NCBI GenBank assembly: GCA_964016885.1
Contig: OZ024752.1
Coordinates: forward strand, 38,192,001 to 38,256,000
Direction: 5' to 3'
DNA: 64,000 bases
Source: Eledone cirrhosa
Taxonomy: Eukaryota
Part shown: positions 1 to 64,000 of the stretch, one piece after another
Layout of the letters: every line of letters begins with the position of its first letter
Position numbering within the stretch: the stretch's first letter is position 1
Position numbers and translations under genes: made by a program
The notes under the pieces: model-generated
Told to the model about the DNA's origin: nothing
What the model saw: the letters and a program-made list of their open reading frames with translations, nothing else
Databases searched by the model: none

Positions 1-46
1 TTTTATCCCACTCTTCTATATCTGCTGGTGCTCTGTTTTCGTTTAG

Positions 47-120
47 TCCAAATGGGAGAGCTTGAGATCCAACAGCACTATGATGAATTCTTTGAAGAGG
101 TTTATGTAGAAATGGAAAAG
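47..120 (+). CDS. U2AF1: U2AF1 (U2AF35) internal exon, UHM/RRM helix A region; gene starts upstream of the window
   Basis: tttag|TC CAA ATG...GAA AAG|gtaacc; encodes QMGELEIQQHYDEFFEEVYVEMEK, matching U2AF35 'EMQEHYDEFFEEVFTEMEEK'. Confidence 0.95.
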
Positions 121-3100
121 GTAACCTTGTTTTTCTGTTGCAATATTAAGCTTTGATGTTGCTGCCACAAACAATAATAACTACTAATAAATTTAAGTTT
201 CTTTACAAATTTAATAACAAAAAAAAAAATACTATTCTATATTTGGTTTTGATCTTGACTAACCTTTGATGCTGATGACTAACTAATACTAACAGATTGA
301 TTAAAACTCCTTTAATTCATGTGAAACTAAGCCCTAGTTTATATGCTCTTTCTTTTAGACTGGTTTGTATTTATCTGTGTAAAGTTGTGTGGATGTTTTT
401 CTTTTTCTTAAGTATCTGCCATTTCTATGGAAAACAAAAAAAAATCGATAATTGTGAAGCACTTCCAAACCTTATTTCAGCCATCATGTTGTGTCCCTGT
501 GGAAGGAACATAAATCTATGTGCTTCAACTTGGCTGTAAAACTCCACTTTTGTTTTATTAAGAATAACACCTAGCTGTATAAGAATGTGCAAATGTCCAA
601 ATTTTATAAAATCATGTTAAAGTGGATGTTAAAATTTAAACAAGAGAAATTTGACTATAATTTACAGTTAATGAACTAAAGACTAAATATGTTGAGAATT
701 TGGTCATGGCTGTGTGTGTCTTAATATATATAAACAGAAATAAAAACAAAATATTGAAAGCCCAATTGGGGTTCAACACCCACCAAATTGTATGTTTTTA
801 TTACTGTTTCTGTATATTCTTTGAAAAATTCTTCCTTCATTAATATTTAGTGTTAATACTAAATTTATCTTTTTCTTTTATCAGTATATATTTTTGTGTT
901 TTTTGATCTTCACTTCTTTTGATTTAGTTTTTTAATGTACTTCTAGGGAAATGCATGTTATTTTACTCAATGATCACAATATCTTCCTGCATTTCTAAAA
1001 CATAACTGTCTCTAACCTTACTTTATAAGCTGCTACAAATTGAGAACATGATATTGTCTCTAACATTAGTTTACAAGCTGCTGGTACTGTTACTATAGGT
1101 GACAACATAACATTGTCTCTAGTGTTAGTTTATAAAATACTATTACTACAGGTGACAATATAATTCAATTTCTGTTTGAAATGTAAAGTTAGATTTCAAT
1201 ATATACTACACTGCTTTTCCTGAATGGTAAATTAGATAACTTTTGTTTATTTGGAAATTTAATATTAAACTATTTTGTAATTGAATCTATTAGACCTCAT
1301 TAGTTGACTGATTGGAGTGGAACTCATCAAATCAGACCAAGGAAACAATATTTCCATTGGTCTTTTCATTGCTGATACTATCTACTGTTTCCAACATAAA
1401 ATAAAGTGTCTTGCTCTAGGACATATTATGTCACCTAGTTTGGGAAGCGAACTTGCAACTTCACAATTAAGAAACCTATTCTAACCACTATCCTAAATGT
1501 TGGTTATCTGAATTTTTACTTCATTATTTTTTAAGCAGTATTATTTATTTATTTAGTATATATGAATATATCATTGTGTGTTTGTCTAAGTGCCTGTTAA
1601 AATGAAAAGCATCTTACCACAGAAGTTAATAGAATCAAAAGCATGTCAATTTAATTAGAGTATCAGTTGTCTTAAAAATCTAACTTTCTGTTAGCTTATT
1701 TTGAATAGTGTCACTAAAACTAATCGGTAGGTTTGACATTGAATAATTCTAGTAACACAATTCTTGCACCTCAGATTGAGAACAACTAACTAAGAATGAT
1801 GGCATAAAAATTTTGTTCAAAGTCAAAGTAGCATTTAAATATTTCAGAAACTGTTTTGATTTTAAAACATGCTTTTGGTATATTTTAATGACAAAATAGC
1901 ATTAAAAAGGCATGCTTTTGATATATTTTAACTTGAAAATAATGTTTAAAAGGAACCATGCTTCAGCTATATTTTAAGTATAAAGTAATATTAAAAAAGC
2001 ATCTTGCTTTTGGTATATTTTAACTATAAAATAGTTTCATTAACTAATGTTATATTGAGAGAATCTAATTTTCTATTGCTTCATTTCTGCTTATATCAAA
2101 AATAAAAGACCTGAAATACTGTTGGACGAGGGCTTTGCATATTCTTATCTCATTTTCTGCTACTTTTCTCTCTATAGCTGATATATCAACTAAATATTTT
2201 CACCATTGTATATGTTTATTTCAATTATTATAAGTTAATTCAGAAATTTACTGCATCTTTGAGTAATTACAGAGTGATCTAAGATAATTTTGTTTTCATA
2301 TGAAAACTTTTCTTTGCTGATGACTTTGTGAAAGGTTTATAACTGTTGAATGTAACCAAAAGCTAGCTGGACTATTCTTGCTTGTATCTGCTAGACATGT
2401 AAAAAAAAAAAAAAAAAAAAAAAAAAATCAATGTTTTGTTATAGTTGATAATGAAAAGATCCTATAACTAATTTATATTTTCCTCATGACATAACTTGTT
2501 AAAAGTGGGCTTTGTTCACTTACTGCCATTTTATTGATTCTTTGTCAATCATACTGCAGTAACAGACAGGATTAGTCCTATTCTCTCTGTCCTTGTCAAA
2601 CATTATCAATTAATTTTCTCTTTTGCTAATTTTTGCCATTCTGTTACCTGATAAGTGCCTTTCTGTTTCGAAGCACTATTGTTCACTTCGAATCGATTTC
2701 CAGTTCATAATTTCCCCAATGTTCTTCCAAACTGTTTATATTGAACATTTTTTATATCTGAGGGAACTTTAAATGCCAATTTCTCATGATTTTATAATTC
2801 AGTATTGAAGTATCTAAAAGTTCTTGGCTTCAGTAACTAACGTTTTTACTAAAATTGATCTCTAATATAAAGTTAACTATTGTCTTTAGAACCATTTCTA
2901 TTCATTGAAATATCTTGCATAAGTCTATCATGTTTAGGATTGTGAACAAGATGTAAATTTGTCCTTCAATATATAGGACCTTCAGAAAATATAATTTCAA
3001 ATATAAAGTATGTCATTTTATTGATCCATGTCTGGATCAATAAAATATATAGAAAGCAGTGTCTTAATCCATTGACTGAAACCAGGGAAAAATATTCTGA

Positions 3101-3878
3101 TTTTGTATCTTTGAATATTTACATTACAGAATCCTTTAGTTCATGCATTTGGGTGTTTTGATTTTGAGGTGGTTTCTATATTTTCAAAGCCAAACTAAGC
3201 TGTACTCCAGCCTGGCCTGAGCTCTGATGTCTAAAACTACCAATATCAATCATCCATTATAAAACATTTACTATTTGCATTAATTAGGCCCTTGTGGCCA
3301 ATAAAGAAATTTTTAATTAGGTTATTCAAAACTTTCAGAGTTGTTGAATATTAGTATTAACCATAAGCATTCATATTTTGGAAAGTACAATTATGAATTT
3401 CTGTGAGCAACAACTCTTAACCCACTATTGTATTTTCACAGTAAACACTTTATTTCACATACTGAATCTAGGAGATTGAGAACAATGCCTTAAACGTCAT
3501 TATGAGCAGCTGCTTATGGCCGGTTTAAATGCTAAAGAGTTAAGTAGTAAGAAGTGGGGTTTTCTTAAAATCAAGACCGAACGGTGAAAGATATGTTGTA
3601 ATTAGGACTAAAACATGCTTTACAGGATTGAGCTTCTTTCAATTAGTTAGAGATAAGTTTACCAAAACTGATGAGGGCACGTTTCTGCCATCGATATAGA
3701 TTGCTTTATTAATCCTTCCATGACCAAATTTGTTCAATTATTGCAAATAATTAGCTGCAATTGATAAAAATGGAATGCTATAGTTTAGTCTATTGACATC
3801 AGCTTGATCAGTCAACATAAATTTATTAATATCTATATTGGCATTATTGTTCCTTCTTGTTTGTTTTATATATATATA

Positions 3879-4629
3879 CAGGGTGCAGAGGATATTTGTT
3901 CACAAGATTACTGTCTAGGAAAAAGTAACACAGATTTATTTATCAAACTTGGGTCAGTTTGTCTTCATGACTTGTTCTTTCGATCTCACTCGATAAACCC
4001 GCTTTTGGCTTTGATGACGGCCTCGGAACCGGCTACAGGCCTTCGTCTTTCGTATTGCAGCTAGATCTGTTGGTGTCTCGTTCCACTGCGCCCCACACAA
4101 AGAAGTCGAGGGGGTTGCAGTCAGGCGAGCTAGGAGGTGAAGTGTGGTCGACGAAGTTCTGACAGCCAGGCTTGGGTCTTTTGGACGGTATGGCAGGGCG
4201 CTGAGCCTTGCTGCCACACGTACAGCCTACTTGCAGCTACCTGGTCGATCCAGGGCTTTACTACTTCGCTCAAAACGCAGATGTAGCCATCGGTGTTCAA
4301 CTTGAGGCCCTCGGGGAAGAAGTGAGGTGGCATGACGACACCTAAGACCAATGTTGTCTCTGGGCACGTCTTTGGATGAGACAGCGAGCCACCTGTTCTG
4401 GGAGATGATCTTCTGGTCTTATTTGTCCTCCCGGCGCAGATTGCAAGAAGAACTCCGTGTCTCTTCCACAAATTTGGAGATTCAAAATTATTCATAATCA
4501 ATTATTCTGAAAATAAATAATGGAAATATAGTCACTGTTTTTATGAAGACAAGAGTGACAACGGAAGTAAAAAAAAATTTGCATAAAATTAGCAATTGAA
4601 AATTGCGAACAAATATCGTCCGCACCCTG
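3879..4629 (-). mobile_element. Internally deleted Tc1/mariner-superfamily transposon (maT/DD37D-like)
   Basis: TIRs CAGGGTGCAGAGGATATTTGTTC / GAACAAATATCGTCCGCACCCTG with TA on both flanks; frameshifted transposase remnants VMPPHFFPEGLKLN..YVWQQGSAPCHT and PDCNPLDFFVWG. Confidence 0.88.
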
Positions 4630-4958
4630 TATATCCATTTGTATTCTAAAGTAACTGTATGCAACCAACCATTTAACTATTCTCAAAGAAATCATGGCTA
4701 ACTGTTTAAGTTAATTTGGAATTATCTCCACCCTTGAATGTTTTGATGCATAGAACCATAATTTATATACAACATTCCAAAGTTGTTTTTTTGCAGTGTG
4801 GAGGGGAGTCTTAAGAGACTGTATTAATAAAAAGTTTTGTTGGTTTCATACAGTTCATTTTTTTAAATGTATTTAAGTTGTTGGTTATAATGTAATGTCT
4901 ACATTCACATTTATTGATGAAAAAATATTTACCTCCCCCCCTTTTTTTTTTATTATAG

Positions 4959-5030
4959 TATGGTGAGATAGAAGAGATGAATGTTTGCGATAATCTGGGT
5001 GATCATCTTGTTGGCAATGTATATGTTAAG
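4959..5030 (+). CDS. U2AF1: U2AF1 exon
   Basis: Pyrimidine tract + tag acceptor, gtaagt donor; [24 protein letters not shown]; phase 0 at both ends. Confidence 0.97.
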
Positions 5031-5575
5031 GTAAGTTTTGGTTTATTTACACACTTTCATACCTCTTAGTATAACCCATAACTGGTCAGAAAGTGTCAAT
5101 TTTATACACACATTCTTACAAAACATGTTAATTCTCTCTGGGTCAAATTACATGTAATGTTTCAACCAAACAATCTCTGTGCAACCTAACATTTTAAGGG
5201 CTCATATCTGACATAAGGAGTATTCTACTGCCTAAGTAAATTATACAAATACGGCTACATTTGATGTCCCACACACTCTCATTGTCAGTTGGGGCCAAGG
5301 AATAAAGAGTTTAACTCTTTCTTGGTATTGACATTAAAATTCAGAGTTGAATTCCAACTGTCCCCTTTCAAATAATTATGGTGGTGGTCTGTACCAAATC
5401 AAGACATGTATTTCTTGAAAGCTTAACTACACATATTTCAATTACCAAAGGCAAACTTCCAACTGTGTTGAGAGTTAAAGAAAAATGTTTCTGCTCATTT
5501 TATATTTCATTAAATAAACTTATTTTGCAATATCTTCACTCAAAATTTCATGTTACTTTTAAACTGAGCATGTTA

Positions 5576-5925
5576 AATCATCATCATCATCATCACCGTT
5601 TTACGTCCGTTCTTCCACGCTAGCATGGGTTAGACGGGTTGTCCTGTTGTGGGCAGTGTCTGGTCGGCTGACCATGCCTTGCTCATACAGGAACTGATCT
5701 GGCTTGATTTCTACAGCTGGATGCCCTTCCTAACACCAACCTCATTTACAGTGAGTGCTGGGTGCTTTTTCGTGGCGCCTACACGTCCACTTTACAGTGT
5801 GGGCTGGGTGCTTTTTTGCCGTGGCACCTCCACGACCACCTTGCGGTGGGGGGGGGGGGGCATATTGTTTATATGCTTCAGCATGTACCCATGGGAGGTC
5901 GGGTACCCTGTATTACTGCGTGAAG
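5576..5925 (-). mobile_element. 5'-truncated RTE LINE 3' end with (GAT)n tail
   Basis: Near-identical reverse complement of 10270-10620. Confidence 0.85.
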
Positions 5926-6535
5926 TATCAAAATTGTTGAGAGAGAGGGAAAGAAAGTTAAATTATATATAGGATCAGCCACCAATATTTAAACATTTTT
6001 GTTCATCTAATGGTAAGACTTAAAAACATCAAGTTAGCATTTGAGATGTTAAATACCAAACTTTTTATCTTGTTCCTCACATACTAGTGGTATTTAATTT
6101 TGTGCTAGCAGATACAAAATGTGTTGGAACACTTAAAATATTGCATGTCACAACTCCCTAAAATATAAGACTTGTAATATCCATAAAACTGTTTGAATTC
6201 CGTTCGTTAGATTACTTGAAAGAAACCCAGTACTAGTTCTATGATGAATTTAATTTGGAAGATTTTTTTTTTTTTTGGCTCTACAAAGAAATTCTGAACA
6301 AGGGTTAGCAAGTTTGCTATTAAGACTTATTAAATCTAGTTGAAACGTGCACAAATTAAGTAGTTCCATTCTCATGAATAAAATTTGGAGTTCAACTTAA
6401 TTGGATAACCATATTCCCTACTTCCTCACAATTGAACCAACAATCTTAGTTGGCATTAATTAGGAAATATATCAAAACACTAGATATAAGCACACTGAAA
6501 CTGCTCTAATCTGATTAACCAATTTACAATTTCAG

Positions 6536-6669
6536 TTTCGTTATGAAGAAGATGCTGAAAAGGCTGTTAAAGATTTAAATAATCGTTGGTTTAATGGCCG
6601 CCCTATTCATGCAGAGTTATCACCTGTCACTGACTTCAGGGAAGCTTGTTGCCGTCAATATGAAATGGG
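6536..6669 (+). CDS. U2AF1: U2AF1 exon (end of UHM, start of second CCCH zinc finger)
   Basis: ttcag|FRYEEDAEKAVKDLNNRWFNGRPIHAELSPVTDFREACCRQYEMG|gtaaga. Confidence 0.97.
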
Positions 6670-6764
6670 GTAAGAATACATTATATATTTTAAATACCTT
6701 TATTTAAGATTGTGTCTTCTCTACCAAATAAGCTATATTTTAATGTGGTTGTGTTCTTTTTCAG

Positions 6765-6863
6765 AGAGTGTACTCGTGGGGGATTTTGCAACTTTATGCA
6801 TTTGAAGCCCATTTCTCGTGAACTTCGCAGAGAATTATATGGTAGAACTCGTCGCCGACGAAA
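6765..6863 (+). CDS. U2AF1: U2AF1 exon (second CCCH zinc finger)
   Basis: tttcag|[31 protein letters not shown]|gtaagt; phases match neighbouring exons. Confidence 0.97.
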
Positions 6864-6951
6864 GTAAGTTAAAGTTTTAATGGGTTTTGTTGTTTAAATG
6901 TGGTTAACACTTAGTTTGTATGCTAATATATTTCTGGTGTATTTATCACAG

Positions 6952-7132
6952 GTCAAGATCCCGTTCACCTCCAACACGCCGTAGTAGGAGTCGTAGCCGG
7001 AGCCAAGAGCAACCACGTCGTGGTAACAGAAGCCGCAGTCGTGAAAGAAGGAGGTCCCGGTCAAGGAGTAGAGAAAGGAATCAGAGGCGATCACGATCTA
7101 GAGAGAGGGAAGGTCGAAGCGGGCGTTTTTAA
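6952..7132 (+). CDS. U2AF1: U2AF1 last coding exon (RS domain)
   Basis: cacag|G; SRSRSPPTRRSRSRSRS...GRSGRF-TAA; AATAAA at 7192-7197 and 7264-7269. Confidence 0.95.
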
Positions 7133-7191
7133 ATGTTTCCTTATTGCTCAAAGTGTAAAATGTTTCTATTTTCATCATTCTCATTGAATAC

Positions 7192-7269
7192 AATAAAATA
7201 CATTCATAAATTCAATTTATTTATTAATCTTCAAATATTTTTCAAGAAAACTGTCATTTTACCAATAAA
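7192..7269. terminator. Opposing polyadenylation signals of U2AF1 (+) and ETHE1 (-)
   Basis: AATAAA (+) at 7192 and 7264; TTTATT (AATAAA on -) at 7216-7221 and 7220-7225, all between the two stop codons. Confidence 0.6.
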
Positions 7270-7284
7270 ATATAATATCAAGTT

Positions 7285-7337
7285 TTAAGGTAAATCCGGT
7301 TGAAGTCCACACAACATATTAGCAGGTAATGCTTTGT
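7285..7337 (-). CDS. ETHE1: ETHE1 exon 7 (last coding)
   Basis: Minus strand tttcag|(D)KALPANMLCGLQPDLP-TAA; matches the ETHE1 C-terminal 'D.A.PAN..CG' motif. Confidence 0.92.
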
Positions 7338-7626
7338 CTGAAATGAAAACAAACAAGACTAAATATGAAGCTATATTTAACAAATTTTATGTAGAGCAAT
7401 TAATTTTAAATTACGTGCTCTTAGCATTGTTTACTCAGTTTTTAAAAGATATTACTTTGACATTATACCAGATAAATTTTCAGTATTGTTCCCAACAATT
7501 ATAATTTAATGTTAAATTATGTTTGTGCTTTTAACATTGTAAATGTCAGTTTTTAAGAGAAATTACTTTTTCATAACATTATCCTAATGATTTAATGTTA
7601 TTGTAATAGAAAAGCAGGCAGCTTAC

Positions 7627-7743
7627 CAATTTGACTTGGGTAAGGTAGTTTGAGATTAGCCATAATTTTCAGAAATTCTTCTTTTGGTTTTCCTAACCGG
7701 GGGTTGAAGAGTTTTTCTTCCGTAATAGTGCTAGCTAAATTTC
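7627..7743 (-). CDS. ETHE1: ETHE1 exon 6
   Basis: ttacag|(G)[38 protein letters not shown]|gtaagc. Confidence 0.95.
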
Positions 7744-8514
7744 CTGTAAAATAAGTTAATTTGACATTCTAAGACTCTCACTTAAGGTGTATTTTATATA
7801 ATGGTATATTTTTAGTCATCACCATTTTCAAGGCTTCTGAGATTGGGGTGGGGCTGAATGGTCAATGCTTGCAACAGAATATACTCTGCTAAAGATACTC
7901 ACAGACTAGGTGGCAGTGTTAAACTAGATGAATCCACAGTGAGATTTAAACTAACAAATACTCCAATATATCTGATCCTATGTAACTTCTATTGAACAAA
8001 TGCTATGAAATAAGACAGGGTTTTAACACTAGGATTTAAACTGGCCAAAATTCTCTTGCCTCTGTTCAAACCAGCAATAACTGGCCACTGATAAGGTATT
8101 CTCAAAATAAATAATTGTTTCTACTTTAGGCACAAGGCCAGCAATTACCAGTGCATTACTGGTACTTTATTTTATTGACCCCGTAAGGATGAAAGGCAAA
8201 GTCAACCTTAAATAATATCAATGTTAGATTTGATATGTGAGAAAGCTTTTACTGCATAAATACTATAGTATCTCGTTTAAAGTCCATCTTCCATGCTAGG
8301 ATGGGTTGGTTGGGTGACCATGTCTCGCTTGTATAGAACTGTTTCTGGCTGAATGCCCTTCCTAATGCCAACCACATTTACAGTGTGGACTATGTTCTGT
8401 GGTACCAACAATTTTACAGAGGGGGGGGGGGGGGGGGTATATTGGGTTTAGAGGTGCCTACAAACTAGGTTTATGTTCATAGGTATATAAATATAGATAT
8501 AAATATATACATAG

Positions 8515-10620
8515 ACACCAAGACGGAAGCAAAGGATAAAAAATTCAAGGATGTTTTGCAACGTGAGGACAAGAAATAGGTGTTCAAGATTGAGAGAGTT
8601 GTGATGTCATTGGAGAGAAGTGTATCCGGAATGATAAAGGTGAGCTTGCCCTCACAAGCTGAGAAGAAAGATGCATGGAAGAGTCATTATGATAGATTAC
8701 TAAATGAGAATGCATGGGAAGAAGAGACCCTATAGAGGGGCCAGCAGCAATGTAGTAAGTAAGGCAATCAAAGATATGAAGATGGGGAAGGCAACCGGTT
8801 CATCGGGTATAGCTGCCAAGATGCTGAAGGCATCTGTGTCTGTAGGTCACACTATTGTTAACCAGGTAATACTAGGTGTCATACCAAAAGATTGGTGCAG
8901 TAGCATCATTGTCAACTGCTACAAAGGTAAAGGTGATGCACTAGATAGAGGAAACTATAGAGGTATAAAGCTGATGGACCAGGTCATGAAAGTAACAAAG
9001 AGTTATAGCACAGTTAATTAGGGACCAGGTGAAAATAGACGAGATGCAATTTGGGTTTTTACCAGGCACCACTGATGTCCTCTTCCTTGTGAGGCAGCTA
9101 CAGGAAAAGTACCTAGCTAAAAGTAAGCCACTCTACTTGGCATTTGTCAACCTTGAGAAAGCCTTTGACAGAGTTCCACGTGCTGTAATCTGGTGGGCTC
9201 TTAGAAAACTAGGAGTAGATGAAAGCGGTACAAGCCATGTATAGGGAAGCAGTCAGCAAAGTTCGGAATAGCAATGAGTTTAGCGTACAGGTTGGTGTCC
9301 ACCAGGGCTCTGTTCATCATAGTCCTGCAGGCAATAACGGAGTTTAAGACCGGATGCCCATGGGAACTCCTGTATGCTGATGACCTCGCACTTATAGCTG
9401 AATCTATGGTAGAACTAGAGAATAAATTCCAAACTTGGAAGCATGGACTAGAAAGAAAGGGTCTCAAAGTCAACATGACAAAGACTAAGGTCCTTGTAAG
9501 TAGACGAGAAAACAGAACCCAGATCCCCTCAGGGAAATGGCCTTGCTCAGTATGTAGGAAAGGTGTAGGTAGGAACTCCATTCTCTGCCCCAAATGCAAG
9601 AGATGTAGCGGGATTTCAGGAAGCTTAATTAAGAATGTAGGCTTCACATGCAGCAGCTGTGCTGGGACAGCAAGCAGCAAACAGCCACAGGAAACAAGTA
9701 CCACCAATCTTTGGGAGGGCCCTGTAGAAACAGTAGACAGCTTCTGCTACCTAGGTGACCGAATTAGCAGCGGAGGTGGGTGTTCGGAAAGTACAATAAC
9801 TAGGGTAAGAACGGGATGGAAGAAGTTCAGGGAGCTACTGCCACTGCTAGCTGCAAAAAGCTTTTCCCTCAAAATGAAAGGCAGACTGTATGATGCGTGT
9901 ATACGAACAGCAATGTTACATGGTAGTGAGACCTGGGCACTGTCTGTGGAAGACTTGCGTAGATTAGAAAGAAACGAAGCCTGCATGCTCCGATGGATGT
10001 GTAATAGTAATATACACGAACGGCAAAGCATAAATGAATTGACAGAGACTGAGCATAAGAAGAATCAAATGCTGTGTGCAGGAGAGGCGGTTGCGCTGGT
10101 ATGGACATGTGATGCGTATGAAGGATGACAGCTGCATAAAAAGGTGCAGAGCACTAGAAGTCGATGGAAACCGCGGAGTGGGGAGACCCAAGATGACCTG
10201 GGATGAGGTGATAAAAGCCGACCTTACCCAATTACACCTCTCAAAGGCAATGACACACGACCGTGATCTCTGGCGTCACGCAGTAATACAGAGTACCCGA
10301 CCTCCCATGGGTACAAGCTGAAGCATATAGACAATATGCCCCCACACACCCCACCGCAAGGTGGTCGTGGAGGTGTCACGGCAAAAAAGCACCCAGCCCA
10401 CACTGTAAAGTGGACGTGTATGCGCCACGAAAAAGCACCCAGCACTCACTGTAAATGAGGTTGGTGTTAGGAAGGGCATCCAGCTGTAGAAATCAAGCCA
10501 AATCAGTTCCTGTATGAGCAAGGCATGGTCAGACAACCAGACACTGCCCACAACAGGACAACCCGTCTAACCCATGCTAGCATGGAAGAACGGATATAAA
10601 ACGGTGATGATGATGATGAT
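8515..10620 (+). mobile_element. 5'-truncated, frameshifted RTE-clade LINE in ETHE1 intron 5
   Basis: RT motifs KGKGDALDRGNYRGIKL, QFGF, AFVNLEKAFDRV, LLYADDL; C-terminal RRLRWYGHVMR and RGVGRPKMTW; (GAT)n tail. Confidence 0.92.
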
Positions 10621-10669
10621 ATAGAGTAATGTAAATGCTAAAGGTGTAAAGGATTATGAAGAAACTTAC

Positions 10670-10759
10670 CTGTGTAATCATGTGCTGGATAGATTCGGTA
10701 ATGACCTGGAAGACTGAATATTTCTCTGTGTACCGACTCAAAAAGTTTTGTTGAATCAC
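10670..10759 (-). CDS. ETHE1: ETHE1 exon 5
   Basis: tttag|(G)DSTKLFESVHREIFSLPGHYRIYPAHDYT|gtaagt; PAHDY motif. Confidence 0.95.
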
Positions 10760-11706
10760 CTAAATAAAACCCAAAGGTTATAGTATAAACTTTTTGCTTA
10801 CAAAAGTAAAAAGTATTTACAACATTTTGCCCTGTAAACCCTATACTAAGCTTCATAGTCGTCATAAGGCACCTGAGGCAATGTTTTATGACCAAAAGCC
10901 CTTCCTGGCAACATTCCTTTTAGTCATGTCTTAAGACAGATACAGTAGCTATTCTAAACCAGATACACAGGCCATTGCCTATAGAAAGCCCTCAATGTTA
11001 TAAGTTCCAATAAACTAAAAAATTTTCATTTGAAACATCTGTTGGATTTGATTAAAAAAGAAATAATCTGACATTAACAGGTTTAAAATAGATACATGTA
11101 TACCCGTGTCGAAAGAGGCTGAATAAAACATCTAACATTGATTCTGGTATCAATATACCAACCAATGTTTAGTTACACCTCTTTACATTCTAGTTTTGGA
11201 TCCCGCCAAAGTCAACTTTGCCTTTCATCCATCAAGAGTTTATGTGAAAGTCATTTGGGGGTCTTGAGCCAGTGTTAAAATCAATATTACATCAAGCGTT
11301 TATATAGTAGCAGACATTTAAAGCCTGTGTTATAAATCAATCTTCTACATCCAACAAACTTTCCTCACTAGTTCTTTCATGTCCCAAATCCTTGCAACCT
11401 GTTACCATGTTGCACCCCACTTTTTATGGTCTTTCTTAAAAAGAAGGAACATCTTGTTAAGAAATATAAGTCCATGGGTCTTTGCGAATTAACCATAGTT
11501 ATATAACAGAAGTGACACTTAAATTGGTAGATAAACACATTCACAGTCTTTCTTTTTCACTACCAGCTCAGGAAAATTTGGCAGGATTTGAACTCAAAAC
11601 AAATACTCTGGTGATCTTATATCCACCATTGACATTAAATATCAGTGTTTTCTGGTGATCCTGTATTGCTGTTTGGCTTTTAACTGAAGGTGCCCTGAGT
11701 AAGTTA

Positions 11707-11857
11707 CCATATTTCCCAGCACTGAAGATGCACCCTAATTTTGACAACCAAAAATTTGAAAAAAATTAAACAACCTTTGGCCTCCAGGACGCATGGTAGG
11801 TTTTTTTTAGACGTATTTTAGGAAAAAAAGTAGCGTCTTCAATGCCAGGAAATACAG
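11707..11857. mobile_element. pogo/Tigger-like MITE
   Basis: TA|CCATATTTCCCAGCACTGAAGATGC ... GCGTCTTCAATGCCAGGAAATACAG|TA imperfect TIRs. Confidence 0.65.
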
Positions 11858-11870
11858 TAATTTGTTTTAA

Positions 11871-12064
11871 CCCTTTAACATTTACTATTATATTTTCACT
11901 GTAAAGGCTTTACCTCAATTATCTCACAATATTGAATCTATGAGATTGATATTTATTTTGAGAACAATACCTTAACATCAGTATGAGTAACCAGTTACAG
12001 CCAATTTTAATAGAAAGAGATTGGAGAATTCTAGCCAGATATGGCCAGTTTAGATGCTAATGGG
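11871..12064. mobile_element. TTAA-flanked MITE (piggyBac/Kolobok-type ends); related copy at about 15710-15918
   Basis: TTAA|CCCTTTAACAT ... ATGCTAATGGG|TTAA; internal sequence recurs at 15712-15918. Confidence 0.6.
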
Positions 12065-12451
12065 TTAAAGTGTCATCAGATCAGTGTGACATGTTTAGAA
12101 AGGTTTCAGTAGGTGTGGTTTGAAGGAGATCCGATTGTTACGACTTAAGTAACTATATAGAGGCTTCTTTGCAGTTCACTATTGTGATAACCTCTTTCCT
12201 AAATAGACAGCCAGAGTCTTCTATTTTGATAAACAACAGTTCTTACAGGCTTGCTTTAGTCTCATACTAAATATAAAATAATTATTGCTGTAATTGGAGG
12301 CATCCTTCAGAAGAAAGATGACACTAAACAAACAACTAGATATGTCAAAACAATTTCCACCTTCATTTTATCGAGGTCATTGTAACGTTAGGACATCTAC
12401 ACTGCAATTTGTATATAATAGCTATTACTGTGTCTAGAATAGCTGCGTTAC

Positions 12452-12544
12452 CTTGTTGGAAGTCTGTTCGTCCACAACCACGGATTAAGACAGCGTCACC
12501 TGTAAATACCATACTGTTTTCATGCCACACAAATGAGTAACATC
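12452..12544 (-). CDS. ETHE1: ETHE1 exon 4
   Basis: ttgtag|(G)[30 protein letters not shown]|gtaacg; FTGD metal ligand and GCGRTDF motif. Confidence 0.95.
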
Positions 12545-12978
12545 CTACAATATATGTATATAGATAGATAGATAGATTTCTTTATTTACCATAAAGGCAT
12601 AAAAAGAAGGGACAAATACAAAGGGGGAGTTTACATATAATCGAGTAAAAAGGGTGTAACATGAAAATAATCGAAAATAACCTCAAAAGGGAGGGGACGT
12701 GATGGGGGTTGCACACACCCTGTATATAGATAGATAGATAGATATATTGAGAGAGAGAATATTTATAAATAAAAGTAGAAATATTTGTAGACGTAAGTTT
12801 AAAATAATGTTAATATTCCATATTTTCCATGTTAGCATGTGTGTACATACATACATACATACGTATGTATGTATGTACATGTATAGTTCAAAGTTTATTC
12901 AATCCTTTGTTATTGGACGTGTGTCACCACAGGCACTAAAAAAAATATTCATGCTAGCAGGGAAACCAGATATTAAAT

Positions 12979-13372
12979 AATTGTTTCTACTTTTGGCACA
13001 AGGCCAGCAATAACCCAGTGTATTACTGGTACTTTATTTTATCAACCCCCGTAAGGATGAAAGGCAAAGTTAACCTAGGCGGGATTTGAACTCAGAATGG
13101 CAAGGGCCATAACTATGCGTCAAAGCATGGCGTCCGACCCTCTACCGATACTGCCAATCCACTGCCCTTTATTACCACCCACATATTAAATAATTGTTTC
13201 TACTTTAGGCACAAGGCCAGCAAGTACCCAGTGCGTTACTGGTACTTTATTTTATCGACCCCGTAAGGATGAAAGGCAAAGTCAACCTCGGCGGGATTTG
13301 AACTCAGATCGTAAAGGGACGTAACTATGCTGGAAAGCATGGCGTCCGACCCTCTACCAATACTGCCAATCC
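12979..13372 (-). mobile_element. Two tandem copies of a tRNA-derived SINE (family A)
   Basis: On minus strand: A box TGGCAGTATCGG, B box GAGTTCAAATCC, core GACTTTGCCTTTCATCCTTACGGGGTCGATAAAAT (Meta-domain-like), tail GTAGAAACAATT. Other copies at about 8113, 19477, 24522, 31186, 31790-32315, 33136, 35078, 41738-42580, 51411, 52022, 52520-52830, 55150. Confidence 0.88.
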
Positions 13373-13599
13373 ACAATGATATGTGGGTGTGTGTGTATGT
13401 ATATATATGTATTTACACCTCTCCAAGACAATGTCACTGGACCGAGACCTTTGGCGGTACTCAGTAACAGAGAAGACCCACCTTACCTAAATATATAGTA
13501 AAACCTACTTCAGCCAGTAGGCATCGCTAACAAAATACACCCCGTCCCACCACCACCACCCCCACCCCATCCACACCACCCCGTTCTATGTAAAGTTAT

Positions 13600-14296
13600 G
13601 TTGGTGCCGCGCCACCCAGGCCGAAACAAATGAGATCGTGTAGGTGTCACGACAAAAAAACACACAGTCCACGCTGTAATGTGGCCGTGTAGGCAACACG
13701 GTAAAAACCTCCCAGACCCACACTGTAAATGTGGTTGGTGTTAGGAAGGGCATCCAACTGTAGAAAACCTGCCAGACAGTCCTATGCGAGCAAGACAATC
13801 ACTCTTGCCTCAAGTGGGACTACCCCCGTCCAAACCCATGCAAGCGTGGAACACGGACGTTAAACGTTGATGATGATGATGATGATGATGATGCATATAT
13901 GGATGAATACACAGGCATGGGTATTAAGGAGTTGGTATGTCAGTTTGATAAAAGATTGGTAAAATATCTACATGTGTGCATATATGAGTATATCCATAGG
14001 TGTGTATGTGCATGCACATTTCTTTACATATAAATGTACACATGTATGTATATACATGTGTATAAAAAAAGCACTCAGCCCACACTGTAAAGTGGTTGTG
14101 TAGGCGCCATGGTAAAAAAACACCAAGTACTCACTGAATGAAGTTGGTGTTAGGAAGGGCATCCAGCATTAGAAATCAAGCCAAAATCAGTTCCCGTATG
14201 ACCAAGACAAGGTCACTAGACCTGGCACTGCCCACAACAGGACAACCTGTCTAACCCATGCTAGCGTGGAAGAATGGCAGTAAAATGGTGATGATA
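13600..14296 (+). mobile_element. Two further RTE 3'-end fragments
   Basis: GTTAGGAAGGGCATCCA..CCCATGC..(GAT)n similar to 10440-10620. Confidence 0.75.
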
Positions 14297-14533
14297 ATTT
14301 ATATATAATATATATATATAAATTATGTATGTATTTTTTCTCGCGAGTCAGTTCTTTTGTTGCTACGGACCCCGTGCCTGAATTACCGGTTGCTATCTTC
14401 AATTTGCAAAGCCCTTTAAACTGTATGTTATTACTCTGAGGTTTTATACCTTATCGAGTGCTTGGCTGCACTGCTGAAAGCATTCGTCGGCTTAGCTGCA
14501 GCTTGAGCTTCGAATATGCTGTACTTTCATATA

Positions 14534-14564
<31 letters not shown>

Positions 14565-14879
14565 GGTGGCTGCCAACTCGTTTTTGAGTATGGCCACTAC
14601 TTTATATCCATGTAGAAGAACCCCTACCGATGCACTGAACGAGTGTGACTTTTTAGTCCAGCCAGCGACTTGAAAACTCTGGTACAAACACTACACCTGT
14701 GACAATTATTGACACATAGTGCTAGGCCCACGGTACCATGTGACGACAAGCGCAGAGAGATCTCCAGATACGAAGCAATACCTGTGCCGTGAAGCTTTTA
14801 TAGTGAGTAAAGGCACTGCACAAAGCCAGTCCCACTCTCTTAACCAAGATGATATTTACCAAAAAGAAGAACAAGTCAA

Positions 14880-15172
14880 CATCATTGGATACCATCAGGG
14901 TTGCAGGTGTTATATCAGAGTTTTCCTTCTCCTAGAATTCTGCCTTGACAAAGGCTAAGGGGTCATCTCTCCCGGTGATTTTGGATGGCCATTGACTCTT
15001 AAGAGCTCCTTTGCCTTTTGACAGGTTTTGTTTTTAGTCCTGCAGGATGTGCAAAGTCACCCTCCTCACCAAGAAACCTTGGTGGGGTTGCCAGTTTAGT
15101 CGCCAACGACCCGACCATGAGACAGGTTGTACTGGGATACATGTTACCAGTAGCACCAACTGGTGACCTGAC
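14880..15172 (-). mobile_element. Dispersed repeat, probable LINE 5' region; second copy at 40871-41048 (+)
   Basis: GCTACTGG..CCCAGTACAACCTGTCTCATGGTCG..GGCGACT.AACTGGCAA is shared between the two loci. Confidence 0.55.
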
Positions 15173-15421
15173 ATACATACATACATACACACATACACTG
15201 TAGCATAAGTTTGGGAGAAATATTGAAGGGTAAGAGCACCCAGTCTATAGGACAAGTTAAATATAATTAGTTACAACATTGACCTATATAGGTACTTTAT
15301 ATAACAGGCTGAATGAGTCAGTGGTGTATAACCCAACTAAACTCCAGTACCTGTATAAGTCAATGTTACCAAGACAGAGAGGCAAAATATTAGAACTCTG
15401 CTAAATATGACTCAACATTAC

Positions 15422-15607
15422 CATTCGTGTGTCCTGGGGTACTACGGCATTCAATAGCATATTTTCCAAATTTTAAATAGTCGCCATGATCAAACATTTG
15501 GTCAGCTACAGCACCAGACTGAACAGATATATAGCTTTGACAGTTGGGTAAATTTTGTTTCAGAATACCTGAGCCAGTTACATGATCAGCGTGGACATGA
15601 GTATTCA
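15422..15607 (-). CDS. ETHE1: ETHE1 exon 3 (metallo-beta-lactamase HxHxDH motif)
   Basis: tttcag|(V)NTHVHADHVTGSG...STPGHTN|gtaatg. Confidence 0.97.
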
Positions 15608-17074
15608 CTGAAAAATATAATTTAATTTAACAAAACTAGATCTGGTTCTACAAAATAAAGTCACCCATTTTAAAGGGTGACTTTTTAAATTAAAATCTTT
15701 CAACATTATATTAGCATTTACATTACTCTATATATACTATTATATTTTCATGGTAATGGCTTTACCTCGCATAATTATCTCACATAATATCGAATCTGAG
15801 ATTTTGAAAGTATTTATTTCGAGAACAATACTTTAACATCAGTTTGAGTAACCAGTTACAGCCAGTTTCAACAGAAAGAGGTAGAGAATTCTGGCTGGTT
15901 TGAACATTAAAGTGTTAAGTTACTATCTTAGTAATGAAATAATTTTAGTAAATCCCTCTAAATTATTCATTAATTGAAAGTGTATTTCATTAGAAATACA
16001 TTCATGAAAGAGTTAAACTACAGTTCTTGCTATATTAGAACAATGAAGTGGCTATAAATGATTGCAGTAGCTTTTATTTACATACTAATAATAACTAAAG
16101 AGAAAAATATAAAAATACCCTCCTTTCTGAAACAGTACAGAGAAGTACGGAATACCTCTGCCTGGGGATGGTGTCTACATTTTGTGCTTATAAAAAAAAT
16201 GTCGTAGATTACCAGGGGTTTAAGTTAATTGGGTGCCTGAGAGTAAAATGTTCAACCCACTAAAGCCAAGACGATAGGGTTAAGTAAAAAGGCATTTGAC
16301 AAACCGAACATGTATTTGTTGTGCTATGGTACAATGAAAGTTACAGAGCAGTAAGCATGTGGTACTGCAGTGGTGGAGAGCATGAAGGAATTTAGTTGGA
16401 TACTTTTAAAGTTACAAAAATCTACCCAAATCTGATATAGACCGAACTGTTATATCGGATGTCGAACACTTCAGAGTTACTATTGGGGCCACCATCAACA
16501 ATTTCAAGCGATGTACGTTTAAGTAGGGATAATATAGTCTATAAAGAGTTGTCTCTCTTGAACATTGTAGACAAAATTGCCGAACTGACAAAAAGGGCTT
16601 AAAATTTTAGTGGAAAAAAAACGCCTTTAACAACAGAAAATTGAAAAATAAAAGTTGCAGTTAATATCTTTAGACTGCAAGGAATATATAAATGCAAGTT
16701 TGAAGTCAATCGAAGTAGAAATGTGGATTTGTATAGACTTTTCAAAATTAGGAGACACACACACACACACAGACAGTTTTATATAGACATATATATATGT
16801 ATAGATAACTGCAGAAAGGAAATAGAGCATAGTAAAAGGACTAGTAATGCATTTATAGACACATACACACAAGCATTAGGAGGATAATGAAATCAGCAAT
16901 GTGAAACTTTATACCTGTATAAGCATGTTAATAGTTAAATACTTGTCTAGACAAATAAGTGAAATATTATCCTGCTGTAAATTATAATTTAACATTTTCT
17001 TGAAACTAAGATTAATTCCCATACCTGTATCCACAACAAAGAACTAACCCTCCATCACGCACGCACGCACGCGC

Positions 17075-17114
<40 letters not shown>

Positions 17115-17125
17115 TAGTAACTTAC

Positions 17126-17270
17126 CAACAATTTTAAGATGAATTCCCAAGTCTTTTAGGATTTGAACGTCTCTGTTGACATTATCAATAACCGGATCAA
17201 TAAGAAGTCCTTCCTTGCTCTCAACATCAGCAAGGAGATAGGTGTATGTATAAGAACGGTAGTCAAGAAA
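17126..17270 (-). CDS. ETHE1: ETHE1 exon 2
   Basis: ttccag|FLDYRSYTYTYLLADVESKEGLLIDPVIDNVNRDVQILKDLGIHLKIV|gtaagt. Confidence 0.95.
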
Positions 17271-17702
17271 CTGGAAGACAAGAAGATAAAAAGACATGAT
17301 ACTAATTGTTAAACCATCTGAAAAGAAATTCTTAGAAATACATTTTTGGTAAAAGGATTACTGGAAGAAAAATACATCAAGCTCAATCCTTGCCAACAGG
17401 AGGAGCCACTAAATGGTCAAACAACTTGCTAGAAATAGCAGCCAAATCTCCCTAAAATCAAACCACAACCATCTTAAATAGGGCAAGAATACATTTAGTA
17501 ATGTAATCCTACATATTCAAAGATGGAATTTTCACATCACAGTTTGAATGGCCTTTAATCAGACCTTAACATTGTTGATACCAACCTACCAAATCTAACT
17601 TAGAATCACAGCTTGCTACTGTTAAAGGAAGGACATCAGATAATGTAGCCCAGAAGACCTGCTGTTCAGCTTTCCCGAGAGTTTCTTAAAAAAAAAAAAA
17701 TA

Positions 17703-19266
17703 ATGAAATTATTGTGTACAGTGCTCAGGTGCACTACAACTCATCAAAGGTACATGTATAGTACAAAGAATAATGTACAAATGTCAGAAAAGTGAACAGT
17801 GTAAGAGTCGTGATATACATGTGTGCATGTGTAATGGAGGGGGATTTCAGGTATAGTGTTAGCGAATTTCAGGAAGCATGGAGGTTTTAAAGGATGCAGT
17901 GCATCGACAGCTAACAACTGATGCAGGTAGTTTGTTCTATGCTTCAGCAACTGAGCATGAAAAAATGTTTCCGAAAGTCATGGGAGCTGTGCTGTTTTCT
18001 GACTTTGTAGGCATGCCCATGTGTGTTAGACACATGGAATTCAAAAAGGTGCTCAGGGTTGTTGTTGGTAAGATGGTTAATAATTTTGTGGGTGTTTACC
18101 AAGTCAGTTGCCAGACATAGGAACTTCAATGTATCCATACCCAGGGAAGCAAGGCGTTCAGAGTATGGTAGTTGCCTGATGGAGGGTATTCGCTTGGTTG
18201 CACGTCTCTGAACAGTTTCCAGGCGGTCAATGTTCTGAGCAAGATAGGGGTACCAGACTGGTGATCTTACCACTATGGTTGAGAAAAATATAGGATGTTC
18301 AAGGTTGGAACATCCTTGAATATAAATCTGCTCAGTTTTGATCGATTTGGAGCTAAACAGTGACAACTATCAACGAGATAAAAAGGACAGATCTTGAACA
18401 CAATGCAACAATGCATCACAGACTGGCAACTCAAGTTGGCTGTGGACAAGTGTACCACCATGCATTTTGGGAGCAAAAACCCAGCGTCAACATACTCCCT
18501 CCACAACACTAATATCAAGAAGTCTTCTTGTGAACATGACCTAGAGTCAGCAGCAATTTGCGTTGGATGAAGCACGTCTCTAAAATTGTCAAGAAGGTCG
18601 AGGGTGTCTTAGCATCACTCAGCGAGACTTTTGTCAGCCGCTCTCCAGCTATCTATTTAAAGCTGTATATAGCTACGGTGCAGCTACACTTAGAATTTGC
18701 ATCACCAGTCTGGAACCCCTATCTTGCTCAGAACATTGACCGCCTGGAAACTGTTCAGAGACGTGCAACCAAGCGAATACCCTCCATCAGGCATCTACCA
18801 TACTCTGAACGCCTTGCTTCCCTGGGCATGGATACATTGAAGCTCCGACGTCTGGCAACTGACTTGGTAAACACCCACAAAATTATTAACCATCTTGCCA
18901 ACAACAACCCTGAGTACCTTTTTGATTTCCATGTGTCTAATACACGTGGGCATGCCAACAAAGTCAGAAAACAGCACAGCTCCCATGACTTTCGGAAACA
19001 TTTTTTCACGCTCAGAGTTGCTGAAGCATGGAACAAACTACCTGCATCAGTTATTAGCTGCCGAGACACTGCATCCTTTAAAACCTCCATGTTTCCTGAG
19101 ATTCACCAACACTATACCTGATGTCCCCCCCTCCATACACACGCACACATGTATTTCATGACTCGTACACTGTTCATTTTTCTGACATTTGTACATTATT
19201 CTATGTACTATACATGCACCTTTGATGAGTTGTAGTGCACCTGAGCACTGTACACAATAATTTCAC
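17703..19266. mobile_element. Inverted pair of CR1/L2-like LINE 3' fragments (17703-18265 minus, about 18365-19266 plus)
   Basis: LEFASPVWNPYLAQNIDRLETVQRRATK..FFTLRVAEAWNKLP; the 3' about 560 bp is present in both orientations. Confidence 0.88.
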
Positions 19267-19476
19267 TATTATTTTTATATACATTAAGCAATCATCATAA
19301 TTGATCAGGGGCTAAACAGTCACACCCATCAACATCAGAAGTCTGATTAATGACGAATGATCTGGAGCTAAAACAATGACAACTATCAGCATAAGTGATC
19401 AATTATGATTGGTTTGGGACTAAACAGTTACACCTAGCAATACCATTTCAAAAGATCCACCTCTTCAATATATATT

Positions 19477-19664
19477 AATTGTTTCTACTTTAGGCACAAG
19501 GCCAGCAATTACCCAGTGCATTACTGGTACTTTATTTTATCGACCCCGTAAGGATGAAAGGCAAAGTCAACCTCGGCGGGATTTGAACTCGGATCGTAAA
19601 GGGACGTAACTGTGCTGGAAAGCATGGCGTCCGACCCTCTACCGATAGTGCCAATCCACCGCCC
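19477..19664 (-). mobile_element. Full-length family A SINE with 15-bp TSD
   Basis: TCAATATATATTAAT at 19465-19479 and 19683-19697. Confidence 0.88.
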
Positions 19665-20149
19665 CTAAATATTAGCCATTCATCAATATATATTAATGAA
19701 TGGCTAATATTTAGCTGCTGCAGTTAAGGTTGAATCAACCATTAACTTTTCATGGCAACCATTATCAAACAAGCTACAATCAATTATTACTAAGATATAC
19801 TGGTTATATCTATTCATTTGTAAGAGGGTATGTTTGCAGTGTAAGCAAATATGATTACTGGGTTGAGTGATGTAAACAACATTAGCCTTGTAAGTTAATA
19901 ATTAGTGTTTACATAGTGCAGTGCTTTGAAATATGTCTCACACACATGGGTTAAATTATTCAGCAGTGCAAAATAAGTTGTATAGTAAATGTTTGCTTAG
20001 TGCAGCACTGTAAAATGATACATACTCCCAAGCTTATTAGCAGTGTAAAATAAGGCACATGCTTGCATAAAGAGCAGGCTTTAAAATCTGACACACACAC
20101 TTGAATTTTTCACAAGCTTAGTCGTGTAAAATAAGTTACATAAGGCTTG

Positions 20150-20415
20150 CATAGTGCAGGCTTTCAAATCTTTCTCTTTCACACCACCATCACCAAAGTG
20201 TAATATAAGTTCCATAGTGCAGGCTTTCAAATCTTTCTCTTTTACACCACCATCACCACAGTGTAATATAAGTTCCATAGTGCAGGCTTTCAAATCTTTC
20301 TCTTTCACATCACCATCACCACAGTGTAATATAAGTTCCATAGTGCAGGCTTTCAAATCTTTCTCTTTCACACCACCATCACCACAGTATAATATAAGTT
20401 CCATAGTGCAGGCTT
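20150..20415. repeat. 63-bp minisatellite, about 4 copies
   Basis: Unit CATAGTGCAGGCTTTCAAATCTTTCTCTTTCACACCACCATCACCACAGTGTAATATAAGTTC. Confidence 0.92.
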
Positions 20416-20790
20416 TAAAAATCACGATTTCTATTATCCACCTTCTTTAACACTTTTGTTACCACATTTCTAATTAAAGACACTGAAACCAGCAAAAGAA
20501 TATGTCAAATTTCCATAACTGGTGCAGCTTGTCATTTCTCTACTTGTCCCACACAACAATCAAATTAGGACCCACCCCTGAAGAGATAGCATTTGGAAAT
20601 AGCTGAAAATGAACAAATAATTTGGTTATCCACTCACCATTGAATTTGCATCAGCTCAGCCATTGGGCACTATCTATTTACAATATAAGGGAATAAGAGG
20701 ATTAATGATCCCATGTTGAAATTGTGATAAGTCTACCTCAGCACAGCTTCACTTATAACCCTTCAGAGTTAGATGACATACACAAGACTT

Positions 20791-23700
20791 CATCATCATC
20801 ATCATCATCATCATTGTTTAATGTCCATTTTTTCATGCCAGCATGGGTTAGATGAGTTGTCCTATTTGAGATGAGTCAGATCAGATGTCCATGTCTTGCT
20901 CATACAGAACCGTTTCTGACTTGGTTTCTATGGCTGGATGTCCTTCCGAACTCCAACCACATTTACAGTGTGGACACTTTTTGTTGTGTCACCCACATGA
21001 CCACTTTACAGAGAGAACTGAGCATTTTTTGCCATGTCACCTACATGACCATTTTACAGAGTGGATTCGGTGCTTTTTGTTGCAACACCCACATGACCAC
21101 TTTACAGCGTGGACTGGGTGCTTTTCGTTGCAACACCCACATGACCACTTTACAGAGTGGACTGGGTGCTTTTTGTTGCAACACCCACATGACCACTTTA
21201 CAGAGTGGACTGGGTGCTTTTTGTTGCAACACCCACATGACCACTTTACAGAGTGGACTGGGTGCTTTTCGTTGCAACACCCACATGACCACTTTACAGA
21301 GTGGACTAGGTGCTTTTTGTTGCAACACCCACATGACCACTTTACAGAGTGGACTGGGTGCTTTTTGTTGCAACACCCACATGACCACTTTACAGAATGG
21401 ACTAGGTGCCTTTTGTTGCAACACCCACATGACCACTTTACAGAATGGACTAGGTGCCTTTTGTTGCAACACCCACATGACCACTTTACAGAATGGACTA
21501 GGTGTTTTTTGTTGCAACACCCACATGACCACTTTACAGAATGGACTAGGTGCCTTTTGTTGCAACACCCACATGACCACTTTACAGAGTGGACTGGGTG
21601 CTTTTTGTTGCAACACCCACATGACCACTTTACAGAGTGGACTGGGTGCTTTTTGTTGCAACACCCACATGACCACTTTACAGAATGGACTAGGTGCCTT
21701 TTGTTGCAACACCAACATGACCACTTTACAGAATGGACTAGGTGCTTTTTGTTGCAACACCCACATGACCACTTTACAGAATGGACTAGGTGCCTTTTGT
21801 TGCAACACCCACATGACCACTTTACAGAGTGGACTGGGTGCTTTTTGTTGCAACACCCACATGACCACTTTACAGAATGGACTAGGTGCCTTTTGTTGCA
21901 ACACCCACATGACCACTTTACAGAATGGACTAGGTGCCTTTTGTTGCAACACCCACATGACCACTTTACAGAATGGACTAGGTGCCTTTTGTTGCAACAC
22001 CCACATGACCACTTTACAGAATGAACTAGGTGCCTTTCGTTGCAACACCCACATGACCACTTTACAGAATGCACTAGGTGCCTTTCGTTGCAACACCCAC
22101 ATGACCACTTTACAGAATGGACTAGGTGCCTTTCGTTGCAACACCCACATGACCACTTTACAGAATGGACTAGGTGCCTTTTGTTGCAACACCCACATGA
22201 CCACTTTACAGAATGGACTAGGTGCCTTTTGTTGCAACACCCACATGACCACTTTACAGAATGGACTAGGTGCCTTTTGTTGCAACACCCACATGACCCC
22301 TTTACAGAATGGACTAGGTGCTTTTTGTTGCAACACCCACATGACCCCTTTACAGAATGGACTAGGTGCTTTTTGTTGCAACACCCACATGACCCCTTTA
22401 CAGAATGGACTAGGTGCTTTTTGTTGCAACACCCACATGACCCCTTTACAGAATGGACTAGGTGCTTTTTGTTGCAACACCTACATGACCACTTTACAGA
22501 ATGGACTAGGTGCCTTTTGTTGCAACACCCACATGACCACTTTACAGAGTGGACTGGGTGCTTTTTGTTGCAACACCTACATGACCACTTTACAGAATGG
22601 ACTAGGTGCTTTTTGTTGCAACACCTACATGACCACTTTACAGAATGGACTAGGTGCTTTTTGTTGCAACACCTACATGACCACTTTACAGAGTGGACTG
22701 GGTGCTTTTTGTTGCAACACCTACATGACCACTTTACAGAATGGACTAGGTGCCTTTTGTTGCAACACCCACATGACCACTTTACAGAATGGACCAGGTG
22801 CTTTTTGTTGCAACACCTACATGACCACTTTACAGAATGGACTAGGTGCTTTTTGTTGCAACACCTACATGACCACTTTACAGAGTGGACTGGGTGCTTT
22901 TTGTTGCAACACCTACATGACCACTTTACAGAATGGACTAGGTGCTTTTTGTTGCAACACCTACATGACCACTTTACAGAATGGACTAGGTGCCTTTTGT
23001 TGCAACACCCACATGACCACTTTACAGAATGGACTAGGTGCTTTTTGTTGCAACACCCACATGACCACTTTACAGAATGGACTAGGTGCTTTTTGTTGCA
23101 ACACCTACATGACCACTTTACAGAATGGACTAGGTGTTTTTTGTTGCAACACCCACATGACCACTTTACAGAATGGACTAGGTGCTTTTTGTTGCAACAC
23201 CTACATGACCACTTTACAGAATGGACTAGGTGCCTTTTGTTGCAACACCCACATGACCACTTTACAGAGTGGACTGGGTGCTTTTTGTTGCAACACCCAC
23301 ATGACCACTTTACAGAGTGGACTGGGTGCTTTTTGTTGCAACACCTACATGACCACTTTACAGAATGGACTAGGTGCCTTTTGTTGCAACACCCACATGA
23401 CCACTTTACAGAGTGGACTGGGTGCTTTTTGTTGCAACACCCACATGACCACTTTACAGAGTGGACTCGGTGCTTTTTGTTGCAACACCTACATGACCAC
23501 TTTACAGAGTGGACTCGGTGCTTTTTGTTGCAACACCTACATGACCACTTTACAGAGTGGACTCGGTGCTTTTTGTTGCAACACCTACATGACCACTTTA
23601 CAGAATGGACTAGGTGCCTTTTGTTGCAACACCCACATGACCACTTTACAGAATGGACTAGGTGCTTTTTGTTGCAACACCCACATGACCCCTTTACAGA

Positions 23701-24197
23701 ATGGACTAGGTGCTTTTTGTTGCAACACCCACATGACCATTTTACAGAGTGGACTCGGTGCCTTTCGTTGCAACACCCACATGACCACTTTACAGAGTGG
23801 ACTCGGTGCTTTTTGTTGCAACACCTACATGACCACTTTACAGAGTGGACTCGGTGCTTTTTGTTGCAACACCTACATGACCACTTTACAGAATGGACTA
23901 GGTGCTTTTCGTTGCAACACCCACATGACCCCTTTACAGAATGGACTAGGTGCCTTTTGTTGCAACACCCACATGACCACTTTACAGAATGGACTAGGTG
24001 CTTTTTGTTGCAACACCCACATGACCCCTTTACAGAATGGACTAGGTGCTTTTTGTTGCAACACCTACATGACCACTTTACAGAGTGGACTGGGTGCTTT
24101 TCGTTGCAACACCCACATGACCACTTTACAGAGTGGACTAGGTGCTTTTTGTTGCAACACCCACATGACCACTTTACAGAGTGGACTGGGTGCTTTT
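20791..24197 (-). repeat. RTE 3' end (20791-20990) continuing into a 48-bp minisatellite of about 67 copies
   Basis: (CAT)n tail plus RTE 3' UTR, then unit ACACCCACATGACCACTTTACAGARTGGACTRGGTGCYTTTTGTTGCA. Confidence 0.95.
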
Positions 24198-24521
24198 TAA
24201 AAGATAATGGATTAAAATGTAAAATTGTTGAAATTAAGTTTGTTCAATAACAATTATTAACAGCCAGAATCCTTCTAAGTTGTTTATATTTCAGATATTC
24301 TCATTCTAGTTCTACATTGATTAAACACAGATATTCCCCTCATACATTGAATAAACTAACCTATGTGGTAAATGCTTTAATGTTGTTTACTTATGAGTAG
24401 ACACTAGAATGATAGAGATAAGGCAAGTAATGAGGACAAATAAATAAAATTAAATGGACCTTAAAATGGAATTTAAACCATGTCAAAACTTTAATAAATA
24501 TTATCTAGTATAGCCCTTAAA

Positions 24522-24706
24522 GGGCGGTGGATTGGCAGTATCGGCAGAGGGTTGGACGCCATGCTTTCCAGCATAGTTACGTCCCTTTACGATCTGAGTT
24601 CAAATCTCGCCGAGGTTGACTTTGCCCTTCATCCTTACGGGGTCGATAAAATAAAGTACCAGTAATGCACTGGGTAATTGCTGGCCTTGTGCCTAAAGTA
24701 GAAACA
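24522..24706 (+). mobile_element. Full-length family A SINE with 22-bp flanking duplication, inside a degenerate ~60-bp tandem repeat (24459-24897)
   Basis: ATTATCTAGTATAGCCCTTAAA at 24500-24521 and 24707-24728. Confidence 0.85.
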
Positions 24707-25973
24707 ATTATCTAGTATAGCCCTTAAAATTGGAAATTAAACTATGTCGAATAAAACTTCAATAGATATTATCTAGTATAGCCCTTAAAATGGAACTTAA
24801 ACCCTCTCAAATTAAACTTTAATAGGTATTATCTAGTATAACCCTTAAAATTGGAAATTAAACTATGTCAATTAAAACTAATAAGTATTGACTAGTATAT
24901 GTGATCACATACACTAAAATCTGTAATATGCTTAAAGTATTTACCACCATGTGTGCTTTTTATAGATTTAAAAAAAAATTCCTCTCAACCAAGGGCTGGG
25001 AGGACTCCGCAGTTGTGTCAAGGACATAATGGCCACCCCCAACTACTAGTGTTGGTGATCAACATAAATGCATCCAGTACTGTAAAATGAAAAGGAAGGG
25101 CATCCAGCCATAGAAAGCTTCCCAAACAAGAGGTTGAGAGGACCCTTTAGTTTGTGTCAAAAGACACGACAACTGTGTACTAGGTAAAACACAAGACCAT
25201 ACATAAGCGAGATTCAGATCCCTGGTCTGTCTGGGAGGTCAGTAGCCCCACTTCAGTACTGACAGTCTACGTAGGCCCATCTAACCCTTTGCTAGCAGAG
25301 AAAGAGGATGTTAAAATGACAATGATCATAACATCCCAAATTATTTCCCATACTTGCCCGGAAAAATATAATTACTTATTGACTAATGTATTTCTCTCAC
25401 AGATTGATGCTACCTTAAGTTTTAATAGCCTAATAACTAAATATAGTTAACCACTACTTAACAGCTTGTCATAGCTTTGACAGTTGATTTATACATGTCA
25501 GTCGAGCTTCTAGAATCTAAGATAATTAGCATTTATATTGTTTCTGTGTATCTGCAGACGATTTTTAAAATTATTTTTATTTAATTCAATCTTAGTTTAC
25601 CATTAAATAGAAAAAATTGTAAATTTAATTACTGAAACCATAAGAAAAATACATGCTAAAAAAAAAAAGAAATGAACAGCATAAACTTCATAGTGCTGGT
25701 GCCATGATAGAATGCACCCAGTACACCCGGTAAAGTGTGGAACTGTACGTAAGCAAGATTCAGCCCACAGCCCAGCTGAGAGGTCAGTTACACTGAAGAT
25801 TTAAGATACGTTTTTTTTTTTTTTTTTTTTTTTTAATTAGCAATCTCGCTGTGGAAAGAATCATGTAAACACTTACTATTAACTGTACATATGAGATTTA
25901 TTCCATCACTCGAAGATAACTACAGATGGGTCTTTATAGCTGTTGCACTTTATGTCAATCAGGATGGAGAACA

Positions 25974-27130
25974 TGTAGCAAGAGTTGCCTCGCTTGTTAT
26001 GACAATCACATCACCGCTCTCTAGACAGGAAGTAGATGGAGTTACTTCTCGTTGGAGTGGCAGAACCCTTTTTGTCACTTTCGTTCTGGACCCTATAAAA
26101 GGGATAGCTCAGGGCGATCTCACTCTCTTCTACCTGCCTGGCCCTACTCGCTGGCCTCTTGACTCTTCCAGGTCAACGCACTCTCAACATCGACCATCAA
26201 CTTTGGCTGTTATTTCTAGCACTTTGCGCAACTCATTTTTTTTTTCTGGGAAACTTTGTACGGTGAATTTAAACATCGAATATGCTCACTCCGCGAGACA
26301 ACAACATCAACAACAACAACACAGCTTCATCAATAACCAAAACCAGCAGAACAAACCAGAGAATTTATTTTTGCAGCACTCTTCCTGTGAGAAAATCCCA
26401 CCGAATTTCACGTTGTACCACAGTCTAGAGACCACCAGCATACATTCTCTGGAGGACACACTTTCTTTCCTGCTGTCATGTGATTGCACACCGGTGAACT
26501 GTATTTTGAACTTTGACCTCTCCTTTTAATTTGATTACATTGTATCTTTGGGTGATGGATAGATAGATGTCCAGTCGTTCTCTAGCCAAGAGCGGTTGGC
26601 TACCTTGATATCTATCATTGATTTTTGCATGCATATATTTTGCTGTTTTCCTTTGATTGCAAACATTTTTTTCGTAACTTTGGTGTTACATGCTCGCCAT
26701 CTTACTCTATACATGGTTCATTCGATTTTTATATTTTAAAAATCTGGCGGGGGATAATGTAGCAAGAGTTGCCTCCCTGTTATGACAATCACATCACCGC
26801 TCTCTAGACAGGAAGTAGCTGGAGTTACTTCCCGTTGGGGTGGCAGAACCCTTTTTGTCACTTCCGTTCTGGGACCCTATAAAAGGGATAGCCCAGGGCG
26901 ATCTCACTCTTCTACCTGCCTGGCCGAAGAGCCAGGCGTCTTCGGCCAGGCGCGTTCGCCGAGGCTCTACTCACTTCAAAACGGTAACAAATAACTTTAC
27001 TTCATTCTTTCATCTACTCTTGACTTGTCAATCATTCTGTTCTACATAACTTCGACTTGTTAATTAAACTGTATACACACAACCGAGCATCTTTGTTATA
27101 TTCATACACACCAGTGTTTTGTTATAAACA
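25974..27130 (+). mobile_element. Two adjacent LTR-like elements (25974-26690 and from 26758); related copy 37347-37656 (-)
   Basis: Shared TGTAGCAAGAGTTGCC start and TATAAAAG box; TGTTACA end at 26690; the minus copy also has TGTAGCA...TGTTACA termini; no clear TSD. Confidence 0.6.
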
Positions 27131-27459
27131 TAACTGAAATAATTAGTCTAATTTGAAAAATTCACAATATTAGATAAATATTTATGCAGAATACAGTATA
27201 TATTAGTATATTTAACAAATTTAACGTATAACTGCCACATCACGAATATACAGTTTGTTAGCATGATATACGTTCAAACCATATCTCATTGTTTTGTTTT
27301 GTTTCTTCTGATCCCGCCCAGCCCGTCCCTTCAATCTTTCTAATTTCTCATTCTTTCTTCTGATGAAAGACTAGCGTCCGAAATGTTAAGACCCTCTTCC
27401 TGCTCTTCCAAGTGTTAAACTAATATATTCCTTCCATATACTCTACCGATTGTTATTTC

Positions 27460-27491
<32 letters not shown>

Positions 27492-28194
27492 TGGGGGGGG
27501 AGAGGGGGGTTATCATTTGCAAATGGATTTTTAAAACTGTTCTCCAATTTATAGTATAAAATACACAAACAGGGATTCTCCCCCTCCCAAGCTTTGTTAT
27601 ATTATTTTCCGTTTGTATTTGTAAAGAAATTTTCTTCATTAAATTTAAACCGAAAAAGCATTTAAAATTTTCAGAAAGTGAAACAACCAGTGCCTCCACA
27701 TATATACTTTCGTGTTTATGTAAAAATATTCGTGGGTGGGGAGAGGATGTAAAAATACCAGTTTATATTAAAAAAAAAGGAGTGTATGGAAGGGTGGGTA
27801 AAACACGTTTATATTAAAAAACAAACAAACAAGAAAAAAACAATTGAGGGCTGGTTTTAGAAAGTCACGCTAAAACTTATTCGTTTCGGTAATTTATCCT
27901 CCTGTTACCTTTTTATATATTCCTATTATTACAGGTTCACTTTTAATTACGCAGCTTTTCACCAATTTTACAGTACTCGTATATCACAGAGGTGACTTTT
28001 ACAAAACTAAATCCGTTTCATTCGGTATTAGGATTTCTGATGATTTCATCACCGAATGAAACAAAAACAAGTACTTTCAAAATCACCTCTTAAATAAATA
28101 AGTAATGCCCATGTGATATATTGAGACTTTCTCAATATATCACATAGGCATTACTTGTTTTGGTTGTTGTTACCCCCCGACCTTTAACAGAACA

Positions 28195-28231
<37 letters not shown>

Positions 28232-28380
28232 CAAGGAGATATTTAATTTGTTAGTAATTCAACAAATATATTTATAACAGGTTCGAAGCATATTTATAAC
28301 AGGTTCGAAGCACTCGACAAGTTTTCTGGAGTATAATATCAATGATATTAATAAATGGAGACTATGTTTATAAAACCATA

Positions 28381-28446
28381 TTTATTCTATTATATATATA
28401 TTTCAAGGGTACCAAAACTTTGGTATGCTCTCATCAGATAATATAC
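28381..28446 (-). ncRNA. Type I hammerhead ribozyme motif (family B)
   Basis: Minus strand CTGATGA-gagcatacc..ggtaccctt-GAAA-tatatata-TA; stem I imperfect. Confidence 0.6.
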
Positions 28447-30395
28447 AAAATTTGTTTTATAAATAGTGACATACCCAGGAATCAAACTTTAACGGTTCAG
28501 GAACTTGAACATATATAATAAACAAGGTTTTATAAATATAGTCTCCATTTATTAATATCATTGATATATGTTTATCCCGGGTTCAATCGGGGGTAACCAC
28601 AGTAAGTAAGGTACTCAATACAAAGAGCATAAATATTTTATATTGAAAGGCTTCTACAGGACTAGAACCGTTTCATTCCGGAGAAATCACCCGATTTCTC
28701 CGGAATGAAACAGTTCTAGTCCTGTAAAAGCCTTTTTATATTATAAATATAACCCATGTGCTGCCATCTATTACAATTAACGTATACAGTGTCACTCTGA
28801 GCTACACGTTTGTGTGGTCGCACGTTCAAATCTTGTATCTCTCAGTGATGAATGGAGCGGCCGAGGTTATTCGGAACCTTCTGATATTTACATTATATAT
28901 ATATATATATATATGTATTGAAGTTTCCGTCGAAAATTGAAAAAGTCATAGGAGTGAAGAGTGCTCTATGTAAGTACCAGAGCTAAATTTAGGAAATTGC
29001 CTTGTCCGATGATCGAATGAGGACGTTTTTCGTATTCGTCTTATTCGGGAAACCTCTGGTAATGAGGTAATTATATTGTATTGTTTATTATACATTATAT
29101 ATATACATATATATATATCCGTATGTAGTTGACGGCCGAGAGAAAAGTACTCAATACCGAAGTAGAGATTAGACATTCATTTTATTAAGGCTAAATAGTG
29201 AGTCTTGTTCCTCTGGAGACTCACTATTTAGCCTTAATAATAATAATAAATAAATAAATATCGCAAACATCCCGTCCAAACATTGCATCTAAGACTACAT
29301 TATCCAACATTCCTCTCCTATGGTAGGGTGCGATTTTAATAAAATTGACTGCTATTTCTAGCTGGTCCAGGCTCACATTCACATGTAAACTCTTATCACA
29401 ACCTACTGATGTCATTGGCTTTAGATTGCAATGAATAAATAAGAAAAATAAAGACATTTTTGATGGAGTAATACGTGTGGTTAGTGCTTTTTGAAACATC
29501 TGCTAATTTTTAATAGTGACCCTTCACGTAATGTAATTCAGGCACAGAAATTGTCAACAACGAGAAGTTGTTTAGATACAAGCCAGCCTTAACGGAGTAA
29601 ACATATCGTCAAAGGTAGCCCTCCTGTAACTATACTGACACAACAAGACCTTTTTATGTTTATATATATATATATAAACAAACCGAGCATTATAATAAAT
29701 GTTCGGTAAACCGATACATACATATATATATGTGTGTGCACGTATGTATATATATATACATACTACTGTACGTCTGTATACATATGTATGTACGTTTATT
29801 TACATGTATGTATGTACGTATATTTACATTTAAGTACCAGCCGTACTAAGAGTGAGAAATGAAATTTCGTTTCATTCTCTTCCATATATATATATATATC
29901 TATATATAAAGTAAAACGTGGTGGTTGATCAAACAATCGACTGACTAAGTGTTAAAGAGACGCAAGCACTCAACGACGCGGGTACGTTAAGGTATTATCT
30001 ATAAGGTATCAGACGGAATGTCAACATTATGTTTAAAAAATAAATAAAAGGAGACTGTATCACGTAAATATCCACATTAATAAACAAGATATATACGTGA
30101 TGCCGTCTCACTCTCTCTATATATATATCCATTTTTTTAAAGCGATAGTGTGTGTGATTTGGGGATGATTTGACTTCTATTTCTGACAGCTCCAGCTACA
30201 AATGTTGTTGCGGTTTAACGCCAGGTCATCCCTGACAGGACCGGACTTTTGCATGCTGAGGCCCCTTAGCTATATGAAATATGGGGCCCTTCTTATAAAA
30301 GGGAACTGTCTATATTGGACAGAATAATATCTTTCTCACAGAAGAAAAAAAAAAAAAAAAAGAACAGAGGAGGGTGAACACATGTTTTGTATAAG

Positions 30396-30600
30396 TACGA
30401 GGATCGGTTGACAAGTTCATAGGCTGACTATGAAAGAGTGATGCTAGAGCTGCGAAATTTTGAATGCATTAATTCGAACTCTTTTTATTAATAATAACTG
30501 CATTGTTTCTTTCCAGGGACTATGTTGAAAAATAAACCTCATTTGGTCATTCCATGAGAGTCTCTTGGTCAGCCTACGAATGTTTCAGCTGACCCTCGGA
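30396..30600. mobile_element. Mariner-type MITE; other copies 31562-31748, 32807-32985, 51665-52213
   Basis: TIR consensus TACGAGGGTCGGCTGAAAAGTTCATAGGCTGAC, about 200 bp, TA ends. Confidence 0.8.
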
Positions 30601-30698
30601 CAGCAATTAAAAAATAAAATAAAAAAGAACTGTTGTTGAAACCTCCTTCATAAAACAAATACATCTGTTAGTAGTTTAAAAGGGGATGGTTTACAAAC

Positions 30699-30932
30699 CT
30701 GTCTAAAAATAACTTCTTGGTCGGTTAATTGTTGAAATTTCTTGGTAGAGGCTGCAGTAAAAAAGCGCTGTTGTTTACATATATTCCCAAACCCCGGAAA
30801 CGAAAGACAGTGGTGTTTGGGAGAGCTTGAAAGGTTGCTGTAATATTGTTTGTTCGCTAAATTTACTTTCGGAATCAAAGCATTACGAGTGAGCGACAAA
30901 CGTAGCAACAGTACAGAGCGAGAAATCAACAT
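30699..30932 (-). CDS. ETHE1: ETHE1 exon 1 (mitochondrial presequence plus VIFRQ)
   Basis: ATG at 30932; R/S/L-rich N-terminus with no acidic residue until near its end; ends in IFRQ|gtttgt, phase 0 matches exon 2; summed CDS is 918 nt (305 aa). Confidence 0.88.
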
Positions 30933-31014
30933 CCTGATGGTATGAGAATGAACAACAGCCGAGTGTAACTAACAAGAAGCCCTTCTAACAGCTGCACTAA
31001 ACGTACGGATGTTC

Positions 31015-31048
31015 ATTGGCGAGTTAAATATACCGACTGATCGATTGG
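31015..31048 (-). promoter_or_regulatory. Two CCAAT (NF-Y-type) boxes upstream of ETHE1
   Basis: ATTGG at 31015-31019 and 31044-31048, about 85-115 bp upstream of the ATG, 29 bp apart. Confidence 0.5.
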
Positions 31049-34000
31049 CTAGAAGGGTTGTTTATTTTCATGAATTATTGCATAAAACTAATTTGAATAC
31101 GATGCAACACTTATGTGTGCGCACGATTATAATGTTTACTCTATTTATGAACTTTAGAAATTTTACATAATAGAATATGAATATAATTGTTTCTACTTTA
31201 GGCACAAGGCCAGCAATGACCCAGTGCATTACTGGTACTTTATTTTATCGACCCCGACCCCGTAAGGATGAAAGGCAAAGTTAACCTCGGCGGAATTTGA
31301 ACTCAGATCGTAAAGGGACGTAACTATGCTGGAAAGCATGGCGTCCGACCCTCTACCGATACTAAAATGCTGTTTGCAGTGGCAGCTTAAAAAACTGTTC
31401 GAATCAGTTCAGCGATAAGGCCCTATGCCGCCCGTGGGCGTTATATTTATTCATATTCTTCGCGAATAATTTCAAAACCTCCTACACATTTTTCCGGATT
31501 TGTTTTATTTGCGGACAAAAGGGCAGATGATTCGGTTCACTCTCCCAATATTTGAATGACATACAAGGGTCGGTTGAAAAGTTCATAGGCTGACCAAGAT
31601 ACTCTCAAGGAATGAACAAATGAGGTCTATTTGGAAAGAAACAATGCAGTTATAAATAAGAAGAGTTGAAATTAATGCATGCAAGATTTCACAGCGCTAG
31701 CATCACTCCTTCATAGTCAGCCTATGACATGTGCAGCCCACCTTCGTACAGATACATAAAAAAAAAAGAATATAAGAACCATGGGTTCTGATTTAGACAC
31801 AATGCCAAGAATTTTATGGGGTGGGGAAGTCAATTAAATCGACCTCAGTACATTACTGGTACTTTATTTTATCGACTCCCACAAGGATGAAAGGCAAAGC
31901 TAACCTCAGCGGGATTTGAACTAAGAACGTAAAGGGGCGGGCTTAAATGACCGCAAGGCATTCTGTTCGACGCTCAAATGATCTTGTTGATCTGCTGTCC
32001 ATATAATAATAATAATAATAATTGTTTCTACTTTAGGCACAAGGCCAGCAATCACCCAGTGCATTACTGGTACTTTATTTTATCGACTCGTAAGGATGAA
32101 AGGCAAAGTTAATAATAATGGTTTCTTATATAGGCACAAGGTTAGCAATTTTTTGGGGAAGGGGAAAGTCGATTAAATCGACCTCAGTACGTTACTGGTG
32201 CTTTAATTTATCGACCCCATAAGGGCGAAAGGCAAAGTTGACCTCGACGGGATTTGAACTCAGACCGTAAAGGACCGTAACTCTATGCTGCGAAGCAGGG
32301 TGTCCGACTCTCTAACATAGACACAAGGCCAGAAATTGGGGGTTAGGGGTAAGTCGATCCAGGTATTGGTAAAAAATATTTGACAAGATATAAATTTATT
32401 AATACATTGATGAACATCCGTAGTAAATGCGTAGCTACTGCAATAACTAGAGATAATTCGTATATAGAAGAAGGGAGAGAATATCTATGTTGTTGATAGA
32501 TATGCTAAAAATGGCAGTCTAGTATCGGGAAAATCACGTCCTACAGTTGTAGATAAAGAAAGGACACAATAGATAAAGCAGAACTATATACTTTCTCCCC
32601 TCCCCACCAAAAAGACTCTAGGCGGTAACAGCTGAATTGCATTTGATCATATATCTGCTTGGTCATGGTTAATCTGCGGGTCAAAAATAGCAGCAAACAA
32701 GTATTAGATTTTATAGGTTTATATAAAAATATGCAGCTGCAGTGAACGAAGTTATTTTCAAATGCCTCCATAAACGCTATAACAAACAACACGTAATATT
32801 GTATATATGAGGGTGGGCTGAAAAGTTCATAGACTGATTATGAAGGAGTGATGATAGAGCTGTGAAATCTTGCTCGCATTAATTTCAACTCTACTTATTT
32901 ATGTTTCCTTCCAGGGACTATGTTAAAAAATAAACCTCATGAGAGTTTCTTGCTCAGCCTATGAACTTTTCGACCGACCTTCGTATTTTCCAACAACATT
33001 CCACTTCATGTTTTTTTCTCATTTATCTCTACAATTTTCTAAGCTACCTTGCTATCTTAACGTGTCTTTCTATTTCTTCAATCTTTTCGTTACCATATTT
33101 CTAATGAAACTACGCTGTATCTGAATTAATTAATTAATTGTTTCTACTTTTGGTACAGGCAAGTAATTACCTCAGTGCATTACTTGTGTTTTATTTTATC
33201 GACCTCGTAAGCATGAAAGGCAAAGTTAACCTCGGCGGGATTTGAACTCAGAACGCAATAAATAAAGCATATTGTCCGACGCTCTATCGATACTGCCAAT
33301 TAGGGGTTTATCAAAATGCACTGGGTATTTGCTGGCCTTGTGCCTAACGTAGAAACAATTATTACGATACTAACTTAACAGATTTCATAGAACGAGATGT
33401 GGTTTTTGGACGGGTTGGTATCAACTGGACTAAAGATCCCTTTGACCGCTGGCGTTGTATTTCAAATCCCATCTTGTGATGTGTGACCAATTGACGCACT
33501 TAGTCTTGAATTGATGAGATTTTTTTCTCTCTCGCTTGTTTATATATTTTGAAATTAAATCACTATATTTTAGTCAAAATTCCAGTTAAAACCACTCCAT
33601 TTAAACCTTTAATCTAAAGGAGATAAATATAAAAAGCCTTACGCTGTTTATGCAGTGAAATATTTATTAACGTGACCATGAAAATATAGGCTCTACGTGA
33701 AAATGTTTTTCTCTTTTACAGTCATTTAAAAAAAAATTATTTTGTCAGACGAGGAGGAAAAGCAACAATGCCGTGGTCTTTGTAAACTGACTGATTATGC
33801 ACATGTGATGGAAGTTTGAATATGCCAAAAAAGAATGTGGACAGGGTGGTAATTCCTGAGTGCTGTAGCTAACTGTTTGCAGCAACGAATGAAAGAATGT
33901 TTAGACCAGATTTTCGGAGATGATAAGAGGCTGAGAAGAATGAGGAGTTGAAATGGTGGGGCGATATGGGTTTATAAACTGTACCAAGGTGAAGGTTGTG

Positions 34001-35354
34001 GCAGCATAGTCCTAAAATACTTAAGCTGCTGTAATAGATATAAAAGAGAAAGAAGAAAAGACTGCTTATTTCTGAACTGTGATTGCAGTATGTTAGTTTG
34101 ATATAAACACAATACACTTTCATGGATTACATCGCCTGCAAAGTCTACCGATTCCTAAATTGCAGTCGGTCCTCTGGTCCCAGGGCCGGACAGTCGCCTA
34201 CTGAGGCCCTAAGCTATATGGAATTTGAGGCCCTTTTTATGTGGCCCCTAATCTATAGCTTATTTAGATTATAGCGAAGTCCTGCTCTGATATTTGTACC
34301 TCGTCAAAAGGATATATCTAGCAATTTTGTGGAACCTTTCTACCAGAGGTGTCTCTAGGGTATGACAAGCATGGCAGGTGCCACGGGCGTCACTTGGACT
34401 AGGAGCACTGTCTATTAAAGTCAGATAAGCCTTGTCAGCGAGTGAAAAAAGAAACTTCTTCAGATCTATGATCTGTCTTTGATTATCATGGATGAGAAGC
34501 ACTATGGTGGCTGGATCATTGAACCATTTATATAAATTATTAGGCATTCTTAGGTAAAAATACAGTGCTAGGTAGGGGTGCAATTTAACTGCTTGCCTTA
34601 GGCGCTGTTTTCTCTAGTTATGCTTCTGCTTTCTACTTACTACTCTTCAACTATCATAGCTCCACAAATAATGTTATTGGTGGTCGCTCCTCCCAGGACG
34701 GTTTTAACTTGACAGTTAGTTTCACTTATTTCAAGTGTGTTGATCATTGGTTTCACACCACCTTTCATCAGAATTTTCTTTCGTTCAGCTGGGGGTGCCA
34801 TGTGAAATAGCCACCACCAACGCCGCCAAGAGGACATTTACGAACACGAAAAACTCAATCTCAAGAACGGTTTCAATTCTACCATGTGTGATGTCATATT
34901 CAGCTCAGCGAAGATGGAGGCCCCAGAGCTCTGCCACTTTGCTTCGCAGGCTTATCGAGAGCTCTCCCATTTATTATTTGGTTACCAATACATTCTCTTT
35001 GCTCCAGGAGTTGATCAAAGCCCCTAACAACGAGGTGGTGCTAACGAGGATGCTATTCCAACGCCTTATCTTCATTAGTGGATTGGCAGTATCGGTAGAG
35101 GGTCGGACGCCATGCTTTCCAGCATAGTTACGTCCCTTTACGATCTGAGTTCAAATCCCGCCGAGGTTGACTTTGCCTTTCATCCTTACGGGGTCGATAA
35201 AATAAAGTACCAGTAATGCACTGCGTAATTGCTGGCCTTGTGTCTAAAGTAGAAACAATTATTATCCGAGATAATGTCACGAAAATCTTGGCTTGCCTCA
35301 AAACGTTTTTAAAGCAAACTCCAACGCCCCACAATTATAGCGTGTAATTCTGTG

Positions 35355-36358
35355 TAGACTGAAAGGTTCATAGGCTGACAATGAAGGAGTGATGCTAGAG
35401 CTGTGAAATCTTGCATGTATTCATTTCAACTCTTATTAATAACTACATTGTCTCTTTCCAGAGACTATGTTGAAAAATAAACCTCATTTGGTCATTCCAT
35501 GAGAGTATCTTGGTCAGCCTATGAAGGAGAGATGGTAGAGCTGTGAAATCTTGCATGTATTCATTTCAACTCTTCTTATTAATAACTACATTGTTTCTTT
35601 CCAGGGACTATGTTAAAAAATAAACCTCATGTGGTCATTCCATGAGAGTATCTTGGTCAGTCTATGAAGGAGAGATGGTAGAGCTGTGAAATCTTGCATG
35701 TATTCATTTCAACTCTTCTTATTAATAACTACATTGTTTCTTTCCAGGGACTATGTTGAAAAATAAACCTCATGTGGTCATTCCATGAGAGTATCTTGGT
35801 CAGTCTATGAAGGAGAGATGGTAGAGCTGTGAAATCTTGCATGTATTCATTTCAACTCTTCTTATTAATAACTACATTGTTTCTTTTCAGGGACTATGTT
35901 GAAAAATAAACCTCATGTGGTCATTCCATGAGAGTATCTTGGTCAGTCTATGAAGGAGAGATGCTAGAGCTGTGAAATCTTGCATACATTAATTTCAACT
36001 CTTCTTATTAATAACTGCATTGTTTCTTTTCAGGGACTATGTTGAAAAATAAACCTCATTTGGTCATTCCATGAGAGTATCTTAGTCAGCCTATGAAGGA
36101 GTGATGCTAGAGCTGTGAAATCTTGCATGTATTCATTTCAACTCTTCTTATTAATAACTACATTGTCTCTTTCCAGGGACTATGTTAAAAAATAAACCCC
36201 ATTTAGTCATTCCATGAGAGTATCTTAGTCAGCCTATGAAGGAGTGATGCTTGAGCTGTGAAATCTTGAATGTATTCATTTCAACTTTTCTTATTAATAA
36301 CTACATTGTTTCTTTCCAGAGACTATGTTAAAAAATAAACCCCATTTAGTCATTCCAT
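35355..36358. repeat. 143-bp tandem array (7 units) made from the mariner MITE body
   Basis: ATGAAGGAG recurs at 35381, 35521, 35664, 35807, 35950, 36093, 36236. Confidence 0.92.
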
Positions 36359-36600
36359 GGCCCGAACGTGTCTTTTCTCGGTTTTGGGTTTTTTTATTTT
36401 TTATTTCTTTAGATTTGCTTCTTTCTTTTGTAAACGATATTCGCCTTTTCTATAAACATAACTTACATTAAAGACAATATTTTTATTTGTTTCTTCAGCA
36501 TTCGTTAATCCCTCTGATCACCTGTTGCTTGTAAAAGTTGAGCTTCTTTGAGCTGTAATCACTCCTTGAACTCCTTCGACATATTCAGGAAGAATCATGC

Positions 36601-36674
<74 letters not shown>

Positions 36675-37938
36675 AAGTATGTATGTATGTATGTCAGATA
36701 ATGGAAAGGTCGAGAGGGAACCCCGTTATTGGTTGCTATGCAGTTGGCTTCATTTAGTTTTCAATCCTGCAATTGAATAATCAAACTCTTCTTCTTCTTC
36801 TTCTTCTTCCTGGGAGGGTCGTGGAGACAGAGTCCTCAAATACACCTTCTAGCAAGTTCTGTCAGAATGACAATGATGAAAAAGAAAGGCTTCACTTAGC
36901 ATAATTATTGGTGTGAACTTTGGAAAAAAAAAACTTGAACGATGAAGAAAACGATGAAAAAAAAAGGCAATGGTTCATCGAAAATAAATGTTCCTGTTGA
37001 AATGTTTTAAAAAAAATATCAAATTTCTTTTTTTTTGTTGTTTTGAAAGTGTTCGTTGTAAGAAACGAGAAACATATATATATATCGTGAAATGCGACAG
37101 TTAGTTGATGCGTGAGAGAAAAAGTCTGTCTGAACGCGAATTTCACATGTGCGTGGTGTGTTCGTTTCTTTGACAGTATTTTCATAGTTTGTCAATAAAT
37201 TTGCTGTGTATTCGTAATGTTACTCACACAACACCAGATTCTGCTATTTTTTTCTTTTTTCGGGGTGACCACTTATAACAATGAACGGCTGCGTGTTCGT
37301 ATCACGTCAGGGTTACCAATATAGCGGTGATCTAGCGGTGTATGAATGTAACAAGGAGACATGGTTTGTGTGTATAATATTTAATCAACAATTTAACAGT
37401 ATAGTTGACATGTCAATGAATAAACGAAAGAATGAAACAAAGTTAGTAGTTACCGTTTTGATTGCCAGGCAAACGCAGGCTGGCAGAAGACGCCTGGCGA
37501 AGGCCAGGCGCCGGAAGGGCAAATGAGAGAGTGAGAACTTAAAGTTGTTAGTTTTATAGGGTTCTGACCGGAAGTTACAGAAAGGGTTCTACTTCCCGTC
37601 TAGATGTTGTTAATCTATTGGGGTTGTGAGTCACAACAAGGGAAGCAACTGCTACATACACCTTCTAGCAGGTTCTGTTGATCCTGCAACATCCCTAAGC
37701 GAGACCAGCTGAGCTCATGAATGTTATCCAGCCATCTTGTTCGTCGTTTACCCCTGGGTATCCTGCAGGCTGATTTTACACGTAAAATCTGTCCAGCGAT
37801 GTATAAATTAACGTTTATTAATATTTTGAATTAATATTAATAACTCCAGAAAACCTATTTGTTGAGTGCTTCTAATCTATTGTAAAACTATATTCATTGA
37901 TTAATCAATGAACCTTGTTTAACTTTTGGTTATATATA

Positions 37939-38020
<82 letters not shown>

Positions 38021-38101
38021 GTAGGAGGTGAGTTTTATTGTAGTACAATAAAGCAATGCAGATATCGGATAAGAAGCACTCTACAATTTGTAGGACTGGA
38101 G

Positions 38102-38462
38102 TATACATAATATATAAGAACAAAAGATGGTTAAAAGAGTTCCATGTATTTTATTATGCGCATTTCAAAAACAAATATCATCATGCAATAATATTTGTGT
38201 TTTCATCAGATAAAACAGGAAGACATGATATGAAGGTTAAAAAACACTTGTGGATAGTTCAGTTTTAAATCAACATATATATCAAATATGTTGATTTAAA
38301 ACTGCACTATCCACAAGTGTTTTTTAACCTTCATATCATGTCTTCCTGTTTTATCTGATGAAAACACAAATATTATTGCATGATGATATTTGTTTTTGAA
38401 ATGCGCATAATAAAATACATGGAACTCTTTTAACCATCTTTTGTTCTTATATATTATGTATA
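38102..38462. repeat. Near-perfect foldback palindrome (177-bp arms, 7-nt loop) between (TA)n tracts
   Basis: 38102-38278 is the reverse complement of 38286-38462, one mismatch seen. Confidence 0.95.
38348..38416 (+). ncRNA. Type I hammerhead ribozyme motif (family A); mirror copy 38148-38216 (-)
   Basis: gttttat-CTGATGA-aaacacaaatat/atatttgttttt-GAAA-tgcgca-TA^ataaaat: complete core, stems I and II pair, palindromic stem III ATGCGCAT. Confidence 0.78.
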
Positions 38463-38465
38463 TAT

Positions 38466-38499
<34 letters not shown>

Positions 38500-38642
38500 A
38501 TATATATGTATATAGAGAGCGAGATCAGGAATATACTAGTTTTAAACTAATAAGATTATTATTCAGCAGATTACTCGAGTCCGGAATTTGCAGTCGAAAC
38601 GGCAAGAGCTAAGTCGTCGGGCCCTGACTCTCCAACCCACCC

Positions 38643-38764
<122 letters not shown>

Positions 38765-38770
38765 GAATAA

Positions 38771-39605
38771 ATTTAGTCCTTCATCAGTGATCTTCCAACC
38801 TTCATTGGTATTTCATCGCTTTAAAGACCATATATCTCCGGTTGGTGCGAGCAACGGCTAAAGAAAGTCGTTGGGGCACGTAAATAGGGGGAACGAGGGA
38901 GACAGTAAACAATCAAAGATAGTAATGCAACGAAAAGTGAGGAAGAAGGAGTCAAGTCCCTGAAATCGATGAACATAAGTTCTGTGAAATCGTGGACGAG
39001 AGAGAATAAAGACCATCAAACCTGGTCGAAATGTGAGTAAGGAAAGAATTTCGCACAGGTCAAACGGGAGGAAGAAGGAATCAAGTCCCTGAAATCGATG
39101 AACATAAGTTCTGTGAAATCGTAGACGAGAGAGAATAAAGACCATACGACCTGGTCGAAGTGTGCGTGAGGAAAGAATCTCGCGCAGGTCAAACGGGAGG
39201 AAGTAGGAGAGGGAGTAGCAGAGAGTGAGTGAGTGAAAGTGTGAGGAAGAGGCTAACAGAGAGAGTGACTGTTAGAGGGGGTAAAAGGAAGTGAGAGATA
39301 CAGAGAAAAGGGGAAGCAGTAAGAAAGAAACAAACGGGTCACAGCGGAGGAAAATGTATATGAAAAATATGAAAACATGGCGTGCTGCGTGGTTGCAAAT
39401 GGGTTACATATGAATAAATTTAGTCCTTCATCAGTGATCTTGCAACCTTCCTTTACCATCTTTGATTGTTTACTGTCTCGCTCGTTCCCCTTATTTACGT
39501 GTCCCAACGACTTTCTTTAGCCGTTGCTCGCACCAACCGGAGGTATACGGTCTTTAAAGCTATGAAATACCAATGAAGGTTGGAAGATCACTGATGAAGG
39601 ACTAT
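38771..39605. repeat. Foldback with ~155-bp inverted arms and an internal ~129-bp tandem duplication (38941-39200)
   Basis: 38771-38925 is the reverse complement of 39452-39605; the arms carry CTGATGAAGGACT pointing outward into (TA)n. Confidence 0.85.
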
Positions 39606-39713
39606 ATATATATATAAATATATATGCAAAAGTTCTATTTAAAATTGTTGGGATACAACAAGTAAATATTTTATAACTGGTATAAAGCATTCGACAAGTT
39701 TTTGGAGTAGATA

Positions 39714-40347
39714 CACGATATTAAATAAATGGAAACTATATTTATAAAACCATATTTATTTCATTATACTTATCTCAGGGATACCAAATTAAAATATGGT
39801 ATGCCTTCATCAGACAAAATACAATATATAAACAGTTTATTAAATGCAACCATTATTTTTGGAAGCTGTCTGGATAGTGAGATTTTTATAATTATTTTAT
39901 TAGTTATAGTGTTAAGCACAGTTAGAAAAAGACGGAGAGAAAGAAAAAAACCGAGAGAGAGAAGGAGAGAGAAAAATTTCCTCCTATCTATTTATATCTT
40001 TCTTTTCTACATACATTTCTCTCTCTCCGATATTTCTCCAGGTTTTCTTTTTCTCTCTCTCCTTCTTTTTCTCTCTCCTTCTCTCTCTCCGTTTTTTCTT
40101 TCTCTCCGTCTTTTTCTAACTGTGCTTAACACTATAACTAATAAAATAATTATAAACATCTCACTATCCAGACAGCGTCCAAAAATAATGGTTGCATTTA
40201 ATAGGGTACGTCAAAATTATTTATAAAACTGTTTATATATTGTATTTTGTCTGATGAAGGCATACCATATTTTAATTTGGTATCCCTGAAATATGTATAA
40301 TGAAATAAATATGGTTTTATAAATATAGTTTCCATTTATTTAATATC

Positions 40348-40349
<2 letters not shown>
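39714..40349. repeat. Foldback palindrome, arms about 260 bp, ending at (TA)n
   Basis: 39714-39975 is the reverse complement of about 40070-40349, apart from a ~23-nt insertion at 40203-40225. Confidence 0.92.
40243..40307 (+). ncRNA. Type I hammerhead ribozyme motif (family B); mirror copy 39757-39819 (-) has GAAA changed to GAGA
   Basis: tattttgt-CTGATGA-aggcatacc/ggtatccct-GAAA-tatgta-TA^atgaaata. Confidence 0.72.
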
Positions 40350-40396
<47 letters not shown>

Positions 40397-40813
40397 ATAC
40401 AATAACAGAGATAGTTTAAAACTAAACTCTGACTGGTAACCATCTCACTCAACAAACATTAGGTTATATTTAAATATAAACCCAATTTTAGTGTTTGGGG
40501 TGCTAACAATATGTATAATGTGGAAAAACCAGTTGTATTATTTTATGAGATATAATTAAAGTTAAATATTAAAGTATATCTCTTATATATATATATATTT
40601 ATTTATTTTGTTTGACCTGTTTAGCTTGATTTGTTTTTTTTTTGGCTTAGGTGGTTAATGCCTTTTTAACCACTTTTTCAGTTTGTATGGCGTTTTAACA
40701 TATTGTTTAGCTCTAGTTTTTTTTTTTAACTATTGAGCGCTTGCCAGCATTTCTACGATTTTGCGTTTCGTTTCGCTTTTTCTACCAGCCGAAATACGAT
40801 TCTCGCTGAATTA

Positions 40814-40863
<50 letters not shown>

Positions 40864-41094
40864 CAGTAATGTCAGGACACTCTCGAGTGCTACTGGAAAC
40901 ATGTTACCCAGTACAACCTGTCTCATGGTCGAGTCGTCGGCGACTTAACTGGCAAGCTTGCTTGGTGAGGAGGGTGGTATTTGGACACCCTAAGGGACAA
41001 GACACGGCAAGGGGCGGAGCAACTCAGCAGAGTCAATAGCCATCCAAATAGTATTTATTTATTTATATTTTCTAGTATATATATATTTCTTAGA

Positions 41095-41131
<37 letters not shown>

Positions 41132-41322
41132 AGGGCTGTCATATTTTCCGTGGCAACACATTTGCATCGAAAATATGTGTCGTCAGTTCCAAAAAATGTG
41201 GTTGGTCCTACACAAGCCTTCGCCACTTAAAACAAAACTTTGGGTGGGTAGTTCAACATCAGTTCACTTTCTCACATTTAACTTTTGCTGGATATCGACG
41301 GGAAAGTCCATCATATAATCAG

Positions 41323-41368
41323 TGTCTGTGTCTCTGTCTGTGTGTGTGTGTGTGTGAGTGTCTCTGTC

Positions 41369-41406
<38 letters not shown>

Positions 41407-41497
41407 TGTGTGTGTGTGTGTGTGTGTCTGTGCGTGCGTGTGTGTGTGTGTGTGTGCGTGTGTGTCTGTGTGTGCGTATGTGCGCGTGTGTGTGTGA

Positions 41498-41530
<33 letters not shown>

Positions 41531-41614
41531 AGTGTCTGTCTGTGTGTGTGTGAGTGTATATGTGTGTGTGTGTGTGTCTGTCTGTGTGTGTGTGTGCGTG
41601 TGTGAGTGTCTGTC

Positions 41615-41658
<44 letters not shown>

Positions 41659-41665
41659 TTGGTGC

Positions 41666-41708
<43 letters not shown>
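41323..41708. repeat. Compound (TG)n/(TA)n microsatellite; similar tracts at 17058, 36602, 37930, 38646 (CT)n, 57225-57595, 58753-58865, 61318-61582, 61848 (TAG)n, 63002
   Basis: Directly visible. Confidence 0.95.
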
Positions 41709-41711
<3 letters not shown>

Positions 41712-43210
41712 CAAGTTACTTACACACGATACTACATAATTGTTTCTACGTTTGGCACAAGGCCAGCAATTATCCCAAGTGTATTACTGGTACTTTATTT
41801 TATCGACCCCGTAAGGATGAAAGGCAAAGTTAACCTCGGCAGGATTTGAACTCAGACCAAAAAGGGCCGTAACTCTTTGCTGCAAAACATGGCGTCCGAC
41901 CCTCTACCGTTACACACGATACTAAATAATGGTTTCTTATATAGGCACAAGGCCAGTAATTTTGGGGGAAAGTCGATTAAATCGACCCCAGTGCGTGACT
42001 GGTACTTTATTTTATCGACCCTATAAGGATGAAAGGCAAAGTTAACCTCGGCGGGATTTGAGCTCAGACCATAAAGGGCCTTTGCTGCAAAACATGGCGT
42101 CCGACCCTCTACCGTTACACACGATACTAAATAATAACAATTCAACTGTTATTTGAGGACAGCTGCATTGAGTGCAGTATCACATACATAAAACATGATC
42201 AGAAATATAATTGTTTCTACGTTAGGCACAAGGCCAGCAATTATCTCAGCGTATTACTGGTACTTTATTTTGTCGACCCCGTAAGGATGAAAGGCAAAGT
42301 TAACCTCGGCAGGATTTGATCATAAAGGGCCGTAACTCAATGCTGCAAAGCATGACGCCCGACACTCTACCGATACTGCCAATCCACAGAAATATAATTG
42401 TTTCTACGTTAGGCACAAGGCCAGCAATTATCCAGTACATTACTGGAACTTTATTTTATCGACCCCGTAAGGATGAAAGGCAAAGTTAACCTCGGCCGGA
42501 TTTGAACTCAGAATGGCAAGGGCCGTAACTCTATGCGTCAAAGCATGGCGTCCGATCCTCTACCAATACTGCCAATCCACCATAATAGTGTTTGTTTTTA
42601 TATGACGGTGGAACTAAAGCATTTGATCTAAGTTTAGATTTCCAAGATTTAAACATTTTGTCCTTGGCAGGCCACTGTGTCAAGCCTTGTAAGTAGCTTA
42701 GAGTTGTGGAACTTAGTGGTGATGGTGGGGGAGGGCATGAAGACAAGCTGTTATAAAGAAAATGAGAAATCTCAATTTATAACTTTTATTTTGGTTAAAC
42801 ATACAGAAAAAGAGAGCAATATTGGATAGGAGTATAAATGCCATAAATGAGAGGAAAAGGAGAGGAAGAGCAAGGGAAGAAAGAAAAGGTGAGGTGAGAG
42901 GGTGACAGACCCTACACCTAAGTCAGAGCAGTGTTTCGGCTGCGTCCCGCTGCAGACAAAATGGCAAAGGTATTTCTACAGACAATGGCCACTGACACAC
43001 GCTGCAAAAGCTATCCCACCTCGCAGGGTTCCTTCCTCAGACTGGCTGCTGCCAATCCGATGACACCTGAAGTCTCGACCGGAAACGACCGGAAAAGACC
43101 CGATATTTGCTTGTCTTCCTGTCTTCTGCATTGCGAGCCGTGTACCAGGGTTTGTGGTCGAGACGACTAAGTTTGAGGCAGAGAACATGAAGCGAAGCGA
43201 AGTTAGTAAG

Positions 43211-46200
43211 TGTTATTAGAGGTAAAATAACACGACAAAATAAATGGTTTCGTTTAAATATAAAATTTACTTCACTTCAGTTAATAAAGGAACAAAGAAT
43301 AAGATTACTACAAATCATAAAGGTTGGCGATGTTATTTCGTTATATTGAAATAGAGAGTGACTGGATATCGTTTATTAGTAATTGCAGCAAGGTAGTAGT
43401 CAAAGCTCAGTGACAAGAGTAGGTGAGAGTCTGTAAGACCAAGAGAGAGAGAGTAAAGGTCTATAGACTCCAAGGGTCTGTAAAAAGCAAATGTTTTATA
43501 TCATTACTCGAACTGCTTCGAACCGCCTTTGCTTGGTCTAAGACAGGCTATTTATATCTGTCGCTTCCTCTGTCCCCTACCTCGAGAACCACCGGGGATG
43601 ACCTCGAGAAATCTCCCACGCATAGACTTGTTTACACCAAAAAGGCGGTAACCCAGAATTTGACCGTTAAATATCACCCAGGGGTCAAGGCGTGGACAGA
43701 TTTCGCTACAAATGTGCCACTGCATGTCGCGTTTCAGATGAGGCATTTAAATGTCACCTAGGGGTCAAAGTGTGGGCAGATTTCGCTACAAATGTGCCAC
43801 TGCATAGCGCGTTTCAGATGAGGCATTTAAATGTCACCTAGGGATCAAAGTGTGGACAGATTTCGCTACAAATGTGCCACTGCATGTCGCGTTTCAGATG
43901 AAGCATTTAAATGTCACCTAGGGGTCAAAGTGTGGACAGATTTCGCTACAAATGTGCCACTGCATGTCGTCTTTCAGATGAGGCATTTAAATGTCACCTA
44001 GGGGTCAAAGTGTGGACAGATTTCGCTAAAAATCTGCCACTGCATGTCGCGTTTCAGATGAGGCATTTAAATGTCACCTAGGGGTCAAAGTGTGGACAGA
44101 TTTCGCTACAAATGTGCCACTGCATGTCGCGTTTCAGATGAGGCATTTAAATGTCACCCAGGGGTCAAAGTGTGGACAGATTTCGCTACAAATGTGCCAC
44201 AGCATGTCGCGTTTCAGATGAGGCATTTAAATGTCACCTAGGGGTCAAAGTGTGGACAGATTTCGCTACAAATGTGCCACTGCATAGCGCGTTTCAGATG
44301 AGGCATTTAAATGTCACCTAGGGATCAAAGTGTGGACAGATTTCGCTACAAATGTGCTACTGTATGTCGCGTTTCAGATGAGGCATTTAAATGTCAGCCA
44401 GGGGTCAAGGCGTGGACAGATTTCGCTACAAATGTGCCACTGCATGTCGCGTTTCAGATGAGGCATTTAAATGTCACCTAGGGGTCAAAGTGTGGACAGA
44501 TTTCGCTACAAATGTGCCACTGCATAGCGCGTTTCAGATGAGGCATTTAAATGTCACCTAGGGATCAAAGTGTGGACAGATTTCGCTACAAATGTGCCAC
44601 TGCATGTCGCGTTTCAGATGAAGCATTTAAATGTCACCTAGGGGTCAAAGTGTGGACAGATTTCGCTACAAATGTGCCACTGCATGTCGTGTTTCAGATG
44701 AGGCATTTAAATGTCACTTAGGGGTTAAAGTGTGGACAGATTTCGCTACAAATGTGCCACTGCATGTCGCGTTTCAGATGAGGCATTTAAATGTCACTTA
44801 GGGGTTAAAGTGTGGACAGATTTCGCTACAAATGTGCCACTGCATGTCGCGTTTCAGATGAGGCATTAAAATGTCACCTAGGGGTCAAAGTGTGGTCAGA
44901 TTTCGCTACAAATGTGCCACTGCATGTCGCGTTTCAGATGAGGCATTTAAATGTCACCCAGGGGTCAAGGTGTGGACAGATTTCGCTACAAATGTGCCAC
45001 AGCATGTCGTGTTTCAGATGAGGCATTTAAATGTCACCTAGGGGTCAAAGTGTGGACAGATTTCGCTACAAATGTGCCACACATGTCGCGTTTCAGATGC
45101 GGCATTTAAATGTCACCTAGGGGTCAAAGTGTGGACAGATTTCGCTACAAATGTGCCACTGCATGTCGCGTTTCAGATGAGGCATTTAAATGTCACCTAG
45201 GGGTCAAAGTGTGGACAGATTTCGCTACAAATGTGCCACTGCATGTCGCGTTTCAGCTGAGGCATTTAAATGACACCCAGGGGTCAAAGTGTGGACAGAT
45301 TTCGCTACAAATGTGCCACTGCATGTCGCGTTTCAGCTGAGGCATTTAAATGTCACCCAGGGGTCAAGGTGTGGACAGATTTCGCTACAAATGTGCTACT
45401 GTATGTCGCGTTTCAGATGAGGCATTTAAATGTCACCTAGGGGTCAAAGTGTGGACAGATTTCGCTACAAATGTGCCACTGCATAGCGCGTTTCAGATGA
45501 GGCATTTAAATGTCACCTCGGGATCAAAGTGTGGACAGATTTCGCTACAAATGTGCCACTGCATGTCGCGTTTCAGATGAAGCATTTAAATGTCACCTAG
45601 GGGTCAAAGTGTGGACAGATTTCGCTACAAATGTGCCACTGCATGTCGCGTTTCAGATGAGGCATTTAAATGTCACCTAGGGGTCAAAGTGTGGACAGAT
45701 TTCGCTACAAATGTGCCACACATGTCGCGTTTCAGCTGAGGCATTTAAATGTCACCCAGGGGTCAAAGTGTGGACAGATTTCGCTACAAATGTGCCACTG
45801 CATGTCGCGTTTCAGCTGAGGCATTTAAATGTCACCCAGGGGTCAAGGTGCGGACAGATTTCGCTACAAATGTGCTACTGTATGTCGCGTTTCAGATGAG
45901 GCATTTAAATGTCACCTAGGGGTCAAAGTGTGGACAAATTTCGCTACAAATGTGCCACTGCATGGCGCGTTTCAGATGAGGCATTTAAATGTCACCTAGG
46001 GGTCAAAGTGTGGACAGATTTCGCTACAAATGTGCCACTGCATGTCGCGTTTCAGATGAGGCATTTAAATGTCACCTAGGGGTCAAAGTGTGGGCAGATT
46101 TCGCTACAAATGTGCCACTGCATAGCGCGTTTCAGATGAGGCATTTAAATGTCACCTAGGGATCAAAGTGTGGACAGATTTCGCTACAAATGTGCCACTG

Positions 46201-49200
46201 CATGTCGCGTTTCAGATGAAGCATTTAAATGTCACCTAGGGGGCAAAGTGTGGACAGATTTCGCTACAAATGTGCTACTGCATGTCGTGTTTCAGATGAG
46301 GCATTTAAATGTCACCTAGGGGTCAAAGTGTGGACAGATTTCGCTACAAATGTGCCACTGCATGTCGCGTTTCAGATGAGGCATTTAAATGACACCCAGG
46401 GGTCAAAGTGTGGACAGATTTCGCTACAAATGTGCCACTGCATGTCGCGTTTCAGATGAGGCATTTAAATGTCACCCAGGGGTCAAGGTGTGGACAGATT
46501 TCGCTACAAATGTGCCACAGCATGTCGTGTTTCAGATGAGGCATTTAAATGTCACCTAGGGGTCAAAGTGTGGACAGATTTCGCTACAAATGTGCCACAC
46601 ATGTCGCGTTTCAGCTGAGGCATTTAAATGTCACCCAGGGGTCAAAGTGTGGACAGATTTCGCTACAAATGTGCCACTGCACGTCGCGTTTCAGCTGAGG
46701 CATTTAAATGTCACCCAGGGGTCAAGGTGCGGACAGATTTCGCTACAAATGTGCTACTGTATGTCGCATTTCAGATGAGGCATTTAAATGTCACCTAGGG
46801 GTCAAAGTGTGGACAAATTTCGCTACAAATGTGCCACTGCATGGCGCGTTTCAGATGAGGCATTTAAATGTCACCTAGGGGTCAAAGTGTGGACAGATTT
46901 CGCTACAAATGTGCCACTGCATGTCGCGTTTCAGATGAGGCATTTAAATGTCACCTAGGGGTCAAAGTGTGGGCAGATTTCGCTACAAATGTGCCACTGC
47001 ATAGCGCGTTTCAGATGAGGCATTTAAATGTCACCTAGGGATCAAAGTGTGGACAGATTTCGCTACAAATGTGCCACTGCATGTCGCGTTTCAGATGAAG
47101 CATTTAAATGTCACCTAGGGGTCAAAGTGTGGACAGATTTCGCTACAAATGTGCTACTGCATGTCGTGTTTCAGATGAGGCATTTAAATGTCACCTAGGG
47201 GTCAAAGTGTGGACAGATTTCGCTACAAATGTGCCACTGCATGTCGCGTTTCAGCTGAGGCATTTAAATGACACCCAGGGGTCAAAGTGTGGACAGATTT
47301 CGCTACAAATGTGCCACTGCATGTCGCGTTTCAGCTGAGGCATTTAAATGTCACTTAGGGGTTAAAGTGTGGACAGATTTCGCTACAAATGTGCCACTGC
47401 ATGTCGCGTTTCAGATGAGGCATTAAAATGTCACCTAGGGGTCAAAGTGTGGTCAGATTTCGCTACAAATGTGCCACTGCATGTCGCGTTTCAGATGAGG
47501 CATTTAAATGTCACCCAGGGGTCAAGGTGTGGACAGATTTCGCTACAAATGTGCCACAGCATGTCGTGTTTCAGATGAGGCATTTAAATGTCACCTAGGG
47601 GTCAAAGTGTGGACAGATTTCGCTACAAATGTGCCACACATGTCGCGTTTCAGATGCGGCATTTAAATGTCACCTAGGGGTCAAAGTGTGGACAGATTTC
47701 GCTACAAATGTGCCACTGCATGTCGCGTTTCAGATGAGGCATTTAAATGTCACCTAGGGGTCAAAGTGTGGACAGATTTCGCTACAAATGTGCCACTGCA
47801 TGGCGCGTTTCAGCTGAGGCATTTAAATGACACCCAGGGGTCAAAGTGTGGACAGATTTCGCTACAAATGTGCCACTGCATGTCGCGTTTCAGCTGAGGC
47901 ATTTAAATGTCACCCAGGGGTCAAGGTGTGGACAGATTTCGCTACAAATGTGCTACTGTATGTCGCGTTTCAGATGAGGCATTTAAATGTCACCTAGGGG
48001 TCAAAGTGTGGACAGATTTCGCTACAAATGTGCCACTGCATGTCGCGTTTCAGATGAGGCATTTAAATGTCACCTAGGGATCAAAGTGTGGACAGATTTC
48101 GCTACAAATGTGCCACTGCATGTTGCGTTTCAGATGAAGCATTTAAATGTCACCTAGGGGTCAAAGTGTGGACAGATTTCGCTACAAATGTGCCACTGCA
48201 TGTCGCATTTCAGATGAGGCATTTAAATGTCACCCAGGGGTCAAGGTGTGGACAGATTTCGCTACAAATGTGCCACAGCATGTCGTGTTTCAGCTGAGGC
48301 ATTTAAATGTCACCCAGGGGTCAAGGTGCGGACAGATTTCGCTACAAATGTGCTACTGTATGTCGCGTTTCAGATGAGGCATTTAAATGTCACCTAGGGG
48401 TCAAAGTGTGGACAGATTTCGCTACAAATGTGCCACTGCATGTCGTGTTTCAGATGAAGCATTTAAATGTCACCTAGGGGTCAAAGTGTGGACAGATTTC
48501 GCTACAAATGTGCCACTGCATGGCGCGTTTCAGATGAGGCATTTAAATGTCACCTAGGGGTCAAAGTGTGGACAGATTTCGCTACAAATGTGCCACTGCA
48601 TGGAGCGTTTCAGATGAGGCATTTAAATGTCACCTAGGGGTCAAAGTGTGGTCAGATTTCGCTACAAATGTGCCACTGCATGTCGCGTTTCAGATGAGGC
48701 ATTTAAATGTCACCCAGGGGTCAAGGTGTGGACAGATTTCGCTACAAATGTGCCACAGCATGTCGCGTTTCAGATGAGGCATTTAAATGTCACCTAGGGG
48801 TCAAAGTGTGGACAGATTTCGCTACAAATGTGCCACACATGTCGCGTTTCAGCTGAGGCATTTAAATGTCACCCAGGGGTCAAAGTGTGGACAGATTTCG
48901 CTACAAATGTGCCACTGCATGTCGCGTTTCAGCTGAGGAATTTAAATGTCACCCAGGGGTCAAGGTGCGGACAGATTTCGCTACAAATGTGCTACTGTAT
49001 GTCGCGTTTCAGATGAGGCATTTAAATGTCACCTAGGGGTCAAAGTGTGGACAAATCTCGCTACAAATGTGCCACTGCATGGCGCGTTTCAGATGAGGCA
49101 TTTAAATGTCACCTAGGGGTCAAAGTGTGGACAGATTTCGCTACAAATGTGCCACTGCATGTCGCGTTTCAGATGAGGCATTTAAATGTCACCTAGGGGT

Positions 49201-50109
49201 CAAAGTGTGGACAGATTTCGCTACAAATGTGCCACTGCATGTCGCGTTTCAGCTGAGGCATTTAAATGTCACCCAGGGGTCAAGGTGTGGACAGATTTCG
49301 CTACAAATATGCTACTGTATGTCGCGTTTCAGATGAGGCATTTAAATGTCACCTAGGGGTCAAAGTGTGGACAGATTTCGCTACAAATGTGCCACTGCAT
49401 GTCGCGTTTCAGATGAGGCATTTAAATGTCACCCAGGGGTCAAAGTGTGGACAGATTTCGCTACAAATGTGCCACTGCATGTCGCGTTTCAGCTGAGGCA
49501 TTTAAATGTCACCCAGGGGTCAAGGTGTGGACAGATTTCGCTACAAATGTTCTACTGTATGTCGCGTTTCAGATGAGGCATTTAAATGTCACCTAGGGGT
49601 CAAAGTGTGGACAAATTTCGCTACAAATGTGCCACTGCATGGCGCGTTTCAGATGAGGCATTTAAATGTCACCTAGGGGTCAAAGTGTGGACAGATTTCG
49701 CTACAAATGTGCCACTGCATGTCGCGTTTCAGATGAGGCATTTAAATGTCACCTAGGGGTCAAAGTGTGGACAGATTTCGCTACAAATGTGCCACTGCAT
49801 GTCGCGTTTCAGATGAGGCATTAAAATCTCACCTAGGGGTCAAAGTGTCGACAGATTTCGCTACAAATGTGCCACTGCATGGCGCGTTTCAGATGAGGCA
49901 TTTAAATGTCACCTAGGGGTCAAAGTATGGACAGATTTCGCTACAAATGTGCCACTGCATGTCGCGTTTCAGATGAGGCATTTAAATGTCACCTAGGGGT
50001 CAAAGTGTGGACAGATTTCGCTACAAATGTGCCACTGCATGGCGCGTTTCAGATGAGAGATTTACCTCCTTCGAAATCTGTAGTAGGATTTCCAGCAGAT
50101 ATGAAGACA
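43211..50109 (-). mobile_element. Putative solo LTR containing the 80-bp satellite
   Basis: TG..CA termini flanked by TAAG at 43207-43210 and 50110-50113; on minus strand a TATA box (about 43549-43558) followed by AATAAA (about 43372-43378). Confidence 0.5.
43670..50057. repeat. 80-bp satellite, about 80 copies
   Basis: Unit AAATGTCACCTAGGGGTCAAAGTGTGGACAGATTTCGCTACAAATGTGCCACTGCATGTCGCGTTTCAGATGAGGCATTT, with recurring 79-bp variants. Confidence 0.97.
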
Positions 50110-50134
50110 TAAGCGAGTGATTTCATCAAGGAGA

Positions 50135-50222
50135 TGACGTGAAACTGCGAAGAAAAAAGAAAAAAAGCCACAGGATCATTTCGTCATTGAAGTTGTACAT
50201 GATGCGTCACTCGATGACGTCA
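50135..50222 (+). promoter_or_regulatory. Cluster of CRE/ATF motifs upstream of KLHL10-like
   Basis: TGACGTCA 50215-50222, TGCGTCA 50203-50209, CGTCA 50182-50186, TGACGTGA 50135-50142. Confidence 0.55.
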
Positions 50223-50420
50223 CTCGCAATGGCGAGATCATTATTGTTTCGTTCTTTTTTTTTATATTTTCGCTCTCGGCAAGAACATTAAAACTGTAAA
50301 AACAACAACAAAAACAAATATAATAAACATAATCAAGAAAATGTACGATAGAAATTCTCTTTCGTCAGAAAGGAAAGTTTTCTTTGAAGAAGTATTATTA
50401 TTATTTACGAACCTTTACGA

Positions 50421-51369
50421 ATGGAAGGAGTAGTACTGAAAGACAAAACATATAGTATTTATCACAATGGAACGACTGAAGTCTGTCATGTCTTAATGGA
50501 ACTGCGTAGCGCCGGAGAACTATGTGATGCTGAAATTTGGGTAGGAAACACATCTTTCCCAATTCATCGTGTGATTTTATCATCCAGTAGTACCTATTTC
50601 AGGGTACTTTTCACCAACGAGAGATTTCAAGGTAATCGTCAGAAAGTGATTGTTCCCAACATCGGCATCAATACAATGAGTTCAATTCTAGAGTTTGCAT
50701 ACACACAAGAGTGTTGTATTAACCACCATAATGTCGAAGATCTTCTAATAGCTGCCGATTATTTCAATATGATTCGTCTTTTGCAATGTTGCTGTGAATT
50801 TCTCACGACTCGACTAACTGCAGAAAACTGTATCGGAGTTAAGAGACTTGCTCAAATATATTCATGTCAGGAATTAGAATTTGCGGCTCACAGATATATC
50901 CTGCAAAACTTCTCAGTTGTATATAGACAATCGGATGAGTTCCAGCGCCTGGATATTGATGATATCAGCAATATTCTTTCTTCAGACTATCTCAATGTAA
51001 AATCGGAAGAAATAGTTTTTGATGGGATTGTTGATTGGATCAATTACGATTCGAACTCCAGAAAACATCATTTGAACCGACTTTTGCAAAATGTACGCTT
51101 TGAACTAACGCCTGCTTGTTTCATTGAACGAGTTCAGAGATATTGCTGTTTATGTAGCGAAGACTATTCCGATAATTTATCTCGTATTCCAGTACCATTT
51201 TCCCCCATGGAAGCTCTCAACAGATCACATTTAAGTTTACCAACTGCAAGAATTCCAAATCAAATTTTGTTTGTCATAGGTGGCTGGAGTGGTGGAAGTC
51301 CGACTGGAATCATAGAAACGTACGATATAAGGGCGGATTGTTGGATTGAATGTCCAGCTGTAAATTCAG
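50421..51369 (+). CDS. KLHL10: Kelch-like protein (KLHL10-like) exon 1: BTB + BACK + start of Kelch repeats
   Basis: LMELRSAGELCD..FPIHRVILSSSSTYFRVLFT (BTB); 'LFVIGGWSGGSPTGIIETYDIRADCW' resembles KLHL10; donor cag|gttcgt, phase 1. Orthology is by recall only. Confidence 0.85.
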
Positions 51370-53115
51370 GTTCGTCTTTTGGAAATAGTTTTTATTGTTG
51401 CACTATAGAAGGGCGGTGGATTGGCAGTATCGGTAGCGGGTCGGACGCCATGCTTTTCAGCATAGAGTTACGGCCCTTTATGATCTGAGTTCAAATCCTG
51501 CCGAGGTTAACTTTGCCTTTCATCCTTAAAGGGGTCGATAACATAAAGTACCAGTCACGCACTGGGGTCGATTTAATCGACTTTCCCCTCCCTCGAAATT
51601 GATGGCCTTGTGCCTATATGAGAAACCATTGTTGCACTGTAGAGAAAATTGAGTTACACATGCGACGATAGGCAGGAAAGTTCTTAGGCTGACTATGAAG
51701 GAATGATGCTAGAGCTGTGAAATCTCGCATGCATTAATTTGAACTCTTAATAACTGCATTGTTTCTTTGTAAGGACAATGTTGAAAAATAAACCTCATTT
51801 GATCATTCCATGAGAGTATTTTGGTCAGCCTATGAAGGAATGATGCTAGAGTTGTGAAATCTTGCATGCATTAATTTCAACTCTTATTAACAACTGCATT
51901 GTTTCTTTCCATGGATTATGTTGAAAAATAAACCTCATTTGGTCATTCCATGAGAGTATCTTGGTCAGCCTATGGCCTTTTCAGCTGATCCTCATATAAC
52001 AACTGCATTATTTCTTTCCAGGGAGGTTGACTTTGCCTTTCATCCTTACGGGGTCGATAAAATAAAGTACTAGTAATGCACTGGGTAATTGCTGGCCTTG
52101 TGCCTAAAGTAGAAACAATTATTTCTTTCCAGGGACTATGTTGAAAAATAAGCCCTCATTTGGTCATTCCATGAGAGTATCTTGGTCAGCCTATGAACAT
52201 TTAGCCGACCCTCTTAGTAACAGTTTGTGTTATATGGAACTGAATAATGTCAGTTGCTTTTGTTTTGTTTTGGTGTAACACTCTATGTTAATTCGTTCAA
52301 ATAGAAAACAATGTCAGTTTGTATACAATACTTTATTAATTTCTTTCTCATATATTAGTCTCCATCCCAATCGACAATACCAGTGTCTCCCATTTCCTTA
52401 CTTTCAAGCAAAAGCTAAAGTTCAGAAACGTTAGGCTATAAAACTCATGACGAATGAACTTTTTTAATGACTAATCTTTTGCCAACGCAAACTAAAGAAA
52501 GGTCTAGTAAAGAAATTATTTCAAATCCCACCGAAGTTTACTTTGCCTTTCATCCTTACGACGTCGATAAAATATAATACTAGTAACACACTGGGTTCGA
52601 TTTAATCGACTTTCCCCTCAGCCCCAAATTGTTGGCCTTGTGCCTAAATTGGATTGGCAGTATCGGTTGAGCGTCAGACAGCACGCTTTGCAGCATAGAA
52701 TTATGGCCCTTTACGTTCTGATATCAAATCCCGCCGAGGCTAACTTTACCTTTCATCCTTACGAGGTCGATAAAATAAAGTACTAGTAATGCACTGGGGT
52801 AATTACTGGCCTTGTGCCGAAAGTAGAAACCATTTTTATTGTTTTAGTTGATACTTGAATTTCTCCACGTGTTTCAGTGGAACTCCACTCACATGAAGGG
52901 TTTTAATTGATTAAATAGATAAATAAATAAATAGTTATTTTTTTAACGGGATGTAAGGCGTGTATTTTATTCACAAAGTTGGCTTAAAAACCTTTGATGA
53001 TTAGATAAGTATGAAAAATAAAGATAATAGCCAAATTAAATAATGAAAAAGAAAAAGGGGGGAAAGAGGTAAAGAAGGGCAGATCTGATAAATAAATAAA
53101 TAAATAATTCATTGT

Positions 53116-53285
53116 CAGTGCCAGATTTAGGACAAATGAGGCCCTATGCTAGTTAAGTCATGAGGCCTCTTACTTGGGCCCTGAAGAAGTTGAAAAGGGT
53201 TTTTGGCAGGAAGATGGGCACGCCCCTGGCCAGGGGGGGGGGGTCTGTGCTTAAGCCTACCTAAACAATGGTAAATCAGGCACTG
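53116..53285. mobile_element. Short hAT-like MITE
   Basis: CAGTGCCAGATTTA ... TAAATCAGGCACTG TIRs; imperfect 8-bp flanks ttcattgt/atcattat. Confidence 0.55.
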
Positions 53286-54203
53286 ATCATTATTAACTAA
53301 ACCTGAAAAATGCGCAAGCTCAAAAGAGCCACAGAATATTATAATAAACCTTCAAAAGTGTGGGACTCAAGACGACGCAATAATTATTTAAGCTAATGTT
53401 CAATATCTCATATTAGATGTTTAGTAATGATTAATACGAAATGCACTTAAACCTAATTATATATTATAAATTCACTTAAATAATTATCGTGTCGTCTTGA
53501 GTTCGTTATGAGTCTCTTTTTTTTATAAAAGGACGCCACAGAGTGTACGATAGATAATGATTACAATATTTTTGAGCAACAACTCTAGTCCCACACTTTT
53601 GAAGGTTTATTATAACATGAGCTTATGAGCTTGCGCATTTTTCAGGTCTAGTTTAATATTTTTTTAAGGCAACGCTTGTAATAACTCTAGTTAAACATGA
53701 TATATATTAATAATAAATTATCGTTGTAATGTAATTAGATTATATAATTGTTATTTTATAAATGATCTTATAAATATTATTGTAAGATGTAAAAAAAATA
53801 TTTTCAGACTTTTAATAGTTAATATAAATTTTAAAAATCATATATAAATTAACAATATAACTTACCAAAACGAGAAAAATATTTTGATGATAAACGACGA
53901 AATACAGGAGGAAGATTCGAAAGCGAAACGATAAATAAACGTGAAAACAAAGTGGCGGAATCTTTTGAGCAACAATTGCTCTCGTTGGTTGATTAGCCAA
54001 TAAGACGATGAAATTAGCCAATAAGACGATACATTACAAAAGATGTTTGGGAGGCATCACCACGGCCAGCGATACCCCTTGAATTTTTTATTCACAAGCT
54101 ACGCATGTATGTCATGTCATCATGTCAGACACGCAGACATAAAACATTCCTGTTGTTAGTCACAGCGCGTCTAACAGATATTATTATCTTTTTTTAATTT
54201 CAG

Positions 54204-54357
54204 AACTCGGCAATCGTGCTTTCCACGCATGTTGTACACTTGGTGATATGATATATGTGATCGGAGGTTACGACGGTCGAGGTCATCTAAATAATGTTTG
54301 TTGTTTTGACCCAGTTAAGAAGATTTGGTTAGAATCTGCTCCCATGCATAATAAGCG
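54204..54357 (+). CDS. KLHL10: KLHL10-like exon 2 (Kelch)
   Basis: tttcag|(E)LGNRAFHACCTLGDMIYVIGGYDGRGHLNNVCCFDPVKKIWLESAPMHNK(R)|gtaagt. Confidence 0.9.
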
Positions 54358-55310
54358 GTAAGTAATTGTGGAGCTTTGTTGAAGAGCGGATTGGTTCCTC
54401 CTGGTGTTACAGCGCTGCACGTGACACTGACATTGCTACGATTCTATCAGGAGTTACGGGTTCATACATACTATCGGGCCATGTTGAAGAAGTGATGGGC
54501 TCCGTCTGGTTATATTACACTGCATGTCACAAAGACACCCCTACGACATCAGGAGTTACGGGTCCATACATACTATCGGGCTATGTTGAAGAAGTGATGG
54601 GCTCCGTCTGGTTTTATAACACTGCATGTCACAAAGACATTGCTACGATTCCATCAGGAGTGAGTGTGTGTGTGTGGGGGGGGGGGGGGGCTATATATAC
54701 ATACAATCGGGTTGAGATTGAAGGTTTTTGCAGTCAACATTTTAGTAAAACACGCGCAAACACCTCCTTCAACCCCTCCCCCCCCCATCACACATTGTTG
54801 GCCTTCTGCCATAGGAAGCATTAAGGAATTTCGAAACTTGAAATGTGTACGTCCTAATGCAAATGACCATAATAATAGTGGGAAACTATAGATAATAGTT
54901 GGGAAACGGAAGAAGGTGGGCAGGAGCTCCCAACGCAAATGACCATAATAATAATCGATTACTAGGGGTAAGAATCTCTCAGGAGAGCCTGCCAGCAAAA
55001 GGTCTTCAGAGAAGAACCCCCTCACCAACCACCACCACCACCACCACATACTCAAGTAAGTGTTTCGGCCCTAACTTGGGGAAATCGGTTAAATACACCT
55101 GGAAACAGAAAAAAGTAGACAAATTCTCCCAACACAAATGACCATAAGGGTTACTTATATAGGCACAAGGCCAGCAGTTTGGGGGGAGGGGGAAAGTCGA
55201 TTAAATCGACCCCAGTGCGTGACTGGTACTTTATTTTATCGACCTCGTAAGGATGAAAGGCAAAGTTAACCTCAGCGGAATTTGAACTCAGATCATAAAG
55301 GGCCGTAATA

Positions 55311-55539
55311 AAATAATAAAGGAACGATCGACTTTCGTCAAATCGGACCGAGGGAACAATGTTTCCGTCGGTCTTTCCAATTGCTAATACTATCTATCGG
55401 TCGCAACTCCAGGTAGAAGGAGCAACGTGAAATAAAGTGTCTTGCTCAAGGACATAACGCATCACCTGGTCCAGGAATCGAACTCACAACCTTACGATTG
55501 CGAATCCAATTCTCTAACCACTCAGCCACACGCCTTCAC
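55311..55539 (-). mobile_element. tRNA-derived SINE (family B) nested in a family A SINE; degenerate copy at about 1330-1490
   Basis: Minus strand TGGCTGAGTGG A box, GTTCGATTCC B box, GTCCTTGAGCAAGACACTT core; 12-bp TSD AGGGCCGTAATA at 55299-55310 and 55540-55551. Confidence 0.88.
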
Positions 55540-55864
55540 AGGGCCGTAATACTATGCTGCAAAACATGGCGTCCGACCCTCTACCGATACTGCCAATCCA
55601 CCGCCCGAGGAAATCGGTTAAAATACTCCTGGAAACAGGAAAAATAAGTGGACAGATGCTCCCAACACAAATGACTATGATAATAACCGGTCATTATAAA
55701 TGTTAGTTGTGAAGATCGGGTAAAGTATTCCTGGGGACGGAAACAACTGGGACTTTTTAATTCAGCGAGAATAAGTTTGCTTTTTTTTTTTTTTTTTTTT
55801 TTGCTTTTTTTTCTAAATTTAAATTTATGCTGTTTTTTGTTGTTTTTTTCCTCCTGTGTTGAAG

Positions 55865-56034
55865 ATGTCATGTGAGTGTGGCCATCATTGACAGCCAGAT
55901 TTATGCATTGGGAGGTTTCAACGGCCAGACGGAGCTTAAGAGCGCCGAGCGTTATCATCAACTTAGCAATCAGTGGACATTAATTGAAGATATGAACTAT
56001 CAGCGCAGTGATGCAGGTGCCACAGCCCTTAATG
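55865..56034 (+). CDS. KLHL10: KLHL10-like exon 3 (Kelch)
   Basis: Long U-rich tract, gaag|(R)[41 protein letters not shown]|gtaaga. Confidence 0.88.
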
Positions 56035-57157
56035 GTAAGACATGCAGTGACAGACATGTAGTGTAAGACATGTAGTGAAAGACATGTAGTGAAAGACATG
56101 TAGTGAGAGACATGTAGTGTAAGACATGTAGTGAAAGACATGTAGTGTAAGACATGCAGTGACAGACATGTAGTGTAAGACATGCAGTGACAGACATGTA
56201 GTGTAAGACATGTAGTGACAGACATGTAGTGTAAGACATGTAGTGACAGACATGCAGTGACAGACATGTAGTGACAGACATGTAGTGTAATAGATGGAGG
56301 AACAGACATGTAGTGTAAGACATGCAGTGACAGACATGCAGTGTAAGACATGCAGGGTAAGACATGTAGTGTAAGACATGTAGTGACATACATGTAGTGT
56401 AAGACACGTAGTGTAAGACATGTAGTGACATACATGTAGTGTAAGACACGTAGTGTAAGACATGTAGTGACATACATGTAGTGTAAGACACGTAGTGTAA
56501 GACATGTAGTGACATACATGTAGTGTAAGACACGTAGTGTAAGACATGTAGTGACATACATGTGGTGTAATAGATGTAGGAACAGACATGTAGTGTAAGA
56601 CATGTAGTGTAAGACACGTAGTGTAAGACATGTAGTGACATACATGTAGTGTAAGACATGTAGTGAAATAGATGTAGGAACAGACATGTAGTTTAAGACA
56701 TGTAGTGAAAAACATGTAGTGTAATAGATGTAGGAACAGACATGTAGTTTAAGACATGTAGTGTAAGACATGTAGTGACAGACATGTAGCGTAAGACATG
56801 TATTGACAGACATGTAGTGTAAGACATGTAGTGAAAAACATGTAGTGTAAGACATGTAGTGACAGACGTGCAGTGTAAGACATGCAGTGACAGACATGTA
56901 GTGTAAGACATGTATTGACAGACATGTAGTGTAAGACATGTAGTGACAGACATGTAGTGACAGACATGTAGTGTAATAGATGGAGGAACAGACATGTAGT
57001 GTAAGACATGTAGTGACAGACATGTAGTGTAAGACATGTAGTGACAGACATGTAGTGACAGACATGTAGTGTAATAGATGGAGGAACAGACATGTAGTGT
57101 AAGACATGTAGTGACAGACATGTAGTGTAAGACATGTAGTGACAGACATGTAGTGAC
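56035..57157. repeat. 14-bp minisatellite starting at the exon 3 donor
   Basis: Units GTAAGACATGTAGT / GACAGACATGTAGT with interspersed GTAATAGATGGAGGAACAGAC variants. Confidence 0.95.
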
Positions 57158-57365
57158 TAACTTTCAAATTATTTAAAAGATACGTTAAATAAATATAGAC
57201 AGACACAAATGTATGTATGGACACACGCGCACACACACATCCACACTCACACCATACATATACATACATACACACACACACACACACGTATATATATACA
57301 TACACACACGTATATATATATATATATATATAAATATATATATATACACCTACACATACACACAC

Positions 57366-57403
<38 letters not shown>

Positions 57404-57412
57404 GTGTGTGTA

Positions 57413-57448
<36 letters not shown>

Positions 57449-57462
57449 CGTGTGTGTATGTG

Positions 57463-57506
<44 letters not shown>

Positions 57507-57519
57507 CACATACACACAC

Positions 57520-57574
<55 letters not shown>

Positions 57575-57867
57575 CACATACACACACGTATATATAAATT
57601 TGAGTATGTGTTGCCTGGTTACCAACACGTCAATACGCAGGCTAGAGCACTGAACGAAGTCCGCAAGTGGGTCTTTTACTCCGCAAAAGACTAAGATTAA
57701 GTTTTAAGATGTGAAAAATACAAACTGAAATTCGTTTGAAAGTTTATATATAAATATAAATAGAGACATACCCAGGAAAATCATACCTTATCAGTTGGAT
57801 AGTCTCTGGGTAGTCTCTGGATAGTTGGATATTCTCTGGATATTCTCTATTTATAAAGCAAACTTTG

Positions 57868-57930
57868 TATTTTATCTGAAGAAAGCGTACCAAAGTGTTT
57901 TGGTACCCTTGAAATATATATAATAAAATA
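57868..57930 (+). ncRNA. Type I hammerhead ribozyme motif (family B), sense to KLHL10 intron 3
   Basis: tattttat-CTGAAGA-aagcgtacc/ggtaccctt-GAAA-tatata-TA^ataaaata; stem I is a perfect 8 bp. Confidence 0.78.
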
Positions 57931-58276
57931 AATATGGTTTTATAAATATACTTTCCATTTATTTAATATCATTGAATATATATATATATCATTTAATTTA
58001 TTAATTTATTGATATTTTATTTGAGTGACCCGAATCTTCCTGGTCGTTTATTTTCGGCTGCATGGGTGATTTTAGGCATGACCTCTATGTGTTGGTATTT
58101 TAACGATAGTTATAGCTCTGATTTTTCCAAATTATTGAGCCCTCTGCCACATATATCGGATATTGTTTATCGTGATTTCGTGGGCTGATCTTCCGATTCT
58201 CGATTATTCTACTATATAAATATATATATATATTCAATATATATATATGTTTATTATCGCTGCTTTCACTCTTATT

Positions 58277-58315
<39 letters not shown>

Positions 58316-58344
58316 ATCAAAAGATGGTTAAAGGAGTTCCATAT

Positions 58345-58413
58345 ATTTTATTATGCGCATTTCAAAAACAAACATCATCATGCAATAATATTTGTGTTTT
58401 CATCAGATAAAAC
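58345..58413 (-). ncRNA. Type I hammerhead ribozyme motif (family A) on a ~107-bp insert between two (TA)n tracts
   Basis: Same sequence as 38148-38216; TTTC at 58360, TCATCAG at 58400-58406. Confidence 0.72.
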
Positions 58414-58417
58414 ATCC

Positions 58418-58480
<63 letters not shown>

Positions 58481-58749
58481 AAGGTATATATTGAGTTAGA
58501 AACTCAAAAGAGTCTCTTACAATTAAATAGCTCAAGGAAGGAGATTTTTCCGAGCCGTGTAATATAATTGAATATAAAAGAGAGATAAATACGGATATAT
58601 ACATATGTGTGTTCAAATCGTAAGGGACCAGATTCGCTAGGGTGAAAAGAATACTAACTATGGACAATAGGGTTTGGCAGACTCAATATAAAAGAACAAA
58701 TTAAGAAAATACAAACCGATATTGGGGTAACTACCAGACACCCAGACAG

Positions 58750-58869
<120 letters not shown>

Positions 58870-59376
58870 AACTTTGTCCTGGGTATGATATTAAACTGCA
58901 TCCAATGGCAAGGCTCCAGTTCGGGAGTTCAGGAGCTGTGGGGAATGTGGAGTTACCCCTTAGTTATTATCACTCCCAGGTCTACTCTGGCCCCATTTAT
59001 GGATTAAATAATTACCTTATTCAAGTGGCGCCGGCAAGGTATTATCAGCCACTGAAAAGAACTATGGAGAGTCGATTTAACAGCACTAGGATTAGAGCCC
59101 CTAACTACAGTCAAGGAGCAGTCTGGTCGTTATGACTCTGCCGGTTTAGAGCCACAGGGAGGGCCAGTGGATGATGGATCAGCTGTCCCTGAGACAAATA
59201 TAAAATGTATCCACCCTAGATAGATATATAAACTTTCAAACGAATTTCAGTTTGTATTTTTCACATCTTAAAACTTAATCTTAATTTTTTTGCAGCACAT
59301 CTGGTGACATCCCGCGGGGAATCAATGTGCCACGGAGGGCGCACAGTTTGGTACCCACTGATCTATCTTAAGACAC

Positions 59377-60086
59377 GGTTCGTGACAAGATCTACAGGCA
59401 CGGACGCCCTGGCAGGGATCCTTCCAAGAGGACGTGTCCAAGATGTGCGCAGGACATTGAAACAGTTCTGCACGCAATTGTACACTGCCCGGGCGTAAGC
59501 GACCTGTGGAACTATGCAGAACAACTGCTGTCGCGTATGGGACAAATCCAGTTGACTGCCGGGTCCATAGTAAGGATCAAACCGCCAAACTCTTTCAAAA
59601 ACGAAAGAGAGGCGGTTTTCCTCTGTACGGTGGCTATATGGTGAAAGAAGTTATATGGTGGACGAGGTTGAGAGGACTGAGGACAGATGCCTTTCTCTCC
59701 GGACAACAATTGATTCCCTTCTTTAAGTATCACTTTAGAAGGAGAATCAGGGTGGAGAGAGAGGCACTTCACCCCAGTAAATTTACTGAAAGGTGGGTGA
59801 ATGAAGCGAAAATGGCCCGAGTGATTGGCCCTTCTCTGTTTATAAGCCTGTAGGTTGAGGAAGAGAGCAAAAGGAAGAAAGGAGCACTTGCACAACACGC
59901 TCCTCGAGTTGAGGGTTGTTCTATCGACGGGGTATTAAACAACCCATTTGTGGCGCCTCGCCCCTATTGGGGATTTCGATTGTTGAAATTGTTTGTTTTT
60001 ATATTTTTTACACGACTGTATGTAAAATCCCCGGCATGTCTTTGTATTGTCCCCTTTCTTGTTGCGCCCTTGTGGCTAATAAAGAA
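59377..60086 (+). mobile_element. 5'-truncated L1/Tx1-like LINE 3' end with 16-bp TSD
   Basis: CPRCAQDIETVLHAIVHCP (CCHC knuckle), VIWWTR, 3' end GGCTAATAAAGAA; ATCTATCTTAAGACAC at 59361-59376 and 60087-60102. Confidence 0.82.
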
Positions 60087-60120
60087 ATCTATCTTAAGAC
60101 ACATTCCTTCTCCTTTTTAG

Positions 60121-60392
60121 ACTTGCTGTATATCTGTGGTGGCTTTAGCGGTCAGCAGTACCTCAACTGTGCTGAATTCTATTCGCCTAAAACCAGCCAA
60201 TGGACATTAATAGCTCCTATGAGTAGTATCCGTTGTGGTGTCAGCATCATTGCATATTGTGACTTCATTTACGCCTTTGGTGGCTTCAGTGGTGTGACCC
60301 GAGTGACCTCTGCAGAACGCTATGACCCTTCTGTCAACAAGTGGCAGTCAATTGAGACGATGTCAATCCCTAGGAGTAATTTTGCAGCCACT
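60121..60392 (+). CDS. KLHL10: KLHL10-like exon 4 (Kelch)
   Basis: ttttag|(D)LLYICGGFSGQQYLNCAEFY...MSIPRSNFAAT|gtgagt. Confidence 0.9.
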
Positions 60393-60405
60393 GTGAGTAT
60401 ACTGG

Positions 60406-60802
60406 AGTTTTCTCTTTCGCTCCTTCTTTCCTTCCTCCGTTCTTTCTTTCTATCTTTCTTTCTTTCTTTCGTTCGTTCGTTCGTTTGTTCGTTCTCTCTT
60501 CTTTCTTTCTTTTTTTCGTTCGTTCGTTCTCTCTTTCATTCTTTCTTTCTTACTCTCTTCTTTCTTTCTTTCTTTCTTTCTTTTTTCTTTCGTTCGTTCG
60601 TTCCTTCGTTCCTTCGTTCTCTCTTTCTCTCTTTCTTTCTTTTGTTCGTTCGTTCTCTCTTTCTTTCGTTCTTTCTTTCTTTCGTTCTTTCTTTTTTTTT
60701 TCGTTCTTTCTTTCTTTTATCGTTCTTTCTTTCTTTCATTCTTTCTTTTTTCTTTCTTTCTTTCTTTCTTTCTTTTCGTTCTTTCTTTCTTTCTTTCTTT
60801 TT

Positions 60803-60890
<88 letters not shown>

Positions 60891-60915
60891 TTTTTTTCTT
60901 TCTTTCTTCCTTCCT
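60406..60915. repeat. (TTTC)n-type pyrimidine low-complexity tract
   Basis: Directly visible, starts just after the exon 4 donor. Confidence 0.95.
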
Positions 60916-61344
60916 TCCAGTCTAGGGTTCCGGGGGAACACCGTTTGAAAAATGCTGTTCTAATGACTTTCTCAGTTCAGCGCAATATTGTTTTAAACAC
61001 CGGAAGTTCCGCATAAGTAATGAGTGTTTGTGTTATATCGGCTTGTAGCGTTCGGCGCTCGGCTCAGATTCATCTGAGTTTGGAGGCATAGCAAGAAAAT
61101 GGTCTCATCAAAATATCTTTTAAAAAATCATGTTCACTTACAAATAATTTTAAAATAATTAAAATATTCACAGACATGTATATAATGTGAAATGAAACTG
61201 GAAGGCCCATATATATAGTAAAAAATTGAACGGGAACAAAACAGAGAGGCAGTACGAACAAAGATTTATTAGTTTCACGCTCTGAGAGTGGGGTGGTGGT
61301 GGGGAACGACGTTTCGGGCATATATATATATACATACGTGTGTG

Positions 61345-61397
<53 letters not shown>

Positions 61398-61443
61398 GTG
61401 TGTGTATGTATATATTTATAAATGTGTGTGTGTATATATATAC

Positions 61444-61475
<32 letters not shown>

Positions 61476-61507
61476 GTGGGTGTTGTGATATATATACACT
61501 GGTCATA

Positions 61508-61559
<52 letters not shown>

Positions 61560-61848
61560 CACACTCACATACACATATATACACAGCAATACCAGCTCTT
61601 TCTCTCTTTGTTCCATTCTCCTTCTCTATCTCCGCTCGCTCTCTCTATGTCTCTATTTTAATCATCTCACAACCACTATCTCTTTCACTCTATCTTTCTC
61701 TCTCTGTTTATGAAGGTACCTGAAAAACCCATAACTCGGAACCCGTGTTCCGATTTACGCGAAACTTGTTTTCGTAGTATTTTCCCATTATGCGCCGTTT
61801 TGGCTATATTACAATACAGACAAGCAAGCAAGCAAACAATCACAGTTT

Positions 61849-61942
<94 letters not shown>

Positions 61943-61945
<3 letters not shown>

Positions 61946-62153
61946 GGGCGGTGGAACTGGAACAATAATTATATTTTTCTCCCCAAACTACCAAAAACAC
62001 ATCTATTTGGATAAGCGCTACAATTTATGTAAATGTTATGTTTATCGGATATCGAAGTTTTCTGACTATTTTCGATTGCAAAGAGCTAAACTAATCACTA
62101 CAACTAAATTAACCAAATTGCCCCCCAATTCAGAAATGCTTCCACCGCCCCTA
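61943..62153. mobile_element. MITE with 14-bp TIRs
   Basis: CAGGGGCGGTGGAA ... TTCCACCGCCCCTA. Confidence 0.6.
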
Positions 62154-62229
62154 CATTCATTACCTTCAAGGATTAGAACTTTAAATAATGTAGTATTGAT
62201 CTCAAATTTTTATCCTTCTCTTCTCTACT

Positions 62230-62830
62230 TTTGCCCGACCACATCTTGAATACTGTTGTCCACTGTGGTCTCCCCACACGAAACAAAGTATCATGAAACT
62301 TGAAGCTCCTCAAAGGGCAATCACGAAAAAGATAGATGGCATGTCAGACCTTGACTACTGGGGTCGACTAGAAAACCTGAAACTTTACTCACTCCAACGT
62401 CGCCGTGAGCGTTATATTATCTGCATGATGTGGAAAATGTTCCATCATCACTGCCCAAATGATGTTGGCATCGCCTTCAAGATACACCCAAGGCTTGGGC
62501 CCCGTGCTATCCGTCCCATTCAAAAATCTAAATCGCAACTCATAACAACAATACGGCACAATTATTTCACCTCAATCGGCCCTGCTCTCTTCAACATCAC
62601 ACCAGGACACGTCAAAACAGAAACTGACCACACAAAATTCAAGAAGTCTTTGGACAAATTCCTCCAAGTAATCCCGGACAAACCACCCACACCCGGATAT
62701 GTCTCCGCAAACAGTAATTCTCTTCTCGAATGGGCCATGGTGCCCAAATCCTGAATTGAAAGACTTCGCCAGGTGGTGCTATTAAGTTAGACATGGCCGG
62801 GGCCAATACTGGCCAAAACATTTCAAAGTT
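62230..62830 (+). mobile_element. CR1/L2-like LINE 3' fragment (second family)
   Basis: HLEYCCPLWSPH..LEAPQRAITKKI..LENLKLYSLQRRRERY..FKKSLDKFL. Confidence 0.8.
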
Positions 62831-63782
62831 ATTCAAAGTTATATTTTATGATTTTATTTCTAACTAGATTTAAATATTTAAAAATATATTTCACATCAAA
62901 ACTCAAAGTAATCAGTTCACACCTATTTATGATATACATTGTGAAGTCAAGGCCATCATTTTTTTTATGTGAATGCGTATCTTTCATAAAATAAAACAAA
63001 AACACACACACACACACACATACACGCACACACACACACATGCACACACACACGCACACACACATAAACATACATACACACACACACATGTACACACACA
63101 CATATGTACACATACACACATATATACACATGCACACACAGTCTCACTCACACACACATACACACAACAATAAAAATATGCAAAAGATTATACAAAAATT
63201 CGAGCAATTTTAATTTATGTTAAAACATTTGTTTGTTTATTTTCCACTAATACTTGTGAATAACAAAAACAAACCATGAGCTGTTAATTGAAAATGTCAA
63301 AAATATCATGTATGAACTCGAAAGCGGTTAATTTTTAAAATTATACCGACTGACTAGAAATAGTTAAATACCGCTCTCATATTTAAAAAGTGTAAATTAA
63401 AAAGTCTGGACTAGATCAGTGTTTTTCAATCTTTCCTTTCTTATGGTTCATTTATTTGGTGTCAAAATATTTTCAGGCCCAACAATGTTTCAAATCAATT
63501 TAAAAATATAATTCATTAAAAAAAGAAAACATTTTGCTCGAGGGTCTATCTCCGGCTCTCCTGGCTGTTGGTTTTGCTCGTAAAATCTGTTCAGCGATGA
63601 TTCTTTCCTGAGACATTCTAATCACATGTTCGTAATATCTCTAACAAAATTTGATTCTCATGTCTGGAATGTCTTTTGGTCATTGCTCAGCTCGATCAGG
63701 TTGAACAGTTGATGAAGTAAATTATATTTTTGGTATATTGTTACAAGAACTCTCCAATTAATTCTAATATAATTGATCCTAG

Positions 63783-63874
63783 ATTTTAGACGACAAGGTA
63801 TTTGTAATTGGAGGTGTGGCCGATGAGAACAGTATCTACAACGTGGAATATTACGACATTATTACTGAAAAATG
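63783..63874 (+). CDS. KLHL10: KLHL10-like exon 5 (Kelch); gene continues beyond the window
   Basis: cctag|ILDDKVFVIGGVADENSIYNVEYYDIITEK(W)|gtaagt. Confidence 0.88.
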
Positions 63875-64000
63875 GTAAGTAGAAGAACATATGTGTACAT
63901 TGCTGCCTGCACTAGATTCATTTTAGCTGTGTCTCGGCTCAAGTGTTACAAAGATGGCCGCGAATTGATAAAGTAGTTAGGGGACATCGGATTAAAAAAT

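Follow-up and report, generated by a model that had tools for sequence, protein, structure and literature searches.

A hammerhead-bearing palindrome between (TA)n tracts of Eledone cirrhosa, read as a short insertion of a Penelope-like element

Within the window, a 64-kb stretch of contig OZ024752.1 of the octopod Eledone cirrhosa, a palindrome set between (TA)n microsatellites is probably a short head-to-head insertion of a Penelope-like element (PLE) of the Hydra clade, for which the RT/GIY-YIG protein would have cut the (TA)n target and the front of a capped sense RNA would have been copied from both strands. In support of this reading, and with arm positions numbered from the first base (r1), one arm corresponds to the pseudo-LTR (pLTR, r1-r177) and the other to the pLTR with its tail (r1-r260), in each case that of a 3.66-kb element carrying an RT + GIY-YIG ORF. 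Taken alone, the palindrome is an unremarkable by-product of a class already known, from a very abundant octopod family with an active-looking 3.7-kb element. Its value is mechanistic, as the thousands of young, countable junctions of the family favour a capped sense RNA, priming on two strands and an uncleaved ribozyme.

The palindrome and its hammerhead motifs

Inverted-repeat analysis of the window gives two arms of 177 nt each (38102-38278 and 38286-38462) that are 99% complementary and surround a 7-nt centre. The arm lengths, their sole mismatch (38259/38305) and the flanking (TA)n tracts (Table 1) are as in the preliminary description, which had taken 38102-38462 for the whole element. 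Those limits hold for the palindrome. However, the palindrome is separated from the left (TA)n by 83 nt that had been overlooked. These are the element's tail, which places the element boundary at 38019; the tail sequence of the left arm is also present in other copies. A recent event had been proposed from the near identity of the arms. The family is young, with copies elsewhere 98-100% identical, but the mismatch falls on a site that is polymorphic in the family, so that the likeness of the arms is a poor guide to age when taken by itself.

Table 1. Parts of the insertion and its flanks, in window coordinates
Feature	Position	Strand	Remarks
Left (TA)n microsatellite, insertion target	37931-38018	.	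(TA)n tract; arms end in (TA)n family-wide
Left arm, pLTR + tail	38019-38278	-	260 nt, from the putative transcription start (r1 = 38278)
Tail	38019-38101	-	83 nt; in long copies continues directly into the ORF leader
Mirror type I hammerhead motif	38147-38217	-	predicted cut 3' of 38155; CTGATGA...GAAA mirror span 38163-38209
Junction filler	38279-38285	.	7 nt separating the two 5' ends; differs among copies
Right arm, pLTR without tail	38286-38462	+	177 nt, same start base (r1 = 38286); ends in AT-rich internal site
Type I hammerhead motif	38347-38417	+	predicted cut 3' of 38409 (AUA)
Right (TA)n microsatellite	38448-38514	.	part outside the arm 38463-38514

Each strand carries a type I hammerhead with a palindromic stem III, as had been claimed, when judged as a motif: the core elements CUGANGA, GAAA and NUH occur together with stems I-III. 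On the plus strand these are CTGATGA (38355-38361), GAAA (38398-38401) and an AUA triplet ending at 38409, with stem I formed by 38347-38354 and 38410-38417, stem II within 38362-38397 and the 8-nt stem III at 38401-38408. Stem II is indeed long, at 15 bp with one mismatch in place of the approximately 12 bp given before, and its base is an A-U pair instead of G10.1-C11.1, the conserved G-C at the base of hammerhead stem II being noted in PMC4209133. A scan with hammerhead models had been suggested as a check and gave no such match: across the window no Rfam hammerhead family appeared at the gathering score, and over 37900-38700 at E<=10 the matches were miRNA hairpin models on the palindrome, with no hammerhead among them.

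Folding of the monomer is no better than that of shuffled sequence (z -1.36), and stem I is absent in the predicted fold of a single-arm RNA; the predicted dimer is more stable (-34.7 versus 2 x -11.3 kcal/mol). Dimers formed through stem III are how PLE hammerheads are described in PMC6765202 and PMC4209133. From the folding models, activity of the present hammerhead is predicted only for a dimer, on single-arm or full-length RNA, and a transcript spanning the whole palindrome would form one long hairpin. Conservation among copies is also pertinent. In 100 arms that were not picked by hammerhead words, substitutions number 4/1,086 in the core and 113/8,500 around it (p 0.005, for sites that are not independent), which is the excess conservation proposed earlier as a test, and the common helix variants retain pairing, mostly via G-U.

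The family and its coding element

A 29-mer over the hammerhead core has 11,783 exact matches in the 3.0-Gb genome (reversed control, 0), and a version with one variant base adds a further 2,424 (control, 0), giving at least 14,200 hammerhead arms genome-wide; the copy count that had been called for is that of a young high-copy family. Many of the 29-mer matches form divergent pairs 0.1-5 kb apart, with the ORF inside the long ones. About 2,230 palindromes are centred on r1 (2,224/2,232; control 16/5); their fillers vary, and the junction met most often is perfectly palindromic, with a shared ATAT. Transcript contigs from four runs, aligned to the left arm, are family variants only and give no start or strand information. 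A shortened solo arm of the same family, 95% identical, lies elsewhere in the window between (TA)n tracts (58298-58414, minus strand).

The partner of the short copies is a PLE of approximately 3.66 kb with an 800-aa RT + GIY-YIG ORF. In many copies the same pLTR stands about 1 kb downstream of the ORF and 78 nt upstream of it, and in other copies the tail leads straight into the ORF leader. Units of approximately 3,658 bp form a tandem array on contig C6, while at another locus, L070, an 821-codon open frame (800 aa from Met) lies within a head-to-head pair. The right arm of the window is 99.4% identical to the pLTR of an ORF-linked copy, L132, whose ORF is broken. The preliminary description was right in regarding the sequence as a PLE-type pLTR, and the linked RT/GIY-YIG ORFs for which it advised a search do exist. 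Its stand-alone non-autonomous family has had to be given up, given that the pLTR is ORF-linked and that short and long copies have haplotypes in common. The array (L120-L122, C6, 38.07-38.09 Mb) comprises about six 3.66-kb tandem units with a shared frameshift between the RT and EN parts, and has an inverted arm on its left; a further Hydra-like ORF fragment is found immediately upstream of the array (L120:3-1181).

Assignment of the partner element to the Hydra clade is by sequence motifs, with reference proteins compared by eye. The motifs of the ORF are RLRW(T), DKT (HSDKTN), YRDD, CxCX5C, CxxC..E and N..CxH, without CCHH. They agree with those given for the clade in Craig 2021 (PMC8557442), namely a single ORF with RT followed by GIY-YIG, an RWK-type motif (its third residue here being T or I, not K), DKT instead of DKG, a CxCX5C linker, CxxC/CxH beside E and N, and no CCHH; a type I hammerhead in the pLTR and (TA)n targets are further points of likeness to the clade as treated there. 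That the one ORF combines an RT with a C-terminal GIY-YIG domain is indicated, for the former, by YRDD and a TERT-like predicted fold (pLDDT 82.8; the nearest structure is telomerase RT, TERT 3du5, E 5e-7) and, for the latter, by a weak Pfam match and the motif layout. The full ORF drew no Pfam match; among 6 element frames one had a weak GIY-YIG match (E 0.006), and RVT_1 and GIY-YIG were each matched in 1/25 aligned members; a PDB sequence search with the ORF gave noise only. In the L070 ORF a predicted disordered, N/P/T-rich insert at residues ~580-655, between RT and linker, recalls the asparagine-rich inserts of rotifer Penelope elements (PMC3846280).

Paired arms, the start base and the course of insertion

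Most insertions, when mapped on the natural unit, are two head-to-head arms with their 3' ends out in (TA)n, and the (TA)n targeting proposed at the outset extends to the whole family. A sample of 120 divergent pairs (of mixed selection, some loci having been taken in position order and others by pattern, with contig C1 as the main source) includes 107 in which one arm ends at the tail end (r259-260) and the other at an AT-rich site near r165-180; the remainder are 10 two-tailed pairs, 1 tailless and 2 other. Thirteen subfamily sites agree within 70/85 comparable pairs versus 9.4% of random pairs, and shared rare sites within pairs number 18. Such sharing fits one RNA, two sibling RNAs or later gene conversion alike. 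Two different source RNAs per insertion were considered and rejected, the 18 differences at subfamily sites in 84 pairs (L126 was dropped as not being a true pair) being about background divergence by a hand estimate.

The commonest pLTR haplotypes among short arms are found in UTR-linked arms too. A candidate short-only subfamily, marked by an r88 allele (26 arms, 0 UTR-linked), turned out to be a sampling artefact, the allele being UTR-linked in 8/30 copies when fairly sampled. Because short and UTR-linked arms share haplotypes, and because the one exception fell away, the short copies (stubs) arise repeatedly from several coding-element subfamilies. They have the make-up of a PLE insertion unit, with a pLTR common to an ORF-bearing element, an inverted 5'-truncated partner and a tail at one end; the samples of copies yielded no lineage of their own, inherited junction or alleles absent from coding copies, as an independent non-autonomous family would have.

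With regard to the start of the arms, a fixed 5' end among top BLAST matches was discarded as selection bias and the matter retested by patterns and by position order. Of 100 arms taken in position order, r1 is the precise first base in about 30 (37 by script, 7 of which were reclassed by hand). The arms that reach r1 number 9,735, and 2,484 of them match one upstream continuation, counting exact matches only. In the genome r1 is preceded by C; among those of the 9,735 arms with a different base in that place, it is G in 1,839 and A or T in 1,787, i.e. 51% G versus an expected 0.22-0.26. At the r126 and r128 truncation points G was found in 4/26 on reading by hand. Hand inspection of 30 G junctions gave 19 with Gs not from the partner arm, 6 microhomologies with the partner and 5 ambiguous cases.

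The context of r1, TCA(+1)T, is like the initiator consensus, and r1 lies inside CATATG. For L1, an untemplated G together with a pyrimidine/purine initiator has been read as a reverse-transcribed cap (PMC9341517), and the transcription start of Penelope is inside its pLTR (PMC2377424). From these sequence features we infer r1 to be the transcription start of the element. A further peculiarity is a direct repeat of the initial 8 bases in 168 arms, in some of them present three times, and 19/20 inspected instances (L267-L286) are 5' junctions. Telomerase-like realignment on a cap-derived C at the template's 5' end is a possible source of the repeats, and host end-joining could yield them as well.

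The ribozyme cut is marked by at most a small excess of 5' ends (225 versus 148 at a control base in raw counts, of which about 17/30 versus 9/30 are true truncations). There is no pile-up comparable to that at r1, and therefore the template is mostly uncut RNA. Copies that retain the 5' end of the ORF behave differently. Among 30 of these, 1 begins near r1, 15 run past r1 into upstream 3' UTR (5 of the 15 belonging to one array) and 14 start further in. With 1/30 starting near r1, long cDNAs would come mostly from templates passing r1, by tandem read-through, circles or jumps. A capped-RNA model alone does not explain the long copies, for which read-through or circular templates are needed, and it is there that the ribozyme may act.

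In the probable course of a short insertion, the element's own RT/GIY-YIG protein would cut (TA)n on both strands, after which one DNA end would prime at the tail end of the capped sense RNA and the other at the AT-rich internal site approximately 85 nt upstream, in 5' RNA not cut by the ribozyme. Both cDNAs would run off at the cap (r1), and their self-complementary 3' ends, ATAT, would then anneal or be joined with a few filler bases. With two-strand priming and joining of this kind the palindrome would be built anew at each insertion, and it is probably a dead end. A pertinent precedent in vitro is PAc, a Poseidon element of Anolis (Frangieh 2024, PMC11167929), where at an AT-rich target both strands are cut and extended, two internal RT starts bound the tail and uncleaved RNA is used. 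PAc belongs to another clade and its starts lie in the ORF and are not target-homologous, whereas the starts in the present family are TA-like and situated upstream of the ORF. More tentative, and falling somewhat short of an even balance, is the generalization that PLE integration is two-ended, an RT dimer priming both strands of one (TA)n cut, always at the tail on one side and internally on the other, with run-off at the cap and sometimes recopying of 8 bases on the cap-derived C. If it is true, the stubs constitute a genomic record that rules out antisense self-priming and maps the PLE start to the base.

Some of the same observations could be accommodated by a single priming event, in which one cDNA or antisense RNA folds back at ATAT and is copied into the mirror arm. 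An antisense-RNA proposal for palindromic junctions was published by Arkhipova 2013 (PMC3846280), the commonest junction here is just such a perfect ATAT palindrome, and the common alleles and 18 shared rare sites of paired arms are as expected of it. Even so, the longer arm of long pairs may be either the tailed or the untailed one, G precedes both arms in some junctions (L182/L183), and the fixed 5' ends with their extra G suggest that the template was a capped sense RNA, which leaves self-priming unlikely as the general route; a fold-back step confined to the perfect-ATAT class is compatible with the data.

Less probable again is a self-propagating non-autonomous family whose palindromes or arms would undergo transcription and be mobilized in trans by PLE protein. 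Approximately 2,230 copies of the same form, arms that each have the putative start, a hammerhead motif and a priming site, and the ability of rotifer PLE pLTRs to act in trans (PMC3846280) would all suit it, but the junctions vary among copies, the commonest short-arm haplotypes are UTR-linked as well, and so is the allele that had seemed short-only. Very improbable is the notion that r1 is a mere hotspot of DNA cutting or RT pausing at a TA-like site, its G a generic untemplated addition. CATATG is target-like, AT-rich DNA within the pLTR of PAc is nicked by that element itself (PMC11167929) and ORF-bearing copies seldom start at r1; set against this are the lack of G enrichment at other truncation points, the initiator-like context, and the stopping of both arms at r1 in thousands of independent events.

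Known relatives and other features of the window

Earlier publications already describe 5'-truncated inverted copies, tails on one side, hammerheads in the pLTR and targeting of (TA)n, and the origin of inverted pLTRs and tails in PLEs is stated as open in Arkhipova 2013 (PMC3846280) and Craig 2021 (PMC8557442). The PLE insertion unit of the former, and of the fig. 2 legend of the latter, also has head-to-head arms, a palindromic junction and a tail at one end; here, by comparison, both arms are reduced to the pLTR, one fixed start base recurs in about 2,230 copies, and the one-tail rule and the extra G have been counted. The same mirror form is found in Penelope-13_HM of Hydra (supplement, Craig 2021), where a 5'-truncated copy is inverted and both strands carry a hammerhead. 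Hydra-1_Obim of Octopus bimaculoides is different, with 2,507 bp against the 3.66-kb unit of the present family, another hammerhead and a protein from which that of the partner is, by eye, clearly divergent. An AUA triplet in place of the GUH of all Hydra rows of File S2, a 15-bp stem II and an ~85-nt tail set the family apart from catalogued Hydra families, the tail also exceeding the 30-40 bp described, a point against the proposed course of insertion. Non-LTR retrozymes (bioRxiv 10.64898/2026.07.22.740005) are similarly non-coding, PLE-derived and equipped with a type I hammerhead, but as presented in that source they are direct tandem repeats with a hammerhead per unit, whereas the window has an inverted pair.

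The suggestion that the family may be undescribed stands within the one catalogue checked, the Craig 2021 supplement, from which its hammerhead and element words are absent and among whose families it does not figure. The literature covered has nothing on this family, nor on a cap-derived G at junctions of PLEs, nor on a one-tail rule backed by counts; the family may be present in Repbase, Dfam or subscription papers. A paper on O. vulgaris repeats (PMC13282606) has Penelope families in its list, without ribozymes. From a practical perspective, the exact RNA (r1-r260 + leader), protein and target can be named for an in vitro test. Fragile sites or dsRNA may, in addition, arise from the approximately 2,200 long palindromes.

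Several other features of the window are of note. A second hammerhead-bearing family with the same construction is present at 39640-40393 (inverted arms 39708-39949 and 40092-40356); only its left arm has a tail-like extension, and its right arm ends in (TA)n. It has an AUA triplet and a TA-rich stem III, and its relatives at 57876 (plus strand) and 28401 (minus strand) have compensatory stem II changes. The element at 38753-39625 lies between microsatellites and has inverted ends of 178 bp; it contains 129-bp repeats internally and CTGATGA near each end with no obvious GAAA, and is possibly another PLE-type insertion. At 50597-50642 (minus strand) there is a CUGACGA...GAAA motif with a GUA triplet in unrelated sequence. 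An RVT_1 fragment occurs at 9223-10128 (plus strand), and 20977-24198, 43667-50064, 35381-36359 and 56035-57155 are taken up by large tandem arrays, whose units measure 48, 80, 143 and 28 bp. The coding stretch at 50388-51488 (plus strand) is for a kelch-like protein 10 (BTB, BACK, Kelch), 83% identical to a kelch protein of O. bimaculoides and 82% to that of O. vulgaris.
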